64,000 nucleotides of DNA from Candidatus Acidiferrales bacterium (GTDB lineage: Bacteria; Acidobacteriota; Terriglobia; Acidiferrales; 2-02-FULL-67-57), in the NCBI GenBank assembly GCA_965247455.1, contig CBDFHE010000003.1, positions 3,332-67,331 on the forward strand. Reading direction: 5' to 3'. The translations under genes were made by a program, and so were the position numbers. This document shows positions 1 through 64,000 of this stretch, piece by piece. A model generated the notes under the pieces. That model did not search any database. It saw nothing but the letters and a program-made list of their open reading frames with translations, and was not told the origin of the DNA. The first letter of the stretch is position 1, and the number at the start of each line of letters is the position of its first letter.

Positions 1-320
1 TGTGGGCGCCAAACGGGAGGTGCGGCTCGTCCGTTCGACTCACAAGACCATCGACGACGTGATCGAAGTCATCCGACTCGAGTGGCATCATCAAAGAAAG
101 AAGGGAAAACGGAAGCCTGCATAAGGCGAGTGGACGCCGATCCGCGTCGTTTGATGCAGCCCGGATTCAGTGTCCGGTTCTGCCATCAAGTTGAAGGCGT
201 CCGCCACCGCCTGATCGAAGGCAGTGCGGTCCCCACGTTGAATTTGCGAACGGGCGTAATTCCTTGAAAAAGTAACAGATACGACGAGGCCCCAAAGGGG
301 TCACCCTCCGGGGCCTCGCG

Positions 321-3300
321 TTAACTATCCAGGCGCAGTAGTTCTCGTCCGAAAAATGGCTTCCCCTTCGAGTCCAGCACCTCGCGCACGGTGCGCGCCA
401 GCGCATCCAGCGAGAAGGGCTTCTGGAGGAAAGCGGTCCCCTCTTCCAGGACGCCATGCTGGACAATGGCGTCGTCGGTGTAGCCCGACATGTAGGTCAC
501 CTTCATCTCCGGCCGCGCTCCCGCCAAGCGCTCGGCCAACTCCCAGCCGCTCATCCCCGGCATCACCACGTCGGTTAGCAGCAGGTGGATCGGCCCCCGG
601 TGCTCTTCGCACACTTGCAGAGCCTCTCCGCCGTCCTGCGCCTCCAGCACCCTGTAGCCGTTGCTTCCCAGGAACTCGGCGGCGAGCCTCCGAACGCTCA
701 TCTCATCCTCCACCACCAGGATGGTTTCCGTCCCCCCGGGAGTAGGAGCGGGGAGCGCGGGGTGGAGCTCTCCGCTGGCGGCTGCTTCCTCCACCAGCGG
801 CAGGTAAATCTCGAAGGTCGTGCCCCGGCCAGGCGCGCTCTCCACCCCGAGGGTCCCGCCACTTTGCTTGACGATTCCATAGACGGTGGAAAGACCCAGC
901 CCGGTGCCTTTGCCCGCGCCCTTGGTGGTGAAGAAGGGCTCGAAGATGTGGGAGTGCGTCTCGGCGTCCATCCCTACGCCGGTGTCGCTCACCGCCAGCA
1001 GCACGTAGGGCCCGGGCGTGACCTCCGGGTGCTGGCGGGCATAGGCTTCGGTCAGATCGACGTTGGAGGTTTCGAGGGTGAATTTGCCGCCCTGCGGCAT
1101 GGCGTCGCGCGCGTTGACCGCCAGGTTCAGGATGATCTGCTCCATCTGCCCCGGGTCGGCTTTCATCCGTCCCAGCGCCAGATCCAATACCGCCGCCAGC
1201 TCGATGTCCTCCCCAAGCAGCCGCCGCAGCATCTTCTCCACCTCGGTGACCACAGCGTTCAGATCCAGCACCTTGGGTTGCAGCACCTGCTTGCGGCTGA
1301 AGGCCAGCAGTTGCTGGGTGAGCGCGGTGGCGCGCTCAGCGGCTTTCTGGATTTCCTCGGCGTTGCGCCGCAGCGGATCGCTTGCGTCCAGTTGGTTCAA
1401 CAGCAGTTCGCCGTAGCCCCGCATGACCATGAGGAGGTTATTGAAGTCGTGGGCCACGCCCCCCGCCAGCCGCCCCACCGCTTCCATCTTCTGCGCCTGC
1501 CGAAGCTGCTCCTCGCTCTCGCGCAGCGCTTCTTCCGCCCGCTTGTGCTCGGTGATGTCTTCCACCATGCTGATGGTAAACCGGGGCTCGTCCTCGGCGC
1601 CCCGGACCAGAGACACGGTCAGACGGCCCCATACCTCCTGACCGTCTTTTCGGATGTACCGCTTCTCCAGTTTGTAATGGTTGAGTTTCCCCGCTATTAA
1701 CTGCTCATACTGTTCCCTGTCCGCCGCCACATCGTCGGGATGCGTGAACTCCGTGAACACCATGCGGCGAAGCTCTTCCCCGCTGTACCCGACCATTTCT
1801 TGCAGCATGCGGTTGCTCTCCAGCGAGCGCCCGTCCAGCTTGCCCACCGCCACCCCGATGGCGGCGGCCTGGAACACGCCTCGGAAGCGCCCCTCGCTCT
1901 CGCGCAAATTTTCTTCCGCCTGTTTGCGCTCGGTGATGTCGGTGATAGTGCCGACATAACCGATGATTTCTCCGTCCTTCGTTTTTTCCGTCAACGCCTG
2001 GGCGAAGACCCAGGTCACCACCCCGTCGGGGCGCTGAAAGCGACATTCGGTTCGGAACCATAAACCCTCTTTGGCAGCCTGGTACCACTCCTCAGAGACC
2101 CGCTCGCGGTCCTCGGGGTGAATCGCCCGCGCCCAGCCTTCTCCGCGCGCCTCCTCCGGCGTCAGACCCGCAATCTCGCACCAGCGCTGGTTGACGTAGG
2201 TGCAGTTCCCGTCCGCATTGGTGCGGAAGATACCCACCGGCGACACCGTCGTCAAAGTTTGGAACAGCTTCTGGCTCTCGCGCAGTTCTCCCGTGCGCTC
2301 GACTACGCGCTGCTCCAGTTCTTGGTTCAGTCTTCGGATTTCCTCCTCCGCCTGCTTGCGCTCGGTAATGTCGAGGATGGAGTGAACCACTCGGCCCAGG
2401 GTCTGCTCGTAGCCCGGAACCGCCGACCAGTGCACCGCAAGATTCTTGATCTTGCCTTTCAAGGTTCTCCCGACTGTCTCAGCTCTGAAGTTTGTTTCCC
2501 CTTGGGAAATGGCGACCAATTCCTTGCCAAAACTTTTGTAGGACTCGTCAATGAAGGTCGGCCCCGCCTTCCCCAACAAGCTCTCTTGGGTGGGGGCTTC
2601 GAACAACTCCGCCATCGGGCGGTTCACGTCAACGGCTTTCACCAGCGCCAAGCACCTCGCCACCTCGTCCGGATTGTCGCTCAAGTAGTTCTCTAAGTTG
2701 TTGCTGCCCGCAGCGCGCAACTCCTCAAGCCGCTTCTTGACCGCGGAGAAATCCTGCACGCACAAGGGAATGGGCGAGTCTTCAAAGAAACGCCGGTAGC
2801 GCTCTTCGCTGGCCCGCAGCGCCTGCTCGGTCCGCACGCGCTCAGTCACGTCCCGCGACACGCCCCGCACGATCGGCTCCTCCGAACCCTCGCGCCGCAC
2901 GGTGTTGTCGTACTCCAGGATTCTTTCCTTACCGTCGCGGGTTCGCACCTTCATGAATCCCTGGGCCCGCCCTTCCTTCTTCAGCGCGTCAAGGTAGGCA
3001 GGAAAGAGAGGGCGCGTATCGGGGGCCAGCAAATCGCTCAGCTTGCGGCCCACCAGTTCGTCCGCCCGTTCATAACCCGCCTTTTTCACCAGGGCCTGGT
3101 TGACGCTCAGCAGCCTGCCCTCCAGGTCATGGGTGCAGATCAATTCCTCGACGTTTTCCACTAGGTCGCGGTAGCGTTCCTCGCTCGCCCGCAGCACCTC
3201 CTCCGACCGCTTGCGCTCGGTGATGTCCTCCGCGATCCCGGCGAAGCGGTAGACTTCTCCCGCCTCGTTCCGGATCCCAAAGCCACGAGCCCATATCCAG

Positions 3301-4655
3301 CGCATCGACCCGTCAGGCCGCACGATCCGAAAGTCCTCATTGAGCTCTCCTCGTTTCTTTCGCTCTTCTACGGCGGCGATCACCTGCTCACGATCGTCCG
3401 GATGCACGGCGTCCAGCCAAGATTTGGGCCGCTCGTAAAGACTCTCGCATGTTCGGCCCCATATCTCCTCGAACGCAGGACTGATGTAGAACAACTGGCT
3501 CCCGTCTAGGGAGCCCATCCAGAAGACTTCGGGGATGTGCTCCGCTAGCTGGCGGAAGCGCTCTTCACTCTCCTTTAATGCTTCCTCCGCCCGCTTGCGC
3601 TCGGTGATGTCCCGGGCAATCCCTAAGACCAGAGCTTGATTCCCGATTTTTACCGGGAAGGTTCTGATTTCCACTGTGATCTGCTGGCCGTCTTTCCGAT
3701 TGAGCGTAAACTCATCCGGGCCTGTGGGCAGGCCCAGTACATTCTTGGCTAGCAATGCAGCCGCTCTGGGGATTTGCATGGGGGGCAGCAGATTCAGGCG
3801 CAGGAAATTCTTTCCAATCAACTCCTCCTTCTTGTAACCAGTGATTTCCTCCGTCGCCTTATTGCCGTCCACAAACGTTCCTGTCAGGTCGTTTAAGTAG
3901 TAGGCGTCGGGCGCGTATTCGAACAGTATCTTGAAGCGCTCCTCTGAGCGCTTGAGTTCTTCTGCCGCCTGCCTGCGCTCGGTGACGTCCCGGAAAAAGC
4001 CCCGTGTGCTTACGAACTGCCCGTCGCGGAAGCTCGGCGAGCTGGACCCTTCCACGAAAATCTCTCGTCCGTCCTTGGCCAAAAACACCGTTTCGATCTG
4101 AGGAAAATCCTCTCCGCGTTGCAGCCGAGCGAAGAGATCGGCGCACTTCTTGATTTGATCGCCCCGCAGGATGTCGGTGAATTTCAGTCGCCGGGTTTCT
4201 TCTTCTGTGTACCCCAGGGTCTTGCGCCACTGGCGGTTGACGTAGTCGAACCGCCCCTCGGCGTTGACGCTTTGAATCAGGTCGCCTGAGTTCTCAAACA
4301 GGTCCCGGTATTTCCTTTCGCTTACCCGTAGTTCCCCGGCGCGCTCTTCCACTTGGGCATCCAATTCATCGTGAGTTTTTCGCAAGGCCTCCTCTGCCCG
4401 TCTTCGCCGGCGTACCTCGTGTGCTGTATCCTGCCAGCGACGGAAGGAGAAAACGGCCAGCACAATCGTCGCGATAGCGATGGCCGTAAAGAACTCGTCC
4501 GCTTCCCAGCTTTCGTGTTGGCGGGACCACCGGTGAAGTACCTCAAAAGCATCAAAGGCTGACGCTGCCAGAAACGCCAGAACGGCAAGAATCACCAGCC
4601 CAACCAGGTCTATGAAGGCTCTCCGCCTTCTCCCTTGCGTGCTTCTAGAGTTCAT
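321..4655 (-). CDS. Membrane-anchored multi-PAS hybrid sensor histidine kinase with C-terminal receiver domain
   Basis: 1444 aa ORF. Two N-terminal hydrophobic helices. Many PAS/PAC-like units separated by [11 protein letters not shown]-type linkers. HisKA-like H-box (VAHDFNNLL), HATPase_c ([17 protein letters not shown]) and a receiver domain (ILVVEDE...[13 protein letters not shown]). Confidence 0.9.
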
Positions 4656-5132
4656 CGTCCTAAGCCCAGCCCACTCGCCGGACTCTCAGCGCCAGCGCAA
4701 CCGCCAGGAGCGGGAGCACAAAGCGCCCCGGCGTGCGGCTGTCGGCGCAGCGGTGCCTCGGTACCATCGGCATAGACAACTCGGTCTTTCCTACAATTCG
4801 GGCCCGCTCTGGGGGGTTCCACTCCCGGTGTTTCAGGAGATCCCGACCGCGAAATCCTCTTCTCCCCGCACTCGGCCAAATCCAGCTTTGGATGGTCGCT
4901 CCCCTGCGGGGGCGTTCGGCGGTGAAGGCCCGACACTCTTATTTTACCCATAGATGTGAAAAGGCGCGAGAGGGGGGCCACCAGGAAAACCGCCAGGGAT
5001 TGTGGGAGGACCCCGCCCGAGGGTGCGCGGAGTTTTTGACTCCGCGCACCGCTGGCGCTATCATGCCGGCAGAGTTGGCGGCAGGGGAGGTGCAAGGCCG
5101 CCGTCTTCCGACCACCGCAAAGGAGGGGTGCC

Positions 5133-5744
5133 ATGGCACCGCGCTCCGCGCCGCCCCTCGGCCCCCGCAAGCACGTCCGCCGTAGCTTGATTGTCAGTCC
5201 CGGCTTTCAACTGCGCGCCCTGCTGCCCCTGCTCACCTTTTTGGTTGTGGCGACGGCGCTGCTGGCGGCGGGGCTCTTCTATCCGCTTCAGCAGCGAGCG
5301 GCGCACGAGCCGGATCTGCGCGTCCGCACTCTCCTGCACGAGCAGCTCGTGCAGGTGCACGAGCGCCTATGACCGCTGCTGCTGGCGGCTGGGCTGGGAG
5401 CCTCCTACCTCGTCCTGCGCCATTCCGGTCGGGTGGCCGGCGCCCTCTACCATCTCCACCTCTATCTCAACCAGTTGGCCGAAGGCGACTACCAGCCCCT
5501 GCGCCTGCGCAAGAAGGATGAGTTCCGCCTCTTCGAAGACGACGCCGCCAAGCTGGCCCAGAAAATGAAGCTGCTCGCCACCCGCAACCGCAACCTGTTC
5601 CTCAGCTTGCAAGGTGGCCTCCGCCATCTGGCCGGGCGCCTGGAGAAGGGCGAGGAAATTCCCCGCGCTGAGTTGGAGGAGCTGGTCACCACCATGCAAG
5701 AGCAGATTGCCAAAGCCCTCGACACGGCCCCGGCACGGAGGTAG
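5133..5744 (+). pseudogene. Two-TM HAMP-like membrane protein carrying an in-frame TGA at 5370-5372
   Basis: ORFs 5133-5372 and 5433-5744 are in the same frame. The frame stays open and protein-like across the TGA (..VHERL*PLLLAAGLGASYLVL.., a second TM helix). The stop lies 2 bp before the pilin-like gene. Confidence 0.55.
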
Positions 5745-5746
5745 CT

Positions 5747-6049
5747 ATGTTGGCTCTTGTTCGTTCCTGCCCGCGTCGCCGCGCAGCCGGCTTCGCCCTG
5801 CCCGAACTGATGTTGGTGCTGGCCATCATCATGGTGCTGGTTTCTCTCGCCGTCCCTCGCTACATGAGTTCCATCCAGGTGGCCGAGGAAGCCAAGGCCG
5901 CGCAGACCATGAAGGACATCCACACCGCCCAGGAAGCCTACCGCATCACCAACGGCGCCTACGCCCCCACCTTCGACCAATTGAAGAACACCACTCCGCT
6001 GGCGGGCGAGTTGATCTTCGAAGCCAAGCGCGTCGACGGCACTCCCTAA
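5747..6049 (+). CDS. Prepilin-type N-terminal cleavage/methylation domain protein (short type IV pilin/pseudopilin-like)
   Basis: Contains RRRAAG|FALPELMLVLAIIMVLVSLAVP, the classic G/F cleavage site with Glu at +5 and a hydrophobic helix. At 100 aa it is short for a pilin. Confidence 0.75.
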   Translation: MLALVRSCPRRRAAGFALPELMLVLAIIMVLVSLAVPRYMSSIQVAEEAKAAQTMKDIHTAQEAYRITNGAYAPTFDQLKNTTPLAGELIFEAKRVDGTP

Positions 6050-6190
6050 CCCTCTTTGGTGGGGCAGACCTGCCTCTCCAAGAGAGAAACAGTCCGGAAG
6101 AGGTGCCTGACTGCCCTGCCTACCGCAGGCAGGCGCAGGCAGGCTCGGCACCCGCTTTATCCGCAGTCGAGGGGTTTGTCCCGAAGGAAA
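6050..6190. repeat. GC-rich palindromic intergenic repeat cluster (REP-like)
   Basis: Motifs gccctgcctaccgcaggcaggc and ggggcagacctgcc. The same motifs recur at 9609-9850, ~16270-16290, ~56715-56750 and ~62500-62540. Confidence 0.6.
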
Positions 6191-6453
6191 ATAAGGGAAC
6201 CAGAGCCGAAGGGTTTCCGCCCGTAGGGCAAAGAAACAAGTAGCCGGGCTGTCCCCTCTGGCGGTCCTAGTGTTTTCACTCCCCAGCTTGAGCTATGCAA
6301 TTCGGGCCAGCTCTGCCTTCGCCCGGAGGTTGGCTGCGCTTCGGCGGCCGGGTCCAGTCGCAACCAGGTTTCTTATTTTGTTCTTATTTTTCGTTCTAGG
6401 CTTCACAAACAATATCTAGTGTGATAGGGAAATGTTAACTAAAGGAGGTTGGG

Positions 6454-7027
6454 ATGAAACAATATCGCGCGGTTTCGCTCCGCCGAAGGGCTGCTGCTCT
6501 TTGCGCTGGCTATTCTGCTTGTGGCTTGTGGCGGCTACCTCACTTCGGGTCCCCCGTTGGATTCCGGTTCCGGCTCCGGCACTGGCTCTACCCCCGGCTC
6601 GGGCCCTGCCACCGGCTCGGGTTCGGTGGCCCTGTTCGTGCGAGATGCGCCCATGGAAGAGTTGGTGGAGTTCGAAATCATCGTCACGGACGTGATCTTC
6701 GACCCCGGCACCGTCTCGGTTCTCTCCCAGCCGATTCGGCTGGAGCTGACCGGCCTCCAGCTCACCAGCGAAATCATCCACCTGGCGCTGCAAAGCGTTC
6801 CCGCAGGTCTCTATACCAGCGTCACCGTCATGCTTCTCGACCCCAAGATCAGATTTTGTCCCGATCCCCCGGCTAGTTGCACGGACCAGAACGTGCTAAA
6901 CATCGTGCTGGCGGTGAACCCTTCCAAATCCACCTCCACCATCAACTTCGGCGTTACCTCCGGCCAGGTGACCGCCTTGTTGCTCGATTTCGACCTGCGC
7001 GCCATGGTCGTGACCGATACCATGAAT
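6454..7027 (+). pseudogene. DUF4382-like lipoprotein, 5-prime fragment (start-proximal frameshift, then IS insertion)
   Basis: Strong SD (aaaggagg) with ATG at 6454 in frame 1. The lipobox LLLFALAILLVAC|GG and the rest of the ORF are in frame 2. The pattern VALFVRDAP...VTDVIF...LPAGLYTSV resembles DUF4382 proteins. The ORF is cut at 7027 by the IS. Confidence 0.6.
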
Positions 7028-8698
7028 CCGGGATTTCCGTTTCGCCTGCCCCTGATGGCACGTTTATACACCCGATCGCCGCCGATCGCACAAAAACTTC
7101 GATCGTCGCACAATCGCTCAGCTTCAAAGGCCTTCATCTGAGCCCGCGCCGACGTGCGACCGACTGGAACCCCTGCTTTTCGGGCATTTCTCAGACACCG
7201 CTCCACACGTGTGCCCCGTGTCATCGCCGGGCGGGCTTCGTTGCACTTCAGGCCGCGCGTCAGCCTGCCGGCACGGGTAGCGCCCAGATCCTCCGCAGCA
7301 TGTCGCCGAACAGCCGCCGCGTGAGATGCCCTTCCGCCAGCAGAAGCCAGTAGTACCGCGCATGCTTCACCAGCCGGCCCCCAGTTTTCACCAGTCGCTG
7401 CTGGAGACTCGTGAGCGACCAGCGCTTGACCCGCAGCGGAAGGACCAGTCTGCGCCACAAGTTGCCCAGATTGTAGGCCAGGACGCTCAGTTGCAGGCGC
7501 ACCTCGTTCGCCCGGAAACGATGGCACGACAGCCGCGTCCAGTGGGTGGCCTGCTTGCCTTCCTTGATCCATTGCTCCGCCGTACCGCGCTTGTTGTAAA
7601 ACCGCACGACCGAGCGGCTCGGGAGGGCCATGTTGGTCACGATGAAGCCGACGCGAGGGAACAGCTCACCTTGGTGGTGCTCCACCTTGGCGACGATCCG
7701 TCTGGGCGTGGTCCAGCTCTTGGCCTGATAGCGGAAACTCTGGTAGCGCACCAAGGGCTTGCAGCTCGGCCGTCCCGGCGGACGAAAGAGGATGTCTTCG
7801 ATTTCCAGCTCCAAGCTCTTGTTCGCCGGCATGCGAATGGCATAGTCCACGTCGCGCTGCTCGAGCGCGTCGTAGATCTCGGGCTTCGCGAACGCGGCGT
7901 CTGCGCGGAACGCTACGCGCTTGCCCTCCACCTGCTGCCGGTCAATCTCCGGTACGAGCAGGTCGTCCCAGTCGTCGGCGCTATGCACGTTGCCTGGCCG
8001 CAGCGTGGCGGCGAGGCAGTCCCCATGCTCGGTGAACAGAAACAGCGGGTGGTAGCAGACGGACTCGAAGTGCCCGTTATAGGCGCTCCCTTCCTGCGCC
8101 CCATGCACCGGGCTCTCGCTCGAATCCATGTCGAGCACGATCCGGTCGGCGCGCGTCGCCATCTCGGCCTGTGCAAGCACCTCCCGGTTCACGGCCCTCA
8201 ACCCGACGAGATTCTCCTCGTGGGTCAGCAGCTCTGTCTCGAACCAATGCAGCGTCGATGTCAGCGCCGCACCCCGGTCCCAGCGCTTTGGCGACCCGAT
8301 GAGACGAAATGTTGGGTCTGCCGACACGCGCCCCGCGTCGTTGAGATCTTCGTAGCCCGCGAGGCGACTGTAGACCGACTGCCGCAGGAGATCCACCACG
8401 CTGAACTGGGTGTTCATCCCCTGTCGGGAATCGCTCAGGTGCTCGGCGATGAGTGTCTCCAGCCCCAGACGTTCATCCAACTCGCGCACCAGAATGAGGC
8501 CAGCGTCAGAAGTGACGCGCGATCCCTGGAACGCGACTTTCAAGAAGCCGTTGAACGCGAACTGGAATGGCTCGTGTTGTAATTCACCCACCGGGTGTCA
8601 CCCTCCGTAGTGTGGTTCCTTACGTCGGAGCCCCAAAACTCAAGGCGCAGCGACTGGTCCTGGCGATACGGTACCACAGCCAAATCGGAAATCCGGGT
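7028..8698 (-). mobile_element. IS1380-family-like insertion sequence, copy 1 (1671 bp, 4 bp target duplication GAAT)
   Basis: Boundaries come from comparison with copy 2. Imperfect terminal inverted repeats are ccgggatttccgttt and ccggatttccgattt. GAAT flanks both sides (7024-7027 and 8699-8702). Confidence 0.85.
7260..8591 (-). CDS. DDE transposase, IS1380-family-like
   Basis: 443 aa. The N-terminal region ..SDAGLILVRELDERLGL...DLLRQSVYSRLAGYEDLNDAGRV is typical of IS1380-type transposases. It differs from the second copy by one residue (M vs T). Confidence 0.85.
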   Translation of the reverse strand: MGELQHEPFQFAFNGFLKVAFQGSRVTSDAGLILVRELDERLGLETLIAEHLSDSRQGMNTQFSVVDLLRQSVYSRLAGYEDLNDAGRVSADPTFRLIGSPKRWDRGAALTSTLHWFETELLTHEENLVGLRAVNREVLAQAEMATRADRIVLDMDSSESPVHGAQEGSAYNGHFESVCYHPLFLFTEHGDCLAATLRPGNVHSADDWDDLLVPEIDRQQVEGKRVAFRADAAFAKPEIYDALEQRDVDYAIRMPANKSLELEIEDILFRPPGRPSCKPLVRYQSFRYQAKSWTTPRRIVAKVEHHQGELFPRVGFIVTNMALPSRSVVRFYNKRGTAEQWIKEGKQATHWTRLSCHRFRANEVRLQLSVLAYNLGNLWRRLVLPLRVKRWSLTSLQQRLVKTGGRLVKHARYYWLLLAEGHLTRRLFGDMLRRIWALPVPAG

Positions 8699-9608
8699 GA
8701 ATATCTCGGGCGAGGTCACCGGCTTCGACCCGTTCGGCAACATTCTCGTCACTGTCCTGGACGTGGCGGGTCAGCCGGGCGAATTCGAAGATGAAGTCGG
8801 CCGCGTGGTCAGCGTCAACGCCACCGCCTCCAGCTTCGTCTTCGAGCCCTTCGGCAGTTGCGAGCAGCTCACCATCGCCACCGACGTCGCTACTCAGTTT
8901 GCCGCCTTCGACCGGATCAGCTTGACCAACACCTTCTCCAGCCTGCTGGCCGGCCAGGTCGTGGAAGTGAACGCCGACCTGAAAATCGACGCCTCCTTAG
9001 TGGCGGAAAAGGTGGAATTCGAAGATGACGCCATGGAAGACGAGACCGAAGGCCTCATCACCGACGTCACTCGGGCCACTGGCCCCAGTCAGGACAGCTT
9101 CGGCTTGGTCCTCTTGGATGTCGCTCCCTGCACCGCCACCCTGCCCCTGGTCGAAATCGCCCGGGTTGACGTTACCACCATCCTGGGCGCGGTTGACTTC
9201 CGCATTGACGACGACGGCTTTACCACCGTGGACCCCGCCCTTTTCGACGGCGCCGAAGACCTGGTAGCTGGCCAGAGGGTATCCCTTGATCCCGTCGAGG
9301 CACTGGGCCTTTCCCCCCTGACGGCGCAGCAAATCAGGCTCGAGGATGTGACCATCCTGGGCGCGGTCGATAACCCGATTTCCTCTCTCGCCTTCGAGCT
9401 CGTCCCTCGAGCGGCGTTCATGGCCAGCGTCGACGCCTCCATCACCGTGCAACTCTCTACCGCCGACACCGGGTTCGAGAACCTGCCCAACGGCACGAGC
9501 GATCTCTTCGCCGGGCGAGACGTGCGGGTGAGAGGGTTACTGTTCCGGGACAGTGCCGGCGAGTTGTTCCTCGTCGCCAAGCGCGTCGACGGCACCCCCT
9601 TACCTTAA
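8699..9608 (+). pseudogene. DUF4382-like lipoprotein, 3-prime fragment
   Basis: Removing the IS and one GAAT copy joins ..VVTDTMN to ISGEVTGFDPFG.. in frame. Confidence 0.7.
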
Positions 9609-9850
9609 CCTTCTTTGGTAGGGCAGGCCTGCCTGCCGCAGGCAGGCGGCGGGCCTACCCCTTCGTGTTAAAGACAGTTTGGAAGCGGTGCTAGGTTTAT
9701 CCCGAGCGCTGTCGAGGGGCACCCGCTCGACCATACTTGGGTAGGGCAGGGCCTTGTGCCCTGCCGTTCACAGAACAAAAGCACCTTAGTCAGAAGAGGT
9801 GCCTGTCTGCCCTGCCTACCGCAGGCAGGCGGCGTTCACCCGTCCGGGCA
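9609..9850. repeat. GC-rich palindromic intergenic repeat cluster (REP-like)
   Basis: Several copies of gggcaggcctgcctgccgcaggcaggc, gggcagggccttgtgccctgcc and gccctgcctaccgcaggcaggc. Confidence 0.6.
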
Positions 9851-10164
9851 CCCGTCAACGTCGCCGTAATCCCTTAACTTTCGGCAACGGTTGCCGAAAT
9901 CGATAGTTGGGAGGTTGGTGTCGCGGCGCCAATCTCTCGCCGGCGCCTGCAAGTTTGCCGAGGAGTCGACGGACTGTCCCGACGTCGGGAAGGTTGACAC
10001 TGGAGAGATGACCGACCAATGACCTTCCAGAGAATCCCGTCCGTCCCGGAACCACCAGCCGCCCGCCGGGAGACCGCGAAGGGTCGCCCCTCAAACCACC
10101 GGCTCGACGGGAGCTACGTCGTTATCCCGAAGGAGAAAAAGAAACCTCACCCTAGGAGGAGAGC

Positions 10165-10715
10165 ATGTACGGACTGGTGAACAAGGCAGTGCAAGACCTC
10201 ATAGTCACGCAGTTTGGCAACGACAAGTGGGAAGAGATCAAGAGGAAAGCTGACATCGGCGTCGAATCCTTCATCAGCATGAATCCTTACCCCGACGAGG
10301 TCACATATAATCTCATCCGTGCCGCAAGCGAGGTACTGGGCCTACCTCCCGACGAGATCCTCGAAGCCTCGGCGAGTACTGGACGGTTTATACCGCACGA
10401 GAAGGGTATGGCGAGATGCTGAAACTCGCTGGTGACAGCTTTGTTGAGTTTCTCCAGAACCTCGACAATCTGCACGCTCGCGTGGGTTTGATTTTCCCAA
10501 AGCTCAAGCCCCCCAAGTTCCATTGCACCGACGTCACCGAGGAGTCCCTCCGCCTCCACTACCGTTCCGAACGGGCGGGGCTGGCGCCCATGATTATCGG
10601 CTTGGTCAAGGGCCTGGGCAAATTGTTCGACACGGAGGTAAATGTATCGATCGACAAGGGGCGCACCAACGGTCACGGCCACAACGAGTTTCTGATTCAG
10701 TTTAAGAAGGCATGA
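10165..10715 (+). pseudogene. H-NOX (heme NO/O2-binding, HNOB) domain protein split by a 1-nt deletion near 10369
   Basis: MYGLVNKAVQDLIVTQFG..WEEIK aligns by eye with the sGC beta1 N-terminus. The candidate proximal His is in NLDNLHARV, and the Y-x-S-x-R motif is present (LHYRSER). Adding one nt at gcc-t(t)c-ggc gives [27 protein letters not shown], for a 183 aa product. Confidence 0.8.
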
Positions 10716-12583
10716 ATAGTCCGCCCACAGATCGATTCGGGCTCAGCCCTAAGGCATTCTCCACGGCCTTCCCGTTTCACCTCGTGGTTGACCACGACAT
10801 GAACCTCTTGCAGGCTGGGCCGGGGATGCGCGGTCTGCTGCCCGGTCTATCTGTGGGAGACAGCTTCTCTCACCACTTCCGGATTCAGCGTCCCGAGGGG
10901 CCGTTGACGTTCGAGGCGATACAGCATCACACACAATCGGTTTTTCTTCTCAACGCGATTTCCGTGGAGGGTCTGGTGCTGAAGGGGCAGATGGTGCCTA
11001 TCGAAGAGGAGCACGTGATCGTCTTCCTCGGATCTCCATGGGTCACCACCGTAGAGGATGTGGCACAGCTTGGCCTCTCCTTGAAGGACTTTGCGGTTCA
11101 CGATTCGATCAGCGACTATCTCTTTCTCATCCAGACCCAGACCACATCTCTGGCGGATGCCAGTCGACTTTCCGGGGAACTCAAGGAACTAAACCGAAGA
11201 CTGGAGTCCCGAGTTGAGGAACGCACTTGGGAGCTCTCGTCGGCGAACGAGGAGTTGAACGCCCAGACGAACGAGCTGGCGAGAGCCAACGAGCTATTGA
11301 ATGTGGAACTGAGCGAGCGCAAGCGAGCGGAGGAAGAAATCCGAAGACTGAACCAAGACCTGGAGCAGCGGGTGGTCGAGCGCACGGGAGAACTGCGCGA
11401 GAGCGAGGAGCGGTTCCGGCAAGCGCAGAAGATGGAAGCGGTGGGGCGGCTGGCAGGCGGCGTGGCCCACGACTTCAACAACCTCCTCATGGTCATGCGG
11501 GGCTACGGCGAGCTGCTGTTGAACCGGCTGGACGCTAACGATCCGCTGCGGCGCAACGCCGAGGAAATCCAGAAAGCCGCTGAGCGCGCCACCGCGCTCA
11601 CCCAGCAACTGCTGGCCTTCAGCCGCAAGCAGGTGCTGCAGCCCAAGGTGCTGGACCTGAACGCTGTGGTCACCGAGGTGGAGAAGATGCTGCGGCGGCT
11701 GATTGGGGAGGACATCGAGCTGGCGGCGGTATTGGATCTGGCGCTGGGACGGGTGAAAGCCGACCCGGGCCAGATGGAGCAGATCATCCTGAACCTGGCG
11801 GTCAACGCGCGCGATGCCATGCCGCGGGGCGGGCGACTCACCCTCAAGACCGCTAACGTCACCCTGGACCAAGCCTATGCCTATGCCCGCCAGCACGTGG
11901 GCGCCGCGCCCGGGCCCTACGTGCTGCTGGCGGTGAGCGACACCGGCATCGGGATGGACGCCGAGACGCGCTCCCACATCTTCGAGCCCTTCTTCACCAC
12001 CAAGGGCGCGGGCAAAGGCACCGGGCTGGGCCTTTCCACCGTCTATGGAATCGTCAAGCAAAGTGGCGGGACCCTCTGGGTGGAGAGCGCGCCTGGCCGG
12101 GGCACGACCTTCGAGATTTATCTTCCGCTGGTGGAGGAAGTAGCCGCCGGCGGAGAGCTCCACCCCGCGCTCCCCGCTCCTACTCCCGGGGGGACGGAAA
12201 CCATCCTGGTGGTGGAGGATGAGATGAGCGTTCGGAAACTCGCCGCTGAGTTCCTGGGAAGCAACGGCTACACGGTGCTGGAGGCGCAGGACGGTGGAGA
12301 GGCTCTGCAAGTGTGCGAAGAGCACCGGGCGCCGATCCACCTGCTGCTAACCGACGTGGTGATGCCGGGGATGAGCGGCTGGGAGTTGGCCGAGCGCTTG
12401 GCGGGAGCGCGGCCGGAGATGAAGGTGACCTACATGTCGGGCTACACCGACGACGCCATTGTCCAGCATGGCGTCCTGGAAGAGGGGACCGCTTTCCTCC
12501 AGAAGCCCTTCTCGCTGGATGCGCTGGCGCGCACCGTGCGCGAGGTGCTGGAGGCGGGAAGAGGGAATAATCTTTCCCAATAG
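10712..12583 (+). CDS. HNOBA-domain hybrid sensor histidine kinase with receiver domain
   Basis: The N-terminus ([20 protein letters not shown]...[42 protein letters not shown]) resembles the HNOBA domain of soluble guanylate cyclases. It is followed by a coiled coil, HisKA, HATPase_c and REC. The ATGA start overlaps the H-NOX stop. Confidence 0.85.
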
Positions 12584-12696
12584 TTTCTCAACCTTCCCCT
12601 CAGTCCAACACCTTGCGCTCCGCCCCCCGCTTCCAACACCTCCTGCGCCGCCCGCCTGCGGACGGGCAGGCATGAACTTCCCGGAAAACTAAGCTG

Positions 12697-13902
12697 CTAG
12701 GCCAGCGCCTGCTTGAGGTCGGCGAGCAGGTCGGCGGCATCCTCCACGCCAATCGAGAGCCGCACCGTCCCCGGCGACACGCCCACCGCCGCCAACTCTT
12801 CGCGCGACATGTGGTGGTGGGAGGTATAAATAGGCAGCACTGCCAGCGACTCCACCCCGCCCAGCGACACCGCCAGTAGGAACACCCGAATCCGGTTGCC
12901 GAACCGCCGCGCCGCCCCCAGCCCGCCCTTCAGGTCGAAGGCCAGCATTGCGCCGAACCCGCTCATCTGCCGCCGCGCCAGGGCGTGGTCGGGGTGCGAG
13001 CGCAGCCCCGGGTAGTGCACCCGCGCCACCTTCGGATGCCGCTCCAAGAACCGCGCCACCGCCAGTGCATTGGCCGCCTGCCGCCGCATCCGCGTCTCCA
13101 GCGTTTTCATTCCGCGAATTAGCAGGTAGCCCGCCACCGGGTCGAGCGACCCGCCCAGCTTGATCATGGTGTGCCGAATCTTTTCCACCAGCTTCGCCCG
13201 CCCGGCCACCGCTCCGGCGATGATGTCCGAGTGCCCGCCCAGGTACTTGGTCGCGCTGTGGCACACCACATCGAAACCTAGCGTCAGCGGCCGTTGCAGC
13301 ACCGGCGTAGCGAAGGTGTTGTCCACCGCGCTCACCAGCCCCAGGCGCCGCGCCAGCGCCGCCGCTTTGCGCAGGTCAACAATTTGCAAGGTCGGGTTGG
13401 TGGGCGTTTCGGTATAGAGCAGGCGCGTCCGGGGCGTCACCCGCGCCTCCACCCCGCGCAAGTCGCTCTCCACAAAGTGCACCTTGATGCCGAAGCGCGG
13501 CAGCAGGTCCCGCATCAGCCGATACGTCCCGCCGTAGAGCCGCCGGGTGGCGATGATCTCCTCGCCCGCGCCCACGAAGGTCAGCAGCGTAGTGGATATC
13601 GCCGCCATGCCCGACGCGGTCACCAGCCCCGCCTCGCCTTCTTCCAGCGCTGCCAGCTTGGCCTCCGCCACCCGCAGCGTGGGGTTGCCGTAGCGGGTGT
13701 AGATGTCGGCCTTCGAGCGCCCTTCGGCCCAGCGCTTCATCTCCTCTACGCTGGCGAAGGTGAAGGTGGCTGATTGCACCACCGGCGACACCACCGGCCC
13801 GCCCACTCCGTGCCGACTTTCGCCCACGTGCACCGCCCGCGTCGCCATACCTGCCTGCGTTCCTGTCCGGCTTTTTCGGCCACCTGTTTTTGTGCGCGCC
13901 AT
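12697..13902 (-). CDS. Cys/Met-metabolism PLP-dependent enzyme (cystathionine gamma-synthase / beta-lyase / methionine gamma-lyase family)
   Basis: Conserved blocks include YTRYGNPT, VDNTFATP and the PLP-lysine region HSATKYLGGHSD. The start is set at MARTKTGG (13902); the second Met at 13848 is also possible. The longer 571 aa ORF extension looks non-coding. Confidence 0.85.
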   Translation of the reverse strand: MARTKTGGRKSRTGTQAGMATRAVHVGESRHGVGGPVVSPVVQSATFTFASVEEMKRWAEGRSKADIYTRYGNPTLRVAEAKLAALEEGEAGLVTASGMAAISTTLLTFVGAGEEIIATRRLYGGTYRLMRDLLPRFGIKVHFVESDLRGVEARVTPRTRLLYTETPTNPTLQIVDLRKAAALARRLGLVSAVDNTFATPVLQRPLTLGFDVVCHSATKYLGGHSDIIAGAVAGRAKLVEKIRHTMIKLGGSLDPVAGYLLIRGMKTLETRMRRQAANALAVARFLERHPKVARVHYPGLRSHPDHALARRQMSGFGAMLAFDLKGGLGAARRFGNRIRVFLLAVSLGGVESLAVLPIYTSHHHMSREELAAVGVSPGTVRLSIGVEDAADLLADLKQALA

Positions 13903-14010
13903 CTTCTTCCCTTTCCCCTGAGTGTTCGGAAACTGTGTTCTTCCTTCCCGCTCGGACTCTACCCTGCCGGGCAAGCTCCCGCCACTGCCAATTTGTCTTC
14001 CAAAATAGTT

Positions 14011-14038
14011 CAGCCCCGTGGCTGCTGCCACGGGGCTG
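14011..14038 (-). terminator. Intrinsic terminator-like hairpin downstream of the EF-G-like gene
   Basis: Perfect 12 bp stem cagccccgtggc/gccacggggctg with a 4 nt loop. On the minus strand it is followed by aactattttg. Confidence 0.6.
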
Positions 14039-14075
14039 TTCAATCCACGGATCAACAAATCAACGGCTGAAGTCG

Positions 14076-16202
14076 CTAGGCTTCCTCTTCGGCTGTGCCG
14101 GCCTTGGCGGCTTTGGCGTGTGCGATGATTTTCTGCTCGATGTCGTGCGGCACGAAGTCGTAGTGGGCGAACTCCATGTGGTAGCTGCCGCGCCCCTGCG
14201 TGACCGAGGTCAGGGTATTGGCGTAGTCCATCATCTCGCTCATCGGCACCTGCGCTTTGATCACCGTCATTGACCCGCGCGAATCCATCCCCTGGATGCG
14301 CCCCCGCCGCCCGCTGATGTCGCCCATCAGGTCGCCGGAGAACTCCTGCGGCGCGTACACCTCCACCGTCATCACCGGCTCCAGCAGGGCGGGCTTGGCC
14401 TGCTCCATGCACTTCTTGAAGCCCAGCGAGCCGGCGATTTTGAAGGCCATGTCGCTCGAATCCACGTCGTGGTACTGCCCGTCGTAGAGGCTGACCCTGA
14501 AGTCCACCACCGGATAGCCCGCCAGATAGCCCCGGTTGGCCGCCTCCACAATTCCTTTCTCCACCGACGGAATCCAGTTTTTCGGGATCGACCCCCCGAA
14601 GATGTCGTTCACAAACTCGAACCCCCCGCCGCGCGGCAGCGGCTCTAACTTGATGCGGGCCACCCCAAACTGTCCCCGCCCGCCGGTCTGCTTCTTGTGC
14701 TTGCCTTCGGCCTGGGCGCGGGCGCGGATGGTTTCCCGGTAGGGCACCTTGGGCGCCTTCAGCGTCACCTGCACCCCGTAGCGCTTCTTCAGCTTCGACA
14801 CCACCACTTCAATGTGCTGCTGGCCGGAGCCCGAAAGCAGAAACTCATGCGTCTGCGCCTCGCGCGAGTAGCGCAGGGACGGGTCTTCCTCCAGGATTTT
14901 GTGCATGGCGGTGCTCATCTTCTCTTCGTCCTGGCGCGTCTTGGGCTCGACCGCAAAACTGATCAGTGGCTCCGGCAACTTGACCTGCGGGTAGTGGATA
15001 GGCGCGCCCTTCTCGCCCAGGGTGTCGCCGGTGACGGTCTCCTTGAGCTTGCCCACCACCCCGATATCGCCCGCCTGCAACTCCGCCACCTGCGTGTGCG
15101 TCTTCCCCTGCGCCACCGAGATGTGCTGGAAGCGCTCGTTGGCCCCGCGTGTGAAGTTGGCGATGGTAGCGTCGTTCTTCAGCACCCCGCTCCGCACCTT
15201 GAAGTAGCTGATGCGGCCGGCGAACGGGTCGGCCAGCGTCTTCCACACGAACACTGAGAGCGGCTCCTGCTTCGCAACCTTGCGGACCATTTCTTCGCCC
15301 TGGCCGTCCGGCTCCGGGTAGCCGGTCGCCTGCTTGCCCTCCACCGCGTCGGGCAGGAAGTCCACCAGAAAGTTCAGCAGATAGTCGGACCCGATGTTGT
15401 GCAGCCCGCTGAGGGGCAGTACCGGGTGCAGCCGCCCGGCCTGCAGGGCTGCGCGCAAGCCCTTGCGTAAGTCTTCTTCCGGCAGCGTGCCCTTGTCGAA
15501 AAATTCTTCCATCAACTTGTCGTCGCCTTCGGCCACCATTTCCACCAGCGCCTCGTGGGCGGTCTTGGCGGCCTCGGCCAGCTCGCCGGGAATTTCTTCC
15601 ACCTTGGCTTTGCCCTTGCCGTCGGCCTCGTAGCTCCAGGCTTTCATCCCGATCAGGTCAATCAGGCCGCGGAACTTTTCGCCTTCGCCCAGCGGAATCG
15701 CCGCCGGCACCAGCGCCCGCCCGAAGCGCTCTTTCAGGCTCTCCAGCGCGCGGTCAAAGCTGGCATTCTCGCGGTCCATCTTGTTGACCGCAAACACCCG
15801 CGGCAGCTCGTATTCGATGGCGTAGTCCCACACCTTCTCGGTCACCACCTCCACCCCCGCCACCGCGTCTATCAAAATCAGCGCGCTGTCGGCCGCCACC
15901 AGCGCCGCCTTGGTGTCGTTTATGAAGAGGTTGTAGCCGGGCGTGTCGATGAAGTTGATCTTCACCTTTTCCTTCTGGTTGGCCGTGGCCCACTCCGCGT
16001 GCGCCAGCGCCGACCAGATGGAAACCCCGCGCTGGATTTCCTCCTCGTCGAAGTCGGTCACCGACTGGCCGTCCTCGACCCGGCCCAGCCGGTCCACCAG
16101 CCCGGCGGTATAGAGCAGCGACGTCACCAGCGACGTTTTCCCGGTGTCGCCGTGCCCGGTCACGCCTACAGTACGGATGAGTTTTCCGCTGTACACCTTC
16201 AC
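14076..16202 (-). CDS. Elongation factor G family GTPase (EF-G paralogue-like)
   Basis: G motifs GHGDTGKTS, DTPG and NKMD, followed by EF-G domains II-V. The start is proposed at GTG 16202 with an upstream GGAGA; the ORF itself extends to 16355. Confidence 0.85.
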   Translation of the reverse strand: MKVYSGKLIRTVGVTGHGDTGKTSLVTSLLYTAGLVDRLGRVEDGQSVTDFDEEEIQRGVSIWSALAHAEWATANQKEKVKINFIDTPGYNLFINDTKAALVAADSALILIDAVAGVEVVTEKVWDYAIEYELPRVFAVNKMDRENASFDRALESLKERFGRALVPAAIPLGEGEKFRGLIDLIGMKAWSYEADGKGKAKVEEIPGELAEAAKTAHEALVEMVAEGDDKLMEEFFDKGTLPEEDLRKGLRAALQAGRLHPVLPLSGLHNIGSDYLLNFLVDFLPDAVEGKQATGYPEPDGQGEEMVRKVAKQEPLSVFVWKTLADPFAGRISYFKVRSGVLKNDATIANFTRGANERFQHISVAQGKTHTQVAELQAGDIGVVGKLKETVTGDTLGEKGAPIHYPQVKLPEPLISFAVEPKTRQDEEKMSTAMHKILEEDPSLRYSREAQTHEFLLSGSGQQHIEVVVSKLKKRYGVQVTLKAPKVPYRETIRARAQAEGKHKKQTGGRGQFGVARIKLEPLPRGGGFEFVNDIFGGSIPKNWIPSVEKGIVEAANRGYLAGYPVVDFRVSLYDGQYHDVDSSDMAFKIAGSLGFKKCMEQAKPALLEPVMTVEVYAPQEFSGDLMGDISGRRGRIQGMDSRGSMTVIKAQVPMSEMMDYANTLTSVTQGRGSYHMEFAHYDFVPHDIEQKIIAHAKAAKAGTAEEEA

Positions 16203-16801
16203 TGGAGTCTCCCCCTCTGAATCGTTCCGGAACGTCCCGCCAGCGGGATCGCCCGCCGGGCTGCTCCCCGTACCCTGCCTACGGCAGGCGGGCTGCCCCC
16301 CTGCAGCCCCATCCCGAATTTTCGGGACGTAGGCGGGAGACGCCGATGCTACCAATCCCCTACCGCCGCCGTCAACGTTCTCTCGTGCCTGAGGAGTATC
16401 CTATATTTATTTCACACCGAGCCCCCAGGCCTGTCCTGCTTGCCCTGAGCGCGGTCGAAGGGAGCGTAGCCGAAAGACCCCTGCGTGGGGGAGACTGTCT
16501 GCGCGGGCTAATTAGGCACCACCTCTTGTTGGTTGGAATAGCCTACTGCGCAGCGTATCCTCCGGCTGGGTTGCAGAGTCTGAGCCTGCAGTGGGGGCTG
16601 CCTCCCCACTTTTTGCCCGTACGAGGTGTTTGCCCTGCCTGGACTCTTTGCGTGCTCTGTGCCTCTGCGGTGGGACTGCCGAGAGAATCGACAGCGCAGC
16701 TAATAGGGGCTGCTCGTTCCAGCGAGGTTAGGAGACAAGAGGGTTGCGCTGGGCGCGGACAGGCGCAGCCCCCCGCGTCGGCGCCGCTCGGCCAAGTTCG
16801 A

Positions 16802-17185
16802 TTAGGCTGGGCGTTTCGTTTCTTGGGCCAAGAGCTGCTCGATTTGTGTCTTCAGGTTCTCGGGGTCAATCGGTTTGGTGATGTAGGCGTCAAAGCCGGC
16901 GCTCAGGCCTTTCTCTCGGTCGCCCTGCATGGCGTAGGCCGTTACCGCCACCACCCGCAGAGCCGCAAAGCGAGCGTCCTGGCGGAGTTGGCTCACCACC
17001 GCAAAGCCATTCAGGATCGGCATCTGGATGTCCAGCAGAACCAGGTCCGGAGACGTCTCCTTGATCTGTTGCAGCGCCTCGCGCCCGTCACAGGCTTCCA
17101 CTACCTCGTAGCCCCAGTCCTCGAGGAGCTCCGTGACCAATTCCCGGCTGAGCGGGTCGTCTTCGGCTACCAAAATCTTGCTCAT
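16802..17185 (-). CDS. Single-domain response regulator (receiver)
   Basis: [17 protein letters not shown]...[13 protein letters not shown]...ITKP. The start overlaps the upstream kinase stop (ATGA). Confidence 0.85.
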
Positions 17186-20100
17186 GACTTTGCTACCGGT
17201 TTTCCTAGGAGTTTGTTGATCTGTGCCAGCAGATTGACTTTCCAGGGCGTTTCCTTCTGGAAGAAAGCATGCGTCTCCCGGCACAGCAGACGCACCTCGC
17301 TCTCCTGCATGTCTTGCAGGTCTTTGCTGGTCAGAACGAAAATCGGAATGTTGCGTTTGTCCTCGTCCTGTTTGAGGCGGCGGATCAGCTCAAACCCGTC
17401 CATCCCCGGCATCATCAAATCCACCAGGATGCCATCCGGTCGCGTTCGCTCCAGGATTGCCAGCGCTTCCTGGCCGCCGGGCGCCGCCAGCGGCGAGTAG
17501 CCCACCTCCGTCAGCACTTCCGTCATCAGTTGCAGCGTCGCCGGGTCGTCGTCCACCACCAGCAAGGTCAGGCGCTTGCCGGCTCCGTCCGGCAGTTGCT
17601 TGCGGATCGCCTTCACCAGCAGGTCCTTGTCCACCGGTTTCACTAGGTAGTCCGCCGCCCCCAGGTTGAGGCTCGGGTCCTGATCCATCCCGGAGACCAT
17701 GATGACCGGAATCTCGCCCGTCTCCCGATGCTGCTTCAATTCGTAGAGTGTCTCCCAACCGGTTTTGCCGGGCATCACAATGTTGAGCGTGATGACGTCG
17801 GGGCGAAGTTCTCGCGCCGCTGCCAGCGCTTCCGTGCCCGACCGCACCGCCCGCACCGTATAACCTTCCGGCTCCAGGAAGCTCACCAGCAGCTCGCGGG
17901 TGGCGAGTTCATTATCTACCACCAGCACCAGCGGTCGCTCGCGCCCGGTGGAGGCGACCACAATCTCCGGCTCGGCTTCCGCCGGCGTTTGCACCACCGG
18001 CAAAGTGAAACTGAAACGGCTGCCCTTTCCCGGCTCGCTGTCCACCCAGATTTCCCCCCCGTGTTGCTCTACCAGGCGCTTGCTGATAGCCAGCCCCAGG
18101 CCGGTGCCTTCCTTGACGCCCCGGGTAGTCTCTCCCACTTGGCGGAATTCGCCGAAGACGGCGGCCCGATCCTCGGGTCGGATGCCCACGCCGGTGTCGC
18201 TCACCGTGATGCGCGCTACACCGCGGGAAATCAAGGACTCAATCCGTACCTCCCCGCTCCCCGGTGTGAATTTGACCGCGTTGCTGAGCAGGTTGTAGAG
18301 GATTTGCTTGAAGCGAACCCGGTCGGCGTAGATCGCCATCTCCTCGCCCACCGTGGTTACCAGTTGGATGTACTTGGACTGGGCCAGCGGGGTGATGGTG
18401 GAGAGCACCTCCTGCAGCGCTTCCGCCGCGCGGAAGCTCTCCGGGTTGAGCTGCAACTGGCCGGCTTCGATCTTGGACAGATCCAGAATGTCGTTGATGA
18501 GTTGCAGCAGGTGGCGCGAGGCTTTCAGCATGTGCCCGACAAAGCGCTTCTGCTTCTGGTTCAGGGGCCCTGGTTTTTCTCCCGCCAGCAGGTCGGAAAA
18601 TCCGATGATGGCGTTCAAGGGTGTGCGCAGCTCGTGGCTCATGCTGGCCAGGAATCGGTTTTTCAGTTGCGTCGCCTGCTGCAATTCCTGGTTCTGAAGC
18701 TCTTGCTCATACTTTTGCTGCTCGATTCGGCGCCGCGCCAGCTCCAGTTCCTCCACCAGGTTGGCCAGCTCCGCCGAATGTTGTTCCTGTGCGCCCTGGG
18801 CGGCTTCCAGGTCTTGGGCATAGCGGGTTAACTCCTCCTCGGCGCGCTTGCGCTCGGTGATGTCGGTGATGGTGCCGACGTAGCCTACGATTTCTCCGTC
18901 CTCCCCCTTCTCAGCCACCGCCTGCCCAAACACCCAGGTCACCACCCCGTCGGGGCGTCGGAAGCGATACTCGGAGTGAAGCTGTGAGCCCTCTCGGGCA
19001 ATTCGGTGCCATTCCGCGAACACGCGCTCGCGGTCCTCGGGGTGAATCGCCCGCGCCCAGCCTTCTCCGCGCGCCTCCTCCGGCGTCAGACCCGCAATCT
19101 CGCACCAGCGCTGGTTGACGTAGGTGCAGTTCCCGTCCGCATTGGTGCGGAAGATACCCACCGGCGACACCGTCGTCAAAGTTTGGAACAGCTTCTGGCT
19201 CTCGCGCAGTTCTCCCGTGCGCTCGACTACGCGCTGCTCCAGTTCTTGGTTCAGTCTTCGGATTTCCTCCTCCGCCTGCTTGCGCTCGGTAATGTCGAGG
19301 ATGGAGTGAACCACTCGGCCCAGGGTCTGCTCGTAGCCCGGAACCGCCGACCAGTGCACCGCAAGATTCTTGATCTTGCCTTTCAAGGTTCTCCCGACTG
19401 TCTCAGCTCTGAAGTTTGTTTCCCCTTGGGAAATGGCGACCAATTCCTTGCCAAAACTTTTGTAGGACTCGTCAATGAAGGTCGGCCCCGCCTTCCCCAA
19501 CAAGCTCTCTTGGGTGGGGGCTTCGAACAACTCCGCCATCGGGCGGTTCACGTCAACGGCTTTCACCAGCGCCAAGCACCTCGCCACCTCGTCCGGATTG
19601 TCGCTCAAGTAGTTCTCTAAGTTGTTGCTGCCCGCAGCGCGCAACTCCTCAAGCCGCTTCTTGACCGCGGAGAAATCCTGCACGCACAAGGGAATGGGCG
19701 AGTCTTCAAAGAAACGCCGGTAGCGCTCTTCGCTGGCCCGCAGCGCCTCCTCCGCCCGCTTGCGCTCGGTGATGTCCTCAACAACGCAGCTCACTCCTAT
19801 GACGGTGCCGTCGTGGGACTTGACCGCATAATAGTTGTGCTGGTAGTGCCTTTTTACGCCCGGCTGAGCCATGGTCTCCGCCTCGACTGTCCCTCCCTCG
19901 ATCGGATGCCCGGTTTCAATCACGTGGCGGAGCTGCGATTCGACGCCCGCCGCCACGCCCGGAAGCAGCTCGGCGACTGTCCGCCCCAGGTGTCCCTCCG
20001 CCGGGATCCCATTGATCGCGGCAAGCCACTCATTGATGTAGAGGTATCGTAAGTCTGTGTCCAAATAGCAGAGACCTATCGGCGCCTCTCTGTAAATACG

Positions 20101-20214
20101 ATTCAGAGTCACCTGGATGCTGCTGTGCTGTTCCGAGGCTTCAGTTGCAGTAATCCGTTGGCCCCTTCTTATCAATTCGCTTCTGCTCTGCTGTTTTGTC
20201 CTATCTTTTTTCAT
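17182..20214 (-). CDS. Cytoplasmic multi-PAS hybrid sensor histidine kinase with two receiver domains
   Basis: 1010 aa with PAS units, H-box [11 protein letters not shown], HATPase_c ([14 protein letters not shown]) and two REC domains. It shares a 724 bp identical segment with the 321-4655 kinase. Confidence 0.9.
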
Positions 20215-20309
20215 CTTGTCGCCCCAAGAACGAGTAGCAATTTCTGCAACAGCCGGGCGTCGCCGGGGTTGTCTTCAATCAGCAGCACCTTGATCGGGTC
20301 GGCACTCAT
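20211..20309 (-). pseudogene. 32-codon remnant resembling the N-terminus of a receiver domain
   Basis: Translates to [32 protein letters not shown]. Its stop overlaps the ATG of the downstream kinase (ATGA). It is too short to fold as a receiver. Confidence 0.4.
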
Positions 20310-20455
20310 TCGTGTTCTCTCATTGCGCAGGCCGTTTCACCAGCGACAGCCGGAAATCCTCCAGACTTGGCCGGACTCAGTTGACCTAATTCGTCCCAGG
20401 ATTCGGTCCTCGGGGCCTGCCTCGGAGGGCCGGGTCATCTTAGGCGCCGAACACC

Positions 20456-23400
20456 TCACACCCACACCTCATCTTTCAGGGCGGAGATCGCCGGCAGCAG
20501 GCGCGCCACTTCTTTTTCCAGGGCTTCGTAGGCTTCCTCAGCCTGGGTCAGGTTGCCTTCCCGCCCTAGCAGTTCCAGCTTCAGCGCCGCCTCGAAGGCG
20601 GGCTGGGCGCAGAAGTTGCTCACCGAGCCCTTTAAGGCGTGGGCGGCGCGCTCGATCGTCTTGGCATCGTGATTCGCCACCGCATGCCGAATCTCGGCCA
20701 GCTTCCTCGGACAATCAGCTAGGAACAACGCCAACAATTCTTGCAGCAGCTCGGTGTCCCCGTCCACGCGGGCCAGCAGCGCCTCCTTGTCCAGAATCCT
20801 CTCGGGCTGTTTTTGCGCGGGCGCACGTTCACGCCCCCCGTCTTTGGCAGCCGTGGGGGCGTGGGTTTTGATCGCCTCCACCAGGTCTTTGCTCCGAATC
20901 GGTTTTGAAACGTATCCGTCCATTCCAACCTCCAGACAATGTTCCCGGTCGCCCGGCATGGTGTGGGCCGTCATGGCGATGATGGCCACGTGGAATCCGG
21001 ACTCCTTTTCCCGCCGGCGGATTTCCGCCGTGGCCTCGTAGCCGTCCATCTCCGGCATCTGGCAATCCATGAAGACCAGGTCGTAGGGGACCTGCTCCAG
21101 CAGCTCGACCGCCTCTTTGCCGTTAGCGGCCACGTCCACTCGGCAGCCGAGCTTCTCCAGCATCCGCGCCGCCACTATCTGGTTCACGACGTTGTCCTCC
21201 GCCACCAGCACCCGCACGCGCAGGGCGGGGCTGGCCGGAGCGGCAGCGTCCGGGGCGCTGCGGGACTCATCCCGGCTGTGGCGCGTTATCAGTTTTGTCG
21301 ACTTCCCGTCTTGTTCGGTTTTCCAAGCCGTGGTGAGTACGTCCAGGAGTTCCGATTGCCGCAGCGGTTTGACCAGGTAGGCGGAAAACCCCGCTGCCAG
21401 CATGCGCGCGGTGTCGCTCTGCTGGCCGACGGCGGTGAGCATCACCAGCACGGTATCCTTCAGCGCCGGGTCGGCCTTGATGGCGTGTCCCAACTCCTCG
21501 CCGTTCATTCCTGGCATGTCGTAGTCAATGAGGGCGATTTGGTAGGGGTCGCCTGCCGCCTGCGCCGCGCCCAGCGCCTGCAACGCTGCTCCGCCCGTGG
21601 CCACACAATTGCTGCGCATCGCCCAACTGCTGATCTGCTCGTACAACAGGAGGCGGTTGGCTTCTGCATCGTCCACGATCAGGATGCGCAGCCCCGAGAT
21701 CTCGGTGGGGGCGGCGGGAGAAGCCGGGGCCTGGGTGTCCAGAGGCAGGCGCAGCGTGAACCAGAAGGTGGAGCCTTGGCCGGGGCGGCTGGTGGCTCCC
21801 AGCGTGCCTCCCATCAAGTCCACCAGTTGCCGGCAAATCGCCAGCCCCAGCCCGGTGCCGCCGTACTTGCGGGTAGTGGAAGCGTCGGCCTGCGTGAATT
21901 TGTCGAACATGCCGGCGATCTTGTCTTCTGGAATACCGATGCCGGTGTCTTGGACCGAAATCCGCATGCGCACTTCTTTGTCGGTTTGTTCCTCGCACTC
22001 GACGTTGACGAGCACGTGCCCCTTGTGGGTGAACTTGATGGCGTTGCCCACTAGGTTCATGAGGATCTGGCGGAGGCGGCCCGAGTCGCCGATCAGGTGG
22101 CGGGGGGGCGCTGGGGGCGTAGCGCACCAGCAGACCCAGCCCTTTCTCCTCCGCCTTAGGAGCCAGCAGTTCCACCGTCTCCTCGGCCGCCACCTGGAGG
22201 TCGAAGGGTTCGGGCTCGATGGTCAGCTTGCCCGCTTCGATCTTGGAAAAGTCCAGGATATCGTTGATGATGGCCAGCAAAGCATCGGCGGAGTCGCGGA
22301 CCGCCCCGGCGTAGTCTCGCTGCTCGGGGGTGAGGTCGGTTTCCAGCAGCAGCCCGGTCATACCCAGCACGCCGTTCATGGGGGTGCGGATTTCGTGGCT
22401 CATGTTGGCCAGGAAGTCGCTCTTGGTGCGGTTGGCGGCTTCGGCCCGTTGCCTAGCTTCTTCCAGCTCCTCCACCAGCCGGGTCAGGTGGACGGAGTTT
22501 TCCTCCTGCATTTCCTTGGCGTTCTGCAGGTCGGCGGTGTGGCGCTCCAACTCCTCCTGCGCCCGCTTGCGCTCGATCAGTTCAGCCAGCAGGTTGGCGA
22601 CGGCTTGGAGGAAGTGAACGTCATCTTGGGTGAATCTGGCCCGCTTGCTTGTATGCGTGCTCAGCACGCCATAGGGCCGGCCTCGCCCCGGGATGATGAC
22701 GCTCAAGCCGCTGGTCACCCCGTGGTCGTGCAGCAGTTGCGGGCCGTTGAAGCGCTTTTTCGTGCGCAGATCTTCCACAATCACGGGGTCGCTGGATTGC
22801 AGGGTGTAGCCGGCCTGGGATTTCTTGCCGGTGTCCACCGTGGCTTGTCCTACCAGTCCTTCCTTCCAACCCACGCCCGCCCGTAGGAGCATCTGCTTGC
22901 CGTCGGGCAGGAGTTCCAGCACCTCGCACATCTCCACTTGCAGGGTCTTGGCCACCAGGGCCACGGCTGCGTGCATCGACATGGAAGCGTCGGCGCCCGC
23001 CAGCGCCCCTTGCCCCAGCTCGACCACCGCCGCCTGCTGCCGTTCCCGCGTCCTGAGTTGCACCAATGCTTGCTTGCGTTCGATCACCCGCCCGATCTGC
23101 GTTCCGATGGAAGTCATGACTTCCAATAGCGACTCGTCCGGTTCCGCTGCTTCCAGGGAGAAGAACTCCAGCACGGCCGCTACTTTGTTTTCCACCAATA
23201 CCGGGAAAGCAAACGCCGCTTTGAGTCCTACGTCCTTGGCCCGCCCGGCCCGTATGAAACCCGCATCCTGGGATATATCTACGATCCACTCCGGCTGGCC
23301 GCTGGCGTACGCCCGCCCGGGCAGTCCTTCTCCCGAGGAAAACCGGGTTCTGTCAGTCACTTTCTTAAACCTGTCAAATTGTTTTGGGTTGTCGAAATGC

Positions 23401-24959
23401 CAAATGGTAGAAGGAGACAGGCCCCCGGGGGAGTCTTCGTCAAGGAGATAAACGTGTCCGACCGGCCAGCCGGTGTGAGCACAGACGTGGTCCAGGCATA
23501 TCTGCATCACTTCTTCTACGGTCGAGGTTTGGTTGGCAGCCACTGCAACGGTTTGAAGCAATTGTATGAACGCAGTCTTCTGCCGCAGCGCCGCTTCCGC
23601 CCACACGCGCTCGGTAACATCATGCGAGAGGCCGCGCACAAGCGGCTTCTCCAGGCCTTCCCGGCGCAAGGAGTTGTCGTACTCTAGGATTTTCACTTGG
23701 CCGTCCCGGGTCACCACCTTCATGAATCCTTGAGCCCGACCGTTCTGCTGGACGGTCTTCAGGTAGGGCTGGAATCGGGGGCGCGTGTCGGGAACCATAA
23801 ACTCACGCAGATTGCGGCCCACCAAGTCCTCTGCGCGCTCGTATCCCAGCTCGCGCACCGTGGCGCGGTTGACGCTGAGCAGGACACCCTCCAGGTCGTG
23901 CGTACAGATGAGGTCACCGCTGTTTTCCACCAAGTCGCGGTATTGTCCCTCGCTCTCTCGGAGTGCCGCCTCCGCCTGCTTGTGCTCGGAAATCTTGTTT
24001 TTTAGTTCTTGGTTGGACTGTTCCGCTTCCGCGGTTCGCTCGTGCAGGGTCCGCTTGGCCTCTTCCAGTTGCGCTACGGTGAGCTTTTGCTCGCGGTAGG
24101 TTTCCACGTAGTCCAGCGCCAGGCCGGTAAACGGCACCAGGTAGGCGATGATCTTCATGAAATGGGCAATATTGAAGTGGTTGTCGAACAGTGCCACCGA
24201 CCCGAACGCCATGTGGAGTTGCGTCACCACTTCCGGAACCACACTGACGATCAACGCATAGGCGAACAGGCTCGGCGCTTTGCGGTAGAAGCGGGGATGG
24301 ATGAAGAGGCCCGCAAAAGCAAACAAGATCAGAGGGGCCACGTCGTGGGGCCGGGTCACCAGCGAGTCAGGGAACATGGTCTGGGGCAGCCGGGCGCTGG
24401 TGGCGGCGACATAGATGATCACGTAGGCAACCAGGCCGAAGATCACACTGACAGCCAGCACAAAACCAAGCCCTCGGTTCTTCTTTCCCGACCCGCGCAG
24501 AAGCAAAATGCCCACACCCGCCATCATGATGAGGGCGTTGAACATCCGGCAGATGGCCCAGGTGAACGGGATCAGGTTGCGGTTGTCGGCCACGGCTTCA
24601 ATCAGCCGGTTGGCCGCCAGGGTGTGGAAGGCGTCCATGGCGCCGGCGAAAAACAGGGCCAACCCGATGATGGGGGTGGTGATGTCGCGCGTCATGTGGA
24701 AGTGAACAAAGGCGAGAATGACGGTGAAGATGGCCGTGCAGAAAGCGCTCCACTCCAGGATGGTGTGCGTATAATTTCCGGCCAGGGAGCGGTGCATGGC
24801 ATCCGCCGCCTGGTTGGGCGCCAGGCGGGCCGCCGCGGCCCAGTCGAGGGCAGTCCCCGAGGACCCGAAATCCACACCCAGCAGGTTCAACAGGAAGGGT
24901 AGGGCGCAGACCGCTACCACCGCCCAAACCAGGTGTTTTGGAAGTCTATCTCTCTTCAT
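20456..24959 (-). pseudogene. Membrane (multi-TM sensor)-PAS-GAF-GAF hybrid histidine kinase with two receivers and an Hpt domain, frameshifted in a G7/C7 run
   Basis: ORFs 21525-24959 and 20456-22060 overlap. Removing one base from the G7 run at 22102-22108 gives ..[32 protein letters not shown].., a canonical N-box context. The Hpt motif HALKGS lies near the C-terminus. Confidence 0.8.
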
Positions 24960-25391
24960 GCTTCATGTCCGTGCCGTTTGGGAAGCCTCCACCCACCTCC
25001 GCGCAGCGCAGTTCCCCTTGCGGTCGCTGGCTTTGCTTGATGTCTGCCAAAGGGAGGAAATCCTCCTTCCGCCGCTGGTTCGGCTCTTTTCGTCTTTCAG
25101 GTATCTGCACCCAGAGCGCCTGGGCCGCGCAGCCCTCCCAAGGTCACACCTTTTCCCCTATTGTCGGGCGCAACACCGCACTACTGACTTATCGGCTACA
25201 AAACAAGGCTGCTTGAGTTGCCGCCCGATGGCTTTCCGCCAGGGGGTCCAGGGTAACTGGGGGCGGGAGCGCCGGTCGGAATGGGCCGTTCAAGACCAAT
25301 CTGCTTCCAGGGATTAGTAGAGGGGAACTAGCGCACCGAACTCCAACCTGCTTGGAGTGAGCAGAGTCTGCGACGCAGCTTCGGTTTGCAG

Positions 25392-26348
25392 CTACTTGCG
25401 ATGGCGGCGGAGGAAGGAGTTGACAGCGGCGCGGGTGGGCATGGAAGGTTGAGCGCCGGGCCGGGTGACGGAAAGCGCGCCGGCGGCGCAGGCGTAACGC
25501 GTCGCCTCCCGCAGCGTTTTCCCCGACAAAAGTGCTACTGCCAGCGCGCCGTTGAAGGCGTCGCCCGCGCCGGTGGTGTCCACTGCCTTCACTCGGAAGC
25601 CGCGCACGTGAACAATCCCTCCGGCCCCTCGGAGTGAACCCCGCTCGGCCACCAGCGCTCCGCGCTCGCCCATCTTCAAGATGACGGCGCGCGGACCGCG
25701 CCGCAGCAGTTGACGGCAAAGCCGTCGCCCTTCGGGCAGAGAGAGGCGGTGCGGCTGGCGCCCGCAGAGCAGGCAAGCTTCAGCTTCGTTGGGCGTCAGC
25801 ACGCTGACGCGCTGCAGCAAGCTCGCCGGCAATGCGCGTGCCGGAGCCGGGTCAAGAATCAGCGGCACGCCGCTGCGAGCCGCCAACTCGGCCAGCCGGG
25901 CCACCGGTTCCGGCGGCACTTCCAGTTGGGTCAGAATCAGCCCGGCGGAGCGCAACCGCGCCTGGGAGCGCCCAATGTCCCTTGCGCTCAGGGTGGCGTT
26001 GGCTCCCGGAGCGACCACAATCTGGTTCTCGCCTTTGGGCCCGGTAACGACAAACGCAGTCCCCGAACGCACGCCTTTTGCGCTGCTGACCGCGCGCGTA
26101 TCGACCCCGGCGGCCCGCAGGCTGGAGCGCAGGCGGCGGCCGAACTCGTCCGTGCCCACCTTGGCTACCATGGTCGTGGGCGTGCCCAGCCGCGCCGCCG
26201 CCACCGCTTGATTGCCGCCCTTGCCGCCGTAACACACGTCGAAGCGGGCGCGGCTGACCGTCTCGCCCGCCACCGGCAGCCGCGGCGCTCGCACCACAAA
26301 GTCCACATTCACGCTGCCGACAACCACAATCTTCTTCTGTGGTCTCAT
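25392..26348 (-). CDS. rbsK: Ribokinase / PfkB-family sugar kinase
   Basis: IVVVGSVNVDFVV...GGKGGNQAVAAARLG...DTTGAGDAFNGALA. The start is set at MRPQKK. Confidence 0.8.
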   Translation of the reverse strand: MRPQKKIVVVGSVNVDFVVRAPRLPVAGETVSRARFDVCYGGKGGNQAVAAARLGTPTTMVAKVGTDEFGRRLRSSLRAAGVDTRAVSSAKGVRSGTAFVVTGPKGENQIVVAPGANATLSARDIGRSQARLRSAGLILTQLEVPPEPVARLAELAARSGVPLILDPAPARALPASLLQRVSVLTPNEAEACLLCGRQPHRLSLPEGRRLCRQLLRRGPRAVILKMGERGALVAERGSLRGAGGIVHVRGFRVKAVDTTGAGDAFNGALAVALLSGKTLREATRYACAAGALSVTRPGAQPSMPTRAAVNSFLRRHRK

Positions 26349-26469
26349 CTTGGTTAAGCAAACCGCAGTCGACACAAATAACTTGACAACCAGGGCGGGT
26401 AAGGGTTCATAATAAGAGTGCAGGGTCCGAACCGGCGAAGGCCGCTGTAGGTCCTGCTTATTAAGATCA

Positions 26470-26500
26470 AGCAGCCGCCGCAAGGCGGCTGCTTTGTTTT
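26470..26500. terminator. Hairpin with T-run between the DUF3800 gene and ribokinase
   Basis: 10 bp stem agcagccgcc/ggcggctgct with loop gcaa, followed on the plus strand by ttgtttt. It sits directly downstream of the minus-strand DUF3800 gene, so the functional orientation is ambiguous. Confidence 0.4.
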
Positions 26501-27235
26501 CTATCCTCTTTCGATTCCATCAGGATCATCGGGCGATACCTTCAGACAGAGAACGGGTCGCAAGAAGTTAAACATTGGGTTGATGCCATACTTGGCGACC
26601 AGCGGGGTCGGTAGCACTTCTCGTTTGAGCAGAGAAAAGGCAACCGCGTCCACCAATTGAAGAAAATAGGACGATTCACTTGACTTGAAAATAGGGTCCT
26701 CAATGACCCTCGATGTTTTTATGTTCCTCCGAAGTTCACCGTTTTCCCAACTGCCAAATTTGCTTGGTATCCAGTTGAAAACTGCCATCTGGCGGGCAAC
26801 CTTCCGGATCATTCCTTCTTTACCCTCGTCTAAGAAAACGATTCCCTGTGTCTGATTGTCTATTAGATTCGCTTGGATTCGATTCAACATTCTCTCGAAT
26901 GCACGTAAATAAGGGTCGACAGGGCAGTGCGGAACGGTGATGCAAACATTGAGTATTTCGGCGTCAGGTAGGGTGGTAGTAAACTTGAGTACTTCTCTGA
27001 AAATTTGCGAGCGCAAGTACTTTCCAATTGGTTTGGAACCATACTTTCCGCGCCCTGCAACCAAATCAGTGGCGTGAAGTTCTTTCTTCACATAAACCCC
27101 ATACCGATTCTTGAGGTTGCGCCGGAATCCTTTTATTTGGTCGAATGCTTCACGCCAACGCTCAGATGTCAATCTAAGTGCTGAGAGAACGAAGAGTTGG
27201 CGGTTTGCTGAAGCATCGATGTAGAAGATAAACAT
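26501..27235 (-). CDS. DUF3800-family protein
   Basis: 244 aa. The N-terminal MFIFYIDAS.. and the overall pattern resemble DUF3800 proteins. The gene is clearly AT-richer than its flanks. Confidence 0.6.
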   Translation of the reverse strand: MFIFYIDASANRQLFVLSALRLTSERWREAFDQIKGFRRNLKNRYGVYVKKELHATDLVAGRGKYGSKPIGKYLRSQIFREVLKFTTTLPDAEILNVCITVPHCPVDPYLRAFERMLNRIQANLIDNQTQGIVFLDEGKEGMIRKVARQMAVFNWIPSKFGSWENGELRRNIKTSRVIEDPIFKSSESSYFLQLVDAVAFSLLKREVLPTPLVAKYGINPMFNFLRPVLCLKVSPDDPDGIERG

Positions 27236-27244
27236 TATGCCTTG

Positions 27245-28180
27245 TCAGACATTTACAATGGGGGCAGCGTTATCGTTGGTGCGGAAGGCGTAGGCCATGC
27301 GCGCGGTGGAAAAGGCCGCGCCCACGCGAGCCTTCCTATCCACGATCAGCAGCCCGCCGCGCCCCTGCGTCCGCTCCTGCAGCAGCGCCACCGCCTTCTA
27401 CGCTGCGGCCTGCGGGTCGGCGTCGCAAGCGAGCAGGTCGCAGGCCGCCTTGCTTAGCACTACCTTCATAATGGCTTCTCCCGCGCCGGTGGCGGAGACG
27501 GCCCCGGCTCGGTTGTCGGCATAGCTGCCGCAGCCCACCAGGGGCGAGTCGCCCACGCGGCCGGGGAACTTGCCGGCGGTGCCGCCAGTGGAGGTGCTGG
27601 CCGCCAGGTTGCCGTGGGCATCCAGGGCGATGGCGCCCACCGTACCCATCGTCCCGCTGCCACCGCTCCCGCCCTCCGCCAGCCCCGCCGATGGTTGGGC
27701 CGGAGGCGACTGACCGGTGGCGCGCGCTCGGTGCCAGCGCTCGGCTTCACGAGCAATCACAAATTCGGAGGGGTTGCACAGGGAGACGCCTTGCTCGACG
27801 GCAAACTGCTCCGCGCCGGCGCCCACCAGCAGCATGTGGTCGCTGCGCTCCAACACCAGCCGGGCCACGCGCACCGGGTTGCGCAGGCGCTCGACCGCCG
27901 CCACCGCGCCGGACTTCAAGGTCGCCCCATCTATTACAATGGCATCCAGTTGCGCCCGGCCGTCACGGTTCAGGTGCGAGCCCACTCCGGCGTCGAAGAT
28001 CGGCACGTTTTCCAGCTCCACCGTAGCCTGCTCGCAGGCGTCCAGCGCCGTCCCGCCTTTCTCCAGCACCGCCCAGCCGCACTCCAACGCCTGCCGGACG
28101 CCCGCCCGGCAGGCCTCCACCAGCTCGTCAGGGATGTCCCACGCCCCGCCATGCACCGCCAGCGCAATTTTGTTAGACAT
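27245..28180 (-). pseudogene. Isoaspartyl peptidase / L-asparaginase (Ntn hydrolase, Asparaginase_2) with an in-frame TAG at 27398-27400
   Basis: HGGAW, the autoprocessing region GTVGAIALD, and GRVGDSPLVGCG are present. After the TAG the same frame continues KAVALLQERTQGRGGLLIVDRKARVGAAFSTARMAYAF.., the expected conserved C-terminus. Confidence 0.75.
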
Positions 28181-28225
28181 GCGTACCTACCGGATCGTTC
28201 ACAATCTGCGCACTTCCGAGACTCT

Positions 28226-28693
28226 CTACTCCAATTCTTCGGGGTTAAAGATTTTCAACCCGCTGTCGCGGGCAAAGTTTGCTAACTGTTGATCGGCTAC
28301 GCCAAATTCTATTTCTTTCTCCCCCGACGCAAAACTGGGAACAAGCCTACACATATCGCGCAGCCAGATAGCGGCCGACAGATGAACGGCGTCGGCTCCC
28401 GTGATGGGAAAACGCTCCACTAAGTTTCGCACCGCCGTTAGAGTACCTCTGTCCAAATCCAAGACACTGAAGGAAAAAATCAACTCCTGCACAAACTTCT
28501 CTTGGGCACGATCGTACGCCTTCCGTGGAAGGTGGCCCAGTTGGTATTTTCGTCCGAGTGCGCTCTGCACCTCGGCCTCACTCAAGATGGATGTGAAGAT
28601 GCGATCTCCTTTGCGAAATCGGGCGTTGAGGGTATCACTGCCGCGCTCACGCACGTAACGCTTTACGAGCGCCGAGGCGTCCAGATAGAGCAC
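28226..28693 (-). CDS. vapC: PIN-domain toxin (VapC-like)
   Basis: MLYLDASALVKRY... and ADAVHLSAA motifs. It overlaps the upstream antitoxin gene by 1 nt. Confidence 0.8.
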   Translation of the reverse strand: MLYLDASALVKRYVRERGSDTLNARFRKGDRIFTSILSEAEVQSALGRKYQLGHLPRKAYDRAQEKFVQELIFSFSVLDLDRGTLTAVRNLVERFPITGADAVHLSAAIWLRDMCRLVPSFASGEKEIEFGVADQQLANFARDSGLKIFNPEELE

Positions 28694-28974
28694 TAATCTC
28701 GATCCTCGATGATGATCCGTGAGGCAGGTTTGCCTTTGGCCACCACAGGCTGGAAAGGTTTGAACGGCTTGGTACCCAAACGCAAATGGCTCTGCGCAGC
28801 TAGCTCTTGGAGTTTTTCTTCGAGTCCGGGCGCAGTTGTGTTAGTGCTTGTTATGGGCTCGACTTTCGCAATGGGTTTGCCACGGTCGGTGACCAAAATG
28901 GTTTCCCCCCTGCGCACCCGGCGCAGGTAGTACGCTTGCCGGTTCTTGAATTCGCGGCTCCCAACTTTCTTCAT
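28693..28974 (-). CDS. Phd/YefM-type antitoxin
   Basis: SREFKNRQAYYLRRVRRGETILVTDRGKPIAKV, the typical N-terminal fold signature. It is paired with the PIN gene. Confidence 0.7.
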   Translation of the reverse strand: MKKVGSREFKNRQAYYLRRVRRGETILVTDRGKPIAKVEPITSTNTTAPGLEEKLQELAAQSHLRLGTKPFKPFQPVVAKGKPASRIIIEDRD

Positions 28975-29161
28975 GTAGCTACCTCCAGCTCAATTGTAGC
29001 TACATTGGAAAAGGAAGGCAACTAACTGGGCGGTAGTGTCCTCATTTGAGCGATTCCGAACTCGGCTCCAATTCACACCGAGCCCTGCGGCCCCCGCCGC
29101 AGGGATTCTTGTTTCCCCCAGGCAGGGGCCTGGGGGGCTCGGTGCGAAATTAAGACACTAT

Positions 29162-29773
29162 CTAACTGGGTGGGCGAGCGCCCGGCAGCGTACGCCCGGC
29201 GGTGGTTTCCTGCCAGGTATAAATGATGCGGTGGATAACGGTGACGGTGGAGAGCACGGCGATCAGCCACAGCACCGGCGCCATGCGGTTGAACACACCG
29301 CCGATGATCAGCAGCACCAGCCGCTCCGGCCGTTCCATGAAGCCCACCTTGCAGGCCGGGATCAGCGACTCCGCCCGCGCCCGCGCGTAGCTCACCATGA
29401 AGGAGCCCGCCATCGCCACCGCCGCCAGCACCACATAGAAGAAACGGCCGATCATGGCGTAATAGACCAGCAGCCCCATGTAGAGAATCATGTCGGAGTA
29501 GCGGTCAACCACGGAATCAAAGAAAGCCCCGAAGGTGCTCACCCGGCCCTGCTTGCGCGCCACTTGCCCGTCGGCCATGTCCAGAAAGCCGGCCAGGAAG
29601 ACCACTCCCGCCGCCCAGCGGAACTCGCCCGCGGCAAACAGCACCGCCGCCCAGGTGGTCACGATCAGGCCGAGCAGGGTCAGGAAGTTGGGATGGAGGC
29701 CGGTGGCGGCCAGCCCGCGCACAATCTTGGTGAGCAGCCAGCGGCCTCCTTTCCCGATCAGGCGTGTGTACAT
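29162..29773 (-). CDS. CDP-alcohol phosphatidyltransferase family protein
   Basis: Motif DMADGQVARKQGRVSTFGAFFDSVVDRYSD, i.e. D-G-x2-A-R-x8-G-x3-D-x3-D, plus multiple TM helices. Confidence 0.8.
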   Translation of the reverse strand: MYTRLIGKGGRWLLTKIVRGLAATGLHPNFLTLLGLIVTTWAAVLFAAGEFRWAAGVVFLAGFLDMADGQVARKQGRVSTFGAFFDSVVDRYSDMILYMGLLVYYAMIGRFFYVVLAAVAMAGSFMVSYARARAESLIPACKVGFMERPERLVLLIIGGVFNRMAPVLWLIAVLSTVTVIHRIIYTWQETTAGRTLPGARPPS

Positions 29774-29824
29774 CGAAGAGAAGCTCCGCGCTGCGTTCCC
29801 GCGCCGGCCGGCGGCCGACCGGTT

Positions 29825-30331
29825 CTACGGGTCGTAAATGGTGAGCAGGCGCACCACCTCGAACTCGCGCGCCCCCGCCGGCGTCCGCACGTTCACCGCC
29901 TCGCCTGCTCGTTTGCCCAGCAGGGCTTTGCCGATGGGCGAGGTGGTGGAGATCAGCCCCTGGCTCACGTCCGATTCCTCCGCCGTCACCAGTTGGTAGT
30001 TCACTTCATCATTGCTGTTCAGGTCGAGCAGCGTCACGCGGCTGCCATAGCCGATGCGGTCGCGCGGAATCTTGGCGAGATTGACGAGCGAAAGACCGGC
30101 GAGCCGCTTCCGCAACTGCTGCAACCTCATGCCCACCAGGTGTTGTCGCTCCTTGGCGTACTTGTATTCCGCGTTCTCGCTCAGGTCGCCGTGGGCGCGC
30201 GCCGTGGCGATTTCTTTGGGCAGCTCGTAGTTCAGCTCACGATCCAGTTGCGCGATCTCCCCTTCCAGTTTGCGGCGGATTTTCTCCCCCGCGCCCGCTT
30301 GCTTGTTCCCAGACTTGGCGGCGTCAGCCAT
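29825..30331 (-). CDS. greA: Transcription elongation factor GreA
   Basis: The coiled-coil N-terminus contains GDLSENAEY. The C-terminal domain contains ISTTSPIGKALLGK. Confidence 0.85.
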   Translation of the reverse strand: MADAAKSGNKQAGAGEKIRRKLEGEIAQLDRELNYELPKEIATARAHGDLSENAEYKYAKERQHLVGMRLQQLRKRLAGLSLVNLAKIPRDRIGYGSRVTLLDLNSNDEVNYQLVTAEESDVSQGLISTTSPIGKALLGKRAGEAVNVRTPAGAREFEVVRLLTIYDP

Positions 30332-30449
30332 GGCAGAAGTCTCGCAGCGTGTGCTCTCGTGAGCTCAATCGGGCGATTATAGTCATCTGGTGCCCTGCGA
30401 CGCAACTTGAGCGCGCACAAGCACTGCCCGAAAAAACCGGGATTTCAGC

Positions 30450-30478
30450 TTGACCCATTCGGGAAAGTTATCTATAAT
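30450..30478 (+). promoter_or_regulatory. Sigma-70-type promoter upstream of carD
   Basis: TTGACC (30450-30455), a 17 nt spacer, then TATAAT (30473-30478). The carD ATG is at 30510. Confidence 0.6.
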
Positions 30479-30509
30479 AGAAATTCTTCTTATCGCAGAC
30501 GCGCGTCCC

Positions 30510-31019
30510 ATGCCTTTTAAAGTCGGCGAAAAAGTCGTTTATCCCAACCACGGGGTTGGGATGATTGATCAGATTGCGCACAGCAATCTGAACGGTCAGG
30601 CCGAAAAGTACTACTTGGTTCGGGTCTTTACCAACGGGCTCAAGGTCACGGTGCCCTGCCTGAACGCCCACACGGTCGGCCTGCGCCGCACCATCAAGCC
30701 CGCCGAGGTTCCCCAAGTTCTCCGCCATCTGGAAAACGGCAAGGTGGACGCGCCCCGCGACTGGAAGCTGCGCTTCAAGCAGAACTCGGAAAAGATGCGC
30801 ACCGGCTCCCTCTACGACGTGGCGGAAGTCATCAAGTGCCTGCTCCGCATGGGTAAGACCAAGCCGCTCAGCTTTCGGGAAAAGAAGATGCTCGACCGCG
30901 CCCGCCACCTCTTGGTTTCCGAGCTCGCCATTGTGCGCAACGTCACCGAAGAAACCGTCGTGGACTTGGTGCAGAAGGCGCTCGGCAAGTCCAATCTCAG
31001 CCTGCCCGAGCCCACCTAG
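30510..31019 (+). CDS. carD: CarD/CdnL-family RNA-polymerase-binding transcriptional regulator
   Basis: The N-terminus MPFKVGEKVVYPNHGVGMIDQI is typical of CarD_TRCF-domain proteins. Confidence 0.8.
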   Translation: MPFKVGEKVVYPNHGVGMIDQIAHSNLNGQAEKYYLVRVFTNGLKVTVPCLNAHTVGLRRTIKPAEVPQVLRHLENGKVDAPRDWKLRFKQNSEKMRTGSLYDVAEVIKCLLRMGKTKPLSFREKKMLDRARHLLVSELAIVRNVTEETVVDLVQKALGKSNLSLPEPT

Positions 31020-31055
31020 CTGCTTCGGTTTTTCCCGCTGTATCTTGTTTTTCCT

Positions 31056-31256
31056 TTAGCCGCGTTTTCGATTCCGTGGTTTCCCCCAGCCACCCTCTTG
31101 CCGGTTGTCCGCTCGCGCTTGCACTGCCGTTACTGCCTGCGCGATGGCGCGGGCGGGGTTGTCGGGCGTGGAGAAGACCTTCAGGATTTCCAACTGCGAG
31201 CCGCGCAGGAAGACGCAGTCGGTGAAGGTGCCTCCGGTGTCAATGGCGATGCGCAT
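31056..31256 (-). pseudogene. N-terminal remnant of a hydantoinase/oxoprolinase-family gene
   Basis: MRIAIDTGGTFTDCVFL.. matches the family N-terminus. Only about 45 homologous residues remain before the ORF degenerates. Confidence 0.5.
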
Positions 31257-31359
31257 GGGAAGAAGACGGTTGGCGGATGAAGCTCACGGCCCCGCCATTC
31301 TAATCGAACCCGGAGGAAAGAAAACAAGGACCTGTCCCGGCGGTAGTGGATCTTTTTGA

Positions 31360-31555
31360 AAATGGGAAGCTCACGCCGAGCCCCGTGGCCTGTCCTGCCT
31401 GTCCCGAGCGTAGCCGAGGGAAGCAGAGCCGAAGGGCACCTGCCACGGGGTGCTTGCGCCGCTTTTCCACCCGGCGGCAGGTGCCTGCCTACCGCTTGCC
31501 CGCCTAGGGCGGGCAGGCAGGCCGCCGGGCTCAGCGACAAATCAAAATCGTGAAA
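31360..31555. repeat. ~180-195 bp intergenic repeat element, copy 1
   Basis: Near-colinear with 47472-47649. Shared blocks are cgccgagccccgtggcctgtcctgcctgtcccgagcgtagccgagggaagc.gagccgaagggcacctgccacgggg and ..cgcc(c)tagggcgggcagg..ccgccgggctcagcg.caaa.tcaa.atcgtgaaa. Confidence 0.75.
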
Positions 31556-32107
31556 TTGACTCACTACCGGCCCGGCAGTGGGGTTTGGTTCCAGGCTCGG
31601 AAAGCGCGCCGGGCGGGAACTTCCGGCGACGAGAATCCGTAGATTTGGGTGGGTCTTGCTACCCAGTATGGGGCAGGAACGTCCAATCGGGAAACGGCAT
31701 TATTGCGGGCGAAGAGGGAGTCTTGCTTGTGCGCTGGAGGATCGGGGATTCCATGCGTACGCCGGTGCGCTCCACATCCCACCGCATTTCTATGACTTAT
31801 TGCCCCGGAGAAAAAAGGAGGAGTAGCAAATGACTGCATCCGCTCAACTCTTGATTCGGCTTGAGGGCCTGACCAAGATGGACCCGATGGTCGCCCTTCG
31901 CTACGAGTAAGAGGTTTGCCGGAATGCGGGTGCCCCCGTACGGGGATGAACCCCTCGACAGCACTCGGGATAAATGCCGCACCCCTTCCGGACAGGGTTT
32001 TGGGTCAGGCGAGGCGTTCTGCCCCAAGACGCGGAGCAGTAGATGAAATTTCTCTGTATCCTCTGCGTCTCTGCGGTGAGTGCTGCGGTAAATTTCCCGC
32101 CATCCTT

Positions 32108-32136
32108 TTGACCCCCTCGCGGCACTCGGCTAGAAT
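32108..32136 (+). promoter_or_regulatory. Sigma-70-type promoter immediately upstream of aroC
   Basis: TTGACC (32108-32113), a 17 nt spacer, then TAGAAT (32131-32136). The aroC ATG at 32146 is only 9 nt after the -10 element, and no SD lies between them. Confidence 0.5.
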
Positions 32137-32145
32137 CGTTCGACA

Positions 32146-33318
32146 ATGCTACGAGTGCAGACAGCGGGTGAATCGCACGGGCAGTGCCTGACGGCCTGGG
32201 TGTCGGGGCTGCCGCTGGGCGTGCCGGTTGCGATTGACTTCATCAACCGAGAACTCCAGCGCCGGCAGGCCGGCTACGGACGCGGCGGGCGGATGAAAAT
32301 CGAGCACGACCGCGTGCAGATTCTCTCCGGCGTCCGCCACGGCAAGACCATCGGTGCCCCCATTACTTTGCAGATTGCCAACCTGGATTGGACGCATTGG
32401 GAAGACGCCCTGCCGGTGGAGGAGAGCCCCGCGCTGGCGGAAAAGCAGCGCCCGCTGGAGCGCCCGCGCCCGGGACACGCCGACCTGGCCGGAGTGCTGA
32501 AGTTCAACCTCAAGGACGCGCGCTACATTCTGGAGCGGGCCAGCGCGCGCGAGACCGCCGCGCGCGTGGCCGCCGGGGCGGTGGCAAAGGAATTTTTGCG
32601 GACGTTTGGCATCGAGGTTCTTAGTCACGTGGTCGCCATCGGCAGCGTGCGCTTCGAGCGGACCGCCACCTGGGAGGAGATTCAAGCCGCCTGCGCGCCA
32701 ACCGACGCTGAGGTCCGCTGCGTGGGCAAGAAACTTGGGGCGGCGATGAAGCAGCTCATTGACCGGGCCATTGAGGCCCGCGATTCCCTGGGCGGCGCCT
32801 TCGAGGTAGTGGCGCACGACGTTCCGCCGGGGCTGGGCTCGCACGCGCACTGGGATGAAAAGCTGGACGGGCGGCTGGCGCAGGCGGTGCTGTCGATTCA
32901 GGCGGTGAAGGCAGTCGAAATCGGAACCGGCGTAGCAAGCGCCGCCGCCTTCGGCTCCGAAGTCCACGACGAAATCGGCTACGACTCTGGGCGCCGCCGC
33001 TTCACCCGAGCCAGCAACCACGCCGGCGGGTTGGAAGGCGGCATCACCAACGGCGAAGACGTGGCGGTGCGCGGCTACCTGAAGCCCATTTCCACCCTGC
33101 GGCGTCCGCTGCAATCGGTGGACCTGAAGACGAAGGAGACCGTGCGCGCGGCCTACGAGCGCTCCGACGTCTGCGTGGTGCCGGCCGCGGGCGTGATCGG
33201 CGAGGCGATGGTGGCGCTGGTGTTGGCCGGGGCGGTGCGGGAAAAGTTCGGCGGCGACACCCTGGAGGAAGCGCTGCGCAACTTCCACGCCTATCAAAAA
33301 CAGCTAAACGAGTTTTGA
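32146..33318 (+). CDS. aroC: Chorismate synthase
   Basis: The signature GESHG is present, within MLRVQTAGESHGQCL. RPGHAD and SARETAARV are also present, and the length (390 aa) fits the family. Confidence 0.9.
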   Translation: MLRVQTAGESHGQCLTAWVSGLPLGVPVAIDFINRELQRRQAGYGRGGRMKIEHDRVQILSGVRHGKTIGAPITLQIANLDWTHWEDALPVEESPALAEKQRPLERPRPGHADLAGVLKFNLKDARYILERASARETAARVAAGAVAKEFLRTFGIEVLSHVVAIGSVRFERTATWEEIQAACAPTDAEVRCVGKKLGAAMKQLIDRAIEARDSLGGAFEVVAHDVPPGLGSHAHWDEKLDGRLAQAVLSIQAVKAVEIGTGVASAAAFGSEVHDEIGYDSGRRRFTRASNHAGGLEGGITNGEDVAVRGYLKPISTLRRPLQSVDLKTKETVRAAYERSDVCVVPAAGVIGEAMVALVLAGAVREKFGGDTLEEALRNFHAYQKQLNEF

Positions 33319-33336
33319 AACCACCGATGCACACGG

Positions 33337-33741
33337 ATGCACACGGTCAAGACAAAGGGCGAATCGAACAGAGCATCACTCTTGGAGAAAGAACTGACCG
33401 AGAAAATCCTTGGCGCTGCTTTCAAAGTACAGAACACGCTCGGCAGTGGCTTCTTGGAGAAAGTCTATGAGAACGCGATGGTGGTTGAGCTGAGCCGGAT
33501 GGGCGTCCCGGTTGAACAACAGAAACCGCTTCAAGTCCGATATGAGGGAACACTCGTTGGGGACTATCAAGCAGATTTGGTTGTTGACGGTCGGGTTATC
33601 GTGGAACTCAAGACGGCGAGTAAACTCGACTCAATCCATGAGGCTCAGTTGCTGAATTATCTGAAGGCAACCCGTGTTCGTGTCGGGCTTCTGTTCAACT
33701 TTGGCTGCCCAAGACTACAATACCGGCGTTTCGTCGTTTAA
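33337..33741 (+). CDS. GxxExxY protein (PD-(D/E)XK nuclease-like fold family)
   Basis: Contains the GFLEKVYENAM motif, followed by ADLVVDGRVIVELK and EAQLLNYLK. Confidence 0.8.
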   Translation: MHTVKTKGESNRASLLEKELTEKILGAAFKVQNTLGSGFLEKVYENAMVVELSRMGVPVEQQKPLQVRYEGTLVGDYQADLVVDGRVIVELKTASKLDSIHEAQLLNYLKATRVRVGLLFNFGCPRLQYRRFVV

Positions 33742-33826
33742 TGTGGTTTAGAGGTAATAGCAGTATATCTGTGTGTATCCGTGTGAATCTGCTTGCCCTG
33801 AGCCTGTCGAACGGGTGGTTCCTAAA

Positions 33827-34336
33827 ATGATTTATCCCATCGTCAAATACGGTGCGGCGGTGCTGGAGCAGGAAGCGGCGCTGGTGACCGTGTTTGATCG
33901 GGAACTGGCCCAGTTGGTCGAGGACATGTTCGAGTCCATGTACGCCGCGCGCGGCGTGGGGTTAGCGGCGCCGCAGATCGGCCTCTCCAAGCAACTGGCG
34001 GTGATTGACGTCACCAACGGGGAAGACCCCAAAGCCCGCCAGGTGATCGCCAACCCGCAGATCATCTCCAGCCAAGGGAAGCAGAGGGAGGAGGAAGGCT
34101 GCTTGAGTCTCCCCGGCTACAACGCTGAGGTTACGCGCCCGGCGCGGGTCACAGTGCGGGCGCAAGACGCCACCGGTAAGGAGGTCACGCTGACCGGCGA
34201 CGGATTGTTGGCGCGCGCCTTTTGCCACGAGATCGACCACCTGCGCGGGCGGCTGTTCATTGCGTGTCTCTCGGTGCTCAAGCGCGACATGATTCGCCGC
34301 AAGATTCGCAAGCAGATCAAGGCCGGCGACTGGTAG
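33827..34336 (+). CDS. def: Peptide deformylase
   Basis: All three deformylase motifs are present: GVGLAAPQIG, EGCLSLPG and HEIDHLRG. Confidence 0.9.
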   Translation: MIYPIVKYGAAVLEQEAALVTVFDRELAQLVEDMFESMYAARGVGLAAPQIGLSKQLAVIDVTNGEDPKARQVIANPQIISSQGKQREEEGCLSLPGYNAEVTRPARVTVRAQDATGKEVTLTGDGLLARAFCHEIDHLRGRLFIACLSVLKRDMIRRKIRKQIKAGDW

Positions 34337-34381
34337 CCGGTTCACCCGAATCGGGTTCACAACCTCGCCGCAGGGTGCACG

Positions 34382-35344
34382 ATGAAAGTCCTTTTCTGTG
34401 GAACACCGGAGTTTGCCGTGCCCACGCTCGAGGCTATTCACGGCGCGGGGCACTCCCTCCTTGCCGTGGTGACCCAACCCGACCGGCCCCGCGGGCGGGG
34501 AATGAAATTGGCGGCACCGCCGGTAAAAGCGGCGGCGGAGAAACTTGGCCTCACGGTCGAGCAGCCGGAAAAACTGCGCGGCCAAGCGGGGCAAAAGCTG
34601 CTGCAAAGCTACCGCCCGGAGGTGGTGGTGATTGTCGGCTACGGGCAGATTATTCCCGCCGATCTGTTGACCTTGCCGCCGCAGGGTTGGATCAACTTGC
34701 ACGCGTCCTTGCTGCCCAAGTATCGCGGCGCCGCCCCGGTGCAGTGGGCGCTCATCCGCGGGGAAACCCGGACCGGCGTGACCACCATGCAGATTGACCA
34801 GGGCATGGACACCGGCCCGGTCTTACTCCAACAGGAAGTTTCCATCGGCCCCGAAGACACCAGCGTGACGCTGGCAGAGCGGCTGGCAGGGATGGGCGCA
34901 GACCTGATGCTGCGCACGCTGGCCGGGCTTGCGCAAGGCAGCCTGGCGCCGCGCCCGCAGGATCACTCCCAGGCTTCCAAGGCTCCGCTGCTCAAGAAAG
35001 AAGACGGTCGGGTGAGTTGGTCCTGGACGGCGGAGGAGATTTACAACCGCATCCGCGGCCTGCTGCCCTGGCCCGGCGCCTACACCGGTTTTCGTGGGCA
35101 GGTGTTGCGCTTGTGGTGGGCGCGGCCGGTGGCGGCGCCGGCGGGCGTGGTCACCACACCCGCGCCGGGAACCTTGCTGGTGGAAAAGCACGAGTTGTAT
35201 GTGGCGTGTTCTCCCGATGCGACGGGGGAGGGAACCTGGCTCCGCCTGAAAGAAGTCCAGTTGGCGGGTCGCAAGCGCGTGGCGGCGGCGGACTTCATCA
35301 ACGGCCTGCACGTGAAGAGCGGGGAAAAGCTAGAAACCACCTAG
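34382..35344 (+). CDS. fmt: Methionyl-tRNA formyltransferase
   Basis: MKVLFCGTPEFAVPTL.., NLHASLLPKYRGAAP and the position immediately downstream of def. Confidence 0.9.
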   Translation: MKVLFCGTPEFAVPTLEAIHGAGHSLLAVVTQPDRPRGRGMKLAAPPVKAAAEKLGLTVEQPEKLRGQAGQKLLQSYRPEVVVIVGYGQIIPADLLTLPPQGWINLHASLLPKYRGAAPVQWALIRGETRTGVTTMQIDQGMDTGPVLLQQEVSIGPEDTSVTLAERLAGMGADLMLRTLAGLAQGSLAPRPQDHSQASKAPLLKKEDGRVSWSWTAEEIYNRIRGLLPWPGAYTGFRGQVLRLWWARPVAAPAGVVTTPAPGTLLVEKHELYVACSPDATGEGTWLRLKEVQLAGRKRVAAADFINGLHVKSGEKLETT

Positions 35345-35492
35345 CGCCACAATAACGGCTTCTGGGTTCGGCAACCAGAGGCCCTTCCTGCTGTCTCGAA
35401 AACCTTGAGTTAACCGCGCCCCCAATTGTTTGATAGAGCGCTGCTTGGGTACCCCAACTCCAGTGTGTGAAAACCACAACGTTCCGGCACAG
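35271..35492 (+). repeat. Direct repeat copy A (last ~24 fmt codons plus ~150 bp downstream)
   Basis: Colinear without indels with 42026-42247. Roughly 10 mismatches in the first ~200 bp by eye, degenerating over the last ~20 bp. Confidence 0.85.
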
Positions 35493-35752
35493 ACCTCTGG
35501 TTTGGGCAATCAGAGATCATCCTGTCCCGGCTTAGTGCAACCAAGTGTAGTTACCGGCTACATCCTTGCATCTTTTTGACCTTACAGAGTCTGGCGGCTG
35601 CGGCCGACTCCCAGGAGGGGTACATAAGTTGTTGATCCATCGAAGCTTATTCTTTCGGAAAAAAGAGCCTAAAGTCCAGAGTTGGAAGGCCAAATGCTGC
35701 GAACATCACATAGGGGAGGGGTTTATCTTCACTCTAGAATTGGAGGGCATCT

Positions 35753-36358
35753 ATGAAACGGATAGTTTTTCTGTTGGTTGTGTCGTTGTTCGCTTTGCCT
35801 GCAACAGATAGTTTCGCAAAAACAAAACTCACCAAGGCCAAGACAAAAGCGCAGCGCTTGGTGGACAAACAATTGGACCGCATCACCGCCGGGAGTACCC
35901 ACGTGAATGAGGCTTCGGACGCGAGCGGGGGCGCCATCGTCGGAAACTCCTCTACGGCAAGCATCAAGAAGACGGGGAACGTAGAACTGGACGGTGGAGC
36001 CCAGCAAGATGCCCGGGCCCTCAACTTGGTGAACGCAGCCGAGAGCGGCGTGGCCAATGGCGTCAACGTGTGGGACGGGCGCCTGGACAGCCAAACCGCA
36101 GAAACCGAACTCAACGTCAATCAGGAAAACCTCATCCTTCAGAACCAAGCTCGCTCGGCCAGTGTGCCGGAGTATGTGCGGCCTGAAGCCAATGTGGATG
36201 AGACGTTCAATTCAACGCGGGACACAACCAATACAGGAAGTGTCAACACTCTCATCGCGATTCTCGGCCAAGAAATCCGAGCCGGGAAGGGCTTCGCGGG
36301 AGCGGGGTCGATCGGCCTGGACATTGATGGCGGGAGCATCGAGGTCACGAACGACTTA
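35753..36358 (+). pseudogene. Secreted repeat-motif protein P1, 5-prime fragment (IS-interrupted)
   Basis: A signal peptide, then the LVDKQLDRITAG motif. It is a paralogue of 38559-39590 and is cut after ..IEVTNDL by the IS. Confidence 0.75.
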
Positions 36359-38029
36359 ACCCGGATTTCCGATTTGGCTGTGGTACCGTATCGCCAGGAC
36401 CAGTCGCTGCGCCTTGAGTTTTGGGGCTCCGACGTAAGGAACCACACTACGGAGGGTGACACCCGGTGGGTGAATTACAACACGAGCCATTCCAGTTCGC
36501 GTTCAACGGCTTCTTGAAAGTCGCGTTCCAGGGATCGCGCGTCACTTCTGACGCTGGCCTCATTCTGGTGCGCGAGTTGGATGAACGTCTGGGGCTGGAG
36601 ACACTCATCGCCGAGCACCTGAGCGATTCCCGACAGGGGATGAACACCCAGTTCAGCGTGGTGGATCTCCTGCGGCAGTCGGTCTACAGTCGCCTCGCGG
36701 GCTACGAAGATCTCAACGACGCGGGGCGCGTGTCGGCAGACCCAACATTTCGTCTCATCGGGTCGCCAAAGCGCTGGGACCGGGGTGCGGCGCTGACATC
36801 GACGCTGCATTGGTTCGAGACAGAGCTGCTGACCCACGAGGAGAATCTCGTCGGGTTGAGGGCCGTGAACCGGGAGGTGCTTGCACAGGCCGAGATGGCG
36901 ACGCGCGCCGACCGGATCGTGCTCGACATGGATTCGAGCGAGAGCCCGGTGCATGGGGCGCAGGAAGGGAGCGCCTATAACGGGCACTTCGAGTCCGTCT
37001 GCTACCACCCGCTGTTTCTGTTCACCGAGCATGGGGACTGCCTCGCCGCCACGCTGCGGCCAGGCAACGTGCATAGCGCCGACGACTGGGACGACCTGCT
37101 CGTACCGGAGATTGACCGGCAGCAGGTGGAGGGCAAGCGCGTAGCGTTCCGCGCAGACGCCGCGTTCGCGAAGCCCGAGATCTACGACGCGCTCGAGCAG
37201 CGCGACGTGGACTATGCCATTCGCATGCCGGCGAACAAGAGCTTGGAGCTGGAAATCGAAGACATCCTCTTTCGTCCGCCGGGACGGCCGAGCTGCAAGC
37301 CCTTGGTGCGCTACCAGAGTTTCCGCTATCAGGCCAAGAGCTGGACCACGCCCAGACGGATCGTCGCCAAGGTGGAGCACCACCAAGGTGAGCTGTTCCC
37401 TCGCGTCGGCTTCATCGTGACCAACACGGCCCTCCCGAGCCGCTCGGTCGTGCGGTTTTACAACAAGCGCGGTACGGCGGAGCAATGGATCAAGGAAGGC
37501 AAGCAGGCCACCCACTGGACGCGGCTGTCGTGCCATCGTTTCCGGGCGAACGAGGTGCGCCTGCAACTGAGCGTCCTGGCCTACAATCTGGGCAACTTGT
37601 GGCGCAGACTGGTCCTTCCGCTGCGGGTCAAGCGCTGGTCGCTCACGAGTCTCCAGCAGCGACTGGTGAAAACTGGGGGCCGGCTGGTGAAGCATGCGCG
37701 GTACTACTGGCTTCTGCTGGCGGAAGGGCATCTCACGCGGCGGCTGTTCGGCGACATGCTGCGGAGGATCTGGGCGCTACCCGTGCCGGCAGGCTGACGC
37801 GCGGCCTGAAGTGCAACGAAGCCCGCCCGGCGATGACACGGGGCACACGTGTGGAGCGGTGTCTGAGAAATGCCCGAAAAGCAGGGGTTCCAGTCGGTCG
37901 CACGTCGGCGCGGGCTCAGATGAAGGCCTTTGAAGCTGAACGATTGTGCGACGATCGAAGTTTTTGTGCGATCGGCGGCGATCGGGTGTATAAACGTGCC
38001 ATCAGGGGCAGGCAAAACGGAAATCCCGG
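36359..38029 (+). mobile_element. IS1380-family-like insertion sequence, copy 2 (1671 bp, 4 bp target duplication CTTA)
   Basis: Same length and ends as copy 1, with at least 3 nucleotide differences seen. CTTA is present at 36355-36358 and 38030-38033. Confidence 0.85.
36466..37797 (+). CDS. DDE transposase, IS1380-family-like
   Basis: 443 aa, with one residue different from the 7260-8591 copy. Confidence 0.85.
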   Translation: MGELQHEPFQFAFNGFLKVAFQGSRVTSDAGLILVRELDERLGLETLIAEHLSDSRQGMNTQFSVVDLLRQSVYSRLAGYEDLNDAGRVSADPTFRLIGSPKRWDRGAALTSTLHWFETELLTHEENLVGLRAVNREVLAQAEMATRADRIVLDMDSSESPVHGAQEGSAYNGHFESVCYHPLFLFTEHGDCLAATLRPGNVHSADDWDDLLVPEIDRQQVEGKRVAFRADAAFAKPEIYDALEQRDVDYAIRMPANKSLELEIEDILFRPPGRPSCKPLVRYQSFRYQAKSWTTPRRIVAKVEHHQGELFPRVGFIVTNTALPSRSVVRFYNKRGTAEQWIKEGKQATHWTRLSCHRFRANEVRLQLSVLAYNLGNLWRRLVLPLRVKRWSLTSLQQRLVKTGGRLVKHARYYWLLLAEGHLTRRLFGDMLRRIWALPVPAG

Positions 38030-38492
38030 CTTAAGTGTTTCCGTGTCTGCCGAGGCAGGCGCTGACATCGGGTTTGGGCTCATCAGCGGGGGTGTGGAGA
38101 TAACCGCCGACGCAACCACTAGCCAAACTTTGACCTGGATCCTGCCGGACCTGAGCTTTACTGCTGATGGTGTGATATGTGCTGTGGCCATGGGATCCTG
38201 CGATTCGGAGGGGACCGACAGCAGCACATCCAGCGGCACTCTAAGCGTGCGGTCGCCTTTTGCGCTCTATGGTGCTCAAGGCGAGTACATCGTGGTGGAC
38301 GACTCCGAGCTCGAAGTTGAAACCGATTACTCCGTGCTCCTCACTAGCAACGCACAGCAGAACGTGCGGGCGCTGAACCTGGTCAATGCCGCCGGAAGCG
38401 TGGTGGCAAACGCCGTTAACGTGTCCCGGACGCCGACGGTGGGCCCGGTCCTGAACCTGACACAGAGCAATGTGATCATCCAGCGGCGCTAA
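38030..38492 (+). pseudogene. Secreted repeat-motif protein P1, 3-prime fragment
   Basis: After removing the IS and one CTTA copy, ..TNDL joins SVSVSAEAGADIG.. in frame, giving a 354 aa product. The C-terminus aligns with that of P2. Confidence 0.75.
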
Positions 38493-38558
38493 AACCAGCT
38501 TCCCCGAAGGGGGCTGGAGAAGATCGCAGCCGCCGGCACACGGCGGCAATCGCAAAGG

Positions 38559-39590
38559 ATGATCATGCGAAGTGTCTACCTCTTGGTCGGCGCTTTGGTC
38601 CTGGCGCACGGCGGGCAGGCTTTCGGGCAGTCGCGTCCTCTGACCGATGTCCAGATGGCCCGCATCACCGCCGGGCATACCGAAGCAGGCGGTGAAAGGC
38701 GCAGCGGCGTCATTGTTGGGAACTCCTCGACCGCGACGTTGCGGCCCACCGCCATCATTGACCTCAAGGGCTCGGCTCAGAAGGGGAGCCGAGCCCTGAA
38801 CATGGTCAATTCCGCCCAGAGCAGCGTAGCCAACGGGATAAACGTGTGGGATGGGAGGCTGGCGGGGATGGCTGCCGAGGCCCAGTTCAACGTCGGTCAG
38901 GCGAACCTCGTGTTCCAGGACCAGCGCCGCTCCTCCCACCTGGGCGAGTGGAAGCTGGAAGGAATCAATCTGGATGAATCCTTCCAGCAGACCCGCTCGA
39001 TCACTTCTCAAGCCCAGGTAGTTCCCGCATTCTTGCTGACAACCATCCCAATCGGGGTGGGGTTTGCGGGCGCGGGCACGTTTACTGCCGACATTGGTGC
39101 CGGAGCAGTTAGCATCGACTCCGTCATCAGCACCACGGTTACAACCACGGAAGAAAGCTGCGTCTTTTTCGGGACAATCTGCCACACAGACACGGAATCA
39201 GAAACGCGCACGGAAACAGTTACGGGGAGTGTGAGTTTACCCCCTATTTCCATGCAGGTTGTGGACGGCTCGGCGTGCCTGGTCGTCTTCGGGACATGCT
39301 CGATCACCGCATCCCTCTCCAGCACTTCGGAGGGGAGCCGGACGATTCTCGTCCCGGCCAGCATGACCGAGGCCGAAGCCGAATACATTGTGATGAGCGA
39401 TGGAACGCTGGATGTCGAGACGGACTATTCTGTGCTCCTCTCGGACTTCGCCCAGGAAGACATCCGAGTCTTGAATGGAGTGAATGCGGCCGGCAGCGTG
39501 GTGGCGAACGCCGTGAACGTCTCGCGGGCAGGAACGATGAGCTCAGTTCTCAACCTAACGCAACGCAACTTTATCACTCAGCGCCAATGA
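38559..39590 (+). CDS. Secreted repeat-motif protein P2 (candidate substrate/fibre subunit)
   Basis: 343 aa. Signal peptide ..HGGQAFG, then LTDVQMARITAG. The motifs ALNMVNSAQSSVANGINVWDG (N-terminal) and LNGVNAAGSVVANAVNVSR (C-terminal) flank a Thr/Ser-rich core containing two C-x6-C pairs. Confidence 0.75.
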   Translation: MIMRSVYLLVGALVLAHGGQAFGQSRPLTDVQMARITAGHTEAGGERRSGVIVGNSSTATLRPTAIIDLKGSAQKGSRALNMVNSAQSSVANGINVWDGRLAGMAAEAQFNVGQANLVFQDQRRSSHLGEWKLEGINLDESFQQTRSITSQAQVVPAFLLTTIPIGVGFAGAGTFTADIGAGAVSIDSVISTTVTTTEESCVFFGTICHTDTESETRTETVTGSVSLPPISMQVVDGSACLVVFGTCSITASLSSTSEGSRTILVPASMTEAEAEYIVMSDGTLDVETDYSVLLSDFAQEDIRVLNGVNAAGSVVANAVNVSRAGTMSSVLNLTQRNFITQRQ

Positions 39591-39622
39591 TCAGAGATTC
39601 CTGGCAGAAAATGAGGTGAATC

Positions 39623-40024
39623 ATGAAACGCATTCTTCTTCTCTCCCTGGCAGGCTTACTGCTCTTCGGAGCGGTGAGCCCGGCCGGGGCGGAGGGACGC
39701 AAACTCAGTGACGAGGAGTTGGACCAGGTCACCGCCGCCGGGGTTTGGACCGAGGTGGTGGACGGCGTGGTCAGGTTTCATTTCGAAGGCCGCGCCGGGC
39801 GCTCCCACACCGTAAATGGCAGCGGAACCATCGAGCTGCTGGAGGCGGAGCTTCCGCCCAGCGCCGCCATCCTCATCCTGCGCGACAACGCTCAAGGGAA
39901 TCTGCGTTCTCTCATCAACGTCAACGCGGTCAATTCTCTCATCCAGGTGCTCGTCAATCTGAACATCAACATCAACTCCACCGTCGGCAGCGTGCAGCAG
40001 ATCAACCTGTCAAAAGAGTTCTAG
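39623..40024 (+). CDS. Small secreted paralogue P3 (candidate minor subunit/nucleator)
   Basis: 133 aa. Signal peptide ..SPAGA, then LSDEELDQVTAAG. The C-terminus is Asn/Val/Leu-rich (LRSLINVNAVNSLIQVLVNLNININSTVGSVQQINLS). Confidence 0.7.
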   Translation: MKRILLLSLAGLLLFGAVSPAGAEGRKLSDEELDQVTAAGVWTEVVDGVVRFHFEGRAGRSHTVNGSGTIELLEAELPPSAAILILRDNAQGNLRSLINVNAVNSLIQVLVNLNININSTVGSVQQINLSKEF

Positions 40025-40026
40025 CT

Positions 40027-40725
40027 GTGAGAAACTGCTGCCCCGCCATTCTAGCGCTCGCACCGGTGCTCGCTCTGGCCGGAGCATCCCCGGCCTCGGC
40101 GCAGCGCCTGCCCCTCAGCTTGGGCGGGGTCAGAGCCACTACGGCTGTCCAATCCTTGCAGGAGATCCGTCAGGCCCGCATCGTGCGTCAGCGCTGGGAC
40201 CTCAGTTGCGGGTCGGCGGCGTTGAGCACGCTTTTGACCTATGACCTTAGCGACCCCACACCCGAGACCGCGGTAGTGGTTTGGGTGCTGCACCGGACCG
40301 ACCCGGTGCGCGTCCGATCCCGGGGAGGGTTTTCCCTCCTGGACCTAAAGCGGTTTGTCCAGTTTCGCGGGTACAACGCGGAAGGGTATGCCGACCTCAG
40401 TCTGGACGAACTGGCGGGGCTGGGTGGGGCGGCCATCGTCCCGATCCGGATCAAAAGCTACGACCACTTTGTGGTGTTTCGTGGTGTGATGGGCGGCCGA
40501 GTGATCCTGGCCGACCCGACTTTCGGCAATTTGACCATGGCAGTGGAGCGGTTCCTCAAAATCTGGAAGAACGGCATCGGGTTCGTCGTGCTTCCCCGGA
40601 AGCCCTCTTCCGCTCCCGGCCAAGCGGCTGCGCGGGCCGAGAAATTACCCTTTCCCGACGTTGGCTCCATCTATCGGGGGCTGCGCGCAGGTGGCCTCGC
40701 TCCCCTGACTCGGCGGTCCCCCTAA
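40027..40725 (+). CDS. Standalone periplasmic C39-like cysteine peptidase
   Basis: GTG start 2 nt after the P3 stop, with signal peptide ..ALAGASPASA. Candidate catalytic residues are Cys in QRWDLSCGSAALSTLLTY and His/Asp in YDHFVVFRG...VILADP. There is no ABC transporter domain. Confidence 0.75.
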   Translation: MRNCCPAILALAPVLALAGASPASAQRLPLSLGGVRATTAVQSLQEIRQARIVRQRWDLSCGSAALSTLLTYDLSDPTPETAVVVWVLHRTDPVRVRSRGGFSLLDLKRFVQFRGYNAEGYADLSLDELAGLGGAAIVPIRIKSYDHFVVFRGVMGGRVILADPTFGNLTMAVERFLKIWKNGIGFVVLPRKPSSAPGQAAARAEKLPFPDVGSIYRGLRAGGLAPLTRRSP

Positions 40726-40728
40726 GAC

Positions 40729-41913
40729 ATGATTCGACGCTGGTCCAAAACGGAGAGTGTCTCGCGAGCGCTCATCCTTCTGCTTCTTCTCGCGGCCGGG
40801 ACCCCAGTGGTGCGCGCAGATGATCAAGATGACAAGATCAAAAAGCTCCGGGAAGCCTTGCAACAGCGTGACCAAGTGATTCTCGACCTCCTCCGGCGCG
40901 TGGAAGCGCTGGAGCGGAAAGTCCAAGGACTGAGCGCTTTTTCTACCTCTCCCACAACGGCGAAAGCCAGCAAACCTTCCGAACAAGACCCGGTGCCTCC
41001 CCGGGCGGGAGAGTACGACGAAGAGGAGCGGCTGGCCCAAGCCGCCTTGGAGCGCACCCTGATCCAAAAAGGCGGCCTGCTGCTGCCTCCTTGGACGCTC
41101 GAAATTGAGCAGAGTTTCACCTACTTCAATTCCTCGTCGGATGTCATCAGCATCGACGGGTTCGCGATTTTCCCGGTTCTGGTGGTGGGAGACATTGTCT
41201 CGGAGCGCGTGCGCCGCGACATTCTCCTGCCCGCCTTCACCACCCGGCTGGGTCTGCCGGGGAATTTCCAGTTTGACGTCCGGGTACCGGTCGGGTATGA
41301 GGTGGAACGAACCGTGACAGCGGACGAGCAAGAGCGAAAGCGGAGCATCTTTGCGTTAGGCGACATAGAGTTCGGGTTGTCCCGTCAACTCATGCGGCAG
41401 CGGGGAGCACGGCCCAACCTGCTGGCCGGCTTCCGCTGGAAAACCGTCACCGGGCCCGACCCGTTTGCCCTGGCCTCCACCACACCGGCGCCGGGAACCG
41501 GCTTCCGCAGTTGGCAGGCAACGTTGACGGCGGTCAAGGTGCGCGACCCGGTGGTGTTTTTCGGTGGCTTCTCCTACACCAACAACCTAGCTGCCAGCAA
41601 GCCGGTGGGCCGTATCAACCCCGGCAACTCGTGGGGGTACCAGCTTGGCTTGGCCCTGGCGCTGAACCTGGAGTCCTCCATCAGTTTCGGCTGGGATCAA
41701 CAGTTCGCCGGGCGGACGTCCCTGGACGGCGGTTCAGTACCCGGATCCTTTCTCTCCACGGGAACTTTCCGCGTGGGCAGTTCCTACGTGCTGGCGCCGG
41801 GACGCTCGGTGGATGTGGGCCTCGGGATCGGCCTCACCCGGGATGTTCCCGACTTTCAGTTTAGCTTTGCTTTGCCCTTCCGCTGGGTTCTGCGCTCGCG
41901 CGCCGCCCGCTAG
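40729..41913 (+). CDS. Outer-membrane protein with an N-terminal coiled coil, disordered linker and beta-barrel (FapF-like architecture)
   Basis: Signal peptide ..GTPVVRA, then heptad-like KIKKLREALQQRDQVILDLLRRVEALERKVQGL. This is followed by the S/T/P-rich linker and then amphipathic beta-strand patterns ending ..FQFSFALPFRW. Confidence 0.7.
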   Translation: MIRRWSKTESVSRALILLLLLAAGTPVVRADDQDDKIKKLREALQQRDQVILDLLRRVEALERKVQGLSAFSTSPTTAKASKPSEQDPVPPRAGEYDEEERLAQAALERTLIQKGGLLLPPWTLEIEQSFTYFNSSSDVISIDGFAIFPVLVVGDIVSERVRRDILLPAFTTRLGLPGNFQFDVRVPVGYEVERTVTADEQERKRSIFALGDIEFGLSRQLMRQRGARPNLLAGFRWKTVTGPDPFALASTTPAPGTGFRSWQATLTAVKVRDPVVFFGGFSYTNNLAASKPVGRINPGNSWGYQLGLALALNLESSISFGWDQQFAGRTSLDGGSVPGSFLSTGTFRVGSSYVLAPGRSVDVGLGIGLTRDVPDFQFSFALPFRWVLRSRAAR

Positions 41914-41915
41914 CA

Positions 41916-41937
41916 GTCTTTGGTCTCACACAAAGAC
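41916..41937 (+). terminator. Weak terminator-like hairpin after the OMP gene
   Basis: 7 bp stem gtctttg/caaagac with an 8 nt loop, 3 nt after the stop codon. There is no clear T-run. Confidence 0.3.
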
Positions 41938-42025
41938 CTCAGCACTTCTTTCAATCGACGCTCCACGAAGACAACCTCCGAGCTCCATTTCGGTTAGACC
42001 GTGCCGAAACCATTTCCTTTCTGGC

Positions 42026-42247
42026 GCAAGCGCGTGGCGGCGGCGGACTTTATCAACGGCCTGCACCTGAAGAGCGGGGAAAGGCTAGAAACCACCTAGC
42101 GCCACCATCACGGCCTCTGGGTTCGGCAACCAGAGGCCCTTCCTGCTGTCTCGAAAACCTTGAGTTAACCGCGCCCCCAATTGCTTGATAGAGCGCTGCT
42201 TGGGTACCCCAACTCTGGTGTGTGAAAACTACATGCCTTTGGCACAG
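42026..42247 (+). repeat. Direct repeat copy B (pseudo-3-prime end of fmt)
   Basis: Encodes ..RVAAADFINGLHLKSGERLETT*, compared with authentic ..RVAAADFINGLHVKSGEKLETT*. It then follows the same downstream sequence as copy A. Confidence 0.85.
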
Positions 42248-42464
42248 CGGTACGGAGATCCAGCGCGGGCTCACGCAGCCACTTGCTTGGCTACCCCAGG
42301 CCAGACAAGCCGAATCGGTCCCGCCGGGGAGGGCCACAATGACCGGAGGCAGGTCCACCACCGGTGCCCGCATCCGTGCTTCCTTCGCGACTCTTGCCAA
42401 ACCTCCTTGTAGGCTCAACCGCCCAGCCGTTTACAATCTACTGAAAAAGAAGCGAATATAGTTC

Positions 42465-42512
42465 TTGACAGCCACTCAGTTCATGGTAGTATATATTAGT
42501 CTAATAAGACTA
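42465..42512 (+). promoter_or_regulatory. Candidate promoter plus palindromic operator upstream of the ParB-like gene
   Basis: TTGACA at 42465-42470, with an AT-rich -10 candidate (tagtat/agtata) 16-17 nt downstream. The palindrome TAGTCT-aata-AGACTA lies at 42497-42512. Confidence 0.4.
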
Positions 42513-42535
42513 TATTAAACTATAAGAGACCAACA

Positions 42536-43573
42536 ATGACTAAGACAATCCAGGCCCCCGAGAAAACGAACGAACTCACCATCCGCATCGGCAACCGGGA
42601 CTTTGTGCTAGAGCGCAAACAGGTGCCTATTTCCTTCCTGAAGCTCGATCCTTCCAACCAGCGCCTTAGCTATCAACTGACCCAGCTCCGCAAGCAGGGT
42701 AAGGTCGGGACGGATGCGCAGCTTCATGAACTGCTCTGGTCCATGGACGCCGTCAAGGATCTCTACCAAAGTGTGCTCCGAAATGGCGGGCTGATGCACG
42801 ACCCTTTCCTCAAAAGTGAAGGCCTCGTAGTCGAAGGCAACTGCCGCACCGTTGTGCTCCGTGAGCTCCACAAGAAGTATCCAAAGGAAGAGCGGTTCGC
42901 AAAGGTCTATGTCCAGATTCTTCCGGGAAACTTTTCGGAGGAGCAGCTTGTTAAGCTCCTCGGTGAACTGCACATCGCAGGTAAGATCGAGTGGCGCGCC
43001 TATGAACGGGCAGAGTATGTCTGGAAGATGAACAAGCAGTTTGCGAAGACTTACGACTTTCTGACTGCTCACCTTCGGTGGCCGAGGGCCAAGATCGCTC
43101 AAAAAATTGCAGCCTATGAAGAAACCAATATCTACCTCGCGGAGACGGCTGATCCACAGGGTATCAACCGATTCTCACACTTCGAGGAATTCATGAAGAA
43201 GAAGGAACTCCGCGAGAAGCGGAGTAAAGACCCTCAATTCATGAAGAACTTTCGCAAGTGGGTATTCGTCGGGAAATTCCCGGACGCCAAGCATGTCAGA
43301 ATCTTCCCCGACGTTCTGGCTAACCAGCGCGCTATGAAGGAGTTCGAGCGCAAAGACATACGCACGGCCGAACGAGTATTGAACGAGACGGACCCCGCGA
43401 GGAGCTCTGACTACTATTGGAGCATGGCGCAAACCACGCAGCAACTTAGGAATACACCACTGTCGGAAGTGAACGACCTCAGGAACGGCAACGGTGCGAA
43501 GGTCGAAAAACTGCGCGATCTCTATCGTGCCCTACTGGACGTCGCTAAGACTGCGGGCGTATCCTTGAGCTAG
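42536..43573 (+). CDS. ParB/Srx-fold N-terminal domain protein (ParB-like nuclease/NTPase domain)
   Basis: ISFLKLDPSNQR and VVEGNCRTVVLREL resemble the ParB N-terminal box motifs. The gene is AT-richer than the surrounding core genes. Confidence 0.55.
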   Translation: MTKTIQAPEKTNELTIRIGNRDFVLERKQVPISFLKLDPSNQRLSYQLTQLRKQGKVGTDAQLHELLWSMDAVKDLYQSVLRNGGLMHDPFLKSEGLVVEGNCRTVVLRELHKKYPKEERFAKVYVQILPGNFSEEQLVKLLGELHIAGKIEWRAYERAEYVWKMNKQFAKTYDFLTAHLRWPRAKIAQKIAAYEETNIYLAETADPQGINRFSHFEEFMKKKELREKRSKDPQFMKNFRKWVFVGKFPDAKHVRIFPDVLANQRAMKEFERKDIRTAERVLNETDPARSSDYYWSMAQTTQQLRNTPLSEVNDLRNGNGAKVEKLRDLYRALLDVAKTAGVSLS

Positions 43574-43626
43574 TCGGCGATCATCTGCTCTCGGCTTTGC
43601 AGTACGCATGCCAGCACGGAGGCACC

Positions 43627-43859
43627 ATGGAAGATCGTATCATCGCTCGGTTGCGGAAGAGTGAAATCGAGGAGATCGTCATAGCTCTTCGCACGTATCA
43701 AGGGAATGAATTTGCGGATTTTCGCATCTTCTTCGGCGCACGTGGACAAGAGACACGGCCAACGAAGAAAGGATCACGATCCCCCTCGAACTATACAGCG
43801 AATTTCGTCGGTCCATAGAACTGCTGGACGGCGAAATGGCCAAGGAAGGTTGGTCCTAG
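43627..43859 (+). pseudogene. PC4/p15-like small ssDNA-binding protein with a 1-nt deletion near 43774
   Basis: MEDRIIARLRKSEIEEIVIALRTYQGNEFADFRIFF..RPTKKG, then in the -1 frame ITIPLELYSEFRRSIELLDGEMAKEGWS*. The span is 233 nt, one short of 78 codons. Confidence 0.5.
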
Positions 43860-44080
43860 TAGCAGCCTAAAAAGAAGGCAAACCGAACCAACAGGATAGC
43901 AATTTAGAACCGAACTCCGGAACCAGGGGCTGCCTGTAGCCTTTGGGTCGCGTTTCCACCAGCGACTTAGCGACGTGGCCTCGGCCCGGAAACCCACGGG
44001 GGCGGGTCAGGTGATGAACATCACGGAAAAGAATCAGCCGCCGTGATGTGCTAGAATGGCAGCAGCTCGAGGGGGAAGGA

Positions 44081-44779
44081 ATGAGGGTAGCGCGAGCCAA
44101 AGAGGGGGTGGAGATAGCGCCGTCAATTTTGGCGGCGGACTTTGCCCGTCTGGGCGAGCAGATCGTCGAGCTCAAGCAAGCGGGCTGCACCCTGCTGCAC
44201 GTGGACGTGATGGACGGGCACTTCGTGCCCAACATCACCATCGGCCTTCCAGTGGTGGCTTCCCTGCGCAAGGCAACCGATCTGGCGCTTGACTGCCATC
44301 TAATGATTGCGGAGCCCGACCGCTTCGTTGAGCGCTTCGCGGAGGCGGGCGCGGACATGATTTCGGTCCACCAGGAAGCGACGCCGCACCTGGATCGGAC
44401 GCTGGAAGTCATTCGGGCCGCCGGCGCGCAGGCCGGCGTGGCCTTGAACCCCGCCACCCCGGTGGCGACGCTGAGCGAAGTGCTGGGGACGCTGGATTTC
44501 GTACTGGTCATGTCGGTCAATCCCGGTTTCAGCGGACAAGAGTTCCTTCCCGGCGCGCTGGAAAAGATACGCCAGCTCAGCGAGTGGCGGGCGGCGCAGG
44601 GAGCAGATTTTCGTATTGAAGTGGATGGCGGAATTGGGGTAAAAACGATTGAAGCGGTTGTACGCGCGGGGGCTGACGTTGTGGTTGCCGCCAGCGCCAT
44701 CTTCCACACTTCCAATCCGCGCGCCAGCTTTGAGCAACTGCGGAGGGCGGCTTCGCTGGCGACCGCCACCAAAGTCTAA
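44081..44779 (+). CDS. rpe: Ribulose-phosphate 3-epimerase
   Basis: IAPSILAADF, HVDVMDGHFVPN, MSVNPGFSGQ and VDGG. The start is chosen at the ATG after SD gggggaagga and an extended -10 (TGcTAGAAT, 44049-44057). Confidence 0.85.
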   Translation: MRVARAKEGVEIAPSILAADFARLGEQIVELKQAGCTLLHVDVMDGHFVPNITIGLPVVASLRKATDLALDCHLMIAEPDRFVERFAEAGADMISVHQEATPHLDRTLEVIRAAGAQAGVALNPATPVATLSEVLGTLDFVLVMSVNPGFSGQEFLPGALEKIRQLSEWRAAQGADFRIEVDGGIGVKTIEAVVRAGADVVVAASAIFHTSNPRASFEQLRRAASLATATKV

Positions 44780-44798
44780 GCCCGCAGCGAGGGAGGGA

Positions 44799-46016
44799 GT
44801 GAAGGGGCGAACGAAGCGCGTTCTTTTCTTTGCGGCGCTGGCAGTGTTGCTGGCCGCAGCGGCCGGCTGCCATCGCCACAAGCACCAGGACCTCGACCCG
44901 ACGGAGTCGGCGGAGCCCGACCGAATCCTCTATGAGAAGTCGCTGGAGGACATCAAGAACAAGCGCTTTGAGGTGGCCCGCCTGACCCTCCAGACCCTGC
45001 TCAACGCCTACCCCGACAGCGACTACTTGGCCGACGCCAAGCTGGCCATCGCGGACTCCTACTACGAGGAGAGCGGCTCGGCCAACCTTACCCATGCCGA
45101 GGTGGAGTACAAGGACTTCATCACTTTCTTTCCCAACTCCCCCGCGGCCGGCCGGTCCCAGTACCGCGCCGCCATGTGTTCCTACCGGCGGCTGGAACTG
45201 CCCGACCGCGACAACACCTACGCCCTCCGTGCTGAACGGGAATTCCAGCTCCTGCTCCGCAACTTTCCGGAAAGTGAATACACCGCTGAAGGAGAGCGCA
45301 AGCTGCTGGAAGTGCAGGAAGTGCTGGCCGAAGGGCAGTTCCGCGTGGGGCGCTTTTACTACGTCAAGAAGTCGTACTTGGCCAGCATTTCTCGCCTGAA
45401 CGAGGTGGTGGAACGCTACCCCAACTATAGCAAGCGCGACCGCGCCCTCTGGATGCTGGCGCGGATTTACCACGTTCCCAATCCGCCGGCCTGGTCCGGG
45501 GACCAGGAGCGCGCCGCCCACTACTACGGGCGCATCGTCCGGGAACACTCCTTGGGCAGCTACTTTGAGGATGCCAAAGTGGAGTTGGCTCGCATGGAGC
45601 GTCCCCTCCCGGAGCCCGACCCCGTGCTGCTGGCGCGCGCCCAGAACATCGAGACCGTGGGCAGCAAACCCGAGCGCCCCGGGTTGTTGGGACGTGTGTT
45701 CCGGCGCTTTACCGGGCGGCCCGATACCTCGGCGGCGGCGGCACGGCTGGGCCCGCCTCCGCTGGAGCCTCCGGAGAACATTTCTGATCCGGCTCTGCCG
45801 GCCCAACGCGCCGCCGGCAGCCAGGGAAGATCGGTGTCGGTGCAGACGGCAGAAGACCTGCCGGCGGGCACCGTGCAGACCGTCCCCGCCGGCGCCGAAG
45901 ACCAGGGCACCGCGGCCGCCCAGAAGCAGCAGGTGGCAGACGCCACCCAGCGCAAAAACCAGAAGCAAGCCTCCGGCAAGAAGAAGTCCTTCTGGCGCAA
46001 ACTCCTCCCCTTCTAG
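44799..46016 (+). CDS. bamD: Outer membrane protein assembly factor BamD-like TPR lipoprotein with a long C-terminal extension
   Basis: GTG start after SD gggaggga. Lipobox LLAAAAGC. YfiO-like blocks include AKLAIADSYYEE and GQFRVGRFYYVKKSYLASI. Confidence 0.7.
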   Translation: MKGRTKRVLFFAALAVLLAAAAGCHRHKHQDLDPTESAEPDRILYEKSLEDIKNKRFEVARLTLQTLLNAYPDSDYLADAKLAIADSYYEESGSANLTHAEVEYKDFITFFPNSPAAGRSQYRAAMCSYRRLELPDRDNTYALRAEREFQLLLRNFPESEYTAEGERKLLEVQEVLAEGQFRVGRFYYVKKSYLASISRLNEVVERYPNYSKRDRALWMLARIYHVPNPPAWSGDQERAAHYYGRIVREHSLGSYFEDAKVELARMERPLPEPDPVLLARAQNIETVGSKPERPGLLGRVFRRFTGRPDTSAAAARLGPPPLEPPENISDPALPAQRAAGSQGRSVSVQTAEDLPAGTVQTVPAGAEDQGTAAAQKQQVADATQRKNQKQASGKKKSFWRKLLPF

Positions 46017-46134
46017 TAGTCCTTCCGGTGTTGCCGTGCTGGACGTGGGTTGAATCCGGCTTGACTCTGTTTGCGGCTGCGTTTAGCGCGCGGAGCAAGG
46101 GAGGGGAGAACAAACAGCGGGGTCGGAGACACAG

Positions 46135-47424
46135 GTGGCAGGCAAAGTTCTGATTGCAGACGACAGCTTAAAAATCCAGCGGCAGCTCACCGAGATGCTT
46201 CAGGGCGCGGGGGTCGAGGTGGTGAGCGTGTCGAACGGCGAGCACGCCGTGCGCAAGCTCCCGGACGTGCGCCCGGACGTGGTGCTGGCTGATATCTTCA
46301 TGCCGGTCCGCTCCGGCTACGAGGTGTGCGAGTACATCAAGAACCACAGCGACTTCGCTTACGTCCCGGTCCTGCTGCTGGCCAGCACGCTCGAGCCCTA
46401 CGATGAAAAGGAAGCCGGCCGCGTGCGGGCCGACGGCAAGTTGGAAAAGCCTTTCGCCAAGCCGGAAGATACTCTCGGCACCATCCAGGGGTTTCTGGAA
46501 CAGGCGGTCGCACAGCGCCCGGCTGAGTCTGCGCCGCCGGAGCATGCCGTGGCTGAACCGGCGCCGGTCGTGCCTGAACCCGAGCCGGAACCGGAACCGG
46601 AGGAAGAGATTCCCGCTCGTCCAGCGTTGAAATTCGAGCCCACCGAAACTCCGATGAGCTTCACCGAGATGTTGGAAGAGGCGCCGGCGGCGGAAGGAGA
46701 ACAGGAGGAAGCCGCGCCTGCGGCTGAGCCTCCTCTTGTCCCGGAGCCGCTCGCCCCAGAGCCGGCTGCTGAGGCTCCCCCCGCGAAACCCGACGAAGAA
46801 ACTATTATCGCGCCGACCAACTTGGCCCAGCCGTGGGAAATGACCGGACCGCAGGAAGGCGCGCCCGAAATTCCTACGGGCGCCGACTGGGACAGCCAAT
46901 GGAAAGATGGGGGAGGATCGGCGGTCGCGGAAGAGGCGGGAGGTTCGTCCGCAGCAGAGGAGACCGCCTCCGCCGCCGAGGAACCCTCAGCGGAGGGAGC
47001 AGCAGCCGCCGAAGAACCCCTTGCGGCGGCCGAGGAGCCGGCGGTGACCGCGGAGGGTGCGGCGGAAAAATCTACCTGGGAAGTGGAAGAAACTGCGGCG
47101 GTCGAGGAAACCTCAGCCGAAGAGCCCGCCCCTGTCGCAGAAGAGCCTGCGAGCGCGGAAGAGAGTTCTACGGAAGAAGCTGCGCCGGCAGAAGCCGCGC
47201 CCGCCGCCGAGTTTGGCGGCACCTTCGACCAGGCCATCGCCAAGTCGGCGCGTGAAGCCGTGGCCGAGGTCGCCGAAACGCAGCACATCGTCAACCCGGC
47301 GGTGGTGGAAGAAGTCGTCAAACAGGTTCTGGAGCAGCTCTCCCCGCAGGTGACGGAAGCCATCGCCCGCGAAATCGTGCGTCCCCTGGCCGAAAACCTC
47401 CTCAAAGGAAAACTCAAAGAATAG
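46135..47424 (+). CDS. Response-regulator receiver protein with a long acidic Ala/Glu/Pro-rich region
   Basis: The receiver is KVLIADDS...VVLADIFMPVRSG...KP. It is followed by ~230 residues of low complexity (PEPEPEPEPEEE, AAEE repeats) and a short structured C-terminus. Confidence 0.75.
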   Translation: MAGKVLIADDSLKIQRQLTEMLQGAGVEVVSVSNGEHAVRKLPDVRPDVVLADIFMPVRSGYEVCEYIKNHSDFAYVPVLLLASTLEPYDEKEAGRVRADGKLEKPFAKPEDTLGTIQGFLEQAVAQRPAESAPPEHAVAEPAPVVPEPEPEPEPEEEIPARPALKFEPTETPMSFTEMLEEAPAAEGEQEEAAPAAEPPLVPEPLAPEPAAEAPPAKPDEETIIAPTNLAQPWEMTGPQEGAPEIPTGADWDSQWKDGGGSAVAEEAGGSSAAEETASAAEEPSAEGAAAAEEPLAAAEEPAVTAEGAAEKSTWEVEETAAVEETSAEEPAPVAEEPASAEESSTEEAAPAEAAPAAEFGGTFDQAIAKSAREAVAEVAETQHIVNPAVVEEVVKQVLEQLSPQVTEAIAREIVRPLAENLLKGKLKE

Positions 47425-47471
47425 CTGTCATCCGCTGAACCCCCGCAGCCCTCGGTGGTGGATCAGTTTAC

Positions 47472-47649
47472 AAATGGGACGATCGCGCCGAGCCCCGTGG
47501 CCTGTCCTGCCTGTCCCGAGCGTAGCCGAGGGAAGCGGAGCCGAAGGGCACCTGCCACGGGGCGTTTGTACCACCTTAATCCACCCGGCGGCCTGCCCGC
47601 CCTAGGCGGGCAGGCCGCCGGGCTCAGCGGCAAAATCAATATCGTGAAA
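47472..47649. repeat. ~180 bp intergenic repeat element, copy 2
   Basis: Colinear with 31360-31555. It contains the perfect palindrome gcctgcccgcc-cta-ggcgggcaggc. Confidence 0.75.
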
Positions 47650-47650
47650 C

Positions 47651-47682
47651 AGACCCACTACCCAGTCCTCGGTAGTGGGTCT
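47651..47682 (+). terminator. Stable hairpin downstream of the repeat element
   Basis: 11 bp perfect stem agacccactac/gtagtgggtct with a 10 nt loop, followed by gtttcc. Confidence 0.4.
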
Positions 47683-47946
47683 GTTTCCGGTTAGCCGACT
47701 ATACGGTCAGTTGTGCCTCCACAGCACTCGACCTTCTTCGGAAACCCTCCAGCGAGAGCGGCGGAATTATCCGGACTGACCGGCCCGGCCTGAAATCGTG
47801 AGGAAAGTTGTTGGGCATGGAAGAAGAAGTTACAATCAAACCGGTCGCCGCCCCGGCTCGCCGCCGGCGGTTTCGTCTTAGGCCGACCAGGACCGGTTTT
47901 ATCCAGGTCAGCCTAAACAGGACTTAGAACTCACTAAGCTGCTAAG

Positions 47947-48336
47947 ATGAAGAACAAGCAAACCATCCAGGAGTACATAAATAACTTTCGTCGCCGTCTG
48001 GCGCCATACATGCGGCCAGGCATCGGCCTTGCGTGCACGGTTTTTCCGGCCAATTCACAGGGCGCAATCCTAGAGTTCAAGATTGGGCCAGGAATCTCTA
48101 ACACCGACGAGTTCAGGCCGGAGAGCGAAACCGTTAACGAAGCCTTGACAGGAATTGAGCAACGAGCGTTTGGTGGAAATCTTTCTGGCTTCAAGTTTGG
48201 TGGCACAAACGTCATCATGGAAGATAACCGGATCATCTTAGTCAAGGGCGAGGACGATCCAAGCCAATGGAACGATTCTGCCGCAGATACTGATGTAAAG
48301 CGCATTCTGCCCCCTGCAAATGGGGGTGGAAAATGA
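47947..48336 (+). CDS. Hypothetical soluble protein (orphan, AT-richer islet)
   Basis: 129 aa ORF with coding-like composition. Its stop overlaps the start of the next ORF (ATGA at 48333). No family was recognised. Confidence 0.5.
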   Translation: MKNKQTIQEYINNFRRRLAPYMRPGIGLACTVFPANSQGAILEFKIGPGISNTDEFRPESETVNEALTGIEQRAFGGNLSGFKFGGTNVIMEDNRIILVKGEDDPSQWNDSAADTDVKRILPPANGGGK

Positions 48337-48710
48337 AAATCGGACGGATTGAAGGCACCCTCCAAGAAATAAGAGATGCATTTGAGATTCACGGCTTGCA
48401 GCTTGAAGACTATCTTGAAAGGCCGGAGGCTCCACTCTCAAAGGTCTGGATCATTGCTCCGGCCCTGTCCGTCGCAGTTGTCCTCATCCTTCTCGTATTG
48501 CTTGCCCCGATGGGTAAGACGACCTTACTTCTGTTGTTCTTGCTAGGCGCAGGCAGTGTTCTTTGGCTTACGGTTGTAATACAAGTCAGGTTCAAGAATG
48601 GGTGGGCTACCGCCGCAGTAGCGACTGGCGGGCTTCTAATGCTCCTCGTAGCTGGGGGATTTATCGAGCCCAAAGATGCACCGCAAGTTTTGAAGGAACT
48701 GAAGAAATGA
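48333..48710 (+). CDS. Hypothetical small membrane protein (3-4 TM helices)
   Basis: 125 aa. A soluble ~35 aa N-terminus is followed by hydrophobic stretches VWIIAPALSVAVVLILLVLLAP, TLLLLFLLGAGSVLWLTVVI and AAVATGGLLMLLVAGGF. Confidence 0.5.
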   Translation: MKIGRIEGTLQEIRDAFEIHGLQLEDYLERPEAPLSKVWIIAPALSVAVVLILLVLLAPMGKTTLLLLFLLGAGSVLWLTVVIQVRFKNGWATAAVATGGLLMLLVAGGFIEPKDAPQVLKELKK

Positions 48711-48956
48711 TGAGTTCCAACTCATCATTTTATTCAGATCACGGCGGCCGGCATTGTTCTGAAATCAGTGTTCACTAACTGCTCGCGCCTACTCCCTGGG
48801 AAGTCGCCTTAATGCCAAATGAGCCTCGCTCACTTGGCCGTATAACGCCCTACTCGGAAACTGACCCAGCACTCAGTCCTCGGTTCGCTTTCGGATTTCC
48901 GCAGGCTTGCCTTATACTGAGTAGTCGCAGCCCATCCGGGCCGCGGTGGGCTACCC

Positions 48957-51779
48957 ATGGCACAACGAGACATCCCCAAGGCGTATGAGCCGGGCGCGAT
49001 TGAGCCGCGCTGGGCGCAGCAGTGGGTGGAGCGCAAGCTCTACACGCCCGAAGTGGCCGCCCAGCAGCGCGCGCCCGACAAGTCCAGCTTCTCGCTCGCC
49101 ATCCCCCCGCCCAACGTCACCGGCTCGCTGCACATGGGCCACATGCTCGAGCATACCCAGATTGACATCCTCATGCGCTGGCGGCGCATGCAGGGTCACC
49201 GGGTGCTGTGGCTGCCGGGGATGGACCACGCCGGCATCGCCACCCAGGTGGTGGTGGAGCGCGAGCTGGCCAAGCAGGGCCTTGACCGCCAGCAGATCGG
49301 GCGGGAAGAGTTTGAGCGGCGCGTCTGGGAGTGGAAAGCCCACAGCGGCGGCACCATCAAGAAGCAGATGGTCCGCCTGGGCGCTTCCTGCGACTGGATG
49401 CGCGAGCGCTTTACGCTGGAGCCGGCGCTCTACCGCGCCGTGCTGGAAGCCTTCCTGCGGCTCTACCGCGAGAAGCTGATCTATCGCGGGCGTTACATGA
49501 TCAACTGGTGCCCGCGCTGCCTGACTGCCCTGAGCGATCTCGAAGTCGAGCACCAGGAGCGCGATGCCAAGCTCTACACCATTCGCTACCCGGTGGTTGG
49601 CACGGAGCACAGTCTCAGCGTTGCCACCACGCGTCCGGAGACTCTGCTGGGCGATACCGCCGTCGCCGTCCATCCCGCCGACGAGCGCTACCGGAAATTT
49701 GTCGGCCAGAAAGTTTTGCTGCCATTGATGAAGCGGGAAATTCCCGTCCTGGCCGACGAGTACGTGGAGCGCGAGTTCGGCACCGGCGTGGTCAAGATTA
49801 CCCCCGGCCACGACCCCAACGACTTCGAGGTCGGCCGCCGCCACGGCCTGGCCGAAATTGAAGTCATGGACGACGCCGCCCGCATGAACCAGAACGCCGG
49901 CGCCTACCAGGGTCTGGACCGCTTCCAGGCCCGCAAGCGGGTTCTGGCCGACCTGGAGTCGCAAGGGTTGCTGGAAAAGGTCGAGCCCTACCGTCACGCC
50001 GTCGGCCTCTGCCAGCGCTGCAAGACTCTGGTGGAGCCGCGCGTCTCCTTGCAATGGTTCTGCAAGATGAAGCCGCTGGCCAAACCGGCCATCCAAGCGG
50101 TGCGCGACGGCCTCATCAAGATCGTTCCGGAGAACTGGGAGAAAGTTTATCTCGACTGGATGGAGCGCGTCCACGACTGGTGCATCTCGCGCCAACTCTG
50201 GTGGGGCCACCGCATTCCCATCTGGCACTGCGGCGACTGCGGTGCCATGACGCCGGCGGGGGACTCGCGCGTGGAAGTGGTTGACGAGCGGCCTCAGGCC
50301 GCCAGCCCGCCGGCGGAGTGCTCCCAGTGCGGCAGCCGGAAGCTCACCCAGGACCCTGACGTGCTCGACACCTGGTTCAGCTCGGCGCTCTGGCCGTTTT
50401 CCACCCTGGGCTGGCCGGACCAGACGCCCGACCTGGAGGCCTTTTATCCCACCACGCTGATGATCAACGGCTTCGACATTTTGTTCTTTTGGGACGCGCG
50501 CATGATTATGACCGGCCTGCACTTTTTGCCCCAGCCGAAAACCGAGCAGCGCATTCCCTTCCACACTCTTTACATCCACGCGCTGGTGCGGGACGCCGAC
50601 CGGCAGAAGATGTCCAAGACGCGCGGTAATGTGGTGGACCCGCTGGAAATCACCGAGCGCTACGGCACCGACGCGGTGCGCTTCACCCTAGCCATCATGG
50701 CGGCGCCCGGCACCGACATTTCGCTGAGCGAAGACCGCCTGAAGAGCTACCGTGCCTTCGCCAACAAAATCTGGAATGCCGCCCGCTTCCTCTTCATGAA
50801 CCTCGACAAAGCTGAAGAGGCTTCGGGCGAATCGGTCGAGCAAGTCCTGAGCGGAAAATTTCCACTCGAACCGAGCAGCGGTGAACGAAGCTGGCCCACG
50901 GAACCGGACCTGGCCGACCGCTGGATTTACACCCGCATGATGGAGGTCGCCAAGACGGTGGAGGAGGCGCTGGCGGGCTTCCGCTTCCACGAGGCCAGCC
51001 ATGAGCTCTACCACTTCTTCTGGCACGACTTCTGCGACTGGTACATTGAGTGGGTGAAGCCCAGGCTTTTTTCCGAGGCTGGCCGACCCAATCGCATCGC
51101 CTTTCGCAACCTGCTCTGCGTTTTTGAGGAGTCGCTGCGGCTGTTGCACCCCTTCATGCCCTTCATCACCGAAGAGCTTTGGCAGCAGTTGCCGCACAAG
51201 TATGAGTCCATCGCTCTGGCACCTTTCCCGCAGGCCGGGAAGGTTCCCGACGAATGGGAGAAGGCCGCGCAGGAGATGGCGCTGGTGCAGGAGGCCATCG
51301 TCGCCCTGCGCAACATCCGCGCCGAGATGAAGATTGACGCTCGCCGCCGCGTTCCCGGCGAGGTGGCCGCCACCGAGGAAAGCGTCGTCGAACTTTTCCG
51401 TTCGCAGCAGGAGGTCATCGTCCGGCTGGCCAGCCTGACCGAACTGAAGCTCTCCTGCGATTCGCTTCCGGCTGAGGGCGGCGTGCTGCGCCATGCGGCC
51501 CGCTTTGACGCCCGCGTGCCTTTCAGTCCGGACGACCTCGCGGTCGAGGTCAAGCGCCTGCGCCGGGAAAAAGAGAAACTCGGACGCCAGCTCGAGCGCG
51601 CGCGCACCAAGCTGGCCAACCAGCAGTTCCAGCGCAAGGCGCCGCAGGAGGTTGTACAAGGCATCGAGTTCCGAAAGGAGGAACTCAGTACCCAATACGA
51701 AAAGATATCTAGTTTGTTGAGCACGCTGGAGAACCGGCTGGGGACCGACTCTGCCCGGTCGGCGGGAGAAAGCCGGTGA
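48957..51779 (+). CDS. valS: Valine--tRNA ligase
   Basis: 940 aa. Class I HIGH-type motif PPNVTGSLHMGH, the KMSKT loop, and a C-terminal coiled coil. Confidence 0.95.
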   Translation: MAQRDIPKAYEPGAIEPRWAQQWVERKLYTPEVAAQQRAPDKSSFSLAIPPPNVTGSLHMGHMLEHTQIDILMRWRRMQGHRVLWLPGMDHAGIATQVVVERELAKQGLDRQQIGREEFERRVWEWKAHSGGTIKKQMVRLGASCDWMRERFTLEPALYRAVLEAFLRLYREKLIYRGRYMINWCPRCLTALSDLEVEHQERDAKLYTIRYPVVGTEHSLSVATTRPETLLGDTAVAVHPADERYRKFVGQKVLLPLMKREIPVLADEYVEREFGTGVVKITPGHDPNDFEVGRRHGLAEIEVMDDAARMNQNAGAYQGLDRFQARKRVLADLESQGLLEKVEPYRHAVGLCQRCKTLVEPRVSLQWFCKMKPLAKPAIQAVRDGLIKIVPENWEKVYLDWMERVHDWCISRQLWWGHRIPIWHCGDCGAMTPAGDSRVEVVDERPQAASPPAECSQCGSRKLTQDPDVLDTWFSSALWPFSTLGWPDQTPDLEAFYPTTLMINGFDILFFWDARMIMTGLHFLPQPKTEQRIPFHTLYIHALVRDADRQKMSKTRGNVVDPLEITERYGTDAVRFTLAIMAAPGTDISLSEDRLKSYRAFANKIWNAARFLFMNLDKAEEASGESVEQVLSGKFPLEPSSGERSWPTEPDLADRWIYTRMMEVAKTVEEALAGFRFHEASHELYHFFWHDFCDWYIEWVKPRLFSEAGRPNRIAFRNLLCVFEESLRLLHPFMPFITEELWQQLPHKYESIALAPFPQAGKVPDEWEKAAQEMALVQEAIVALRNIRAEMKIDARRRVPGEVAATEESVVELFRSQQEVIVRLASLTELKLSCDSLPAEGGVLRHAARFDARVPFSPDDLAVEVKRLRREKEKLGRQLERARTKLANQQFQRKAPQEVVQGIEFRKEELSTQYEKISSLLSTLENRLGTDSARSAGESR

Positions 51780-51813
51780 AGAACGGGTCAGAGTGGTAGG
51801 CGGAGGTTGAAGT

Positions 51814-52713
51814 ATGGGAGCACCCGACAAGGCAAGCGCGGCTGAGGTGATTCCGACCCTGGACTGGAAGTGCCAGGAAATCGCCCAACTCCTCGACCGG
51901 GCCCTGAGCGAAGACGTGGGCGCAGGCGACCTGACCACGCAGGCGGTGCTGCCCGATTTTGTGGGGGGCCGGGGAACGCTGCTGGCCAACGGGGCGATGG
52001 TGGTGGCGGGCCTGCCGCTGGTGCAGCGGCTGTTTGAGCGGCTCGATCCGCGCATCCGCGTACATGCGTGGGTGCAGGAGGGCGCGCAGATCAGCCGGTG
52101 CCAAGTGGCGGAGGTGGTGGGCGACGCCCGCGTGCTGCTGCGGGGGGAGCGCGTGGCGCTGAATTTCCTGGGGCGGTTGAGCGGCATCGCCACCCTTACG
52201 CGTCGCTTTGTCGCCCGCGTGGGCGGCACCGGGGCGCAGCTCCGCGACACCCGTAAGACCACACCCGGCCTGCGCCTGCTGGAGCGCTACGCTGTGCGCG
52301 TGGGTGGCGGCGCCAATCACCGCATGGGCCTCTACGACGCCCTGCTGATCAAAGAGAACCACGCGCAGATGGCCGGGGGCGTGGGCGCAGCCACGCGCCG
52401 CGCGCGGAAAATGTACGGAAACGCCCAGGTGATTCAAGTTGAAGTGCGCGATCAGGCCGAGTTGCGCGAGGCGCTGGAGGCCGGGGCGGACGCGATTCTC
52501 CTGGACAACATGAAGGTCAGAGAGGTGAAGCAGGCGGTAGAAATCGTCCAAGGGCGCGTTTTGGTGGAAGCGTCCGGCGGCATTGGGCTGGACAACATTC
52601 GCGCCTACGCTGAGTGCGGCGTGGACTTTATCTCCGTGGGCGCGTTGACGCACTCGGCGCCTGCGGCCGACGTCAGCTTCGACCTGATTCCGCTCGGCAA
52701 CCCCAAGCCTTAA
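51814..52713 (+). CDS. nadC: Nicotinate-nucleotide pyrophosphorylase (carboxylating)
   Basis: RDTRKTTPGLRLLERYAVRVGGGANHRMGLYDALLIKENH, a conserved QPRTase block. Confidence 0.9.
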   Translation: MGAPDKASAAEVIPTLDWKCQEIAQLLDRALSEDVGAGDLTTQAVLPDFVGGRGTLLANGAMVVAGLPLVQRLFERLDPRIRVHAWVQEGAQISRCQVAEVVGDARVLLRGERVALNFLGRLSGIATLTRRFVARVGGTGAQLRDTRKTTPGLRLLERYAVRVGGGANHRMGLYDALLIKENHAQMAGGVGAATRRARKMYGNAQVIQVEVRDQAELREALEAGADAILLDNMKVREVKQAVEIVQGRVLVEASGGIGLDNIRAYAECGVDFISVGALTHSAPAADVSFDLIPLGNPKP

Positions 52714-52758
52714 GCCGGGCTGATTGCGAAACTTGCCTTAATGCGTAATGAGTAATGA

Positions 52759-53814
52759 GTGATGAGCAAGCGCGCCACGCTTCCGATCCCATCCCGTCCC
52801 CGGCGGGCGGATGGGGAGGCGAGCGTGGCAGAGCCCACCGACCGGCGCCTCAGCCGCCTGCTGGGTTTGCTGCTGGAGCACCCGATGGTGGTGCTGAGCG
52901 GCGCCAAGATCGCGCGCCAGATGCGGGTCAGCCGTTCCAGCGTCTGGCGCTGGGTGGAGCGTTTGCGCGCCCTGGGCGTGCGCATCAAAGGGCACGGCCG
53001 CACCGGCTACCAACTGGAGAGCATGCCCGACATCTTGCTGCCGCAAATTCTTCAGAGACGCCTGCAAGGAATTTCCGTGGGCCAACACATCCACCATTTT
53101 TTCCGGACCGAATCCACCAACGCGGTGGCCCTGCGGCTGGCCGCAGTGGGCGCGCCGCACGGGACGCTGGTGGTGGCGGAAGAGCAGACCGCCGGCCGGG
53201 GCCGCCTGGGCCGGGCCTGGCACTCAGAGAAAACCAACGGTATCTACTGCACGGTGGTCCTTCGTCCGCCGCTCAGCCCGGTGCAGGCGCATCTGCTGAC
53301 GCTGGTGGCCGGGTTGGCGGCGCGCGAGGCGGTGGTGGAAGTCACCGGGCTGGAGGTGGACCTGCGCTGGCCCAACGACCTGTTGGCGCAGGGCAAGAAG
53401 TTCTGCGGCATCCTGACCGAGATGCAGGCGGAAGCCCAGCGCATCCGCTACCTGGTGGTGGGCGTGGGGGTGAACGTCAACCACACCAAGTTTCCGCCCG
53501 CGCTGGAGACGATTGCGACCTCGTTGCGCCTGGCCGGGGGAAAGACTTACTCGCGGCTCGAAATCTTGGAGCGCTTGCTTGCTGCTTTCGAGCGCGACTA
53601 CAATCGTCTGTTGGCCGAAGGGGCCGGGCCTTTGCTTGCTCGTTTCAGCCGATTTTCCAGCTATGCCCGCAACAAGCACGTGCGGGTGCTGGGCGCGCGG
53701 GAGGAGTTCAGCGGCGTGACCGCGGGGCTTGATCCCACCGGCTGCTTGCTGGTGCGCCGCGACGCGGACGGCAAGACCGTCCCCGTGCTGGCCGGCGACA
53801 TCCGTGAAGCGTAG
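52759..53814 (+). CDS. birA: Bifunctional biotin--[acetyl-CoA-carboxylase] ligase / biotin operon repressor
   Basis: The N-terminal wHTH is LSGAKIARQMRVSRSSVWRWVERLRALG. The ligase motif GRGRLGRAWHS is present. Confidence 0.85.
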   Translation: MMSKRATLPIPSRPRRADGEASVAEPTDRRLSRLLGLLLEHPMVVLSGAKIARQMRVSRSSVWRWVERLRALGVRIKGHGRTGYQLESMPDILLPQILQRRLQGISVGQHIHHFFRTESTNAVALRLAAVGAPHGTLVVAEEQTAGRGRLGRAWHSEKTNGIYCTVVLRPPLSPVQAHLLTLVAGLAAREAVVEVTGLEVDLRWPNDLLAQGKKFCGILTEMQAEAQRIRYLVVGVGVNVNHTKFPPALETIATSLRLAGGKTYSRLEILERLLAAFERDYNRLLAEGAGPLLARFSRFSSYARNKHVRVLGAREEFSGVTAGLDPTGCLLVRRDADGKTVPVLAGDIREA

Positions 53815-53831
53815 CCCCTGGCCAACCGGTT

Positions 53832-53882
53832 CAGCCCAGCGGCCCCCGCCGCTGGGACCCGGTGGCATGGCCACCGGGTTGG
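53832..53882. repeat. Double-hairpin intergenic repeat, copy 1
   Basis: cccagcgg-ccccc-ccgctggg followed by ccggtgg-catgg-ccaccgg. A similar unit occurs at 61307-61357. Confidence 0.6.
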
Positions 53883-53987
53883 ACTATGCGGGGTTCTAGG
53901 TGGCGGTGCCCTTCGGCTTCGCTCCCCGCAAAGGACGCGGGGCAGGCAGGACCAGCCACCGGGCTCGGTGAGTCAAGGATAAGGACT

Positions 53988-54827
53988 GTGCTGCTGGTTA
54001 TTAACGTCAACAACACCAACACCCTGCTGGGGGTGTACGAGGGTGAGCGGCTGCTGGCCCACTGGCGCCTGATGACCAATCACCAGCAGACCGTGGACGG
54101 CTACGGCCTCATGGCGCGCAACCTGCTGCAGTTGGCCGGTATCGACGCCGGCAAGATTGACGGAATCATCGTCAGCTCGGTCGTGCCCCCTCTCGACCGC
54201 ACCGTGGCCGAGTTGGCGCAGCGCTATTTCAACCTCTCTCCGCTGTTCGTCGGGCCCGGAATCAAGACCGGCATCCGCATCTACTACGACAACCCGCAGG
54301 AGGTGGGGGCCGATCGCATCGCCAATGCCGTGGCTGCCTTCGAGAAGTATGGCGGGCCCGCGGTGGTGGTGGATTTCGGCACTGCCATCACCTTCGACGC
54401 CCTCTCCGCCGCCGGCGAGTACCTCGGCGGCATCATCTTTCCTGGTATCAACATCGCCTCTGACGCGCTTTTCCAACGGGCTGCCCGCCTGCCGCGGGTC
54501 TCGTTCGGCGAGCCGGAAAAGCTGATCGGCACCAACACCGTGGGCTCCATCCAATCGGGGCTCTACCACGGGTTTCTGGCGGCGGTGGACGGCATTCTGG
54601 ACCGGATGAAAGAGGAGATGGGTCCGGCAACCCGCGTCATCGCAACCGGCGGACAGGCGTCGCTGCTGGCTTCGGCCTCCCGTCATCAGCCGCAGGTGGA
54701 CGAGTTCCTTACTCTCGATGGTCTCCGCCTGCTCTACGAGCGCAACCGCGAGCCTAAGACGAAGGCGGCCAAGCGAGCGTCGTCTGCGCCTGCCGGCAGG
54801 TCGAGCAGGTCCCGGTCACGCTCCTAG
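53988..54827 (+). CDS. coaX: Type III pantothenate kinase
   Basis: VLLVINVNNTNTLLGVY.., VVDFGTAITFD and GTNTV. GTG start proposed after SD aaggataagga; the ORF extends to 53862 over the repeat. Confidence 0.8.
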   Translation: MLLVINVNNTNTLLGVYEGERLLAHWRLMTNHQQTVDGYGLMARNLLQLAGIDAGKIDGIIVSSVVPPLDRTVAELAQRYFNLSPLFVGPGIKTGIRIYYDNPQEVGADRIANAVAAFEKYGGPAVVVDFGTAITFDALSAAGEYLGGIIFPGINIASDALFQRAARLPRVSFGEPEKLIGTNTVGSIQSGLYHGFLAAVDGILDRMKEEMGPATRVIATGGQASLLASASRHQPQVDEFLTLDGLRLLYERNREPKTKAAKRASSAPAGRSSRSRSRS

Positions 54828-55480
54828 TGGCCCACCCGAAAAGAAAGGTGCTGGTGGAAACTTTCTTCTGCCGTCGAAGATGGCTGAGTGCCTCCTGCTT
54901 GGGGTTCGCATCTATTCTGGCGAGCTGCGGCGGTGCTGCGCCGATTGAGGGAATCAAAGTTACGCCGCCGACTTCTTTGCTCGACCTTCTCCCGCAGGCG
55001 CGCGTAACCGCTATCGTGCCGGGCAAGCTGGAAGCAGGCGTCGAAATCAGGGAGGTAAGTATCGAGGGCGAATCCGAGCGGGTGTTTTTCTTCCAGGCCG
55101 GAACCGAATTGATCTTTCCGCTGCGGATCGATCAGGCTGCGGTGCTGGAGACGGCGGTGGCTTTGCTGTCGGACGCCTGGGAAAAGGGAGGCGACGGGGT
55201 GACTTTCTACGTTGCCGTTCGTCGGGAAGGCGAGGTCGTGCCTGCCTATCTTTTCTCCCAGCATGTTCACCCTCGGATTGTCCCGGAGCAGCGCGGTTGG
55301 CAGCCGGTGCGGCTGGATTTGACGTCCCTGCGGGACACCGACATCGAACTGATTCTGGGAACCCACCCGGGCCCGAACATTGATCCCACCTACGATTGGG
55401 CGGTTTGGAGAAACCCGCGCCTTTACAACCCGGCCCTTGAGCCGGAGGAGTCGTCCCGCCCCCTCTCTGGTTCCAACTGA
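54827..55480 (+). CDS. Hypothetical lipoprotein
   Basis: Lipobox-like FASILASCGG near the N-terminus. The exact start is uncertain (GTG at 54827, 54848 or 54854). Confidence 0.45.
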   Translation: MAHPKRKVLVETFFCRRRWLSASCLGFASILASCGGAAPIEGIKVTPPTSLLDLLPQARVTAIVPGKLEAGVEIREVSIEGESERVFFFQAGTELIFPLRIDQAAVLETAVALLSDAWEKGGDGVTFYVAVRREGEVVPAYLFSQHVHPRIVPEQRGWQPVRLDLTSLRDTDIELILGTHPGPNIDPTYDWAVWRNPRLYNPALEPEESSRPLSGSN

Positions 55481-55532
55481 GTGGAAGTCTTACAAAGGCG
55501 AGCGCGTTCAGTTGCTGGTGCGGGGGAGCTAC

Positions 55533-55877
55533 TCAGGCGGCGCGGGAGAGGGGGTCATAGGGGGATGGCCGGGGGCAAGGCGCCGCCGCTGATGCCGCGC
55601 TCGACCACCCAACGGCGCCCGCGCGCCGCAGCAAGTAGCGAAAGAGCATTTCGCTCTCGCCCTGCTTGATGCGGAAAACCACCCGGGCTTCGGCGGTATC
55701 TCCACGAACGTCCACCTGCTGCACCTCCATCTCCATTTTGTCCAGGGCCAGGCCGGACTGTTTTGACAAGGGGTCGTGAATGGCGGCCTCGATTTCCGCT
55801 TTGGGGTCAGCCGGCTCCTGCTGGCAGGCGGAGAGAGCGAGAACGAACAGGACAAGCAAAACAAGGGCAGCGCGCAT
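55533..55877 (-). CDS. Hypothetical small lipoprotein
   Basis: MRAALVLLVLFVLALSAC, a signal peptide with lipobox. No family was recognised. Confidence 0.45.
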   Translation of the reverse strand: MRAALVLLVLFVLALSACQQEPADPKAEIEAAIHDPLSKQSGLALDKMEMEVQQVDVRGDTAEARVVFRIKQGESEMLFRYLLRRAGAVGWSSAASAAAPCPRPSPYDPLSRAA

Positions 55878-56135
55878 GCCTCTCACCCTAGTGGACGACG
55901 CGGCGGAAGCCAAAGCACTGTACTCGTCCAGTAGATTAGTGACACTCTACCAAGTGTCACCCATCATTCTGAACGAGTACACGAGGCCGCGCTCCTGCCC
56001 CGGTTAAAGCGATCGCACGAAACCGGCGCGGGATTTTCGCTTGACGCGGCTTTTTCAACCACATAAAGGTTTGCCTCAAATCTAGTTGCGGGGCCGGGCA
56101 CGGTTGCCGCGACCCTGCACTAAGGAGGAATAAGC

Positions 56136-56672
56136 ATGGAGCGACCCACCGGAGTGACTGTGCTGGCGGTGCTGAACTTTCTCGGGGCGGGGTTGTATGC
56201 CCTCTTGGCTGTGCTGTTTTTCCTTATCAGCGCAGGAGGCGCGGCCAGCGGGGCGATGAGTGAAATGGGTGGCGCCGCCGCAGCTTTCCTGCTGGGCCTG
56301 GGCGCGGCCGTTGGAGTGGTCCTGCTAATTCTCGCCGCCATCGGGCTCTACGGGGTGATGGCCTACTCGGTTGGCCAGCGCACGCACGAGATCGGCATCC
56401 GCATGGCGTTGGGCGCCACCCCGGGCAACATTCTTGGGATGGTGCTCCGGCAGGGAGTGGTTCTGACACTGGCGGGCGTTGCGCTGGGCTTGTTGGGCGC
56501 CTTCGCGCTGACGCGCTCCTTCGCCAACCTGCTGGTGGGGGTGAGCGCCACCGACCCGCTCACGTTTGCGACCATCGCAGTCCTGTTGCTGGCGGTAGCG
56601 CTGGTGGCTGCCTACGTCCCCGCCCGCCGCGCCACCCGCGTGGACCCCGTGGTCGCCCTGCGCTATGAGTAG
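56136..56672 (+). CDS. Minimal FtsX-domain membrane protein (MacB/ADOP-type permease C-terminal module without the periplasmic domain)
   Basis: Strong SD (aaggagga). The motif [25 protein letters not shown]... is followed by ...[15 protein letters not shown], the typical FtsX/ADOP C-terminus. The protein is only 178 aa, with a Gly/Ala-rich loop where the large periplasmic domain normally sits. Confidence 0.6.
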
Positions 56673-56845
56673 CGAGGGCTCTCTGGCGGCCCCGCATGCG
56701 GGGCCCTTCCGGACGGAGTTTAGGTAGGGCAGGGCCTTGCGCCCTGCCGCTGAGACCGGATCACTTCACCGCAGAGAGCGTGGAGCGCGCAGAGAAAGAA
56801 GCGCAGAGTCTCGGTGTTCTCTGTGTCTCTGTGGCAGAGGTGTTC

Positions 56846-57970
56846 TTAGGTGCCGAGGGGCAGTGAAGCGGAGGCGTTGAGTTCCAGGTCGGCGAACTCG
56901 CCCGCCAGGAACTTAGGGTAGGCGGCAGCAGCGATCATGGCGGCGTTGTCGGTGGAGAGCGCCACCGAGGGATAGAACACCGGTAGGCCGCGCCCCGCGC
57001 ATTCGGTGGTGAAGGTTCGCCGCAGCAGCGAGTTGGCCGCCACTCCGCCCGAAACGAACACCGCTTGCGCTCCCAACTCGTCGGCCGCCGCCACCGTCCG
57101 CTCCACCAAGTCTTCCACCACTGCCTTCTGAAAGCTCGCCACTAAGTTGCGCGTGTGCGCACTGGTAAGCTCGGCCGGTGACGTCTGCGGGTCTGCACGC
57201 AGAAGGGTGGCGCGGCGCTCAGCTTCTTCCTTGAGTCCGGCGCGCTCGACGTACCGCACCACGGCGGTCTTGATGCCGCTGAAGCTGAAGTCGTGGGGAC
57301 GGCCGTGGCGGATGCGGGGCCGAGTGAAAGCGACAGCGTCGGGGTTGCCGCGCTCGGCCAGCCGGTCGATCACCGGCCCGCCGGGGTAGCCCAGGCCGAG
57401 GTGCTTGGCAACTTTGTCGAAGGCTTCGCCGGCGGCATCGTCCACGGTGTTGCCCACCAGGCGGTAGTGGTAGCGAAAAGCGTCGCTGCCGTTGGGCAGC
57501 GGCGTGCGGGTAACGTGGTAGAGCGCGGTGTGGCCGCCGGAGACCACCAGCGTCACCACCGGGAACTCGATCGTGCGCGCCCGCGCTCCCTTTTGTTTCT
57601 CTTCCAGCAGCACGGCATGGACGTGGCCTTCCAGGTGGTTGACCCCGATCAGCGGTTTGCCCAGCGCCCAGGCCATGGCTTTGGCGTAGGTCAGGCCGAC
57701 CAGTAGCGCGCCGATCAGCCCCGGCCCCTGAGTGACGGCGATGGCGTCCACCTCGCCGTAGCCCAGCCCGGCGCGCTCGCACGCCTCCCGCACCACCGGC
57801 ACAATCCGCTCCAGGTGAGCGCGCGAGGCCAGCTCTGGCACTACCCCGCCGTACTTGCGGTGGACGTCGATTTGCGAGCTGACCACGTTGGAGAGGATGC
57901 GCCGGGCGTCTTCCACCAGCGCGGCGGCGGTCTCGTCGCAGCTTGATTCAATTCCCAGAATGCGCGCCAT
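56846..57970 (-). CDS. tsaD: tRNA N6-adenosine threonylcarbamoyltransferase
   Basis: MARILGIESSCDETAAAL, HLEGH and VSGGVAANS. Start set at MARILG. Confidence 0.9.
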   Translation of the reverse strand: MARILGIESSCDETAAALVEDARRILSNVVSSQIDVHRKYGGVVPELASRAHLERIVPVVREACERAGLGYGEVDAIAVTQGPGLIGALLVGLTYAKAMAWALGKPLIGVNHLEGHVHAVLLEEKQKGARARTIEFPVVTLVVSGGHTALYHVTRTPLPNGSDAFRYHYRLVGNTVDDAAGEAFDKVAKHLGLGYPGGPVIDRLAERGNPDAVAFTRPRIRHGRPHDFSFSGIKTAVVRYVERAGLKEEAERRATLLRADPQTSPAELTSAHTRNLVASFQKAVVEDLVERTVAAADELGAQAVFVSGGVAANSLLRRTFTTECAGRGLPVFYPSVALSTDNAAMIAAAAYPKFLAGEFADLELNASASLPLGT

Positions 57971-58061
57971 GCTTGGCTCCCGCAACCATCCTAGCACAGG
58001 CCCCGGCGCGCCCCGCCTTGTGTGGCTGGCGAGGCTCTGCGGTTTGTTACAATGGTTGGCT

Positions 58062-58991
58062 GTGACTGACCTGTTGCGCAAGGCATTGAATGGGTTGCGG
58101 GCGCTGGCGGAAGACCGCCGCCGGGGCGCGGCGGAGATCGCCGACCGGGCGGCCGCCCTGCTGGAACGCTATCTGGAACGGGTGCAGTCCGACGACCCGC
58201 GCCTGTCCTACGCGCTGGCCGAGTTGGCCGAGGCCACCCTGCAGGTGCAGCCTTCCATGGCGCCGCTGGTCAACTTGGCCAACCGCTTGCAGCTGGCGGC
58301 TGAGGGGGAACGCTCCCCGGTGCGCCAGATGCGGGCCGAGTTGGAAAAGTTCCGCCGTCACCAGCAGCAGGCCAGCGAAAAGATCGCCCGGCTGTTTGCC
58401 GCGCGCCTGCCGCGGCGGGCGACGGTGATGACCTACACCTACAGCTCCACCGTGCTGGCGGCGCTGCTGGCCGGTCGGCGGTGCATCAGTCGGATCATTG
58501 TCTCGGAAGCCCGCCCGCTGCTGGAAGGGCGCACAGTGGCCAAGCAGTTGGCGGAGGCCGGCCTGCCGGTGACGCTGGTGGTGGACGCGGCTCTGGGCGA
58601 GCACGTGCGCGCCGCCGATGTAGTGGTGGTGGGCGCCGATGCGGTGTTCGAGGGGACCTACTTCAACAAGCTGGGCACGCGCATTCTGCAAGAGCAGGCG
58701 CGGGCGGTGCGCAAGCCGTTCTACGTGCTGGCCGACACCGCCAAATTCGTGCCGCCCGCGCTGGCGTCGTGGATGCGGGTGGAGGACAAGCCCACGGCGG
58801 AGGTTTGGAAGGAAGCGCCGCGCGAGGTTACGGTGGTGAACCGCTACTTTGAGGTGATTCAGTTGGAGCGCTTCGTCACCCTGCTGTGCGAGCGGGGCAT
58901 GATGCCGATGGGGCGGTTGCGCGCCTGGGTGGAACACATGCCGGTTGCCCGGCGCTGGCAGGAGAATCCCTCGGCAGGAGGAAGTTGGTGA
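58062..58991 (+). CDS. eIF-2B alpha/beta/delta-like family protein (sugar-phosphate isomerase-like)
   Basis: The pattern VMTYTYSSTVLAAL...IIVSEARPLLEGR...VVVGADAV...NKLGT is typical of the IF-2B family. GTG start chosen to avoid overlap with the divergent tsaD. Confidence 0.6.
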   Translation: MTDLLRKALNGLRALAEDRRRGAAEIADRAAALLERYLERVQSDDPRLSYALAELAEATLQVQPSMAPLVNLANRLQLAAEGERSPVRQMRAELEKFRRHQQQASEKIARLFAARLPRRATVMTYTYSSTVLAALLAGRRCISRIIVSEARPLLEGRTVAKQLAEAGLPVTLVVDAALGEHVRAADVVVVGADAVFEGTYFNKLGTRILQEQARAVRKPFYVLADTAKFVPPALASWMRVEDKPTAEVWKEAPREVTVVNRYFEVIQLERFVTLLCERGMMPMGRLRAWVEHMPVARRWQENPSAGGSW

Positions 58992-59905
58992 GCACGAACA
59001 AGAAGGTACGCAAGGCGGTGCTGCCGGTGGCAGGGCTGGGGACGCGCTTCTTGCCCGCCACCAAGGCGCAGCCGAAAGAGATGCTGCCGGTGGTGGACAA
59101 GCCGCTGATTCAGTACGCGGTGGAAGAAGCGGTGGCGAGCGGCATCGAGGACATCATCCTGGTCACCAGCCACGGCAAGGATTCGATTGAAGAGCACTTC
59201 GACGCCGACCACGACCTGGTCAGCCTGCTCGAAGGCCGCGGCAAGCAGGACGAGGCGGCGCTGGTGCGGCGGACGGGTGAGCTGGCGAAGGTGTTTTCCG
59301 TCCGGCAGAAAGAGCCGCTGGGACTGGGCCACGCGGTCGGTTGCGCGCGCGATGCGGTGGGCGACGAGCCCTTCGCGGTCATCCTGCCCGACGACGTGAT
59401 TGACTCGCCTTTGCCCTGCACCCAACAACTGTTGGAGGTGCACGCCGCGTACGGCGGCTGCATCATCGCCACCGAGGAAGTCCACGGCTCGGCTATTGAG
59501 CGCTACGGCGTGATGGCGGTCGAGCCCTTCAGGGCGAGCCTTCAGGGCGAGCCCGCCGGCGACTCCCGTTGGGCGGGGCGGCTGCATCGCGTGACCGACA
59601 TGGTGGAGAAACCCAAGGCCAGCGAGGCGCCTTCGCCCTACGTCGTCATCGGGCGCTACATCCTGGAGCCGGAAATCTTCGACCTGATCGACAGCACCAA
59701 GCCCGGCCGCGGGGGAGAAATTCAGTTGACCGACGCCCTGCTGGCCTTCGCCCGACAGAAGGCGGTCTATGCGTTTGCGTTCGAGGGCCGCCACAACGAC
59801 GCCGGCAATAAGCTCGGCTTCCTGCGCGCCACCGTCCACTACGCCCTCAAACACCCCGAGCTCGGCCCGCCCTTCCGCGACTATCTCAGGTCCCTCAAGC
59901 TGTAG
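58988..59905 (+). CDS. galU: UTP--glucose-1-phosphate uridylyltransferase
   Basis: KAVLPVAGLGTRFLPATKAQPKEMLPVVDKPLIQY and VEKP. The GTGA start overlaps the upstream stop, and SD aggagga is present. Confidence 0.85.
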   Translation: MSTNKKVRKAVLPVAGLGTRFLPATKAQPKEMLPVVDKPLIQYAVEEAVASGIEDIILVTSHGKDSIEEHFDADHDLVSLLEGRGKQDEAALVRRTGELAKVFSVRQKEPLGLGHAVGCARDAVGDEPFAVILPDDVIDSPLPCTQQLLEVHAAYGGCIIATEEVHGSAIERYGVMAVEPFRASLQGEPAGDSRWAGRLHRVTDMVEKPKASEAPSPYVVIGRYILEPEIFDLIDSTKPGRGGEIQLTDALLAFARQKAVYAFAFEGRHNDAGNKLGFLRATVHYALKHPELGPPFRDYLRSLKL

Positions 59906-59942
59906 CGCATCAGCGCCGAAGTCTCCTTAAAGAGAGGTAAGC

Positions 59943-60776
59943 GTGCGTTTGATGAGGAGAGTTCGACTGCTGCCGCTGGTTGTGGTGGTGGTGTTGGTCG
60001 AGGGGTCCGTTCCGGCGGCGCCAATGGACCGAGGAAGCGCGCTCGACCTTCAGTTGGTGCGGGAGTTGCGCGCCACCTTCCCGCGCCTGAAGGCATTGCT
60101 GGCGGCGGACCAGCCCGACCAGGAACAGGTGCGCGCCACTCTGATGCGGCTGCTGGATAGCATCCCTGATTCGCCGTCCGAGCGCCAGCCGGTGCTGCTG
60201 CTGGCGGCCGACCGCCTGGCAGCGGGGCTGTGGGTGGGTTGGCAGCCCGCGTCAAGCTGGAAGCCGCAGCGCAAGCAGCTGCCCGGCTACCAGTTGACCT
60301 ACGAGTGGGTCCCGCGCCAGGCACGCTGGGCCTACATGCGCGACTTGCAGCGGCGCGTGTGGGAGAACTACGCCGACACGGAGTGGGGCGAGCTTGCTTT
60401 CGTCCTGCTCACCAACCAGGGCTGGGACACCAGCTCGACCTGCGCCAACGGCCGCGACCAGTTCCGCGAGGTCATCCAACGCGGAGAGGAGTTTCTGGCC
60501 GCGCGCCCGGAGAGTCCCCACCGGATGGAAGTGGTGTTTGCGCTGGCGCAGGCGTACGAGACCTGGTTCTCCCTCAGCCAGGCGTCCGGTTCCGAGGGCG
60601 GCCCCTCCTACCGGGAAGGCGCCGACGAGGCGCGCGCAAAAGCGGTGGCGTACTACAACCAGGTTGTGCAGGCGGCGCCCAAGAGCGAGCAAGCCGCCTA
60701 CGTGCAGCAGCGGCTCTCGCGGCTCAAGCTGAGCCTCGACACCAACCAGCGCCGCTTCTATTGCGTTTACAACTGA
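59943..60776 (+). CDS. Hypothetical secreted protein
   Basis: An N-terminal hydrophobic signal-like segment and coding-like composition. No family was recognised. Confidence 0.45.
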   Translation: MRLMRRVRLLPLVVVVVLVEGSVPAAPMDRGSALDLQLVRELRATFPRLKALLAADQPDQEQVRATLMRLLDSIPDSPSERQPVLLLAADRLAAGLWVGWQPASSWKPQRKQLPGYQLTYEWVPRQARWAYMRDLQRRVWENYADTEWGELAFVLLTNQGWDTSSTCANGRDQFREVIQRGEEFLAARPESPHRMEVVFALAQAYETWFSLSQASGSEGGPSYREGADEARAKAVAYYNQVVQAAPKSEQAAYVQQRLSRLKLSLDTNQRRFYCVYN

Positions 60777-60848
60777 GGTGTCCGGCAGATTCTCAGCGGG
60801 GCGAGGCTTGCTCAGCCTGAAATTGAAAATGCGATGCTTGGAGGGGCG

Positions 60849-61178
60849 TTAGTCGGAGGTTTTGGACCCGGGGGTGGATTCCTTGGATCCCGTTTTCGTT
60901 TCGCTCTTGCCGCTGTCTTTCGTTCCGCTGTCCTTGGCGGCGCTGTCTTTGGTGCCCTTGTCGGGCTTGCCCTCGTTTTTTCCCTCCGAGGGGGCGGGCT
61001 TGCGAGCGTAGTCGGTGACGTACCAGCCGCTGCCCTTGAACTGAATGGCGGGGGCGGAGAGCTGGCGCTCGGCCGTCTCCCCGCAACTGGGGCAGGCGGT
61101 CTGGGGCGGGTCGGAGAACTTCTGGATCAGCTCGAACCGCTTCCCGCAGCTTGTGCACTGGTATTCGTAGAGCGGCAT
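60849..61178 (-). CDS. FmdB-family zinc-ribbon protein
   Basis: MPLYEYQCTSCGKRFE....CPSCG, the CxxC..CxxC signature, followed by a Lys/Ser/Asp-rich tail. Confidence 0.8.
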   Translation of the reverse strand: MPLYEYQCTSCGKRFELIQKFSDPPQTACPSCGETAERQLSAPAIQFKGSGWYVTDYARKPAPSEGKNEGKPDKGTKDSAAKDSGTKDSGKSETKTGSKESTPGSKTSD

Positions 61179-61306
61179 AGAAAAGAATCCTGCGCCCAAA
61201 GCAAAAGAAAGATTCTAGCGCTCGCCGGTTGAGAGCGTCAAGCAAACCGCTGCGGCGGTAGTCGGTCAAAACCGTGTTGCTACAATGCTGCATCCTTAGC
61301 CATGTC

Positions 61307-61357
61307 CAGCCCAGCGGCCCCCGCCGCTGGGTTCCGGTGGAGGGCCACCGGGGTGGA
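61307..61357. repeat. Double-hairpin intergenic repeat, copy 2
   Basis: cagcccagcggcccccgccgctggg..ccggtgg.gggccaccgg, related to 53832-53882. Confidence 0.6.
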
Positions 61358-61585
61358 CGCGGACAGAGCCCACCACCGGCAGACAGCAATGTTTCTGCCC
61401 AGCCAGCAAAAAGGAAAAATTCAGTGGCGCAGGCATTCCTGCCTGCGGTGGCAGGGCAAGCCGCTGTTGGTGGGAGAAACTCTGCACCTCTTCCGGACAC
61501 CCATGTTTCGGAGGAGGGAGGAAAGAGCTGCGCGGTCGGCGCGCCGGTGTGCTAGACTTTTGGCAGCCTAGCCTGTGGGGGAGCG

Positions 61586-62482
61586 ATGGTGACCCAAGCG
61601 GAACCTTACCCAGCGCCCCGGCGCAACGCCGCGGGCGGCTGCCTCTATCTAGTAGCGACGCCTATCGGTAACCTGGAAGACATCACCCTGCGGGCGCTGC
61701 GGGTGCTGAAAGAAGTTGACCTGATCGCCTGCGAAGACACGCGCCGGACCTCCAAGCTCCTCAACCATTACGACATCCACAAGCGGGAGAAGAGCTACCA
61801 CCAGCACAACGAGATGGTGCGCGCGGCCGAGCTGGTGCTGGAGATGGAGCAGGGGGCGCAGGTGGCACTGGTGAGCGACGCCGGGCTGCCGGGGGTGTCC
61901 GACCCCGGGCATCACTTGGTGTCGCTGGCGATTCGCCACGGGATTCCGGTGGTGCCGGTGCCGGGGCCGACGGCTTTTTCGGCCGCGCTCAGCGCTTCCG
62001 GGCTGGCTACGGACAACTTCCACTTTGTCGGCTTCCTGCCCGCCACCCGCACGCGGCGGCGCAAAGCTCTGAAGGCGGTGGCCGAGGCGGCGGGCACGCT
62101 GATCTTCTACGAAGCGCCGCACCGCATCACGGAGTCGCTGGCCGACCTGGCGGCGCTGCTGGGCGACCGGCCGGCGGTGCTGGCGCGCGAAGTGACCAAG
62201 GTGCACGAGGAATTCCTGCGCGGCCGCCTGCCGCAACTGGCGGCCACGGTGAAGAAGCGCACGCTCAAGGGCGAGATCACGGTGCTGGTGGGTCCGCCCG
62301 ACGAGCTGACCCGCAAGCAACCGCGCAAGCGCGAGGTCTCAATCCGCCGGCAGGTCGAGCGCGTACAGAAACAAAAAAAGCTCGACCTCAAGGGCGCGCT
62401 CAAGCAGGTCGCGCGCGAACTGGGCCTTTCCCGCAGCGAAGCCTACCGCCGCCTGCAAGAAGAAAAAGCCCTGGAAGAGTAG
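61586..62482 (+). CDS. rsmI: 16S rRNA (cytidine1402-2'-O)-methyltransferase
   Basis: LYLVATPIGNLEDITLRALRVLKEVDLIACEDTR, the tetrapyrrole-methylase-fold RsmI signature. Confidence 0.85.
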   Translation: MVTQAEPYPAPRRNAAGGCLYLVATPIGNLEDITLRALRVLKEVDLIACEDTRRTSKLLNHYDIHKREKSYHQHNEMVRAAELVLEMEQGAQVALVSDAGLPGVSDPGHHLVSLAIRHGIPVVPVPGPTAFSAALSASGLATDNFHFVGFLPATRTRRRKALKAVAEAAGTLIFYEAPHRITESLADLAALLGDRPAVLAREVTKVHEEFLRGRLPQLAATVKKRTLKGEITVLVGPPDELTRKQPRKREVSIRRQVERVQKQKKLDLKGALKQVARELGLSRSEAYRRLQEEKALEE

Positions 62483-62608
62483 AGTTCTCCTCTCCGTTCA
62501 GTGGCGCAGTCATTCCTGCCTGCCTGCGGTAGGCAGGTCTGCCCCACCAATTTTTGTAAGGGAAGAAAGGTCGACGAAGCCCGTACGGGCTTCGCCGCTA
62601 CTTGGTTA

Positions 62609-62953
62609 CTAGGTGGATTCGGGCATGTAGGTGCGCAGACGGGGGCCGGTGAAGCGGACACCGATCTCCCACTCGCCTTCCTTGGTGGAAGTGATGCGGC
62701 GGACTTCGCCGGTGGTTTCAAAGTTGGCCTGCGCGCCGCGCCGGCGTGGGATGGTCAGCTTCAACTCCTGGCCCGGCACCAGCTCGCGGGCGGTGAGGAA
62801 GCTGGCGCCATCGCGGCTGAGGTTGTAACTCTGGGTAGTGTCATCGAACGGCTCGCCGTGCTTGTCCTTTCCACGAACCACCAGCGCAAGTGAGACCTCG
62901 ATGCGGTGGCTGGTGCGCCGCTCGGCCGCCTCAATGTTTTTGTCCTTGGCCAT
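62609..62953 (-). CDS. PilZ domain protein
   Basis: RRTSHR (RxxxR) and NLSRDG (D/NxSxxG), the c-di-GMP-binding motifs of PilZ domains. Confidence 0.7.
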   Translation of the reverse strand: MAKDKNIEAAERRTSHRIEVSLALVVRGKDKHGEPFDDTTQSYNLSRDGASFLTARELVPGQELKLTIPRRRGAQANFETTGEVRRITSTKEGEWEIGVRFTGPRLRTYMPEST

Positions 62954-62961
62954 TGCGCTCC

Positions 62962-63999
<1,038 letters not shown>

Positions 64000-64000
64000 A

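Follow-up and report, generated by a model that had tools for sequence, protein, structure and literature searches.

The window, the whole 64,000-nucleotide stretch of DNA analysed here, carries a cassette of five co-directional genes (35753-41913) encoding two large secreted cargo proteins (P1 and P2), a small one (P3), a stand-alone C39 cysteine peptidase and a FapF-type outer-membrane channel (Table 1). Their positions and the gaps of 66, 32, 2 and 3 bp between them, read from the list of open reading frames, reproduce the first-pass annotation, and all five proteins (5/5) begin with an N-terminal hydrophobic signal segment. That annotation had proposed a gene-neighbourhood survey for pairs of C39-like peptidases and coiled-coil outer-membrane proteins; the survey found such genes together in other genomes, with the order large P gene or genes, small P gene, peptidase, channel kept in 17 further loci, mostly from Gammaproteobacteria; intact cassettes are carried, for example, by Marinobacter iranensis and Ectothiorhodospira haloalkaliphila. 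Every complete locus among the related loci L001-L017 and L019 has this order, with one to three large P genes and unrelated flanks, and the small P gene lies immediately upstream of the peptidase gene in all related loci. The secreted cargo genes adjoin those of the peptidase and channel and, judging from the gaps and the conserved order, are probably cotranscribed with them.

Table 1 Positions of the cassette genes, their parts and the bordering repeats in the window.
Feature	Position	Strand	Basis
Direct repeat, ~222 bp, left copy: last ~75 bp of fmt and downstream DNA; one border of the inserted segment	35270..35492	.	blastn and alignment against right copy and empty site in L029/L027
P1, 5' part, residues 1-202: Sec signal, leader, N-module	35753..36359	+	ORF list and in-frame reconstruction; intact orthologue in L018/L019
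P1 leader motif LVDKQLDRITAG, double-glycine-type spacing	35858..35893	+	motif scan and family conservation
CTTAA target duplication around IS1380 element	36355-36359 and 38030-38034		
IS1380-family insertion sequence, 1670 bp, inside P1	36360..38029	+	Pfam and NCBIfam matches; site without element in L018/L019
IS1380 element inverted repeats, 21 bp	36360-36380 and 38009-38029		
IS1380 transposase	36466-37797		
P1, 3' part: core with Cys pair, C-module	38035..38492	+	
P2, large cargo protein of 343 aa, intact: Sec signal, leader and N-module, then a variable core rich in Thr/Ser (Cys pair C240/C247) and the C-module	38559..39590	+	
P2 leader motif LTDVQMARITAG; residues 30-36 predicted helical	38640..38675	+	
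P2 N-module, residues 49-121	38703..38921	+	hhalign against C-module (99.3%, E 7e-21)
P2 C-module, residues 274-342	39378..39584	+	hhalign against N-module; Asn/Gln invariants
P3, small cargo paralogue, 133 aa: Sec signal, leader, one module	39623..40024	+	
P3 leader motif LSDEELDQVTAAG	39704..39742	+	motif scan and family conservation
Stand-alone Sec-exported C39 cysteine peptidase, FapD/FilB type, 232 aa, GTG start	40027..40725	+	
Outer-membrane channel of FapF type, 394 aa: signal peptide, coiled coil with heptads, linker rich in S/T/P, helix in the plug region and beta-barrel	40729..41913	+	
Direct repeat, ~222 bp, right copy; other border of the inserted segment	42025..42247	.	blastn and alignment

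As the first-pass annotation had recognised, P1 is split by an insertion sequence, here assigned to the IS1380 family from its transposase (Pfam DDE_Tnp_1_4, E = 4.6e-117; NCBIfam IS1380, E = 1.4e-108) and bounded by a CTTAA duplication. Removal of the element leaves a continuous in-frame reading frame of 354 aa, which is unbroken in the relatives L018 and L019. Because the element splits P1, the export system of the source strain is damaged, and the insertion is probably polar on the downstream genes as well. The cassette had also been placed in an inserted segment, and two observations bear this out: copies of a 222-bp direct repeat of the 3' end of fmt lie on either side of it, and the close relatives L027 and L029 carry an empty site, with fmt, one gene and rpe in succession. 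In L018, an IS3 element stands in place of the 3' part of the peptidase gene and the channel gene. With one insertion in P1 here and another in L018, the cassette is being lost within the source lineage; this copy was acquired horizontally, is decaying and may not function in this organism, its cassette type being found mainly in Gammaproteobacteria.

Peptidase and outer-membrane channel

The product of the fourth gene, described earlier as a C39-like peptidase with its own signal peptide that matches FapD, scores above threshold against Pfam Peptidase_C39 (PF03412; E = 1.1e-10, 41.9 bits, gathering score 22). Among NCBIfam models its best match is FilB (E = 2.9e-32), with FapD also matched (E = 5.3e-28), and its N-terminus is hydrophobic and ends in ASA followed by Q. 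Residues Q55, C61, H147 and D163 (codons at 40189, 40207, 40465 and 40513) align to the catalytic residues of the PCAT C39 domain 6mpz and are kept in 17/17 relatives; they include the Cys (LSCGSAAL), His (YDHFVV) and Asp (ILADP) that had been picked out as candidates. No ABC or transmembrane domain is present in the 232-aa protein, and the cassette contains no ABC transporter gene.

The domain order of the fifth protein had been likened to that of FapF. Consistent with this, the NCBIfam FapF model is matched nearly end to end (E = 1.4e-28, model positions 30-418 of 420 on residues 34-384), and residues 126-384 match the FapF crystal chains PDB 5o65/5o67 (E = 1.2e-23). Read from the sequence, a heptad run I37-L40-L44-R47-I51-L54-V58-L61-V65-L68 occupies residues 37-68 (nt 40837-40932), and the beta-barrel, at residues ~126-384, lies behind the S/T/P-rich linker. 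The similarity to FilC covers the barrel only (E = 7.8e-12), and Pfam Phenol_MetA_deg is matched below threshold (E = 8.9e-4, 19.8 bits against 22). Gene 5 encodes a full-length FapF homologue with coiled coil, linker, plug and barrel.

Cargo proteins and their leader

The three upstream proteins had been called paralogues, and the alignments agree: P1 and P2 are 43% identical (E = 4e-87), and P3 aligns to their C-terminal module (about 1e-5 in BLASTP; 98% in hhalign). None of the three matches any Pfam or NCBIfam model, including those for FapB, FapC, FapE and FilA. Against NF058557 and NF058558, which Aeromonas FapB and FapC do match, P1-P3 give nothing at E up to 1; hhalign assigns a probability of at most 1.3% to FapB/FapC, the Fap amyloid subunits, which have three imperfect repeats, and for FapE, whose model is unmatched, it aligns a 15-residue leader segment alone. 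HMMER and hhalign therefore concur with the earlier view that these substrates are not FapB/FapC/FapE or curli-like, and extend it to FilA. The family is rare (about 300 clusters) and is labelled 'hypothetical protein' in RefSeq.

Its building unit is a ~70-aa module, present in two copies in P1/P2 and one in P3, and the N-module is homologous to the C-module. One relative carries a single leader followed by 15 tandem modules, and in-frame tandem fusions of 2 and of 4 whole units exist. Seven columns are invariant over 67 sequences, each of them Asn or Gln, and the P1/P2 core is variable and Thr/Ser-rich, with a conserved Cys pair. The AF2 model of P2 is all-beta (pLDDT 79.6), with long hairpins and no obvious solenoid in the monomer (pTM 0.52). 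Foldseek returned no structural neighbour for it (TM <=0.13, E >=3e-3); the weak, non-significant best matches were beta-pore-forming toxins with long hairpins. In curli subunits, conserved Asn and Gln form ladders in a beta-solenoid amyloid, and CsgA/CsgB resemble the P proteins in being secreted, in consisting of repeats and in having Asn/Gln as the residues most strongly conserved; they differ in showing no sequence similarity, in a module of about 22 aa rather than about 70, and in export by CsgG/E/F. We conclude that the P proteins are a previously undescribed family of repeat-module beta proteins, for which the Asn/Gln-only invariants, the tandem module arrays and the all-beta prediction make a beta-solenoid or amyloid nature plausible.

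Just past the Sec signal, where a GG-type leader had been claimed, the pattern L-(S/T)-D-x-(E/Q)-L-D-x-(I/V)-T-A-G, with the spacing of a double-glycine leader, was found in 45/45 P family proteins examined, compared with 2/646 control ORFs for the strict pattern, and a leader was present in 80/94 full-length family representatives. Across the 45 proteins, L/M occupies -12 and -7 and V/I occupies -4 in all 45, with A at -2 in 42 and G at -1 in 36. The leader is predicted to be helical. Its -2/-1 pair is A-G, whereas canonical leaders have G-G, G-A or G-S, and cleavage there is accordingly predicted. Alternatively, the leader might stay on the protein and act as a helix for targeting or chaperone binding.

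Comparison with known export systems

The layout of Fap (Pseudomonas fapABCDEF) recurs in the cassette: next to a Sec-exported stand-alone C39 peptidase (FapD) stands a channel (FapF) made up of a signal peptide, a coiled coil, which trimerises in FapF, a linker, a plug and a barrel, and upstream lie the genes of several secreted proteins, paralogous to each other, whose repeats are rich in Asn/Gln and which keep a Cys pair. However, its proteins score far below the NCBIfam equivalog cut-offs (FapD, 97.8 bits against 330; FapF, 99.9 against 700) and are homologues rather than equivalogs; there is no FapA, no FapE gene between peptidase and channel, which are 3 bp apart, and no cargo resembling FapB, FapC or FapE. 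All cassette cargo bear the leader, whereas the Aeromonas FapB and FapC examined do not. A Fap operon in the strict sense was therefore rejected. Motifs similar to the leader also occur directly behind the Sec signals of FapE-like proteins encoded in other peptidase-channel operons (L..EL...RGG) and of the fibre subunit FilA of Acinetobacter filABCDEF, where MDDAALSAATGQ has the same pattern as the P leader. Fil also supplies the best NCBIfam match of the peptidase and, in FilC, a FapF-type barrel, but was rejected as an assignment: FilB reaches 112 bits against 475 and FilC 45 against 630, no FilD, FilE or FilF gene is present, and the P family misses the FilA model, with hhalign at most 2% outside the leader segment.

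Surface fibres are built by both Fap and Fil (PMC5557850, PMC3498257), those of Fil being visible on the surface (PMC3498257). In Fap, the catalytic Cys of FapD is required for secretion and FapE is N-terminally processed, with Fap proteins reported to lack canonical C39 sites (PMC5557850). A third FapD/FapF-type system, the Nap island of Neisseria (C39 peptidase NapP, FapF homologue NapF and peptides NapA-C), is likewise compact and horizontally acquired, with GG motifs in its cargo (PMC11798529); compared by description, that cargo consists of cationic peptides <10 kDa that promote autolysis, whereas the cassette encodes modular beta proteins of 133-354 aa. With PCAT-type double-glycine bacteriocin export the cassette has in common the Q/C/H/D catalytic set and the leader pattern L(-12) S/T(-11) E/Q(-8) L(-7) I/V(-4) with a small pair at -2/-1. 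It departs from PCATs in that this pair is A-G, the peptidase is periplasmic, has its own signal peptide and lacks both ABC and transmembrane domains, the leader comes after a Sec signal instead of forming the very N-terminus of a precursor in the cytoplasm, and passage of the outer membrane would use a FapF-type barrel, not TolC.

By its peptidase, channel and adjoining cargo genes, the cassette belongs to the FapD/FapF-type export modules in the broad sense (Fap, Fil, Nap), of which it is a new variant. The suggestion that this combination was uncharacterised in such organisms stands in part: the cargo family is new, but co-localised fapD/fapF homologues without other fap genes were noted in phyla outside Proteobacteria in 2018 (PMC6173800), and cargo with a GG motif is already known from Nap (PMC11798529).

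Proposed export route and alternatives

We favour, with a probability of roughly 0.55, the reading that the cassette is a horizontally acquired, 'hybrid' FapD/FapF-type protein-export system with its own cargo family, whose P proteins polymerise at the cell surface. Sec would carry P1, P2 and P3 over the inner membrane, and signal peptidase I would remove the signal peptide, baring an N-terminal propeptide of 16-25 residues with L at -12 and -7, I/V at -4 and A-G at -2/-1. The periplasmic C39 peptidase would bind this amphipathic leader and cleave past A-G, cleavage being coupled to transit of the unfolded P protein through the trimeric FapF-like channel, whose periplasmic coiled coil and plug would gate export. 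Outside the cell, the ~70-residue Asn/Gln-ladder end modules of P1/P2 may stack with modules of neighbouring subunits, giving a fibre or matrix of beta-rich polymer on the surface; P3, with its single module, would nucleate, cap or anchor it. We infer A-G cleavage, export through the channel and polymerisation alike.

The same export route might instead deliver soluble effectors (toxin, bacteriocin-like or autolysis factors), as the Nap precedent of a C39 peptidase and FapF homologue with small GG-motif peptides suggests (PMC11798529). Bacteriocins typically carry leaders of the double-glycine type, and the top Foldseek matches point, if weakly and non-significantly, towards pore-forming toxins. 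Yet P proteins are 340-600 aa long rather than peptides, no conserved immunity-like gene was found in the cassette when related loci were compared, and the homologous end modules, 15-copy arrays and multi-unit fusions fit stacking better than a toxin, which makes this quite improbable. Unlikely, too, are monomeric adhesins or surface-layer-like proteins that stay anchored at the outer membrane and do not polymerise, the leader serving only as a targeting or chaperone signal to the peptidase-like protein and the channel. Non-cleaving C39-like domains that act as substrate chaperones exist (PMC5557850), the AF2 monomer folds alone with moderate confidence, and the variable core, with its Cys pair, could present an exposed surface for binding; but the full catalytic set in every peptidase relative argues for real proteolysis, and a one-module P3 and tandem arrays are hard to reconcile with a monomeric adhesin. 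We consider it very improbable that the barrel takes up hydrophobic compounds as a channel of the COG4313/MetA type and that its proximity to the peptidase and P genes is without functional meaning. The sub-threshold Phenol_MetA_deg match and the structural kinship of FapF to that family (PMC6173800) would allow it, but the FapF match includes coiled-coil and plug regions absent from uptake channels, and the barrel gene keeps its company and order with peptidase and P genes in all complete loci.

Beyond the export-and-polymerisation reading, we tentatively raise a broader possibility: FapD/FapF-type systems in general may recognise cargo by a Sec signal with, behind it, a double-glycine-type leader whose removal by the periplasmic C39 peptidase licenses passage through the channel, and the ~70-aa Asn/Gln module may be an unrecognised functional-amyloid or beta-solenoid block, the N-module of one subunit joining the C-module of the next in a head-to-tail polymer that P3 nucleates or caps. 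If true, the cassette, with a near-canonical leader on every cargo protein, would be the clearest example in nature and would resolve what FapD-class peptidases cleave; it offers a concrete, testable answer to the question of their target.

Organization of the cassette and its cargo family

The ORF list places five ORFs between fmt and rpe, all in one direction and all encoding products that start with a hydrophobic signal-like segment. These genes, referred to here as the cassette, encode two large cargo proteins (P1 and P2), a small cargo paralogue (P3), a peptidase and an outer-membrane channel, and the gaps of 66, 32, 2 and 3 bp claimed by the first-pass annotation equal the measured values. 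The disruption of P1 claimed there was traced to a 1670-bp IS1380-family element with a CTTAA duplication on either side, the removal of which restores an in-frame ORF; the gene is intact in two close relatives, L018 (99.7% nucleotide identity) and L019 (95%). A promoter and terminator scan gave counts no higher than the shuffle level.

Coordinates of the cassette, its surroundings and features of compared loci (window positions unless a locus is named)
Feature	Position	Length	Remark
PDDEXK_3 (GxxExxY-type) gene	33337-33741		between aroC and def
fmt	34382-35344		left of cassette
Direct repeat, left copy	35270-35492	~222 bp	
P1, 5' part	from 35753		broken after nt 36359
P1, rejoined	35753-36359 + 38035-38492	354 aa	in frame
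Inverted repeats of IS1380-family element	36360-36380 and 38009-38029	21 bp	
Transposase ORF of this element	36466-37797		Pfam DDE_Tnp_1_4 4.6e-117; NCBIfam IS1380 1.4e-108
P2	38559-39590	343 aa	
P3	39623-40024	133 aa	
Peptidase (gene 4)	40027-40725	232 aa	GTG start
Outer-membrane channel (gene 5)	40729-41913	394 aa	
K114-G115-G116 of channel	41068-41076		
Direct repeat, right copy	42025-42247	~222 bp	
Low-GC segment	42246-43858		GC 0.54 vs about 0.62
ORF right of cassette	42536-43573 (+)	345 aa	
rpe	44048-44779		right of cassette
IS3-family element copies	L018 11700-13750 and 18650-19800		genes of 92 and 271 aa
FilA with leader-like motif	L021 4526-5368		C39 + FapF-type operon
FapE-like/small proteins with leader-like motif	L020 6000-6647		
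FapE-like/small proteins with leader-like motif	L023 5985-7355, 5019-5507		
FapE-like/small proteins with leader-like motif	L025 6952-7710, 5956-6270		
FapE-like/small proteins with leader-like motif	L026 6843-7559		
FapF-like match	L022 6524-11960		Indioceanicola profundi chromid; span includes the genes downstream

P1 and P2 share 43% identity (E 4e-87), and P3 resembles the C-terminal part of both. The three proteins matched no Pfam or NCBIfam model, nor did a Pfam scan of 14 family members return a family; the NCBIfam result is meaningful because its FapB, FapC, FapE and FilA models do pick up the fetched Aeromonas and Acinetobacter proteins. Aligning the family or its modules by hhalign to Aeromonas FapB, FapC and FapE and to Acinetobacter FilA gave no similarity past a leader segment of 15-28 residues, and a curli-like system was dismissed, there being no Csg machinery and no similarity. 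The initial view that the cargo is neither FapB/FapC/FapE nor curli thus holds. A 104-aa Polymorphobacter protein with a 91% match to the P3 family was not counted as a link to Fap repeats, because the match covers only signal-plus-leader and vanishes with a module-only query.

Members of the family are labeled 'hypothetical protein' in RefSeq. A word-indexed search covering 5.8 billion proteins yielded 15 relatives, and a complete HMM scan over 1.84 billion cluster representatives recovered 304 at E <=1e-3, 115 of them at <=1e-30; the family amounts to about 300 clusters at 50% identity, without a Pfam or NCBIfam model. P2 consists of a Sec signal, a leader, an N-module (residues 49-121), a variable Thr/Ser-rich core and a C-module (274-342), with two nearly invariant cysteines in the core (C240 and C247, P2 numbering). 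The two modules are homologous (hhalign 99.3%, E 7e-21), P3 contains a single module (hhalign 93%), and the columns invariant over 67 sequences (N95, Q114, N116, Q299, N320, Q335 and N337) are exclusively Asn/Gln. Cluster representatives P0016 and P0017 fuse two and four whole P units in frame, respectively, and in P0020 (1159 aa) a single signal-plus-leader precedes 15 modules repeated in tandem every 67-90 aa. Members that fuse 2-4 complete units likewise start with one signal-plus-leader and lack internal leaders; P0019 is a further representative of the tandem or fused kind.

AlphaFold2 modeled P2 as an all-beta protein (pLDDT 79.6, pTM 0.52) from the 67-sequence alignment; with 14 sequences the model was unusable (pLDDT 39). 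In the usable model leader residues 30-36 are helical, every module is a hairpin plus a third strand, hairpins of the core reach 20 residues, and a Foldseek search against PDB and BFVD returned no significant neighbor.

Peptidase, channel and conservation of the cassette

Gene 4 scores 41.9 bits against Pfam Peptidase_C39 (gathering score 22) and matches the NCBIfam FilB (2.9e-32) and FapD (5.3e-28) models, both far below their equivalog cut-offs, and Pfam and NCBIfam profile searches detected no ABC or membrane domain in it. Its residues Q55, C61, H147 and D163 align with the catalytic residues of the PCAT C39 domain (6mpz) and are at least 90% conserved among 17 related peptidases, which bears out the proposed C39-like peptidase lacking an ABC domain.

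The channel aligns to positions 30-418 of the 420-position NCBIfam FapF model (1.4e-28, 100 bits, cut-off 700), more weakly to FilC (7.8e-12), and over residues 126-384 to the FapF crystal chains 5o65 and 5o67 (1.2e-23). As read from sequence, residues 37-68 form an unbroken heptad run with 3-4 spacing (I37, L40, L44, R47, I51, L54, V58, L61, V65, L68); next come an S/T/P-rich linker, a conserved segment resembling a helix, and the barrel. This is the domain order that Rouse et al. described for FapF (PMC5557850), as the first-pass annotation had recognized. Where the plug-region helix meets the barrel the channel carries K-G-G, with LL next; of these residues, the LL and the second Gly are kept among 17 channel relatives. 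Additional cleavage of FapF by FapD, at GG motifs close to this junction, was a speculation of Rouse et al. (PMC5557850).

We scanned genomes with the family alignment and found 14 loci, mainly in Gammaproteobacteria (Pseudomonadales MAGs, Ectothiorhodospira haloalkaliphila ATCC 51935, Marinobacter iranensis 71-i), with one in a Desulfobacteraceae and one in a Terriglobia genome, and metagenomic contigs contributed five further cassette loci. All complete loci encode one to three large P proteins (340-625 aa), one small P3-like protein (130-160 aa), the peptidase and the channel, and this order recurs in every one of them, between flanks that are unrelated to one another. At least two named isolates whose genomes are on record, the M. 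iranensis and E. haloalkaliphila strains, have the cassette intact. Peptidases and channels of the cassette set match those of the window at 1e-46 to 1e-111, compared with 1e-13 to 1e-47 for those of Fap, Fil and other operons; they therefore make up a distinct subfamily traveling with its own cargo.

FapF-like matches in Indioceanicola and Vibrio were left unused, as no same-strand C39 peptidase adjoins them. The Indioceanicola gene was the best FapF-like match in the plasmid collection (33% identity); downstream products start like type II secretion pseudopilins, and the locus may represent another use of a FapF-type barrel.

A double-glycine-type leader behind the Sec signal

All 45 P proteins from the window and fetched loci carry a common motif directly behind the predicted signal peptide. 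Positions -12 (L/M), -7 (L/M) and -4 (V/I) conform in 45/45, positions -11 and -8 are S/T/D and E/Q/D, and the commonest residues elsewhere are D at -10 (31/45) and -6 (32/45), T at -3 (37/45), A at -2 (42/45) and G at -1 (36/45). By comparison, among the 646 other ORFs of these loci just 2 show the strict pattern in their first 110 residues, in agreement with the Sec signal and GG-type leader first claimed; a looser pattern covers 80 of 94 full-length family representatives. Double-glycine bacteriocin leaders follow the consensus LSxxELxxIxGG, and the P leader has their -12/-7/-4 spacing and small pair at -2/-1. Signal-peptidase cleavage would leave a propeptide of 16-25 residues, a normal leader length.

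Cargo of further fetched peptidase-channel operons has a similar motif behind its Sec signal: FilA of A. baumannii (MDDAALSAATGQ), FapE-like proteins of Polymorphobacter (ITDYELATMRGG) and Croceicoccus (LSEEVLARQRGG), and FapE of Aeromonas (LADGELAHLRGR). The FapE-like protein of Cupriavidus has ARLEESRGG about 130 residues past the signal, not directly behind it, and shares the canonical ...RGG with those of Polymorphobacter and Croceicoccus. Aeromonas FapB and FapC are without the motif. The pattern may be general to the FapD/FapF-type export class. Its presence in FapE-like proteins is consistent with published work in which FapE is the Fap protein that is N-terminally trimmed and the FapD cysteine is needed for secretion (PMC5557850).

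Insertion, erosion and a proposed export route

Names of the protein clusters matched by fmt indicate Candidatus Acidiferrales (Terriglobia, Acidobacteriota). Two relatives with 94% nucleotide identity in fmt and rpe (L027 and L029) have a single reverse-strand gene between these genes and lack the cassette. A direct repeat made up of the fmt 3' end and downstream DNA flanks the window's cassette on both sides, marking it as an insertion, as had been supposed. In L018 the cassette occupies the same site and P1 is undamaged, and the right border, together with the channel gene and the peptidase 3' part, has given way to IS3-family elements; all five genes are intact in L019. IS elements, IS1380 in the window and IS3 in L018, are therefore eroding the cassette in this lineage, and the window copy, whose first gene holds an IS, may be expressed at a low level or have lost its function.

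Different IS families have thus struck the cassette independently in these two close relatives, and L018, the closest one to the window, has at least two copies of one IS3-family element, one of them in place of the lost part of the cassette. Directly right of the cassette, a low-GC segment contains an ORF that falls in no Pfam family and partly matches PADLOC PDC-M38A, a candidate defence protein (7.5e-10); L027 and L029 have a different reverse-strand gene there (281-314 aa), making this a second variable spot. The PDDEXK_3 gene is also present in L018, but L027 and L028 lack it at the corresponding position, and it is therefore another small strain-specific insertion.

The best-supported reading of the sequence data is two-step export of the P proteins. 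Sec translocation and signal-peptidase cleavage would expose the leader, which the periplasmic C39 peptidase would recognize and cut after A-G, as suggested by the motif, the catalytic conservation and the strict linkage of the genes. The unfolded protein would then pass through the FapF-type channel, by homology to FapF, for which passage of unfolded protein has been demonstrated experimentally. Outside the cell the Asn/Gln modules would stack, and P3 would nucleate, cap or anchor the assembly; this is suggested by the homology of the modules, their tandem arrays, the fused units and the fibres that the relatives Fap and Fil form.

The P proteins could instead be monomeric surface proteins with the leader serving as an uncleaved targeting helix; set beside the conserved catalytic residues and the tandem modules, this seems unlikely. 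FapD/FapF-type export also underlies the Neisseria Nap island (PMC11798529) as well as Fil fimbriae (PMC3498257, PMC11784438), and Nap-like secreted effectors are a doubtful fit for a family of repeated, fused modules. That gene 5 is an unrelated uptake channel is highly improbable alongside its nearly full-length FapF match. Two-step export of secreted modular beta proteins, probably of a surface-polymer type, is the reading we retain.

The machinery of the cassette belongs to the known FapD/FapF-type export class. The cassette is neither a Fap nor a Fil operon, because equivalog cut-offs are not reached and FapA, FapB, FapC and FapE as well as FilA, FilD, FilE and FilF are absent. FapF/FapD export entered the literature in 2017 as a hybrid type of secretion, then new; which substrate the periplasmic C39 peptidase acts on, and at which site, was left open, and the Fap proteins were reported to contain no canonical C39 site (PMC5557850, PMC6173800). 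The initial claim that the combination was uncharacterized needs a qualification: peptidase-channel pairs without other fap genes had already been reported in five additional phyla (PMC6173800). New are the P family and its module, a near-canonical double-glycine-type leader present throughout the cargo behind a Sec signal, and the conserved large/small/peptidase/channel cassette; the export principle itself is not.

The cassette supplies a sharp, conserved candidate C39 site on every cargo protein, and with the same pattern in FilA and FapE-like proteins, periplasmic cleavage gating outer-membrane export therefore becomes testable with a five-gene operon, making the substrate question of the FapD class directly approachable by experiment. 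In Gammaproteobacteria, Desulfobacterota and Acidobacteriota, the P family may constitute a novel component of surface fibres or of the biofilm matrix.

Follow-up and report, generated by a model that had tools for sequence, protein, structure and literature searches.

A candidate double-glycine-type leader behind a Sec-type signal in putative fibre subunits encoded next to a C39 peptidase and a FapF-type channel

Three paralogous genes for putative secreted fibre subunits (P1, P2 and P3) each encode, shortly after an ordinary signal-peptide-like segment, a second short signal resembling the double-glycine leaders of bacteriocins. In the loci examined this motif is always encoded next to a predicted periplasmic C39 peptidase and a FapF-type outer-membrane channel, making it a concrete candidate for the cleavage site of a protease class whose substrate is still undetermined. 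The genes were found in a 64,000-nucleotide stretch (the window) of a Candidatus Acidiferrales bacterium (GCA_965247455.1, contig CBDFHE010000003.1, positions 3,332 to 67,331 of the forward strand), where the region 35753-41913 carries five genes on the + strand. The 12-residue motifs read LVDKQLDRITAG in P1 (35858-35893), LTDVQMARITAG in P2 (38640-38675) and LSDEELDQVTAA in P3 (39704-39739, followed by Gly at 39740-39742), all in frame with their open reading frames. Each follows an N-terminal segment with a basic start, an uncharged hydrophobic core and a small-x-small site, namely MKRIVFLLVVSLFALPATDSFA before K in P1 (35753-35818), MIMRSVYLLVGALVLAHGGQAFG before Q in P2 (38559-38627) and MKRILLLSLAGLLLFGAVSPAGA before E in P3 (39623-39691), although these segments were judged by eye and by a hydrophobicity rule alone. 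A position-specific scoring matrix (PSSM) built from 92 distinct homologue motifs scored the three sites at 27.6, 23.5 and 36.2 bits, respectively, whereas the next best of 100,218 12-mers in all six frames of the window scored 2.3 bits, so that chance can be excluded. The original prediction, that a match to the bacteriocin and pheromone leader consensus directly follows the predicted signal-peptidase site in all three proteins, is therefore confirmed, with two corrections. Aligned with all relatives, the P3 motif is LSDEELDQVTAA plus a following G, one residue off the proposed register, and not a 13-residue motif ending in AAG; and P1 is not an intact gene.

P1 is split by an insertion sequence of about 1.67 kb. 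The 5′ part (35753-36361, +; residues 1-203), which holds the signal-peptide-like segment and the leader motif, and the 3′ part (38031-38492, +; residues about 202-354 of the intact protein), which ends in the Asn-rich C-terminal module, were recognized by mapping the intact orthologue P0003, residues 1-203 of which align at 96% identity to 35753-36361 and residues 202-354 at 95% identity to 38031-38489. The intervening element (36362-38030, +) has terminal inverted repeats of 21 nt (36360-36380 and 38009-38029; 86% complementary) and a DDE transposase gene at 36466-37797 (Pfam DDE_Tnp_1_4, E = 4.6e-117). P2 (38559-39590, +) is an intact protein of 343 amino acids and is 43% identical to P1. 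P3 (39623-40024, +) is a small subunit of 133 amino acids homologous to the N-terminal ~100 residues of P2, as shown by a profile-profile match between the two families (97.9% probability, E = 4e-13). No Pfam or NCBIfam family covered P1, P2 or P3, and a profile of the P3 family returned no match among PDB sequences at E up to 1. AlphaFold2 monomer models of P3 (75-sequence alignment) and P2 (16 sequences) were poor (mean pLDDT of 60.7 and 41.1, respectively), although both place a short helix at residues 30-35, inside the motif.

The gene adjacent to P3 (40027-40725, +; GTG start 2 nt after the P3 stop) encodes a stand-alone C39 cysteine peptidase of the FapD/FilB type, 232 residues long, with a signal-peptide-like N-terminus (40027-40101, ending ASPASA before Q). 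It passed the Pfam Peptidase_C39 threshold (PF03412; 40.4 bits against a cut-off of 22, E = 3.2e-10), and its nearest curated relatives in NCBIfam were FilB (7e-32) and FapD (1e-27), both below their cut-offs. The only PDB sequence match was LahT150, a double-glycine protease domain (6mpz), with the catalytic motifs aligned (QMEALECG, HFVV and DP of LahT150). Gln55 (40189-40191), Cys61 (40207-40209), His147 (40465-40467) and Asp163 (40513-40515) are invariant in 21 relatives, all of which have a hydrophobic N-terminus. No ABC exporter is encoded in the operon. The next gene (40729-41913, +; 3 nt after the preceding stop) encodes a FapF homologue of 394 amino acids, with a signal peptide, a predicted periplasmic coiled coil (about residues 31-80, supported by weak Pfam matches to coiled-coil families), a linker and then a beta-barrel; it matched NCBIfam FapF at 1.4e-28 over model positions 30-418 of 420, and the FapF crystal structures 5o65, 5o67 and 5o68 at E = 1e-23. 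A scan for promoters and terminators over 35300-42600 gave counts at the level of shuffled sequence and was uninformative; the operon structure rests on the 2- to 3-nt gaps between P3, the peptidase and the channel.

The motif is under selection, with 134 of 135 homologues carrying it and the single exception being a truncated fragment. In a 16-sequence alignment of P2 with its 15 database homologues (30-45% identity, apart from two near-identical sequences), L28 (-12) and A38 (-2) are invariant and G39 (-1) nearly so, while the signal peptide and the following linker vary. The P3 family comprised 275 hits, and nearly all of the 120 listed carry the block. Across 151 distinct segments from 81 genomic loci, information content was 2.4-4.2 bits at -12, -10, -7, -6, -4, -3, -2 and -1, against mostly 0.5-1.3 bits in both flanks (up to 2.3 just upstream and 1.75 at +1). 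Residue frequencies were L/M/I 100% at -12, D 96% at -10, L/M 100% at -7, D 90% at -6, V/I 97% at -4, T 97% at -3, A 99% at -2 and G/A 98% at -1 (Gly 56%, Ala 42%), giving the consensus [LM]-[STN]-D-x-x-[LM]-D-x-[VI]-T-A-[GA]. The pair before the predicted cut is Ala-Gly or Ala-Ala rather than Gly-Gly.

To establish whether motif and peptidase occur together, one genome per species was scanned, which returned 322 relatives of the peptidase, and 80 loci were retrieved from Acidobacteriota, Geobacter and other deltaproteobacterial lineages, Syntrophobacteraceae, and Gammaproteobacteria including Ectothiorhodospira and Marinobacter (cultured hosts of P2 or P3 homologues include Edaphobacter aggregans DSM 19364, Granulicella, Tunturiibacter, Marinobacter iranensis and Ectothiorhodospira haloalkaliphila). 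The operon plan recurs as one or two large subunits, a P3-like protein of about 135 amino acids, the peptidase and then the channel, again with a stand-alone peptidase and no ABC exporter. Motif hits of at least 15 bits numbered 146 among the 970 ORFs in the 7 kb upstream of the C39 gene on the same strand, against 6 among 4,433 other ORFs; those 6 are adjacent upstream genes misfiled by crude ORF boundaries. In the 81 loci, all 152 motif-bearing ORFs lie directly upstream of such a peptidase and none lies elsewhere, and all 152 have an uncharged hydrophobic stretch upstream of the motif, which begins a median of 11.5 residues after it. In six further lookups that started from the substrate side, a C39 gene or its remnant was adjacent in all six.

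The conserved positions agree with published recognition by C39 domains of ABC exporters, for which the consensus is Leu(-12)-x3-Glu(-8)-Leu(-7) before Gly-Gly. In a co-crystal with the ligand Ac-NLSDDELEGVAGG (PMC6363468), the residues at -12, -7 and -4 sit in the hydrophobic groove of the protease, residues -4 to -11 form a two-turn helix, and charged substitutions at -4, -7 or -12 block cleavage. P3 (LSDEELDQVTAA) is identical to that ligand at -12, -11, -10, -8, -7 and -4, and the three groove positions are the most conserved hydrophobic positions of the block. However, Ala replaces the Gly that is the most constant residue of classical leaders at -2, Glu(-8) is poorly kept (Q 41%, A 32%, E 9%), and D(-10), D(-6) and T(-3) are additional fixed positions. 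Scanning the isolated leader segments (25-27 residues) against NCBIfam and Pfam at E up to 10 gave no hits, although segments this short fall below the HMMER filters and the absence says nothing either way.

The locus is best explained as a Fap/Fil-like extracellular fibre secretion operon whose Asn-rich subunits carry a two-part N-terminal signal, a reading we hold with reasonable though not high confidence. In this view, a Sec-type signal peptide takes the precursor across the inner membrane and is removed by signal peptidase I, leaving a propeptide about 16-25 residues long (16, 16 and 25 in the three proteins of the window). The 12-residue block at the C-terminal end of that propeptide would then form a short amphipathic helix, the -12, -7 and -4 side chains of which would dock into the groove of the C39 peptidase as double-glycine leaders do in ABC-exporter C39 domains, and the enzyme would cut after the Ala-Gly or Ala-Ala pair. 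By analogy with FapD and FapF only, cleavage may license passage of the unfolded subunit through the FapF-type channel or its assembly outside the cell. What the analysis itself establishes is the motif and its conservation, its position behind signal-like segments, an apparently active and exported C39 enzyme and a FapF-type channel in the same operon, strict genomic linkage, and a positional match to a solved leader-protease complex; removal of the signal peptide, docking and cleavage of the leader in the periplasm, and any role of that cut in export or assembly are inferred. The exact scissile bond is uncertain by one residue, because FilA-like relatives have Q, E, K or R at -1, which is hard to fit into a narrow S1 pocket and may mean that the cut lies one residue earlier. 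The proposal in the original prediction of two-step maturation, by signal peptidase and then by C39 cleavage after A-G, is supported: of the conditions set beforehand as able to overturn it, a lack of conservation among homologues and a catalytically dead peptidase were both examined and neither was found. Its further suggestion that this step gates secretion or polymerization rests on analogy with FapD, whose catalytic Cys is needed for FapC secretion (PMC5557850), and the residue at -2 is Ala, not the Gly of the leader consensus with which it matched the motif.

Three other explanations were considered, each of them unlikely. The motif might be a docking or targeting signal that is bound but not cut and remains on the mature subunit, recognized either by the C39 protein acting as a chaperone, like the inactive C39-like domains of RTX exporters, or by the periplasmic coiled coil of the FapF-type channel. 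Some C39-like domains do work as substrate chaperones without cleaving (PMC5557850, PMC6173800), and the absence of Gly-Gly and the residues at -1 in FilA-like relatives would be compatible with this. However, Gln, Cys, His and Asp are invariant in this peptidase family, while chaperone-only C39-like domains generally lack the catalytic Cys; the FapD Cys38Ala mutation abolishes secretion (PMC5557850); and invariant small residues at -2 and -1 are what a cleavage site needs but are not needed for helix docking. It is also possible (although slightly less likely still) that the hydrophobic segment is an uncleaved signal anchor and that the C39 peptidase alone frees the subunit from the inner membrane. 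The signal peptidase sites were only judged by eye, the short distance from hydrophobic core to motif would place the cut close to the membrane, within reach of a periplasmic enzyme, and the enzyme appears to be lipid-anchored in some alphaproteobacterial relatives; against this, P1, P2 and P3 all have typical small-x-small sites 4-13 residues before the motif (SFA before K, AFG before Q and AGA before E, the predicted P3 propeptide then beginning EGRK and ending VTAA), and the cores of about 12-15 residues have the length of a signal peptide rather than a membrane anchor. Least likely, the block could be a structural part of the mature subunit, such as an N-terminal helix or strand for subunit contacts, simply inherited among paralogues whose mature fold the poor models leave undefined, but inheritance was rejected as the sole explanation because the block is kept in register in proteins otherwise unrelated in length and sequence (subunits of about 100, 350 and 550 residues, FilA of DUF6160, and FapE-like proteins), always follows a signal peptide and lies next to a C39 gene, matches protease-contact positions, and is separated from the conserved core by a variable linker. 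A second signal peptidase I site at V-T-A was also rejected, as the block is preceded by a charged helix and not by a hydrophobic core.

Of known systems, the functional amyloid system of Pseudomonas (FapA-F) shares the gene pair of a signal-peptide-bearing peptidase (FapD, a periplasmic C39 peptidase) and a channel with an N-terminal coiled coil (FapF, a trimeric outer-membrane channel), Sec-exported, Asn/Gln-rich substrates that are poorly structured as monomers, and proteolysis presumed necessary for secretion. However, P1, P2 and P3 gave no FapB, FapC or FapE hit at E up to 0.1, whereas a true Fap-like locus from Aeromonas did hit FapC (1e-50) and FapE (2e-12); there is no FapA and no gene between peptidase and channel; and the channel and peptidase scored 99.9 bits against an equivalog cut-off of 700 (FapF) and 96.5 bits against 330 (FapD; 1.4e-27), far below the cut-offs despite clear homology of the channel to FapF over nearly the full model. 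Here every subunit carries the leader, whereas in Pseudomonas only FapE appears to be processed; FapE is the only Fap protein whose N-terminus (about 70 residues) is missing from peptide data. Fap proteins have been stated to lack canonical C39 sequences. Proteins at the FapE position carry related motifs after a signal peptide, reading ITDYELATMRGG or LSEEVLARQRGG in Polymorphobacter and Croceicoccus and LADGELAHLRGR in an Aeromonas FapE homologue, and a Deinococcus neighbour of a C39 gene has LSDEELDGVTGE. In the Fil fimbria system of Acinetobacter (FilA-F; FilB as C39 peptidase, FilC as FapF-like channel), A. baumannii FilA reads signal peptide, then MDDAALSAATGQ, then DGINIG in the same register (MA, then MQSMDDAALSAATGQ, then DGINIG), with Gly-Gln at -2/-1 where the present system has Ala-Gly; the mature N-terminus of FilA was determined by Edman degradation according to PMC3498257. 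P1-P3 gave no DUF6160 or FilA hit, the peptidase scored 110.9 bits against the FilB cut-off of 475 and the channel 45.2 against the FilC cut-off of 630, while the A. baumannii locus passed all three cut-offs; the Fil operon also adds a FadL-like protein, FilE and FilF.

Double-glycine leaders of class II bacteriocins, competence pheromones and NHLP/prochlorosin precursors, cut by the C39 domain of PCAT/AMS ABC exporters (ComA, LahT), share the spacing of hydrophobic residues, small residues at -2 and -1, a helical recognition element, and the protease family with its catalytic residues. Those leaders have Gly at -2 and Gly, Ala or Ser at -1, sit at the very N-terminus of a cytoplasmic precursor and are cut on the cytoplasmic face during ABC export, whereas here the leader follows a Sec-type signal peptide, the enzyme is a predicted free periplasmic protein, no ABC exporter is present, and the cargo consists of 100- to 600-residue putative fibre subunits. 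Curli (CsgA/B with the CsgG channel) and type V pili of Bacteroidota offer an analogy only, being Sec-exported subunits that cross a dedicated outer-membrane channel and polymerize outside, with removal of an N-terminal segment by a protease triggering polymerization in type V pili. No sequence relationship to either was found, curli is not known to involve a protease step, and type V pilins are lipoproteins cut by Arg-specific proteases.

It has been known since 2017 that FapD must be catalytically active for amyloid secretion in Pseudomonas, yet its substrate is called undetermined (PMC5557850, PMC6173800, PMC12822426), with reviews up to 2025 describing it only as “thought to be” FapE or FapF and no recognition sequence defined. 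Co-localized fapD-fapF pairs have been noted in five further phyla, and no description of their substrates or of this motif was found in the literature searched. The relatives studied here carry in every subunit a motif that aligns position by position with a leader co-crystallized with a C39 protease, which makes the question directly testable with a purified enzyme and a synthetic peptide such as EGRKLSDEELDQVTAAGVWTEV or QSRPLTDVQMARITAGHTEAGG. It also suggests that double-glycine leader recognition, so far a cytoplasmic event coupled to ABC export, has been re-used in the periplasm behind a Sec signal. The broadest reading, which we consider about as likely as not, is that such a two-part signal is the general entry ticket for FapD/FapF- and FilB/FilC-type fibre secretion, in which case the motif would be the long-sought recognition and cleavage site of periplasmic C39 peptidases, and the acidobacterial, deltaproteobacterial and gammaproteobacterial P2/P3 proteins would be a previously undescribed, widespread family of secreted fibre or amyloid subunits all matured in this way. 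The analysis also flags uncharacterized secreted-fibre subunit families of a few hundred clusters (305 and 275 hits), next to a peptidase found in at least 322 species genomes, in soil Acidobacteriota, Geobacter and marine Gammaproteobacteria.

The operon is bracketed by direct repeats of ~210 bp that include the 3′ end of fmt (35268-35478 upstream and 42023-42233 downstream, both +; about 95% identical). In a 99.7%-identical sister contig (L092) the insertion sequence is absent and P1 is intact, but most of the peptidase gene and the channel have been lost to IS3-type elements.

P1 is split by an insertion sequence at positions 36362-38030 of the window, which carries a DDE_Tnp_1_4 transposase gene and 21-nt inverted repeats, and P1 is therefore a pseudogene in this genome. 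In contrast, P1 is intact in a 99.7%-identical sister contig (L092). In that near-identical sister genome, however, the peptidase gene is cut off after about residue 67, and the rest of it, the channel gene and a 345-aa ORF are replaced by IS3-type transposase genes (L092 7460-10200, corresponding to window 40226-43833). Two near-identical genomes therefore carry different IS lesions in the same locus. In the window, the 345-aa ORF lies just downstream of the operon (42536-43573) and has no Pfam match. The whole P1-to-channel operon is bracketed by direct repeats of about 210 bp (window 35268-35478 and 42023-42233; about 95% identical), with the upstream copy containing the last ∼77 nt of fmt, an arrangement that looks like a cassette insertion scar or a substrate for excision by recombination.

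Within P2 (window 38559-39590), two Cys residues at positions 240 and 247, in a G-x-C-x-V-x-x-G-x-C context, are invariant across the P2 family and may form a disulfide. The family also shows an internal duplication of the Asn-rich module (A-Q...L-N-x-V-N-x-A-x-S-x-V-A-N-x-x-N-V) near both ends. One P3 homologue (locus L089, 5001-5620) looked like an orphan, with no called C39 gene beside it, but was found to be followed by a remnant matching peptidase residues 32-72 at 68% identity, and the linkage therefore holds there too.

In the Acinetobacter baumannii locus (L083), FilA (5646-6515; Pfam DUF6160) has a signal peptide followed by MDDAALSAATGQ, in register with the motif studied here and next to the C39 peptidase FilB; the mature N-terminus of FilA was reportedly determined by Edman degradation. 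In three further related loci, genes between the C39 peptidase and the FapF-like channel, i.e., at the FapE position (L086 6600-7283, L085 6576-7292 and L087 6587-7234), encode a signal peptide followed by a leader ending in RGG or RGR. In Polymorphobacter and Croceicoccus this leader is canonical (ITDYELATMRGG and LSEEVLARQRGG), while the Aeromonas protein matches the NCBIfam FapE model (2e-12). In the alphaproteobacterial relatives L085 (5875-6579) and L086 (5935-6603), the C39 peptidase has a lipobox-like N-terminus (LLLGGC and LLPGC), suggesting a lipid-anchored enzyme rather than a soluble one.
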